63,098 nt of DNA, filler included, from Pirum gemmata (GCA_002812295.1; 19 parts of 19 records of this genome joined end to end with filler, not necessarily neighbours in it), one strand, 5' to 3'. Counted from the whole stretch's first letter, positions 1 through 63,098 are shown. Translations and numbers: made by a program. The notes: a model not told the origin generated them from the letters alone.

Positions 1-74
1 TATCTTGTATCAAAACAGGCGTTATAGTCATGCTAGAATACAAGTATTATCTTGTATACTAGTAGACTATAACA

Positions 75-107
<33 letters not shown>

Positions 108-557
108 TTCCGATTTTATTGTTTTTATTACTATTAATGTTAACATTATTACTTTAATTAGTATCTACTATAATTAGATATACCATTTTAATTTATTTAA
201 CTACTATTATTAGTAAGAAACACGGAACTAAGGTTGGCTCGATAAGCATATTATGTTCGAAAAAAGTTCTAGTAGATATCTCACCCCTACTCCCTTTATA
301 TTTATTGATCCCAGTTTCAAGAGCTTATGAACCCCTCCTTATCGAACACCTTAGCAGAGTGGTGAAGTGACGATAATAATAATAATAATAATAATAAATA
401 AAAAAAAAAATAAAAATCTTTTTATTTATTATTTATTATCATATAAAAATAAAAATAATGGAATAATGGCAAAGATGCCAATAATATTTTAATCCCAGTA
501 GCCCTAACTGACTCACTCAGACCCTAACTAGGATACAAAAGGAATTGAATATTAGTA

Positions 558-990
558 TTAAACTCGGTTTTCACAAACTCCGTGAGGTATAGAAGCAAAG
601 GGATTACCAAAGGTAGGAGTGTCTCTCCAAACACAATCTCCGCCACATAATTCAACGTTTTGTTCGCCATTGCTGAGCGAATATCCACCTAAAGAAAGCC
701 AAAACCAATCTAACTTCATGTCTTTGGGGGAAAGCACAAAAGTGGCAATTTGCAGCATATTGCCCATTACATGTTTTTCTTTCGTTGTCAATATACATTA
801 TGGTTGAAAGCATACGATCAGTTTCCTTGTCGAATACATATGCGCCTGGCCAATCTTTATTATATTCAACATCCTCAGGCACAGTGGCTGCTGTTACAAC
901 CATGTTATTACGACTTGGTGCAACGCTTAACAGAACCACTACACCTAAAGTGCATATTTGTTGGACGGAAGGTAATACTGTGGACCACAT
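558..990 (-). pseudogene. Small secreted Cys-containing protein split by a 1-nt frameshift (pseudogene or homopolymer error)
   Basis: ORF 652-990 has an ATG and a signal-like hydrophobic segment (ICTLGVVVLLSVA). The overlapping frame 558-791 carries the protein-like continuation (KDMKLDWFW...CGGDCVW...HGVCENRV). Removing one base from the G5 run at 726-730 fuses them as ...HFCAFP-KDMKLDW. Confidence 0.5.
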
Positions 991-1290
991 ATTTTTATTA
1001 TCTTGAAATAATTGATATTGGTATTAATTTTGTTTTTAGCTTTTTTTGTTTAGCTTTTTTGTTATTTTATTAATTAATTTTTATTATTATTATTTTGAAA
1101 TAATTAATATTTTTGTTCAGCTTTTTGTTTGGTTTGGTTTAGTTTTGGTTTTGTTTCTTTTTTTTTTTATTTTTTAAAAAAATTAATCGTTCGTTTTTAC
1201 TTTCGTTTTATACACAAAATTCAAAGACCTTTTTCTTGGAGTCCTGGAAATGGAGTCCTGGAAATGGAATTTTCGTCATAGTAACATTAG

Positions 1291-1535
1291 TAAGTGGTAG
1301 TATTTTCAAGAAGAGGACGTCATTTTTAAAAGGCATGCCTTATATATGCCTAAAACTCTTTCTATTATAGTAAGTGGTAGTATTTTCAAGAAGAGGATGT
1401 CATTTTTAAAAGGAATGCCTTATATATGCCTAAAACTCTTTTTATTATATTTAGGACATAGTAAATACATTTAGGGCGTGGTGGAATTTTCGTCATAGTA
1501 AGTGGTAGTATTTTCAGAAGAGGACGTCATTTTTT
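1291..1535. repeat. 80-bp tandem duplication plus a partial third copy
   Basis: taagtggtagtattttcaagaagagga... starts at 1291 and 1371, with a partial copy near 1500. Confidence 0.85.
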
Positions 1536-1565
1536 TAATTAAAAAAGGCACCACACACACAAACG

Positions 1566-1604
<39 letters not shown>

Positions 1605-2182
1605 CACACACACACACACACACACACATACATACAAACACACACANNNNNNNNNNNNNNNNNNNNNNNNNNNNNNNNNNNNNNNNNNNNNNNNNNNNNN
1701 NNNNNNNNNNNNNNNNNNNNNNNNNNNNNNNNNNNNNNNNNNNNNNNNNNNNNNNNNNNNNNNNNNNNNNNNNNNNNNNNNNNACCCAATAACAATAACA
1801 ATAACAATAACAATAACAATAACAATAACAATAACAATAACAATAACAAGAACAAGAACAATAACAAGAACAATAACAAGAACAAGAACAATAACAATAA
1901 TATATAATAACAATAATAATAATAATAATAATAATAACATAATATTATAATAAAAGCAATAAGAATAACAATAGCTATAACACTAACAGTAACATTAACA
2001 ATAAATAGTTCAATAACGATAACAAAAACATTATTAGCAATTAGAATTATATATTTCCATTGTATTTTACTTATTTTTTGTTATTTATTATTTATAAGAT
2101 GTTCAATTTTAAAAGTTTATTTATTAATTAATTAAAATATTTTTTTAATCAATTAATTATATTAATAAATGTTTAAAATTAA

Positions 2183-2968
2183 TTAAGGTACAACACATTT
2201 AAAATCACTATCTCCAGTCTTGACTTCTTCTAAATCAGCACAACAAGGTTTTTGGGTATGGTAAGGATTTTCATTTAGAGTAGAACACCATTTTGGATCG
2301 GTAACATTGGAATAAGAGCATCCAGTTTGATAAACACCACCATAAAAACCAAAGGCTTGGGGATCCATATCCCCTTCTGCAAGTGTACATTCTTTAGGAT
2401 CAGCGCCAGGTGGATAAGAACAACCGGTTTGATAATATCCCATATAGAAACCCATATTGTTAGGATTTAGTGTAGAGTCTACGGTACATCTTGGATCCGA
2501 TTGTGGGGTGAATGAACAGCCGGTTTCTTCTTTTCCTTGATATAAACCTGAGTATTGGTTTTTAATTTCAGAATCTTTAATACACATAGTAGAACTTTCA
2601 GAAGGTATAATATCATTGCAATAACAAGAATTATCAATAGGGGAAATGTCACAAAAAAGTTTTTCCTTGGTTTTATGGTTTTCACATAAGGCCGTAGCAT
2701 CTGTTTGTTTACAATGAAAACCAAGGTTTTCTTGTTTTAAACAAAGCACAGGCTCACAATAACAATCATGGCTGTTGGAGATGCTGGAACACAAAAGTTT
2801 TTCGGATTGATCATCATTTGCACAAACTATTCCGTTTGGAGTTTGTTCGCAAGTTAAGTTTAAGTTATCTTGTTGAAAAGCACAAAGTTTACTTGGTTCC
2901 AAGGTAGCAGCAGCTTCACCTTTTAATAAAGCGTTGGAAGCGAAAGTGACCAAAACGAAAAAAAACAT
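2183..2968 (-). CDS. Secreted Cys-rich repeat protein, 261 aa, unknown function
   Basis: Signal-like N-terminus (MFFFVLVTFASNA), two 6-Cys repeats (LC..Q.NL...C.QT....C.N....EKL.C......CYC), then three G.Y..TGCS(F/Y)....DP(K/R).C repeats; intronless ORF in AT-rich flanks. Confidence 0.75.
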   Translation of the reverse strand: MFFFVLVTFASNALLKGEAAATLEPSKLCAFQQDNLNLTCEQTPNGIVCANDDQSEKLLCSSISNSHDCYCEPVLCLKQENLGFHCKQTDATALCENHKTKEKLFCDISPIDNSCYCNDIIPSESSTMCIKDSEIKNQYSGLYQGKEETGCSFTPQSDPRCTVDSTLNPNNMGFYMGYYQTGCSYPPGADPKECTLAEGDMDPQAFGFYGGVYQTGCSYSNVTDPKWCSTLNENPYHTQKPCCADLEEVKTGDSDFKCVVP

Positions 2969-3150
2969 AATTATTTTTTTGTGTATTATATTATAATAAT
3001 AAAATTCAATTTTATTATATAACTAATTAATTAAAACAACGGTAATGATGATTGTGTACTGTAAATTAAATAATTTAAAAAATTATTCTTAATTTATTTT
3101 TATTTTTCCGTAATGAAATTGATGGTTTATATACTCGATTTTAAAAAAAA

Positions 3151-3250
3151 NNNNNNNNNNNNNNNNNNNNNNNNNNNNNNNNNNNNNNNNNNNNTTAATT
3201 AATTAANNNNNNNNNNNNNNNNNNNNNNNNNNNNNNNNNNNNNNNNNNNN
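3151..3250. other. Artificial contig linker (44N-TTAATTAATTAA-44N), first of 18
   Basis: The identical 100-bp spacer starts at 3151, 6399, 9619, 12835, 16027, 19254, 22512, 25702, 28918, 32119, 35344, 38562, 41807, 46967, 50179, 53426, 56640 and 59883. The 12-mer puts stops in all six frames. Confidence 0.98.
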
Positions 3251-4936
3251 ATATTAATATTATTATTCTCATTATTTCTTGACTTGAAAAAGTCTTCAAC
3301 AGATAATATTTTTTACTGTAAAGTTTTTATAGGGTTTTTATTTTATTGTTATTATTTTGTTTCATTTGTTTATTTATTTATGATCTATAGTATTTAAATG
3401 TATTTATTTGTTATTTTATTTACTTGAAAGAAAATATATCTTGTTATTATGATAAAATACATAATACATAATACATAATACATAATACATAATAAATGAT
3501 AAAATTTAATGATAAAATATTAATGATATTAATAAATGATATTAATATTATTAATAAATGATAAATGATAAATGATAAATGATATAATAAATGATTAATG
3601 ATAAATTATACTATAAAAGATAATTATAAATGATAAATATTAATGATAAATGATAAATAATAAATGATAAATGATAAATGATAAATTAAATGATAAATGA
3701 TAAATGATAAATGATAAATGTTTAATAAGAAATGATTAATATTAAATTTAAATGATTAATAAGTAACAAAAGTGCCAGTATTCGCACATTTTGGCCGCAA
3801 AAAGTGTCTATATATTTGTCACTTGGTCCCACTGATAAAGAAGTTTTCAATGGAAGACATTAGAAGAAAAGAAATGGTATTAAAATATCGTCGTTTGATA
3901 GTAATAATCAATGTATACGTAATTTGGAGGATAATTATGAAATGTATTATAATAATGATGTAGACGAAAATAGTAATTTACCAGGCAGAAAAAATATCTG
4001 AGGAAAAAATATTATCGCAAGGGTAAAAAAACCAGACAATATATCCATTCGGATTTTGCACGGACTTAAATTTTGTTATATTAATAGTATTAATATCATA
4101 ACAATTATTATTGTTACTGCAGCTGCTAGGGGTTTTAATTAAATTTTGTTAACGTTTTTTGTGTTTTCTATTTATTAAAATGTTGTTTGTGAAATGATCA
4201 AATTACAATTTTCGTCGCATCAAGTCCACAAAGTTGTTTTATTCAACCTCTAACTATGTGCCCCATGTGTAGTGTAGGGCACATGCTTCAAAGTTGAAGC
4301 TGACCCTGTCTCACCTAACCCAATTAATTGCAATCTTTAATAATAACTCACTGACCCAACTTTTAGCTACCATATAAATTATAAATAGTTGAAGGTCCAA
4401 TAAAATGAAAATTTGAAGACGCTATGGTAACTATAGTATTGTATAATATACTGCTAGTAATATACTGCTACATACTACTACTACTACTACTAAACTACTA
4501 TTAAATTACTAATAGCTACAGTACTAGCAGTATCGAAAATATTATTATTACTATTATTATTTATAAATAATTATTATTATTATTTAAATATTATTATTAC
4601 TATTAATTATTATTACTATTATTATTTATTACTATTATTATTTATACTGTATTACTATTTTGATATTAAAATTTTATTACTATTATTAATATTATTTATT
4701 ACTATTGTTATATTTATTATTATATATTATTATTTATTACTGTTGTAATTGCTATTTTGTGTTATTGATTTTATTTATTATAAAAATTGTAATAATATAA
4801 TTTATTCTTCTTTTTTTTTATTTATGTAAGCAAACACGAAAAGCTCTATGTAAGAATATATATATTGTACGAAAAGTCCTTTTCATTAAATTTATTAATT
4901 AATTAATACTTGGTTTTTATTATTTCTGGTTTAATT

Positions 4937-6058
4937 TTAAAGCAATGTGCACTTGTCTGCATCGTCATTAACACCTTCCTCCGGTGGTGGGTCAGGTAAA
5001 TACTGCTTCATAACGACGGCTATTAAAGTATATACACAAACCCAAGCATCCTTCAAATCATCATTCCAATTATTCCCCTCAGCAATACTTAATACTGTAA
5101 TCAACACTTGACCGGTAATAAAAAACTGACCAGTATGACATCCGTATTGTCTATGCCTGACCGATAAAGTGGCCAAGTTAGGAATTAATTTAGTTAAATC
5201 ATCTAATACTGTTATACAGTTACTTATCATAGAAACAAACATTGTACTTTGTATATGTGGAGAATTGGTAACGAATAAAGCTTTAAGAGCAGGTACTGTT
5301 TTAAATAATTCTTCGTAAAATATATTACCTACAGTCTGGGCGTCAAACTTACTAGTAATACGACTCCATGATTCTTTGATGGTTGTTGAAACTTTGGAAG
5401 AAAAACGAGGAAACGAATTCAGTTTCATCATTTTTAAAGCTTCTTGTTTAGCTTCTTCAAATATGAACTGGCTAATTTTTGAGGAAGACAAATTTTCTTC
5501 CACCAATTTTCTAGTTTTCTCTGATAAATTAACTTGTTTAGGGGATTTGGAATCAACAAAAACATCATAAATGTTTTTAGCGGACCTGAGTCTTTTTTCT
5601 TTGTTTGTTAAAGCTTCATAATCTAGAACAGAAGAAACAAACTCCATATTTTCAGCATTGTATTCATATTCTAAAAAATTCTTTAACACATCAAACACTT
5701 CACGGCTACTAAAAAGAAACAGAAAAGGTTCCTTTTCGTATTCTTTACTGTCGATTAATCTTAGCTTTTGATCGGTCATCGAGTCACTTTTACCCGATGA
5801 TGATCTTTTTGTTAGATGAGAACCAGATAGTCGTTTTAAACTTTTAAGAGTCCTGTTTCTTTCTCTCTTTCTAGGTACTACCTTTCCATTTTCTTGAGGA
5901 AGATGCTCGGTGGTAACAAACTCTGGCTCAAGTTCTGATTCATCTGTATCAGTACTATTACTACTAGTCATACTATGATTAGTAAGTTTTCCATTGAGTT
6001 TGGAATCACGAGTGTGGAAATCCTGATTAGACATTTGAACTACACCTGCAGAAGCCAT
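4937..6058 (-). CDS. RGS domain-globin domain fusion protein with C-terminal CaaX (CTLL), 373 aa
   Basis: aa ~112-220 RGS box: F-L-E-x-E-Y-N-A-E-N-M-E-F, AKNIYDVFV..SPKQVNL, FEEAKQEA..MM..NSFPRF. aa ~222-354 globin: IKESW (A helix), IFYEELF..VP..KALF (B10 Tyr, CD1 Phe), Q270 (E7), LSVRHRQYG (F8 His302), W.DDLKDAW..Y..IA..M (H helix). Ends CTLL-stop. Confidence 0.9.
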   Translation of the reverse strand: MASAGVVQMSNQDFHTRDSKLNGKLTNHSMTSSNSTDTDESELEPEFVTTEHLPQENGKVVPRKRERNRTLKSLKRLSGSHLTKRSSSGKSDSMTDQKLRLIDSKEYEKEPFLFLFSSREVFDVLKNFLEYEYNAENMEFVSSVLDYEALTNKEKRLRSAKNIYDVFVDSKSPKQVNLSEKTRKLVEENLSSSKISQFIFEEAKQEALKMMKLNSFPRFSSKVSTTIKESWSRITSKFDAQTVGNIFYEELFKTVPALKALFVTNSPHIQSTMFVSMISNCITVLDDLTKLIPNLATLSVRHRQYGCHTGQFFITGQVLITVLSIAEGNNWNDDLKDAWVCVYTLIAVVMKQYLPDPPPEEGVNDDADKCTLL

Positions 6059-6498
6059 TTTTTATAAAGTATTAACTTACTTATGATAAACAATTCAAAT
6101 TATTTAAAAAATATATTTACTTCCTAACTAAATAATTCAAAAAATTTTTAAAAAAATAAATATATAATTTTTCTTTTTTTTTTAAATTTATAAATCATTT
6201 TTTTTATTATATACCATGGTATGTATGTATTCGGCCATTTGGCGAAAATAATTTTTTTTTAAAAAACAAAAAACACACAAGTGACTGTAACTCATACCTT
6301 AGTCAACGGAGTGTCAACGGTCAGTCATATGATATACCAATAATAAACGGCTAAAAACTGAATAAACGCAATTTCTTTATTATTATTATTATTATTATNN
6401 NNNNNNNNNNNNNNNNNNNNNNNNNNNNNNNNNNNNNNNNNNTTAATTAATTAANNNNNNNNNNNNNNNNNNNNNNNNNNNNNNNNNNNNNNNNNNNN

Positions 6499-6529
<31 letters not shown>

Positions 6530-6818
6530 CACCATCATCACCATTATCATATTATTCATATTCACAATCATATTCAAATACATAATAATAACAATAACCA
6601 TACTACTAGATATTCATAAGCATAAACATAAACATATGCATATGCATAAGTATAAGCATAAACATATGCATAGTGCATATGCAACCCTAACCCTATAAAC
6701 ATAAACATAAACATAAACATAATCAGAATCATTATCATACTACTCATAATCATATTCATAATTCATAAATATAACATAAACATAAACATAAACATAAACA
6801 TAAACATAAACATAAACA

Positions 6819-7240
6819 TATCGTGCTTTTCATTTATTTTGTCACTCTAAATATTCATATTTGGAGGATTATAATCTTTAAATTGACATTTTTAAATCAA
6901 TGCATAGATAATAAAAAATACTAAAACATAACAAATGGATTTATAATTCATAAATTCATATTAGTATTAATATTCATAAACATAAACACAAACATGACAT
7001 AAACATGAACATAAACATAAACATAAACATAAACATAAACATATCGTGCTTTTCATTTATTTTGTCACTCTAAATATTCATATTTGGAGGATTATAATCT
7101 TTAAAGTTTAAATTGACATTTTTTTAAATCAATGCATAGATAATAAAAAATACTAAAACATAACAAATGGATTTATAGTGCATTTATTTATTTGGTACAC
7201 TATTTATTGTGTATTTCATGATGACAAAACAACTAAAAAT
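6819..7240 (+). mobile_element. MITE-like family A, two copies (6819-6945 partial, 7042-7240)
   Basis: Both begin tatcgtgcttttcatttattttgtcac and align to the full copy at 48238-48429. Confidence 0.75.
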
Positions 7241-8167
7241 ATTATTTTAAAATAATTTATTGTTTTGTTTTTTTAATATAATTAAATTAGGTTTTAAAAA
7301 AGAGAGTGTGTTTGGACTTCATGCGCGAACGCAGTCAGTCCTATACACAGAAATTCTGTGCCCGAGTTCTTCATTGAAGAATCGTACCCTGCTCATATCC
7401 CAGTGCAATGATATGACACAAAATATGTATTAGGCCTCCATGATCACCTCATACAAGACACCAGGTAAGTGATTATTTCAAAACTATCAAAATTTTCTTC
7501 CCTTTTATACCTTTTTTTTTTTGTTTGTTTGTTTATTACATAATTATCATACAGTTTCATACTTGAAACAAAATCTAGTCAAAATCTGTTCATTTAGAGA
7601 GGGATGACAGAATTGAGATGGCAAAAAATTATTACTTAAAATAGATATTTATATCCTTAACATAGTAGTTTATTATATTAAGTATTACTATTAATAGTTA
7701 TAAGTTAATTTTTTATAGTAATTTAAGTCAAATTTTCAATTTTTGCCGTACCCTAGGTTGGTATTAGTATTATGACGTCATGTCATCCCTCCTGATGACA
7801 TCCCCTTTGGNAGATAGGTTACAAAAGGAATTGAGATGGCAAAAAATTATTACTTAAAATAGATATTTATATCCTTAACATAGTAGTTTATTATATTAAG
7901 TATTACTATTAATAGTTATAGGTTAACTTTTTATAGTAATTTAAGTCAAATTTTCAATTTTTGCCGTACCCTAGGTTGGTATTAGTATTATGACGTCATG
8001 TCATCCCTTCATTTAGGCTTTTAGACCTTTAGTCCCTGACACTCCTAGCTACTAGCTAGCTAGCTATCGATAGCTTTAGCTAGCCTTACCATTACTATTA
8101 CTATTACTATTACTATTACTATTACTATTACTATTACTATTACTATTACTATTACTATTACCATTAC

Positions 8168-8842
8168 TATTGTTAGCTTCATTTAGTTAAGTTAGGATTA
8201 TTATCACTCAAGGGCTCAAGATGACTAATATTAAGATGTAATTTAAATAGTGTATGGATTGAGTTGAGTTGAAAAAATTAGAGGACTTTAAACCTAAGGC
8301 TAATTTGAAATTTTTAATAAACTATGATCCTGATGATTGTATTTATAGAACATCATTATTTCGTAATGATGAATTAGGTCGTATTATAATAATGATATAA
8401 ATTATAATATGGATTTAATGAGTATGGTCAACTTTGACAGATGTATTAATACCTTTTTCGTAATCAGTCATCTTTAGCCCTTGAGTGTTATAAAATAATA
8501 ATCAAACAATTTATAATTTTTTCTATATCTGTCAAAGTTCACTTATGATGTTCTATAAACACAATCATCAGGATCATAGTTTATTAAAAAACTCAAACTA
8601 GTTAGCCTTAGGTTTAATTAATTAAAGTCCTCCAATTTTTTCAACTCAATCCATACACTATTTAAGATAACTTCCACTCCATATAATTTAATTCCCCTTC
8701 TAACGTCGGACCATTAATTTTTGTATAATATTAATACCTTTTTCGTAATCAGTCATCTTGAGCCTTTGAGTGTTAATCAAACAATTTATTAATATTAATA
8801 TTAATATAATCCTAACTTTTAACTTAAAGAAGCTAATAGTAA
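8168..8842. repeat. Large imperfect inverted repeat (foldback-like, ~670 bp)
   Basis: Arm blocks are reverse complements, e.g. aatagtgtatggattgagttg / caactcaatccatacactatt, taataaactatgatcctgatgattgt / acaatcatcaggatcatagtttatta, actttgacagat / atctgtcaaagt. Confidence 0.8.
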
Positions 8843-8859
8843 GGTTACAAGTCATATTA

Positions 8860-9180
8860 AAAAGTATGTTAGCTCAAGGGTTAGGCAAACGTTAATGAAT
8901 GAGGATGATGCGATAAAAATTTTGTCTAAGTTACAAGAGAGATATGGTAGTAAGTTAGTTTCCACCAAAGATCAAGTATAGTATCAGAGTTAAGAAGAAT
9001 AAAATTTAAAGCTGGTATTAATAGAGGCAAGTATAATCAAATTCAAGATGTATATATTAATAAGAGGAAATTGATTTTCAAAGTCAATCTCATTATCACA
9101 AATGGGATTAAGTATTAATGAAGGTGAAATTGTAAGTATTCTAGACTCTAGTAGGGTCAATGAATGAAAAACTAGAATAT
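8860..9180 (+). pseudogene. Decayed Ty1/copia gag (UBN2-type) fragment
   Basis: Frameshifted pieces translate as VRQTLMNEDDAIKILSKLQERYGSK, IVSELRRIKFKAG and SLSQMGLSINEGEIVSIL, matching the order and pattern of copia gag helices. Confidence 0.5.
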
Positions 9181-9937
9181 TTAGCTACTATATATATAGC
9201 ATCTGATTATTCGCAATTTATTAGGAAGGTATGCAGGTAGAAATATTACTGATGATGCTTGGGATGGGTTTATAACTACGTTTATTAATAATAGCATTAC
9301 TGATGATGCTTGGGATGGGTTTATAACTACGTTTATTAATAATAGCATTACCAGTACTATTACCAGTACTATTACCAGTACCAGTACTAGTACTATTACT
9401 ATTACTATATTTACTATTACTATAACTATATTTACTATTACTATTACTATATTTACCGTTATTACTATATTTACTATTACTATTACTAGTACTATTACTA
9501 GTACTACTAGTACTAATACTATTACTATTACTATTACTATTACTGTTACTATTACTATTACTATTACTATTACTATTACTATTACTATTACTATTAGTAG
9601 TACTATTACTATTACTATNNNNNNNNNNNNNNNNNNNNNNNNNNNNNNNNNNNNNNNNNNNNTTAATTAATTAANNNNNNNNNNNNNNNNNNNNNNNNNN
9701 NNNNNNNNNNNNNNNNNNTTAGGGTTAGGGTTAGGGTTAGGGTTAGGGTTGGGGTTAGGGTTAGGGTTAATAATAAAAAATAATAATAAACAATAGATAA
9801 TAATAATAACAATAATAAAATTTTATAAAAAATAATAAATAATCGATAATGAATACCGAAAGCCCCCTGCAATTTAAGTGTTAACCACCATCGTTCTATT
9901 CGAGTGTTTCTCTTCAGGTTTAATATTGAATAATTAT

Positions 9938-10135
9938 ATGTGTGTGTGCTTCATAATAACTGGTTATGCAGGAACTGGAAAAAGTTTTTTAATTAACAAG
10001 ACTTAGTCGTCAAATTAACTTCTTTGTTTTTACATTGTGAAAATTTGAAAAATATTGACGGGTTAGGTAATTTAACTAATTTAACTTCTTTGAATTTATT
10101 TTTTTTGTATAAATTTGCAAAATATTGATGGGATC
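9938..10135 (+). pseudogene. Relic coding fragment: Walker A motif followed by LRR repeats
   Basis: 9938-10006 reads MCVCFIITGYAGTGKSFLINKT-stop. 10015-10135 reads LTSLFLHCENLKNIDGLGNLTNLTSLNLFF, then a frameshift, then CINLQNIDGI. Confidence 0.55.
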
Positions 10136-10290
10136 GAAAGACCCAAATCTGATTCCATATATATATAAATAATATATAATAGGTAAAGGTTTTAAATATT
10201 AAATTTACGTTTAGGTACTTATAGATTTAGCTTTAGGTTTAGGAGAAATAAATTATTTTTAATTCTGCATTTATTCTGTATTTATTTATT

Positions 10291-10650
10291 TTAATAATAA
10301 TAATGTATGTTTTTCTTTTTAGCGTTTAAAGTACCAGTTCGTCTATAGTAAAATCCGCAAGTATTACAAAGGGAACCTTTTCCATTTGGTCCTGGTCTCC
10401 AAGTACAAGATGAGGTAATTCCACAATGCTCACATGGTCTTTCTGATCTATGAATTAAATTTTTAGATGTACTTTTATGTTTTCTGCTTTTCTTTTTTGC
10501 CATTAAATGTTTGAAGGTATATTGTATTTGAGGTGTTTCTAATAAAGTTATTAGGTTACTGTTCTCATTAGTACTTTCAGTTTTAGTATCCCAAGGTCTC
10601 CAGAAGTTTAAAGTTTCATTGGTTCTCATTTGGCAAGTTACTTGGCACAT
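10291..10650 (-). CDS. Small GATA zinc-finger transcription factor (C-X2-C-X18-C-X2-C)
   Basis: CEHC-GITSSCTWRPGPNGKGSL-CNTCGFYYRR with the W-R-x-G-P and L-C-N-x-C-G signatures and basic flanks. Confidence 0.85.
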   Translation of the reverse strand: MCQVTCQMRTNETLNFWRPWDTKTESTNENSNLITLLETPQIQYTFKHLMAKKKSRKHKSTSKNLIHRSERPCEHCGITSSCTWRPGPNGKGSLCNTCGFYYRRTGTLNAKKKNIHYYY

Positions 10651-10856
10651 GGTTATTTTTATTTTATTATTATTATAATTGTTAACGTTATTGTTGCTGT
10701 TATATAATATAAATAAAATATATACATATGTATATATTATATTATTATTATTGTTGTTGTTTTATTTTTTTACTTGTTTATTGTTTCTATTGTTTTTATT
10801 GTTTTTATTGTTTTTATTATTTTTGTGTGTTTTTTTAAAAAAAGAATTAATTATAA

Positions 10857-10917
<61 letters not shown>

Positions 10918-11333
10918 ACACACTGTGAAAGGGATTATTTTATTGTTTTTGTTTGTCTATTTTTTTTTGTTTTATTTATTTATGTTTTTTTAAAATTTCT
11001 TTTTTATTCATTTTTTATTATTGTTTATTTTATGTTAGGTTTTTCTATTATTTATTTATTTATTATAAGTAATATTTTGATTGTTATTATACTGTAACCA
11101 ACATTCTCATTGTCATCTTCCAAATTTTTTGGGTGTGTGTGTGTGTGTGTTTTTCTTTCGTTATTGTATAAATGTTTGTAATTTTGTAACACTTTAAATA
11201 TTGATATTATTATTTTGTATAGTTCATAGCTTAATACTATTGTAAGTAAAAAGCAGTTTTTGAACTTAATACAAAGTAAAATCTCCAATATTCTAACTGT
11301 ATGTTTTGCATGTATTTATTTTTTATAGTATAA

Positions 11334-11978
11334 ATGAGTGAAAAAAATACTACAGAAAATGTTGCTACGTCTACTCCCGTGAACTCAACTACCATTGCTA
11401 CTAGTGTAGCAAATGTAAAGGCTACAACAACAACAACAACAACAAAAACAACAACAACAACAAGTTCTAATACAGGAACCTCAAAGTCTACCAAACAATT
11501 TGGTTCACCTAATAGTACAAGTATTTCTGGTAAATCAGAAGAAAAAACAAAAAACTCAGCTTCAACTGCGAGTAGGAATTTGAAGTCAACAACCACAACC
11601 AAAACTACAGCTACAACATCATCTACTGTGACCACAACACCAGCAGTAACCACAGCTGGTACAACCACAACAACCACAACAACAGACACAACAGTAAAGC
11701 CTACATCAGCGTTAACTTCGACAACTACTGCAACTTTAGCAAAGATGATTTCAGTTTCACCAGCAGCAGTAGCTAACACGATCAATACAAATATTTCTAA
11801 TTCAACAGCTACAGTAGCTAGTGCTCCCAACAAGTCAACAACTGTAAAAGATGTGAAGAGTCAGAGCAATTCTGAGGTAACTTTGGGCACAAAAGGAATT
11901 GGGTCAAAGCTAAAGTTGAAGGCAACAACAACAACAAGCATCTCACCCACAGCTTCGACAAGTGCAAGTAACAAATCC

Positions 11979-12020
<42 letters not shown>

Positions 12021-38887: not shown

Positions 38888-41677
38888 ATGAATAATAATT
38901 TTAACGATAATAATCAAGAAGAAGAAAAACTTAAATATTATGATAAATTAAGAAGGAGAGAGAGAAATATCATGTATTATCATCGAATACTAGGTCATTT
39001 AAGTATAAAAAGAATTAAGTTAATGTTAGATAGTGAGATTACGAAAACGTGGTCTAACGAGAAAATAGAGTGTAACATTTGTAGATGGGCAAAAATGAGA
39101 AAAAAAACAGTAAGGAGAAAAAAGAGCAATAAATTAGAATATAGTAAGGTAGGAGAAATGTTAGTAGGAGATTTATGTGGGCCATTTCCTGAAGATTTAG
39201 AGGGTTATAGATTTTATCTATTAGTTAAGGACAGGTTATCTAGATATGGTTTCATTAAGTTTTTAAAAAAGAAAAGCGAATGTAGTGGAGAGTTATTTAA
39301 CGTATATAAGCAATTTTTTGATAGAGGTGTAAGAATTAAAGAATTTCTTAGTGACATGGGGGGTGAGTTTGATTGTGAAGAGGTTAGGGAATTACATAGA
39401 AACATGGAGATTGAACACAAGTTTACACCTCCATACCTGGAAGGATGGCGTGGTTTGGTAGAAAGAGGCAATGGTTTGCTGCATGAAGTTGCTTTAGCAC
39501 TATTAGCTGATAGTGGTTTAAAGTTTGATTTGTTTTGGAGATATGCATATGAATCAGCTATGCTTTTAGTTAATGTAAGGGTAACTGCAGAAGAAAAAAT
39601 TCCATATAAAATTTTTAATAATAAATCTTTTGACTTTAGTGTTTTAAAATATCCATGGGGGTCAAAATGTATGTACCATTTTAGAACCAAACAAAAGAGA
39701 ATTAAGAGTAGGCCTGGAATATTATTACTACCTGCTAATAGTGTGATTGGTGATACATATAATATTTTTTCCATAGAAAGTAAAGTTGTGATAATTAGTA
39801 GAGATTTTAATATATTGAATGATGACAACTTAACTAATAATGAATTATATGGAGATTTAAGGACAATTTTTCAAGGGGTAAGTGGAGAAAATTTAATGAA
39901 TAAATATGATATTAGTCACCCTAATTTTGAGTATTTGAATGAAGACAAGAATAAAGAATATGTTAAATCAGTAGATGGCAATTGGTACTATTATGAAAAA
40001 TTTAATGAAGATAATAATTCATTTTTAATACATGATAGTAATTTTAATAGTTATACTAATAATTGTTATGTTAATAGGAGTGGGGATAGTAGTAAAAATT
40101 CTACAATAGTGGATTGTGGAAATGGCTATACATTACCAAAAAACGTGTTTCAAGTTAAAAATTGTGAGGATAAGAGTGATTGGTATAAGGCGATAGAAAA
40201 GGAATTAAAAAGTTTAATGGTTGATTATGAATGTTGTGAGATTTGCGAGAAACCTGTGGATAGAGAAATAATGCCAACACATTTGATATTGGATGTTAAA
40301 CGTGATGGAGATGGAATACCGATAGAGAGAAAAGCTAGGGGGTGTATTGGTGGTAACTACCAGATACCTGGTATTGACTATGACAAAGTGTCATCACCGG
40401 TGTTAGGAAAAGAAGTAACGATATTATTATTTATAATAGCCCAAAAATTGCACTGGATAATTGTAGCGTGTGATATTGTAGGAGCTTTTTTGTCATCTGA
40501 TATTGATCGGGATATATATGTAAGACCATTTCCCATGTTATGGTTGATTGGTATTGACGTAAAAAAGAATCAGTGTTTAAAATTGAAAAAGGGTGTGTAT
40601 GGTACTAAACAATCGGCGCTATTATTTTATAATTTGTGTGTATCAGTTTTAACAGGGATGAATTGCATCAGATGTTTGAGTAATCCTTGTTTATTTTATA
40701 GAGAAGGGGCGATTGTAGGTTTGCATGTTGATGATTTTCACGGTATATTTGAAAATGAATCTATAAAAAATGAATTTGTATCGGAACTGGAGTTGAGATT
40801 AAAGGTTAAGTTTGCTAAGTTTCCAGATACAATGGTAGGATTGAAAGTGAACAGGAGAAAAGATAACTCTATCTTGTTAAATATGCCAGGAAAAATTGAG
40901 AGATTGGTGAAGGAGTATGAATTGGAAGAAGTAAAAAAGCAACGGGTACCATTAAAGGTTTCTCCATATGAGGTCAGTGGTGAATTATTAGGTGATTATA
41001 CAGTATACCAGCGGTTGTTAGGGCAAACAGGTTTTATTGCTGGTATGTGTAGGCCGGAGATGGCAGCTGGTCAAGGAATGCTTAGTACTTATAACCATAA
41101 ACCGACGACTGCACACTTTAAATTGGTATTTGAAGTTGCATTGGTTGAGTACTGAGTTAATGCCTGCTGACATTTTGACGAAGATATTTCCTGAAGGCAG
41201 AAATTTGTTATTGATTCGTATGGTGACTCAAGTTTTATGTCGAATCCACTGAATTCTAAAAGTCGTAGTGGTGTGGTAGTCAAAGTTAATGATTGTACAA
41301 CAATGTGGTGTAGCAACTTGCAATCGTTTATTTGTGACAGTAGTACAGGAGCAGAATACTTTGTGTTAAATGAAGCTTGTAAAAGTATGCAATATATTCA
41401 TAATGTCTTAGAAGAGTTGGGTATGAATGTAGTTGGTCGTAATGTCTATACAGATAACCAGGCTTGTTATCGTTTGGCTGATGATTTTAGTTCAAATAAG
41501 AGAATGAGGCACATTAATCGGAAATTTCATATGGTTAGGGAGTTAGTTAATAACAAATATTTGAAGTTGCATTGGTTGAGTACTGAGTTAATGCCTGCTG
41601 ACATTTTGACGAAGATATTTCCTGAAGGCAGAGCGTCGGAGTTTGAACGGAAGAGAGAATGTTTAGTTGGTAATTAA
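38888..41677 (+). mobile_element. Ty1/copia pol: integrase, RT, RNase H (interrupted at 41127-41201)
   Basis: H..LGH..C..C zinc finger, GDLCGP, SDMGGEF, ERGN (integrase); KARGC.GG.Q, DIVGAFL, LKKGVYGTKQS, LHVDD (RT); YGDSS, STGAEY, YTDNQA, ADILTK (RNase H). IN-RT-RH order is copia. Confidence 0.95.
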
Positions 41678-41681
41678 GTAT

Positions 41682-41735
<54 letters not shown>

Positions 41736-42000
41736 ATAGTGAGTCAAAATATATTTCTCAGTAGCGAAATTATATATTGTGGTAGCGGTAGTAGCGGTGG
41801 TGAATGNNNNNNNNNNNNNNNNNNNNNNNNNNNNNNNNNNNNNNNNNNNNTTAATTAATTAANNNNNNNNNNNNNNNNNNNNNNNNNNNNNNNNNNNNNN
41901 NNNNNNCCAACCCAAACCCCAACCCCAAACCCCAACCCTAACCCCAACTCTAACCCCAACTCTAACCCCAACTCTAACCCCAACCCTAACCCTTTAAAAG

Positions 42001-45000
42001 GAATCGAATCTTTAGAAAAAATTATAAATTGGGAAGATTATGAATGGTCAGTGCATTATTTTAAACTTTGTGTTGTCCTTTGGATTGGTGCATTAATCGT
42101 GCCTATTTCTTGGTCTTTTATTGCCTTGACCGGTTATATTTTCTCATTAAATACCACCGTACATGCTGCTATAGCTATATTTTTAAACGGAACCAGGTAT
42201 CTGACTTACTTCTTATCAGCAAAAAGAAAAAAATATTTGCTATTAAAAATGAGAAAAATTAAAAAAGATTAGTAGGTTAGCCCTCGAAAATTTGAATTCG
42301 ATTTTTGAAACATAAGGAGCTATCGTTTAATCGAACATTAAAAAAATAATAATAAAAGGTAATTAGTAGTAGTAATGTTTTTTCAACAAAAAATTCAAAA
42401 AAGCTTGAACCTTTAAATTTTAAAAAACAAATTAATTGGTTTATTGCAGAGTGGTTTATTGTGCTTTTCATTTATTTTGTCACTCTTGAGTATTTGTTTG
42501 GTAGGTTATAACCTTTAAATTGACATTTTTAAATAAATAAATAGATAATAAAATATACCAAATTAAATTAAATGGATTTATATTGTATTAATTTGGCAAT
42601 ATTTATAAGGTTTGTGCTTTTTGTTTTTGAACAAATTGTGCTTTTCATTTATTTTGACTCTCTTCTAGTATTTTTTTTGTAGGTTATAATCTTTAAATTG
42701 ACATTTTAAAATAAATAAATAGATAATAAAATATACCAACCTAAACTACTATTTATAACGTTTGAACCTTTTTTTTTTTTTTATCATATCATATCATAAA
42801 AAAAAGAAAAACAAATTGTGTTTTTCATTTATTTGGTAGCTTATAACCTTTAAATTGATATTTTTAAAATGAATAAATAGATAAAAAATATATACTAAAT
42901 TCAATTAAATGGATTCATATTGTATTAATTTGGTACTGTTTATTATGTTTGAACGTTTTTTTTTTAAAAAAAACAAATGGTTCTTTTCATTTATTTTGTC
43001 ACTCTGAATATTTGATTGGTAGGTTATAACCTTTAAATTGTCATTTTTAATGGATTTATATTGTATTAATTTGCAATTGGTACTATTTATAACGCTTGAA
43101 CCCCCCAGGGGGTCTACATAATAAAATAATACTAAATCCAATTAAATCGATTTATATTGTATTAATTTGGTAGTATTTGTTAAAACATAAAATAATTATA
43201 TCGAGCCAGGGACTTCAAACTTTGATCGAGCCTTGTATACATGGGTCCTAGCTAGCAGTAAATTATTGATATTCGTTTTTCGTATTCATGAGCATTGAAA
43301 AAGAGAAAAAGCAAAAAGATGTAGTAACTAATGCAAAGTATTGTATTTGGGGTTAGGTTAGGGTTAGGGTTAGGGTTAGGGTTAGGGTTAGGGTTAGGGT
43401 TAGGGTTAGGGTTAGGGTTAGGGTTAGGGTTAGGGTTAGGGTTAGGGTTAGGGTTAGGTTAGGGTTAGGGTTAGGGTTAGGGTCTGTTTCTTGGGCCTTT
43501 ATTTCCTTAATTAACTGGATATGTGTATCGTATTTTTCAATGGAGCTAGTTTGCCTGAAAAAAATGTAAATTGAACTTGTCAAATTATTGTCATTTATTA
43601 GTTAATGCAGTGTTGATGCATGCAATTTGAGAAAATTATCATTTTTTGGATTTATTTAGTTTATGTTAAAAACATCAATTTTAAAATTCAAATTACCAAA
43701 TAAACCAAAGTACTAAATAATACGCTGTTGATTGTTAATTAACTCCTATACAAAAAACAAGACAATCTCCTACAAAGACAAAGAAATCTATGGTTGCATT
43801 TTCATATTATTCTCCTTTTTATACAAACAATGTTCTACAATTACAGAACGTACTATGACATTTGTGTAACATGACCAATTAAGTGGTAATCCAAAGGTTA
43901 GCAACAGATCAACAGCAAACAAATAAACAACGAGCACAAAACAAGCAAGCAAATAAGCAAACAAGCAAACAACAAGCAACAAGCAACAAGCAACAAGAAA
44001 ACATCAAACAACAAGCAAGCAAATAACAAGCAAATAACAAACAAATAACAAGCAAATAACAAACACACAACACGCAAAAAAACAACGAACACACAAAAAA
44101 CAAGCAAGAAAACAACAAGCAAACAACAAGCAAACAACAAGCAAACAACAAGCAAACCAAACAACAAGCAAACAACAAGAAAACAACAAGAAAATAACAA
44201 GCAAACAACGAGCAAACAACGAGCAAACAACGAGCAAACAACGAGCAAACAACAAGCAAACAACAAGCAAATAACAAGCAAGCAAACAAACAACAAACAA
44301 ACAAAAAATAAACAAAAAACAAACAAACAATAAACAACAAACAAACAACAACAGCAACAAACAACAAACAAACAACAAACAACAAACAAACAACAAACAA
44401 ACAACAAACAAACAACAAACAAACAAACAACAAACAACAAATAAACAACAAATAAACAAATAACAAAACAAATAACAAACAACACAAAACCAAACAAACG
44501 ACGTGTAATTCAATACCAATAATAGTATGATAATGAAGTGGACTAATTTTATCTAGACTTTAAAAATCTATAAAACCGTTAACAAAATTGAAATCAAACA
44601 ACCACAAATTAACTGAACAAAATGATGTTATGTGGCCATTAATTTTATTTTCGTTTTACATTTATTGTTAATATGATTGTTATTGTTATTGTTTTTGTAT
44701 TATGGATACTAAACTGAGTCTGATGAGATCAGCTGTGGATGAGATTGTTGTTGTTGTGTGCTTTTGGGTTATCATTTTGAAGATCTCTATCATTTTCTAG
44801 TAAGTTTTTTTTTTGTTTTTTTNNNNNNNNNNNNNNNNNNNNNNNNNNNNNNNNNNNNNNNNNNNNNNNNNNNNNNNNNNNNNNNNNNNNNNNNNNNNNN
44901 NNNNNNNNNNNNNNNNNNNNNNNNNNNNNNNNNNNNNAACCTCCAACCTCCAACCTCCAACCTCCAACCTCCAACCTCCAACCTCCAACCTCCAACCTCC

Positions 45001-45491
45001 AACCTCCAACCTCCAACCTCCAACCTCCAACTCCTAACCCCAACCTTAATCCATCTTTTTAGCAAACCCGTGCCTGAACCAGATCGCAGATGGTTTTCCT
45101 CTTTTCGAAGTCAAAAAGTCAGTCTTGAAAATGGAAATTCAGATAACATTAACATAACACACAATCCAGTTAGTTTTGAAGTGGAAGTATTACCTGAATT
45201 TAATATAGAAAAAAATCGAAGAAATTCGAGCTCCAACGTATCTGCCGCCTCCGCCAGCTCCATGCCTGCTTCTCCTGGTGCTCGAAGTCGAGTAAAAACT
45301 TATTCCACTCCCCCTCGCACCCCACCCAATAATAACCCACCTACAAGGAATAGGGCCAAAAGTAACGCTGCCCCCCCTTTGGCATCAGAAGCGTCGTCGG
45401 CCACGTCATTGACAGTAGCGCCAAGTTGTAATGTAAAACCACTCTCCAGTCCGACGGTGGTAAAGAAGAAACGAGATGCTACCACGTCCAG
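42001..45491 (+). CDS. Two internal exons (42001-42196, 45063-45491) of a membrane protein with an S/P-rich disordered region
   Basis: Both have AG/GT ends and join in phase 2 (NGTS|KPVPEP). Exon 1 LEKIINWED..WS......VVLWIGALIVPISWSFIAL is hydrophobic and recalls reticulon-like hairpins of MCTP/GRAMD4/Pex24-type proteins (weak). Confidence 0.55.
42457..43180 (+). mobile_element. Cluster of about four decayed family-A MITE copies in tandem inside an intron
   Basis: ttgtgcttttcatttattttg... recurs near 42459, 42636, 42815 and 42980. Confidence 0.75.
43900..44500. repeat. Degenerate (AAAC/AAC/AAGC)n low-complexity tract
   Basis: About 600 bp of short A/C-rich units; source of several spurious minus-strand ORFs. 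Confidence 0.9.
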
Positions 45492-45789
45492 GTAATTAGA
45501 ATTTGTTAATGCTATTTGTTGTTGTTGTTGTTGTTGTTGTTGTTGCTGTTGGGTAATGGTTAGGTTTAAGGGTTTTTAGCGGCTATGGTTTGGTTTAGGA
45601 GTAGTGGGTAGAGTAGTGCTTATTGGGTCAGCGACAGGGTTAGGGTAAGGGTTAGGGTTAGGATTAGCGATTAGCGGTTAGTGGTTAGCTGTTAGCGGCA
45701 GGGTTAGGGTTCAGGGTTAGGGTTATGCTTAGGGGTTAGGGTTAGGGTTAGGGTTAGGGTTAGGGTTAGGGTTAGGGTTAGTGTTTGGG

Positions 45790-46510
45790 TTAGGGTCTAA
45801 AATGTTTTGTTCTAATTTTACTTTATTATTAATATTCTAATTGTTATTATTACCATTCTTAATGGGGGGTTTAATTAATTGTGATTTAGGTCTTTTGAGG
45901 ATTATTTGAATAGCTTGACTGATATAAATTAGTGTTAGGTTAGGGTTAGGGTAAGGGTAAGGGTTAGGGTAAGGGTAAGGGTTAGGGTTAATATCGGAAT
46001 TTTTCCAAAATGGTTTGTTCTAATTTTACTTTTATTATTAATATTCTGATTATTATTATTATTAATTATTATTATTATTATTGTAATTATTATTATTGTA
46101 ATTATTATTATTATTATTCTAATTATTGTTATTATTATTTTTCTAATTATTATTATTATTTTTCTAATTATTATTATTTTTCTTATTATTATTATTATTA
46201 TTCTAATTATTATTATTATTATTATTATTATTATTTGGGGCTTAATTAATTGTGATTTAGCTCTTTTGAGGATTGTTTGAATAGTTTGACTGATGTAGAT
46301 TAGGGTTAGGTTGGGTTAAGGGTAAAAGTAAGGGCAAGGGTTAGAGTTAATATCGGATTTTTTCTAAAAATGTTTTGTTCTAATTTTACTTTTCTAATTA
46401 TTATTATTATTATTCTAATTATTATTATTATTATTATTATTATTTGGGGTTTAATTAATTGTGATTTAGGTCTTTTGAGGATTGTTTGAATAGTTTGACT
46501 GATGTAAATT
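45790..46510. repeat. Three related ~180-400-bp blocks with embedded GGGTTA and (TAT)n runs
   Basis: tttgttctaattttactt...ttaattaattgtgatttag.tcttttgaggatt.tttgaatag.ttgactgat occurs three times. Confidence 0.8.
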
Positions 46511-47110
46511 ATGGTAATATGGATGTTGTTACTGGAAAATGGTATAGAAATGCATTGACAATGGCTCATGGATTATTAATTTTTCTCATAGAAGGTATAT
46601 AATTATCAAATTGACTGTTTTACGTATTTAGTTCATTCGATTTTTCATATAGGGTTACGGTTAGGGTTAGCGTTAGAGTTAGCGTTAGCGTTAGCGTGAA
46701 GGTTTGGGTTAGGATTTGGGTTAGTAGTAGTAGTAGTAATAGTAATAGTAATGTTAGTAATGTTAGTAATATTAGTAGTTGTTGTATTAATTGTCATAAC
46801 TAATAATAGTTTTTAGATAATAATAATAATAATAATAGCTAGTAACATAACAATTAACTTTAAAAAAAAATAGCCTTTCTTGTTATTATTGTTATAAACT
46901 GCATAACTATGATAATACATTTATCATATACCCCAACCCCAACCCTAAACTTCAATATGCCTTGATNNNNNNNNNNNNNNNNNNNNNNNNNNNNNNNNNN
47001 NNNNNNNNNNTTAATTAATTAANNNNNNNNNNNNNNNNNNNNNNNNNNNNNNNNNNNNNNNNNNNNTTTTTTTTTAGTTTTTTTTACAGGAACTTTTTTT
47101 TTTTTTATAC

Positions 47111-47354
47111 CAAGCCGGATAAAAATGACGACACCCGCTAGCTATATGAGCTCAAAAATCCAAAAAATCTCCAAATAATCCAATTTTAATGAAAGTACCT
47201 GAAAGTACTACCAAAGTTTTAGAAATTATCTGACTAAGAAAACTCTATTATGAACCAATTGCTAGTTTTTAAAAATAATTTGGCTAGTTAGCATTTAAAA
47301 AGAAGTCTAAAAAAAAAAGATTTCTAGACTACCGGTACACTTTTATCCGGCTTG
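47111..47354. mobile_element. MITE-like family B copy with 14-bp inverted repeats
   Basis: CAAGCCGGATAAAA (47111-47124) and TTTTATCCGGCTTG (47341-47354); interior shared with 18755-18920. Confidence 0.65.
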
Positions 47355-47940
47355 TCTATTAAAAAAAAAAAAAAAATTAAAAAAAAATTAAAAAAAAAAT
47401 TATGATATGATACATAAAAAAAAAAAAATGATAGCTGTGTGGGGCTGCGGCTCCTCTACGTCGTTTGGGGGTGTGCGTGCTATATTTTATAGATATCGAT
47501 ATGTATAACATAATATATAGTCTACCGGATTGATGTATCTAGCTAGCTAGTAATATACATATACTTTTTATATCATACACACTGGTTTTATAATATACTA
47601 ATACTATACTAACAGTGCTATGATACCAGATACTATCATATTTAAGTAATAGTGGTTGCATTGGCCTAGAGAGTGGTTCATAGAGAGTTTGCAGTTTAGT
47701 TTGTACTAGTTCATATTATATAATGATAATGATAATTATATATATAATTACCATTATGTTTATAATGGGTCGTTTTTGAGTAGATTTTATAACCGTTTGG
47801 ATTTACTTAATGCTTTACAGAATAAAGCCAACAATTTCTTTAAGTTGTGTTAATTAAAATACTGAATCAGTACTACAAGCTATGATACCTCATATACACT
47901 TGTGACACATATAGTCTACATATATAATACTTATAATAAA

Positions 47941-48429
47941 TTGTACCAAATTAATACAATATAAATCCATTTAATTAAATATTCAATTTGGTATATTTTA
48001 TTATCTATGTATTGATATAAAAATATCAATTTAAATATTATAACCCTCCAAATAAATATTCAGAGTGACAAAATAAATGAAAAGCACGATAGTATATATA
48101 TTTAATAATATATTTATCATGAGGTACTTCTTCCCTACACAGATAATGCCTGATAATGCAAGTGTGCTATGATAATATGAATCATTTTATCATATATATT
48201 ATGATATCCATGCATACTAGCTAGGATTATACTAGGCTACTATTGTGCTTTTCATTTATTTTGTCACCCCGAATATTTATTTGATTGCTTATAATATTTA
48301 AATTGATGTTTTTAAATAAATATATATATAATAAAATATACCAAATTAAATGAACTGGATTTATATTTTATCAATTTGGTACTATTTATTGTATATTTTA
48401 TGACGACAAAATAACTGAAAAGCACGATA
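47941..48429. mobile_element. Family-A MITEs: reverse partial copy 47941-48092 and full ~190-bp copy 48238-48429
   Basis: Full copy has ~25-bp imperfect TIRs: TATTGTGCTTTTCATTTATTTTGTC versus the reverse complement of GACAAAATAACTGAAAAGCACGATA. Confidence 0.8.
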
Positions 48430-49538
48430 CTTAGAATACTTAGCTACTAGAGAGTTGCTATCATATTTAATATCATACGGATAGCTCATACTCTAGCTAG
48501 CTACTGTTCCTATAGTGTTCCTAGCTAGCTACTACTAGCTAGCTATCATATCGCATAGCTATCATACTAGCTAGTAGCTACTAGTAGACTCAGTTCTCTA
48601 GCTAGACTCTCTAGCTAGCTAGTAGTATGATACTATAACAGGCAAATGCACAATGCACATAATTATTTTATAATATGATATATATTAATATCAGATAGTC
48701 TACTGTCTACTTGCAAACTTTTGAACACACTCACGGAGGGAGTGACTCTGTGACTCACACACAGTCTTACAGTCCAACTTCTTGAGTTCCGTCACGTTCT
48801 GTGGTCAAAATATCATATTATCATATTTATAGACTACAGCTGATAAATAATAATTATTATAATATACACACACTGTTACTATAATACAGTTATAATTTTT
48901 TTTAATTATGATAAAATACACAGTTTTTGTCTTTTTTTGTATTGTAAGTTGTAACCGAAATTTGGGAGCGGGACCAATAGAAAAACAATATCAATTTACA
49001 TATAAAAGCGGAAATGCTATCTGATACTAAGAAAAAAAAAAAAAAAAGAATAAAAAGTGAATAACCTGTGTGAGGAAAAAATATTAAAAATTATCAGATA
49101 AAAGTATACTAATAACAGTAAAAGTATAAAAAACTAAAAGGCTGTATTAAATTATAAGTGAATGAGAATTTACTTAGAAAAAAAAAGTTTTTCTTTATTC
49201 TAGACTCGTTGTCGTGTATGATATTTATGAACTTAAAATTAAAAAGAATACCTGGTACAGACAGAATAAAGTTAAGAAACAAGTAAACACACAAAAACAA
49301 AAAAAGTCAATATCTTGTTATCATCTTTTAAATTACAGTCACTTTTAACCCAAATTAGCCTAAAGTAGTTAGTTATTGGAGTGTTAATGGGTATTTTGTG
49401 TTCAACTTAAAAAAAAGAAAAAAAGAAAGTTACTTTAATCTTGTTATTAAATTACAATTATTTTTGACTTAAACTTAAACTTAGTCAATGGACCTTTTGC
49501 ATTCGACTCTTTAATAAGGACTAAGGGTGAATATTAAA

Positions 49539-50050
49539 ATGGATAGAACATCTTTCGCTTTCGGTGTCAGTGCCGGATTGGCTCTTAGTGTTTGGATTCA
49601 GCACATTTTGAGTCAATACCAATCAAATAAAGGGATACAAGGTTTGGGTTATGTAAAAGAAAGCATTTAGTTCATACCACTTTTTCACGTTTATAACTTT
49701 TATGCGTTTTTCAAGATATAAATCCTTGAACATTTTGTTTTTTACTGGAATTATGTCAAGCCAAATCAATGTATTTCATGTTTTTTTTTCTGCGATGTAT
49801 TTATTTTTTACTGGTATTGTGTCAACCCATATTTCATAGTTGTTTATTTTTTTCTCCTGTGCTTACATATAAATAGATTATAAGGAAGCAAGCACTCCTC
49901 CTTGTGCTAAAAAGGGAGAAGCTTTGTCCTTGGTGCAGTTTAATCAAATTGTAACACGTTTGACCCGTGAATTTCAAGTGAGACTTGTAAAAGCGCAACA
50001 AGTTAAAATGGGAATTGTTGATGCTTTTTGTAAAGGTCTTGCCTCTGAAG
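49539..50050 (+). CDS. 5' two exons (49539-49641, 49877-50050) of a probable hexokinase with an N-terminal membrane anchor
   Basis: Phase-1 splice gives MDRTSFAFGVSAGLALSVWIQHIL...IVTRLTREFQVRLVKAQQVKMGIVDAFCKGLASE(G), resembling the hexokinase N-terminal helices ending in GLASEG. Catalytic motifs are beyond the contig. Confidence 0.5.
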
Positions 50051-50289
50051 GTATTTTACTCTATATCTTGGATATTGTTATCAATATTGATTTTATTATA
50101 TGTATCTCGTTGTATTTATTTATTCATTTATTTATTTATTTATTCATTTATTTATTTATTTTATTTTATTTTATTTTANNNNNNNNNNNNNNNNNNNNNN
50201 NNNNNNNNNNNNNNNNNNNNNNTTAATTAATTAANNNNNNNNNNNNNNNNNNNNNNNNNNNNNNNNNNNNNNNNNNNNCTCGAACAGAT

Positions 50290-50560
50290 AGAAAAAATCG
50301 ATGTTTTTTTTTTAAAAAAATCGATGTTTTCCTTTAAAAAAATCGATGTTTCTTATTTAGTTTTTTTAAAAAAAAATCGATAGTTATTTTACAATTATCG
50401 AAAACATCGATATCCAATTTCTCTATGAACGATTTAATCGAAAAACTATCGATAGATATTTTTCAATTTTCGATTCTATCGAAAAACTATCGATTGGTTA
50501 TTTTTCAATTTCGATTTTTATCGAAAATTATCGATTATCGCATTTGGTCATCGATACCAA
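50290..50560. repeat. Cluster of short ATCGA/TCGAT motifs, probably a transposon subterminal region
   Basis: Well over a dozen TCGA-containing motifs in ~270 bp of AT-rich DNA. Confidence 0.5.
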
Positions 50561-50909
50561 ACACTTTAACTAGAGCTCTCTAGCTAGTGGCCTAGCTAGC
50601 TAGTGGTCTATGCTAGCTATGATAGCTAGCTAGCTAGCTATTTATCATAGGAACAGTACTCGTAGTTAGACTTCTCCGAATTCTGCCCCTGCTTCTGCCT
50701 TCTGCCCCGAAAAGCTCGATTTNGAAAAACTATCGATTGGTTATTTTTCAATTTCGATTTTTATCGAAAATTATCGATTATCGCATTTGGTCATCGATAC
50801 CAAACACTTTAACTAGAGCTCTCTAGCTAGTGGCCTAGCTAGCTAGTGGTCTATGCTAGCTATGATAGCTAGCTAGCTAGCTATTTATCATAGGAACAGT
50901 ACTCGTAGT

Positions 50910-51143
50910 TAGACTTCTCCGAATTCTGCCCCTGCTTCTGCCTTCTGCCCCGAAAAGCTCGATTTCTGCCGAGCAGAATTTCTGGTCTGTTTGGTCTGTT
51001 CGAAATTAATTTTAATAAATACATAGATTCGAAAAATTCGAGCTTATATTTTNATTTTTGATCGAGTTAGAGAGGAAAAACACCATTCCTGCCATTTCTC
51101 GAAAAAGGCCAAATTCTGCCCGGGCAGAATTCGGAGAAGTCTA
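50910..51143. mobile_element. MITE-like element C with perfect 22-bp inverted repeats including terminal TA
   Basis: TAGACTTCTCCGAATTCTGCCC (50910-50931) and GGGCAGAATTCGGAGAAGTCTA (51122-51143); internal repeats of TTCTGCC. Confidence 0.75.
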
Positions 51144-51248
51144 TTGTTGGCACGTAATTGTCTGTAGTAAAAGTGTAGTAAACAAGCTAGTAAAAAAAAA
51201 AAAAAATTTTTTTTTAATAAATTCATAAAAAAAAAAAAAGAAAAGAAA

Positions 51249-53288
51249 ATGAGTAATATACCCCCTAAACTTCAAACAGGTTCACAAGTAGTGATGTTGT
51301 GGTATAAAGTTGATGAAAGGGAAGCACAAAGAAGATTTGGAAGTAAGTATAAAGAAGCTTATTTGCAAGGTGAAGTTATAGGGCAACATACAAAAGAAAC
51401 AAAAACCAGAAAAGAGTGGTATGCAACGGTTCTGTTTGTTTCCTTGAACAATAAAAGGAAAGACTTTAGCGGAAGAGTATTGAAAACACTTGATGAACAT
51501 AACCAACAACAGCAACAACAGCCAATAACCTTAACAGCGACAGCAGCAGCAACAACAGCAACATTAGCAACAGCAACAACAACAGCAGCAGAACAGCCAC
51601 TTCATAACCAAATACAAAAACCACATCAGCAGCAACAGCAATTCCAACTACAGCAACAACAACAGCAACATGAACAGCAACAACCGTAACAGCAACAACC
51701 GCAACAGCAACAGCAACAACAGCAACAACTACAACAACCTTCTTGCGATTGTAATGCAAATGGTGTTGGGTGGAAATTTGGTGATGTTTTGAATGATCAA
51801 CGTACGAATATATTACCATAATGCCACCTGGAGTATCAATGGATACGGTGTTACTTTTACACCGGGAATGATACTGAATATGAAACACAGACATACTTTT
51901 ATTCAATGTTTCCAATGAATTATTTAGAAAAAATAGTAAATTTGACAAATTCTAAATTAAGAAGCAACAATTCTAAACAAACCACTCCAGATGAAATTAT
52001 AAAATGGTTTGGAGTAACCCTTTTAATAACAACTGTAGAATATAGTAGCCGTCGTGATCTATGGAGAGAGTTAGAGGAAGAATATTATTTGCTACCTTTA
52101 CCTAAGCTCGGTAGGTTCATGTCAGTAAATAGATATGAGGAGATTTTGAGTAAATTAACAGTTAGTGAACAATTGGATTATGATGAAATTGAAACCGATC
52201 CAAACATTGATGTAAGTACGATAAGATGGTCTGCAATACAAGAACATAAAAAAAATAACATTCATCCAGGTCAAAACTTATGCATAGATGAGTCAATAAG
52301 TAGGTGGTATGATTTAGGTAATCAGTGGTTGGAGAGAAGGCCTGAAAATGGGGCAGAAATTTGGACACTCGCTGATGGTGATGGTGTGTTTATACTGAGG
52401 TTGGAAATCGTACAATCAAAAGAGGATACGAATCCACTAAAATATTCTGATAGGTTTAACCACGGTACCGCATGTACATTACGATTGTTAGAGCCATGGT
52501 TTCATAGTAAAAGAGCGATATATGGTGACTCTTTCTTTTCTAGTTTTCCTGGGTGCAAAGCCTTACTGGAAGAATTCAGGCTTTACTATACTGGCCCTAT
52601 TAAAACTGCTACACGAGAATTCCCATACAGTTTCCTCAGTGAAGTTGAACTTGAAGGAATAGGATAATGGAAGAGTATGAAACACACCTCCGAGAAAGGA
52701 TTTACTTATAGCGCAACTGTTTACGCTGATAGAAATAGACATTACTTTGTAAGCTCACATGGTACAACTGATGAAGGGATTCCTATCAAATACAATGATA
52801 TAGTCGATAGACATAATCGTAGGAGGCAAGATGCTTTAAATATTGAAAAGAAACTTGAGTTTAAAAATTGGAAAAACAGAATGACTTCGACCCTTCTTGG
52901 TATTATCTTCGTAGATTCTTATTGTCTTTATTCAAAAACAGTTGATTCAAGGGCCTGTACTACTCAAAAAGTATTTATGAAAAAACTAGCGAGAGCTTTA
53001 ATTTTTAATACGTATGATAACATAACCACAAGAGAGAGAAATATTGTTATTAGAAGTAATGGTGTAATTGAATTTGAACCAAAGTTAAAAATGAATATGA
53101 AGAAACAATCGAGGAAAAGAAATAGCAACGTAGAATATTCTGAAACAATAAGGCGTATGTGCTCTGTATGTAAAGTCAAAAATCGTAAGACAAGATTCCA
53201 TTGTTCACTTTGTCATAAATATATTTGTAGTACCCACTCGAATAAGGATTGTTTCATCACACATATTAATACAGAGCATAATAATTAA
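51249..53288 (+). mobile_element. Decayed piggyBac-like (PGBD) transposase
   Basis: MSVNRYEEI, LCIDES, YGDSFFSS, YNDIVDRHN (three catalytic Asp regions) and a C-terminal RRMCSVC..KTRFHCSLC.KYIC..CF..H Cys-rich domain. Broken by frameshifts, deletions and an in-frame TAA at 52665-52667. Confidence 0.88.
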
Positions 53289-53886
53289 TATGATTTATTC
53301 ATTATTGTAAATATAAATATAATATATAATATTATGTATATGTATATTTTACAAAACCTTTTCGAACAAAAACTTTCACTTATTGTTCGAAGAAAGTGAT
53401 TTGGTTCGAAAATGATTATAGAATGNNNNNNNNNNNNNNNNNNNNNNNNNNNNNNNNNNNNNNNNNNNNTTAATTAATTAANNNNNNNNNNNNNNNNNNN
53501 NNNNNNNNNNNNNNNNNNNNNNNNNTAATAATAATAAAAAAATTAACAAAAATATTATTATTACATTATTATTACAAATAAAAAAAAAACTGATATAAAA
53601 AGATGAGTTCTTTTTTGGCTATTAGGAATTTTTAGTTTGAATTTTTATAATTCAGAATTTGAATATTTGAAAAAACTTAAAAAATAAAGAAGTAGAAAAA
53701 GCTCTTTTAATTAATAAAGCTATTTTCTAATCAATATATAAAATTTTAAGTTTTTTAAACAATTCGTTAATTTACCACAAAGAAAACATGATGTCAAATT
53801 TAATTTCCTCCATTGTGTTAGCTTCTTTCGCTACAGCAGAAATGGTATAATTTTATAACTATGAATAAATTATTATTCTTGTCAAG

Positions 53887-53935
<49 letters not shown>

Positions 53936-54012
53936 TTGTTATTATTATTCTTGTCAAGGTTATATATATTATAATTACTTTCCTTTATTAATTTTATCAT
54001 ATTTTAATAATT

Positions 54013-56287
54013 ATGAATGTAAATACTTCTACACGAATTTAACACTTCTAATATACATATTATTTATTTAATAAAAGGGAAAGTATGAACCTGGAGCTGC
54101 TCGTATACCAAGTGTATTTGGAATTCCCCAATTCTTTACAGTAAATGAAACCAAAGCTTTTAAAAAAACCAACCCATTAGTCCCAGATATCCCCTTTGCT
54201 TTGTATGATGGTAATTTGGGGTTAGAGTTCAATGGCACAAGTTTTCCTCGATTATTGTTTCGTGTTTCTGAAGTAGAAAAAGCCATTGTTCAACACGTCA
54301 CTCCTCTAACTGTTGGGAATACCACCCTACCAGCTTTGGCCTGGATACAACAAAAAGTACGTTTTGATTCTTACGATGATTTTCTGAAAGTGTCGTTTAC
54401 TCCAGCAGAATTAGCTATGCCTACCTCTGATCAAAAAACAGTCATCGATTTACATGACCGCATGTTTTCTGATAGTCAAACTATGGAAGAAAATTTTGTA
54501 CAAAGTTTATTCTCCTCTATACCTTTTAATGGTATATTAGGATTTCGAAAACTTGGACATGGTTATTACCCATACCAGGAAGACTATGATGTACTTGTTA
54601 ACGATTTTGGTATTGATAAAGAAGAGGCGTATGAATATTTAAATTGTGGATTGTATTATTTAATAGATACTGAAGACATTGGACAAGTGAAACCAAGAGA
54701 TGTTGGTACGCTTGACGCTTCGTTGTCAATTGGTGCAAAAACTTTGTTGAAGCGAAATAAAGTTAATAATCTTATACCACTAATGATCAAAGTTACTATG
54801 TTGCCCAGCAGGGAAGACGATGCTGAACCTTATGTAAGACTTTATTCTAAAGAGACCAGCACAGATTCAGCCTGGAGATTGGCAATGTTAGCTGCAAGAT
54901 CATCTTTTACACAATGGGGTATCATAGGAGGGCACTTTTTACCTTTTCACATTACCGTTTCTGCCTTTCAACAAGGTATTTACAATAACTTAGCTCCTGA
55001 ACACCCTTTGCGAGAAGCTATTTCTCCATTCTTATTGTACAGTATGCAATGGACTAATTTTGCATTGTTGAATATTGGTCAATTGTACGGATTACCTTAC
55101 CATAATACTGCGCCAAGACAAGCTAACTTCCAAGGGGTTTTTAAAACATGGAATTCTTTGTACGAGGAAAATCCGTTTAAGAGTAAGTTTTATTATTATT
55201 ATTATTATTACTATTACTATTTAAGAATGCAAAAAATCAATTTAACGTCTATATATATATTATGTATACATTATATCATTATTATTTAATAATATAATAT
55301 TATATATATTATACTTATATTATATAGTATTATTATTTTTTTATTATTATAATATCATTATGTTTGATTATTATCTTTGTTATTATTATTATTATTATTA
55401 TTTAATATATATGTATCTAATATTTTGATTATTATAATATTATTCAAAAAGTAACAAACACAAATGTCCATAATAATATTATACCAATAATATAATATAT
55501 TTACTTACTTGTTAATTATTATTATTGTTATTTTACAGAACAACTTCCTTCCGATTTCTTGGGTAATCGTGGTATTCTACAAGAAGACTTCAGCAACAAA
55601 AAACCATGGGATATGATGCCACTTGCTGATCTTGGTGAAAAAACAGAAAAAATAACCAACGATTTTGTTACCAATATCATCGAAACTCTATATAACTCTG
55701 ATGAAGATATTGTTAACGATGTACAACTTCAAGCTTTCTTTCAAGATGCTAAAGATCCTCAAGGTTTGAATATGGGAAATCTATTACCTGGAAACCCTGA
55801 CAAAATATCCACGAGAGTAGAATTGGAAAGAATTCTTGGAACTTATTTTTACTTAACCACAACACACTCTTTTAGTAGGTTAAACGATTTTAGTGAGGGT
55901 GGTCACACCGTGCCTTTTACCATCGCTGCTTTTAGTTCTTTTGATTTCATTAAAAATGATGATAAAACTACTCATTATGACGAACAACAAATTATTAATC
56001 ATATGCCACCTTCTCATTTATGTGGAGGTTTGTTACAGTTAACTTATTTCTTTTTGTATACAACACCCTACGATAACATGGGTGATGTGGACAACGAATA
56101 TACTACCGGTATTAGTGAGTTATATACTAATGGAGAAAATGATGCTGTCAATGCTTCATTAAAGGAAGGTTTGCTTGTGCTTCAAGGTGAAATTAGAAAA
56201 ATTATCAAAGGCGAAGTCGGACCTGACCGACCCAGCAAAGATGTGGAGTTTAATTTGGGTAGAATTCCAAGAAATAGCGAAAGTTAA
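54013..56287 (+). CDS. Divergent lipoxygenase, ~619 aa (exons 54013-54018 tentative, 54078-55182, 55539-56287)
   Basis: AWRLAM...GHFLPFH (H-x4-H)...L.PEHPL, LPSDF..RG, Y.SDEDI.ND.QLQAF, T..EL..IL..YF.LTTTH, IPRNSES C-terminus. Intron 55183-55538 (GTAAGT..CAG) joins in phase 1. Confidence 0.85.
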
Positions 56288-56608
56288 TTAGGGGTGGGAA
56301 TGGAGTGATTACTGCAATAATACATATAATAATAATAATATTTCATATTCAATAAAATTTAATTAAAATTTACAAAACAAGTTTAAGTTTATATTATATT
56401 ATAATACTATACGTGTGTAATGATATAATATTACTTTGAAAGTGTTTATCGATTATAATTTTTGATACTCAAATGGTGTATAGCTGTATATCTGTGGAGT
56501 GGAAATGATAATGATAATGATAATAATATATATATAACATTATTTTGAAAGTGTTTATTGATCGGAAGTGTTGTGCAATATTATCATCGTGTAACGGGGT
56601 TATATTTC

Positions 56609-56639
<31 letters not shown>

Positions 56640-56864
56640 NNNNNNNNNNNNNNNNNNNNNNNNNNNNNNNNNNNNNNNNNNNNTTAATTAATTAANNNNN
56701 NNNNNNNNNNNNNNNNNNNNNNNNNNNNNNNNNNNNNNNACATATATACAACCACCCCTCTAGTCTATAAGAAGCTCGATTAAAAAAACTTTGTGGTTAC
56801 TTGACTTGTTCTCTAGAGTTCACTAGAGTTTTGTTCAGGTTTCCATTGTCTCATTTAGAAGCCC

Positions 56865-57680
56865 AATTCAAACTGAATTAGCCTCGTCCAGGGGCTTTAA
56901 GTCGAATTTCCATGAAAATCTGAATCTCACCCAGAGGCTCGGTTGAAACTGAATTATAGCTCGACCTGCCTTCGCTGGGGGTTTCTTTCGCACCGGGATA
57001 AACTACATCCCAAACTAAATAAGCCTCGTCCAGGGCTTAAGTCAAATGTCCATGAAAACCTGAATCTCACCCCGAAACTCGGTTCAAACTGAGCTATTAT
57101 AGCTTGACCTGCCTTCACTGGGGGGGGTTTCTTTCGCACCGGGATAAACTACATCCCAAACTAAATTAGGCTCGTCCAATTTCCATAAAAACCTGAATCT
57201 CACCCAGAAGCTCAGTTCAAATTGAATTCGCCTATAGCGACTATAGCTATTATAGCTCGATCTGTCTTCGCTGAGGGTTTCTTTCGCATGGAGGAGAAAC
57301 TAGACTACATCCTACTGAGGGGTTTCTTTCGCACCGGGTAAACTGCATCCCAAACTAAATTAGCCTCGCCCAGGGGTTCTAAGTCAAATTTCCATAAAAA
57401 CCTCAATCTCCCCCCAGAAGCTCAGTTCAAATTGAATTCGCCTACAGCGACTATAGCTATTATAGCTCGATCTGCCTTCGTTTGGGGTTTCTTTCTCGCC
57501 GGGATAAACTACATCTTAAACTAAATTAGCCTTGTTTAGGGGTCTAAGTCAAATTTAAGTCAAATTTCCATGCAAACCTGAACCTCATCCAAAAGCTCAG
57601 TTCAAACTAAATTCGCCTATAGCGACTATAGCTATTATAGCTCGACCTACCTTCTCTGGGGGTTTCTTTCTCAGTCGGGG
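56865..57680 (+). repeat. Tandem array of ~140-190-bp relatively GC-rich units (about 5 copies)
   Basis: aaact(a/g)aat(t/a)ag(c/g)ct...atttccat.aaaa.ctgaatctcaccc...tatagctcga.ctgccttcg..ggggtttctttcgcaccggga recurs near 56870, 57011, 57158, 57352 and 57518. Confidence 0.88.
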
Positions 57681-57898
57681 TTTCATTTATTATTATTATT
57701 ATGACTATATTTATTATTATTATGATTATTATATTTATCATTATTATTATCATTATTATATCATTATTATATCATTATTATTATTATCGTAGGAAAATTA
57801 AAATAAATTTAGTACAAAATACTTTTAAATTTATATATTATATTTATTTATTTATTATATTTATTTATTGTATTTATTTATTTATTTATTTATTATAT

Positions 57899-57929
<31 letters not shown>

Positions 57930-58013
57930 TATTATTATTATGATTGAAAAACGCGTTGTACAAGTTTTTTTAAAACTTATTAATAACACTTCCATTACAC
58001 TATAAACAAACAG

Positions 58014-59145
58014 GTTACGTAAAATAGGAACCCCCCAATTAAACGTGAAGCTCGGTCTTAAACTAGGTATTTATGTTGCTGTTGCATTTATAAATTTAAC
58101 TGCATTCAACTATTCGATAGTTTTTTATAATATAATCAATAAAAATAATGATTATATGAACAGCAACAATAATACCCATGTTTTTGATGAAAATAGTAAG
58201 CCTCACGATAACAACCACACAAGTGATACGTTCGACCATTCTAACCAATCAGAATCATTTTTACATCCTATTTTGGCCTTCCAGTTAATAGTTTTAGGAA
58301 ATTTTGTTCTTTTTGTTTTAAAATGGCTACCGGATTTTTATCGTTTTTTGATTGCGCTGTTTTTGGGCTGGGAATTTGAGCCATGTTTTGATAACCCCGA
58401 ATGGTCGACTAGTTTGGTAGAATACTGGGGTAATAAGTGGAATCGACCTATTAATTATCAATTAAAGTTTTTTATTTACAAACCCTTACGCCAATTAAAG
58501 AAAACTGTTTTTACTAAAAATAATGAGAAAAAAGAAATACATTTGGTAAGTGGTTCCACTGCCTCGTTATTAACTTTTGCTGGATCAGGTTTGTACCACG
58601 CTTACCCTGTTATTTGTGGGTTATGGAGTATTGATGTACAAACCGCTTTTGTAAATGGTGTGTACATGTCTATGTATTTTATTTTTGAAGGTATAGGATT
58701 ACATTTACAAGGACTAGTTTACATGCACGATAAAAATCATAACAACCCTCGTATTATGAGTCCCTATTTGAAATGGGTTAGCACGTTTGTATTGGCCACT
58801 CTTCCGGGACCCTTTTTTTTGTTACCGGTAAAAAAATTGTTGCAAATTGAAGGAGACATTGAAGTACCAGACCAAGAATTACTTTCAGGGGAATTTTGGA
58901 AATGGTGGTTAGTTGGTATTGTATTTCAAGTGCTGATTTTTTCTATAGTTCGTTATTTTATGGTGGTTCGGGGAGCAAGTGATGATGTTCTTGTTATTGA
59001 TGAAAAGAATAAAAAGAAAAATACAACAACACAAACTCCCAAAACACCCTTGCAGAATGTATTGGAAATTGAAAAAAAAAACCTCAACGAAGAAACCAAG
59101 AATCCAACAAATGGAGGTTCAAGCGAAAAAATTAAAATTGAATAG
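58014..59145 (+). CDS. MBOAT-family acyltransferase (wax synthase-like), large last exon; start not identified
   Basis: PCFDNP..STSL.EYWG.KWN and TF..SGLYH (catalytic His) motifs, several TM segments; aaacag acceptor at 58013 with the frame open from there. Confidence 0.85.
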
Positions 59146-59817
59146 ACTAGTAAAAAAAAACAAACAAAAAAAGTGGCTATAGACATAGAGACTAAAGTAT
59201 AGGGCATGTATGAAGTCATAAGATTTTTTATTTTTTTATTTTTTGCAAATATCGATTCAGGTTGCGGAAAAGAGAATTTCCCTCTCAAAATTAAATTATT
59301 AATTATTAGAAGACTTAAAGAGTAGTTATGACATTTCTTGATTACTCTCATGCATCCAGAAACGATAATATTATATATGAGAATCTACGAGAGGAGAATT
59401 TACTTTACCTCTACTTGAAGTGAGGTTAGAAAAAAATATATTTATTGTGACGTCATCCGTGTTAGCCCTATACGATGCTATAGATGATATGGATAACAAA
59501 CGGAAATCGCGTTATGTTTTTATGTTACGTGTTTTTTTTGCAACACTTTTGTTTTTCTTTTATTTATTTATTATGATGATTAATTGTTTCCATATCTTTC
59601 GAAATATTGGATTCCCACAAAAAAATCACACTCGGCAAAATGTTTAAAGGTCTTTTTTGACCTTTGTTTATTCAGAATATTTCGGAATGGTTAATTATTA
59701 ATTTTGAACCCCAATTTATTTTTGAGTCACCCATTCTTGAGACTTTGTTCAACAGTAAATCCCCATTATGTTGGGATTCTATGGCAATAACAGTAAAAGG
59801 CAGGGCCCCCCCCCCCC

Positions 59818-59882
59818 ACATATATACAACCACCCCTCTAGTCTATAAGAAGCTCGATTAAAAAAACTTTGTGGTTACTTGA
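59818..59882 (+). repeat. 65-bp exact direct repeat at both ends of contig 56740-59882
   Basis: 56740-56804 is identical to 59818-59882. Confidence 0.95.
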
Positions 59883-60534
59883 NNNNNNNNNNNNNNNNNN
59901 NNNNNNNNNNNNNNNNNNNNNNNNNNTTAATTAATTAANNNNNNNNNNNNNNNNNNNNNNNNNNNNNNNNNNNNNNNNNNNNATTATTATTATTATTATT
60001 ATTACTATTATTATTACTATTATTATTACTATTACTATTACTATTACTATTACTATTATTGTTATTATTATTATTTCACTGCTATTATTATTTTTATTAT
60101 TATAAGATATATAGCAATTATTATTACCCCAACCCAAACCCTAACTCCTGATTCTTAACTTTCATTGTTAACGTTTATTTATTCAATTGAATTAAGCTTT
60201 ATTAGATTATATTTAACTGTTGTCTAAAAAAGAAAAAGCATGGTAGTTATAATTTCATTTTTTTATACTAAAACTCTAATGCTTTACTGAAATTATAGAT
60301 TAAAATTGTTCCAAAATACAAATTGGTTATTTTGTTCTAGCCAGTTGACCGACTGGTGAATGAGCAACACCGCTTTTATTTAAGTTGGCGGTTTTGATTT
60401 TGTCACAGTGTTAACTGTGCTACTTCTGTAAATAATAGTGACTCTGAATTTCTCCCCAGTTCCACGGGTAACCCTGACTTGGGGAAGTCAACGATAATGC
60501 TGTCGCTGTATATATGTGTTTCTGCTGCTGTTGC

Positions 60535-60601
<67 letters not shown>

Positions 60602-60608
60602 GGCAAGG

Positions 60609-60665
<57 letters not shown>

Positions 60666-61246
60666 TGAATAATGTTGCTGTCGTTGTTGCTGCTGTTGCT
60701 GCTGTTGCTGTAACGGTGGACTACCATGAATGTACGCAGATAATTCACTCACTGGATCCAACTCATAAGTACTTTTCTTGCGAAAATTAGACAAACAAGG
60801 TTCGCTATTCCGCTTTGGTGTGTTACAAAAAGAATTTCTCCTCGAATGGTTATGAGAAAATGTTGAACCTATTTGTTTATTTCTAAACGATAGGGCTAAC
60901 GTTGGACTGCTGCGTGACAAGTATTTAGTAAGCTGCTGTTCTTGTTGTCTATATGTTCGTACGGTTGGTCATGTTGAAGTTGGTGTAGTTGTTGCAGTTG
61001 CTGGGTATGCTGTGGTTGCTGTGATTGCTGTGATTGCTGTGGTTGTGGTTGTGTGTGTTGCTGTAGCGGTGGTTGTATTTGGTGGGGCTGCTGAGGAAAT
61101 TCGTGTGATTGGTGTTGAACTGCTTGTGCTTGTGATTGTTCATATCTGGTTTGTGGCTCCAATTGATGAGTAAGGGGTGTATGTTGCCTGTCCTGCTGGC
61201 ATTGGTAACGATGACACGATTCCTCGTGATGATTATGATGATGATC

Positions 61247-61314
<68 letters not shown>

Positions 61315-61321
61315 GGCAAGG

Positions 61322-61378
<57 letters not shown>

Positions 61379-61484
61379 TGAATAATGTTGCTGTCGTTGT
61401 TGCTGCTGTTGCTGCTGTTGCTGTAACGGTGGACTACCATGAATGTACGCAGATAATTCACTCACTGGATCCAACTCATAAGTN

Positions 61485-61546
<62 letters not shown>

Positions 61547-62904
61547 GGTAAAGTTGTTGTTGTTGGTAAGGTTGTTGTTGCTGCTGTTGTTGTTGTTCGA
61601 ATTCATACTTTTCTTGTTTTCCCCTTTCTGTGGCTTCTTTCTGTTGCCTTTCTTGTTGTAATTGTAATTCGTGTTGTTTTTTTAAGTTATCAAATTCGTA
61701 TTGTTACTCCTGCCTTCGCTTTTTTAGTCGTTCGAGCTCTTCTTGCTTTTTGAGTTTTTTTTTTCTTTTAATTTCTATTTCTTTTTCTGTAAGCTGTTTT
61801 CGTTTTTTCTTATTCACAGGTTCTCCACTTTGAAAACTGTATTGATATTGGTTTTCCATTTGATACGTTCTAGGTTTTTTTTCCTTTTTTTTTGGTGGTG
61901 GTGGTGGTGATGGTGGTTTATTATGTCCGTAAATCGAAAAGTCAATTATACGTTTTATTAAACTGTGCTTTTGACCTGATTTTTCTAACTCTAAAGCATT
62001 TAATATATTCTTCAAGTCTTTAACAGTAATATCTAATAATATATCTTGATCCTCCCTTAATTTATGCAATAACGTGGTTTCTTTGAATAAAAATTTTAAA
62101 ATTTTTATGTCATTATTGGTAGCAGCCCATCCCATAGACAACACGCAATCAAATTTTAGAACTTCGAATTTTTTATTACTCACCGCAAAATTCAAAGCTG
62201 TGTCAATACAACCTTCGGAACGATGTTCGTGTAAATATTTTACCACCTCCACGTGCCCGTTTCGAGCTGCCCAGGTCATGGCAAATTCTGAACAACCTTC
62301 TGAACGGTGTTCGTCAAGAAATTTAACTATTTCAAGATGACCGGCTTCAGCGGCAAAATCCATTGCATTTCTTGTACAACCTTCTGTTCTGTGATAGTGA
62401 AGGAACTCGACGATAGCCATATTGCCCGATTGTGCTGCTATATCCATTGATATGGGAGTAAATCCTTCTATTAATAAGTTAGAGTGCAGTTTAGTATAAT
62501 TACAATAATTGGGGTATTTGTAAAGTAAGTTTCTATATTATATATACAGATGGCGTTGTGAATTTTAGACTCATAAAGTCTAATTTATAATACAAACGTT
62601 AGCATTTCAAACAACAAAAATTTTAATATGTATGAATATATAAATATTTACTTGTATCTTTAGAAGTGTAGAAGGCTATTAGCCCCATTTGACCTTTTCT
62701 GATAAGCCGTGTAATTTGTTCCGATGGTATTTGAACATTTTCCCACTGCACATCGAGGCGTTTCTCCAGAACCCATAAGGCTGCATCACCAAACTCGTTA
62801 ACTTGCTCTATCGACCAAGTAAATTTCAATATTGATTGACGAAGGTACTCATTTTGAAATACCACCCGACCGAATAAATTAGGATGTTGTAAAAATGTGT
62901 TCAT
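61485..62904 (-). CDS. Ankyrin-repeat + SAP-domain protein with poly-Pro, basic and poly-Gln tail (exons 62904-62652, 62467 onward)
   Basis: Repeats MD.AA..GH.E.V.FL.EHR.EGC; SAP-like ITVKDLKNILNALELEKSGQKHSLIKRI. Phase-1 intron 62651-62468. In-frame TAA at 61706-61704 is followed by continuing coding-like sequence; downstream 60420-61483 is Q-rich coding-like but misassembled. Confidence 0.75.
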
Positions 62905-63098
62905 TATATAATATTATTAATTTATAATCTTTATCGTTGTCGTTATTTTATTATTATTATTATTATTATTATACTTTTTACTGAAAGAATGTTTTTGATT
63001 GTGATAAGCGTTATTTAGTATTGTTACTTATAATTGCAATGATTGTAATAATAAATTCTGTATTGATAACGGTTTTAATTAATAATAATAATAATAAT

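What the first reader, a model, noticed from the sequence alone, without database searches (positions are those of the whole stretch)
4937..6058. RGS-globin-CaaX fusion: candidate heme/gas-gated off-switch for heterotrimeric G proteins
Seen in sequence: one intronless ORF with an RGS box (aa ~112-220, keeping E-N at 136-137, the Asn of V-N-L at 177 and S-F-P-R-F) running with essentially no linker into a complete 3/3 globin (W231, Y248 B10, F262 CD1, Q270 E7, proximal H302), then CTLL. Established: RGS domains are GAPs for G-alpha; TyrB10/GlnE7 globins bind O2, NO and CO; CaaL directs geranylgeranylation; globin-coupled sensors normally drive MCP, cyclase, phosphodiesterase or kinase outputs. 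Inference: a membrane-anchored sensor in which heme ligation state tunes GAP activity through the continuous RGS-to-A helix, giving receptor-independent O2/NO control of G-protein signalling. I do not know of a characterised protein with this architecture, but could not search for one.
Basis: partly seen in the sequence, partly recalled or inferred. Interest (0 to 1): 0.92.

Follow-up and report, generated by a model that had tools for sequence, protein, structure and literature searches.

The report
Lipid-anchored RGS-globin fusion, candidate gas sensor
This gene, likely from a single-celled relative of animals, joins a G-protein switch-off domain directly to a haemoglobin-like domain and ends in a lipid-anchor signal, and its product would likely let oxygen, nitric oxide or redox state tune G-protein signalling, a design listed once before but apparently never studied.

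Summary
Observation confirmed.

It belongs to a family of at least 33 distinct proteins from ichthyosporeans (closest: Pirum gemmata, 64%), rhizarians and a stramenopile. The family's geometry is fixed: the RGS Arg167-equivalent lies 13 residues before globin Trp A12 in all 45 of 55 units that could be mapped independently, and AlphaFold2 predicts one shared helix. The family has Met at globin E10 (34 of 40, against 9 of 111 other globins), where the closest solved globins have a Lys that can bind the iron. 18 of 33 members end in a CaaX or a membrane helix.

The RGS4 Asp163 position is Asn here and often Gly in relatives, so GAP activity is not assured. Heme binding, GAP activity and coupling are all untested. 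Best reading (0.45): a prenylated, heme-regulated G-alpha GAP. I found no paper that studies one.

The parts
4937..6058 (-). Intronless ORF, 373 aa: RGS-globin-CaaX protein (P0001)
   Evidence: covered without gaps or differences by one contig of run X1
5759..6058 (-). N-terminal region (aa 1-100), mostly predicted disordered, with a basic patch at aa 59-78 (net +8) that the three Pirum relatives checked also have (+9 to +10); a possible second membrane-binding signal
   Evidence: pLDDT under 50 for aa 1-68 and 77-89; charge scan; the role is inference
5396..5734 (-). RGS domain, aa 109-221. Keeps Y133, E136, N137, N177 and R218 (RGS4 Y84, E87, N88, N128, R167); has Asn214 at RGS4 Asp163; the last RGS helix is not separate from the globin
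   Evidence: model against RGS4 (1agr_H): Z 17.4, rmsd 1.6, 111 residues aligned
5348..5416 (-). Predicted shared helix, aa 215-237, running from the RGS S-F-P-R-F motif into globin helix A
   Evidence: AlphaFold2 helix H201-237 in the full model and 215-237 in the core model; spacing 13 in 45 of 55 units, 10 not mappable
4997..5395 (-). 3/3 globin of the flavohaemoglobin-like single-domain type, aa 222-354: Trp A12, Tyr B10, Phe CD1, Gln E7, Met E10, Phe E11, His F8, Cys FG5, Phe G5
   Evidence: model against Hell's Gate globin I (3s1i_A): Z 18.8, rmsd 1.4, 131 residues aligned
5240..5242 (-). Met273 at globin E10, the family signature; candidate displaceable sixth iron ligand
   Evidence: 34 of 40 family domains against 9 of 111 other globin hits; aligns to the E10 Lys of HGbI and HGbRL; the role is inference
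5153..5155 (-). His302, proximal heme ligand (F8)
   Evidence: His in 38 of 41 non-redundant units
4940..4951 (-). C-terminal CaaX motif CTLL (Cys370), predicted geranylgeranylation
   Evidence: Cys at -4 in 13 of 33 family proteins against 5 of 121 other hits; the CaaL rule is recalled knowledge

Best explanation
The gene encodes a single protein with an RGS domain, a globin and a CaaX end, and it likely works as a prenylated, heme-containing GAP for a heterotrimeric G-alpha subunit whose activity would be tuned by the ligand or redox state of the heme. SHOWN by sequence and profiles: the two domains, the absence of a linker, the retained heme-pocket and most G-alpha-contact residues, and conservation of the design across distant protists. 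PREDICTED: one rigid two-domain unit. RGS helix 8 runs straight into globin helix A; from alignment ranges only, globin helix H appears to take the place of the last RGS helix and RGS helix 1 the place of the extra N-terminal helix of bacterial globin sensors. INFERRED: (1) geranylgeranylation at Cys370, helped by the basic patch, puts the protein at the membrane beside G-alpha. (2) Heme b is held by His302, and bound O2 is stabilised by Tyr248 and Gln270. (3) In the unliganded or ferric state Met273 (E10) may act as a sixth ligand, and O2, NO or CO would displace it and shift helix E. (4) The shift would pass through helices A and H to the RGS lobe that carries E136, N137, N214 and R218, changing G-alpha binding or GAP rate. 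The direction (gas on or gas off) cannot be told. Rough odds: heme binding 0.9, prenylation 0.85, acts on G-alpha 0.75, activity depends on heme state 0.6; the Met ligand step alone about 0.3.
For: Both Pfam domains pass their cut-offs. The model matches RGS4 and HGbI at rmsd 1.4-1.6. The core model has mean pLDDT 89.2 and pTM 0.82, with no segment under pLDDT 50. Spacing from the Arg167-equivalent to Trp A12 is 13 in 55 of 55 units by joint alignment and in 45 of 55 by separate profiles built without family members, the other 10 being unmappable; a flexible tether would not be expected to keep its length at about 25% identity. His F8 is kept in 38 of 41 units, and the distal pair is mostly Tyr/Gln (17) or Phe/His (11), which looks like a working pocket. 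17 of 41 units, from all three named lineages, keep E-N, N and R together, and 16 of those keep His F8. Met E10 is in 34 of 40 against 9 of 111; PMC11203436 (passages) says the closed form of HGbRL has its E10 Lys on the iron. 13 of 33 proteins end in CaaX and 5 in a hydrophobic helix. No reductase domain is present, and Tyr G5 of flavohaemoglobin-like globins is Phe in 28 of 40. In one search the HemAT, AfGcHK, DosC and other sensor globins align from model residue 13-19 (RGS helix 1) to 258-262, and SNX13, SNX25 and axin RGS domains reach model residues 250-264 (globin helix H). Precedent for O2 control of G proteins through RGS: ADO and the N-degron pathway (PMC10506105, abstract and opening).
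Against: No biochemical datum exists for any member. RGS4 Asp163 is called essential for GAP activity (PMC11259961, passage), and D163N and D163G are listed as predicted loss-of-function variants (PMC11065749, passage); the query has Asn, and the family has Gly in 20, Asn in 7 and Asp in only 5 of 41 units. 24 of 41 units have lost at least one of E, N, N, R, yet 22 of those keep His F8, and one protein (P0130) keeps the RGS residues but lacks His F8, so the halves can decay separately. A fixed helical junction can reflect folding alone. Met E10 may simply pack on the heme, and it could be one inherited change counted many times. 13 of 33 proteins show no anchor, though several are fragments. 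The models hold no heme and no G-alpha, and domain packing was read from alignment ranges, not coordinates.
Confidence: 0.45

Rival explanations
1. Co-localisation without allostery: the RGS domain is a constitutive GAP and the globin an independent membrane-bound scavenger or buffer of NO or O2. The fusion only keeps the two together near G-alpha.
For: Tyr B10/Gln E7 and the closest solved relatives (HGbI, Vitreoscilla haemoglobin, flavohaemoglobin) are of the kind known for NO handling (recalled). The halves decay independently in relatives. PMC4081604 (passages) notes that membrane association is known for some globins.
Against: The junction length is fixed and the folds overlap. There is no reductase domain. 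Tyr G5 and the H23 Glu of flavohaemoglobins are absent (their role is recalled), and Lys E10 is replaced across the family.
Confidence: 0.24
2. Reverse direction: the RGS domain is a weak or dead GAP that binds activated G-alpha as an effector or scaffold. G-protein activation then controls the globin's chemistry (NO removal, nitrite reduction, superoxide or peroxide output).
For: Asp163 is replaced in 36 of 41 units. De Mendoza 2014 (section 11) says that some RGS domains lost GAP activity and act as scaffolds. Tandem members often carry a degenerate second RGS with an intact globin.
Against: The query keeps Y84, E87, N88, N128 and R167 equivalents. Human RGS2 has Asn at this site and is still a Gq GAP (recalled, no call). 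Stand-alone RGS domains among the hits also vary at this position.
Confidence: 0.15
3. It is a sensor, but of heme supply, redox potential, pH or lipid rather than of a gas; the heme state would set the folding or stability of the whole unit.
For: HGbI, the closest solved globin, changes between six- and five-coordinate heme with pH and lipid (PMC11203436, passages). The protein is predicted to sit at a membrane. Cys at FG5 lies next to the heme in the query and in 10 of 41 units.
Confidence: 0.14
4. The fusion is an assembly or gene-prediction artefact, or a pseudogene.
For: The window is a chain of short pieces joined by artificial spacers. Transcription was not shown by a run on record as RNA.
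Against: One uninterrupted ORF inside a single piece; a contig from a separate study is identical across it; the same fusion occurs in 33 distinct proteins.
Confidence: 0.02

Closest known systems
/RGS//Globin/ and /Bactofilin//RGS//Globin/ architectures (de Mendoza et al. 2014, PMC3971589, supplementary figure S6)
   Same: Same domain order. The survey included Pirum, Abeoforma and Amoebidium, which hold relatives of this gene, and bactofilin-RGS-globin proteins are among my hits.
   Different: Only row labels in a figure; the main text has no mention of globin. I could read the labels but not the cells, so I do not know which species were marked. The text I saw says nothing on the CaaX, the shared helix, Met E10 or function.
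Globin-coupled sensors of bacteria and archaea (HemAT, DosC/YddV, AfGcHK)
   Same: A heme globin fused to a signalling output; this is what the protein likely works like. Their globin domains align to the model at Z 13-14.
   Different: They use S-family globins placed before the output domain and signal as dimers (recalled). Here the globin is closest to single-domain F-family globins, follows the output domain, and the output is an RGS domain.
Hell's Gate globin I and HGbRL (globin-Roadblock/LC7) of Methylacidiphilum infernorum
   Same: Best sequence and structure matches of the globin (E 1.4e-15 and 1.3e-10; rmsd 1.4); Tyr B10/Gln E7.
   Different: Bacterial; Lys at E10, Leu at E11 and Tyr at G5, where the query has Met, Phe and Phe; no RGS domain and no lipid-anchor motif.
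Canonical R4-type RGS proteins (RGS4, 5, 8, 16, 2) and their O2 control by ADO and the Cys N-degron pathway
   Same: Best matches of the RGS domain. In animals O2 controls RGS4, 5 and 16 (PMC10506105, abstract).
   Different: There O2 acts through a separate non-heme enzyme and protein degradation; here the putative sensor is a heme in the same chain. The query starts Met-Ala, not Met-Cys, and has Asn at Asp163.
syNOS (globin-NO synthase), androglobin and other chimeric globins
   Same: Globin fused to another functional domain. syNOS appears in the fold searches through its globin.
   Different: Different partner domains; none of the 50 rows listed or aligns more than 192 of the roughly 250 core residues.

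Membership tests
RGS domain (PF00615) | Profile match above the curated cut-off and RGS fold | tested here: met
   63.7 bits against cut-off 23.9; Z 17.4, rmsd 1.6, 111 residues aligned to RGS4
Canonical GAP-active RGS (R4 type) | Y84, E87, N88, N128 and R167 equivalents | tested here: met
   Y133, E136, N137, N177, R218
Canonical GAP-active RGS (R4 type) | Asp at the D163 position | tested here: not met
   Asn214; Asp in 5 of 41 family units
Canonical GAP-active RGS (R4 type) | Speeds GTP hydrolysis by a G-alpha subunit | not testable with these tools
   needs an assay; no G-alpha of this organism was available
3/3 globin, F (flavohaemoglobin-like single-domain) family | Helices A-H, Phe CD1, His F8, closest to single-domain F globins | tested here: met
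3/3 globin, F (flavohaemoglobin-like single-domain) family | Binds heme b and diatomic ligands | not testable with these tools
   residues are present; binding was not measured or modelled
Flavohaemoglobin | C-terminal FAD/NAD(P)H reductase domain | tested here: not met
   only RGS and Globin are found, and the protein ends 19 residues after the globin; relatives named 'hemoglobin-like flavoprotein' that were scanned also show none
Globin-coupled sensors (HemAT/DosC type) | N-terminal S-family sensor globin followed by the transmitter domain | tested here: not met
   the globin is C-terminal; Pfam gives Globin, not Protoglobin; F-type globins score Z 18-19 against 13-14 for sensor globins
Globin-coupled sensors (HemAT/DosC type) | Output activity depends on heme ligand state | not testable with these tools
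   needs an assay
Globin-coupled sensors (HemAT/DosC type) | Homodimer through the globin domains | not tested
/RGS//Globin/ architecture of de Mendoza 2014 | PF00615 followed by PF00042 in one protein | tested here: met
CaaX prenylation substrate | Cys four residues from the C-terminus, conserved in relatives | tested here: met
   CTLL; 13 of 33 family proteins, plus P0170 and P0171 found later; the modification itself is untested

The most novel reading that the evidence does not exclude
An old eukaryotic family of globin-coupled sensors, shared by ichthyosporeans, rhizarians and stramenopiles, in which a Met(E10)/His(F8) heme switch drives a G-alpha GAP through a shared helix. It would give protists direct, receptor-independent O2 or NO control of heterotrimeric G proteins: the job that animals do by ADO-triggered degradation of RGS4, 5 and 16.
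Probability: 0.22. Interest if true: 0.88.

Novelty: new variant of a known kind. Interest (0 to 1): 0.62.

Why it matters
No heme sensor that acts directly on a heterotrimeric G protein turned up in my paper searches. If heme state sets GAP activity, this is a one-protein link from O2, NO or redox to G-protein signalling, in relatives of animals and in two other protist supergroups. It bears on how unicellular ancestors of animals sensed oxygen before HIF-type systems, and would parallel the ADO/N-degron control of RGS4, 5 and 16. The core is about 260 residues, predicted well folded, and testable with standard spectra and GAP assays. A Met at globin E10 acting as an iron ligand would also be unusual globin chemistry. 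If the domains prove uncoupled, it remains an unstudied, conserved protist globin family, now mislabelled 'hemoglobin-like flavoprotein' or 'nitric oxide dioxygenase' in metagenome annotations.

Tried and rejected
Gene neighbourhood: rejected as evidence. The window is 19 pieces, mostly about 3.1 kb, joined by 18 identical spacers with stops in all frames. The gene's piece (3251-6398) holds no other ORF of 100 aa or more.

Whole genome: none is held, so the organism's G-alpha genes and paralogues could not be examined.

Expression: no RNA holder listed. Run X1 is RNA only by the tool's guess; a control with an intron-containing gene could not be completed, so transcription stays open. That X1's contig stops 44 nt past the stop codon, where DNA run X2 goes on, is at most a weak hint from one study.

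An RGS/G-alpha model was not possible for lack of a G-alpha sequence.

Metagenome loci of relatives: two scans found none (425 and 76 pattern hits, none confirmed), so there was no DNA for dN/dS or intron comparison.

ESM Atlas: no usable hit for the whole protein or the core. Word-indexed searches found 4, 5 and 3 proteins; the family came mainly, which lists only 150 of 3114 hits.

Single origin: the quick tree (151 globin domains, 144 columns) did not recover one clade; it needed 5 changes against a shuffled mean of 35.7. A tree holding 39 rows together scored 78.7 log-likelihood units higher, p-AU 0.933. For that test I dropped the two long Amoebidium rows and added fragment P0082 after seeing the first tree, so one origin is not rejected, but not shown.

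No solved structure covering both domains appeared among the rows listed.

Papers: two searches for RGS2 selectivity residues found nothing, so that point is recalled. Anantharaman et al. 2011 (PMC3396428), the survey most likely to discuss this architecture, is not held. Term searches inside PMC7475203, PMC8717448 and PMC4081604 found no 'RGS'. My search term 'globin' does not match 'hemoglobin', one search listed 30 of 150 papers, and supplementary file 1 of PMC3971589 was not searchable.

Full report
1. The observation. The finding is a real ORF on the minus strand, 4937-6058, 373 aa; the plus-strand frame is full of stops. An in-frame stop lies one codon before the ATG, which follows an A-rich stretch. 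The ORF is 34% GC in flanks of 20%. Pfam finds RGS at aa 116-220 (E 2.6e-17) and Globin at aa 247-348 (E 2.3e-11). The best solved relatives are Hell's Gate globin I for the C-terminal half (E 1.4e-15) and RGS16, 5, 2 and 8 for the N-terminal half. One contig of run X1 covers 4893-6110 with no differences, and run X2 also crosses the junction, so the fusion is not a join error. X1 is RNA only by the tool's guess, so transcription is not shown.

2. Surroundings. The window is a chain of 19 short pieces joined by 18 identical spacers, so neighbours say nothing about this gene. No genome is held. The closest named relative is a Pirum gemmata protein, 64% identical over aa 105-373 (species name). 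The host is therefore likely an ichthyosporean, a group that de Mendoza 2014 reports to have 22-119 RGS genes (section 11).

3. The family. The 150 best of 3114 hits, with cluster members and other proteins fetched up to then (164 in all), were screened with a core profile. 55 RGS-globin units in 42 proteins passed; these are 41 units in 33 distinct clusters, the query included. P0080 has both Pfam domains but failed my coverage filter, and P0165-P0171 came later and are not counted. Named sources are Pirum gemmata (4), Abeoforma whisleri, Amoebidium parasiticum, Leptophrys vorax (2), Plasmodiophora brassicae, Paulinella micropora and Chrysoparadoxa australica (2); placing the last four species in Rhizaria and stramenopiles is recalled. 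The rest are unnamed. Variants include tandem two-unit proteins and bactofilin-RGS-globin. 13 of 33 end with Cys at -4, against 5 of 121 other hits; 5 more end in a hydrophobic helix, 2 have a Cys nearby and 13 show nothing, several being fragments. In the globin tree the query groups with the Pirum proteins (support 95). The family is strongly clustered but not resolved as one clade, and a single origin is not rejected (p-AU 0.933; two long rows dropped and one fragment added after seeing the first tree).

4. Anatomy. AlphaFold2 on a 23-row alignment gives a disordered N-terminus and a confident core with one helix from aa 201 to 237. The core alone (aa 95-358, 27 rows) has pLDDT 89.2 and pTM 0.82, with a one-residue break at Asn214 and a helix over aa 215-237. 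RGS4 aligns to model residues 111-223 (rmsd 1.6) and HGbI to 219-352 (rmsd 1.4): the domains share residues. The distance from the Arg167-equivalent to Trp A12 is 13 in 55 of 55 units in the joint alignment. With two separate profiles built from no family member it is 13 in 45 of 55, and 10 could not be mapped. In one search, bacterial sensor globins align from model residue 13-19 to 258-262, and several RGS domains reach residues 250-264; RGS16 does the same. This suggests that RGS helix 1 sits where sensor globins have their extra N-terminal helix, and that globin helix H fills the place of the last RGS helix.

5. Heme pocket. His F8 is kept in 38 of 41 units and Phe CD1 in 40; the B10/E7 pair is Tyr/Gln in 17 and Phe/His in 11. 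The family marker is Met at E10: 34 of 40 domains against 9 of 111 other globin hits, most of which have Lys or Arg (members are related, so this is not 34 independent events). M273 aligns with the E10 Lys of HGbI and HGbRL. PMC11203436 (passages) reports that Tyr29 and Gln50 hydrogen-bond bound O2 in HGbI, and that the closed form of HGbRL has the E10 Lys on the iron. A Met there could be a displaceable ligand, as Met95 is in the PAS sensor EcDOS (recalled). Tyr G5 is Phe in 28 of 40 family domains but Tyr in 82 of 111 others, and there is no reductase domain; both argue against a flavohaemoglobin-type NO dioxygenase.

6. G-alpha face. The query keeps the equivalents of RGS4 Y84, E87, N88, N128 and R167; 17 of 41 units keep E, N, N and R together. 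The Asp163 position is Asn214 (RGS16 E-K-D-S-Y-P-R-F against K-L-N-S-F-P-R-F), and Gly in 20 of 41 units. PMC11259961 (passage) calls N128 and D163 essential, and PMC11065749 (passage) lists D163N and D163G as predicted loss-of-function variants. RGS2 has Asn here and is a Gq-selective GAP (recalled; two searches found no paper). So altered selectivity or weak GAP activity are both possible. The position sits at the start of the shared helix, where a globin-driven change would arrive.

7. Mechanism. Best reading (0.45): a geranylgeranylated protein at the membrane whose heme state, through Met E10, helix E and helices A and H, changes G-alpha binding or GAP rate. Rivals: tethered but independent domains (0.24), G-alpha controlling globin chemistry (0.15), sensing of redox, pH, lipid or heme supply (0.14), artefact (0.02). 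The separate decay of the two halves in relatives is the main sequence evidence against tight coupling; the fixed junction is the main evidence for it.

8. What is known. An earlier scan note (e1-9988565) pointed to de Mendoza et al. 2014. I checked it: /RGS//Globin/ and /Bactofilin//RGS//Globin/ are row labels in the supplementary figures (file 3, part 2), and the main text has 0 occurrences of 'globin'. I saw passages, section 11 and that supplement text, but not the figure cells or file 1. Five library searches and term searches in three globin papers found no study of such a protein; Anantharaman 2011 was not available, and most subscription papers are not held. It works like a globin-coupled sensor but fails membership of that family (globin type and domain order). 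It is an RGS-domain protein that fails one canonical GAP residue, and it is not a flavohaemoglobin. The nearest functional parallel is O2 control of RGS4, 5 and 16 by ADO (PMC10506105, abstract and opening).

9. Verdict. Real, conserved and unstudied, but already catalogued as an architecture and seen before by this scan in other genomes. New here, as far as my searches reach: the fixed 13-residue junction, Met E10, the Asp163 change and the CaaX branch. Novelty: new variant of a known kind. Interest 0.62.

Noticed in passing
window, 18 places from 3151-3250 to 59883-59982: Identical spacers (44 N, a 12-base motif with stops in all frames, 44 N) split the window into 19 pieces, mostly about 3.1 kb; gene order in this window is artificial.
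   Followed up: yes
window 19422-22280 (-): A second RGS gene on another piece: 952 aa, mostly Asn/Gln/Pro repeats, with a C-terminal RGS domain interrupted by a Gln/Pro-rich insert; weak Pfam RGS hit, E 3.1e-5, on its 3' part.
   Followed up: partly
P0034 (hit; not in the window): 1169-aa protein with three globin stretches and a polycystin/ion-transport channel domain; it groups with 13 other long multi-globin proteins in the tree. A possible globin-gated channel family.
   Followed up: no
P0123, P0077, P0005, P0006 (hits): Other globin fusions: globin-PH domain, globin-cytochrome b5, and polyproteins of 12-14 globins.
   Followed up: no
P0030 (Abeoforma) and P0130 (unnamed): Family members without the proximal His (Pro in P0030; Phe and Gln in the two units of P0130), likely heme-free variants.
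   Followed up: partly
P0157 (member of P0014's cluster): A 118-aa fragment filed under the beetle Zophobas morio clusters at 90% with a metagenomic RGS-globin; likely contamination by a protist.
   Followed up: no
P0003 (Pirum): Its C-terminus repeats most of its own globin almost letter for letter and lacks a CaaX; probably an assembly or annotation duplication.
   Followed up: no
window 22799-25345 (-), 38888-41674 (+), 51822-53288 (+): Mobile elements: RNase H plus integrase (gypsy-like), integrase plus RVT_2 (copia-like), and a DDE_Tnp_1_7 transposase split over two ORFs.
   Followed up: no
window 54075-56287 (+): Lipoxygenase-like gene, weak Pfam hit E 3.4e-4 below the cut-off.
   Followed up: no
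window 32380-34690 (+), 30694-32095 (-), 14087-16078 (-), 10291-10761 (-), 58156-59145 (+), 61704-62537 (-): Other genes: an intron-containing proteasome alpha-like gene and a GATA-type zinc finger ORF (both recognised from memory, not scanned), pectinacetylesterase, VWD protein, MBOAT and an ankyrin-SAP protein.
   Followed up: no
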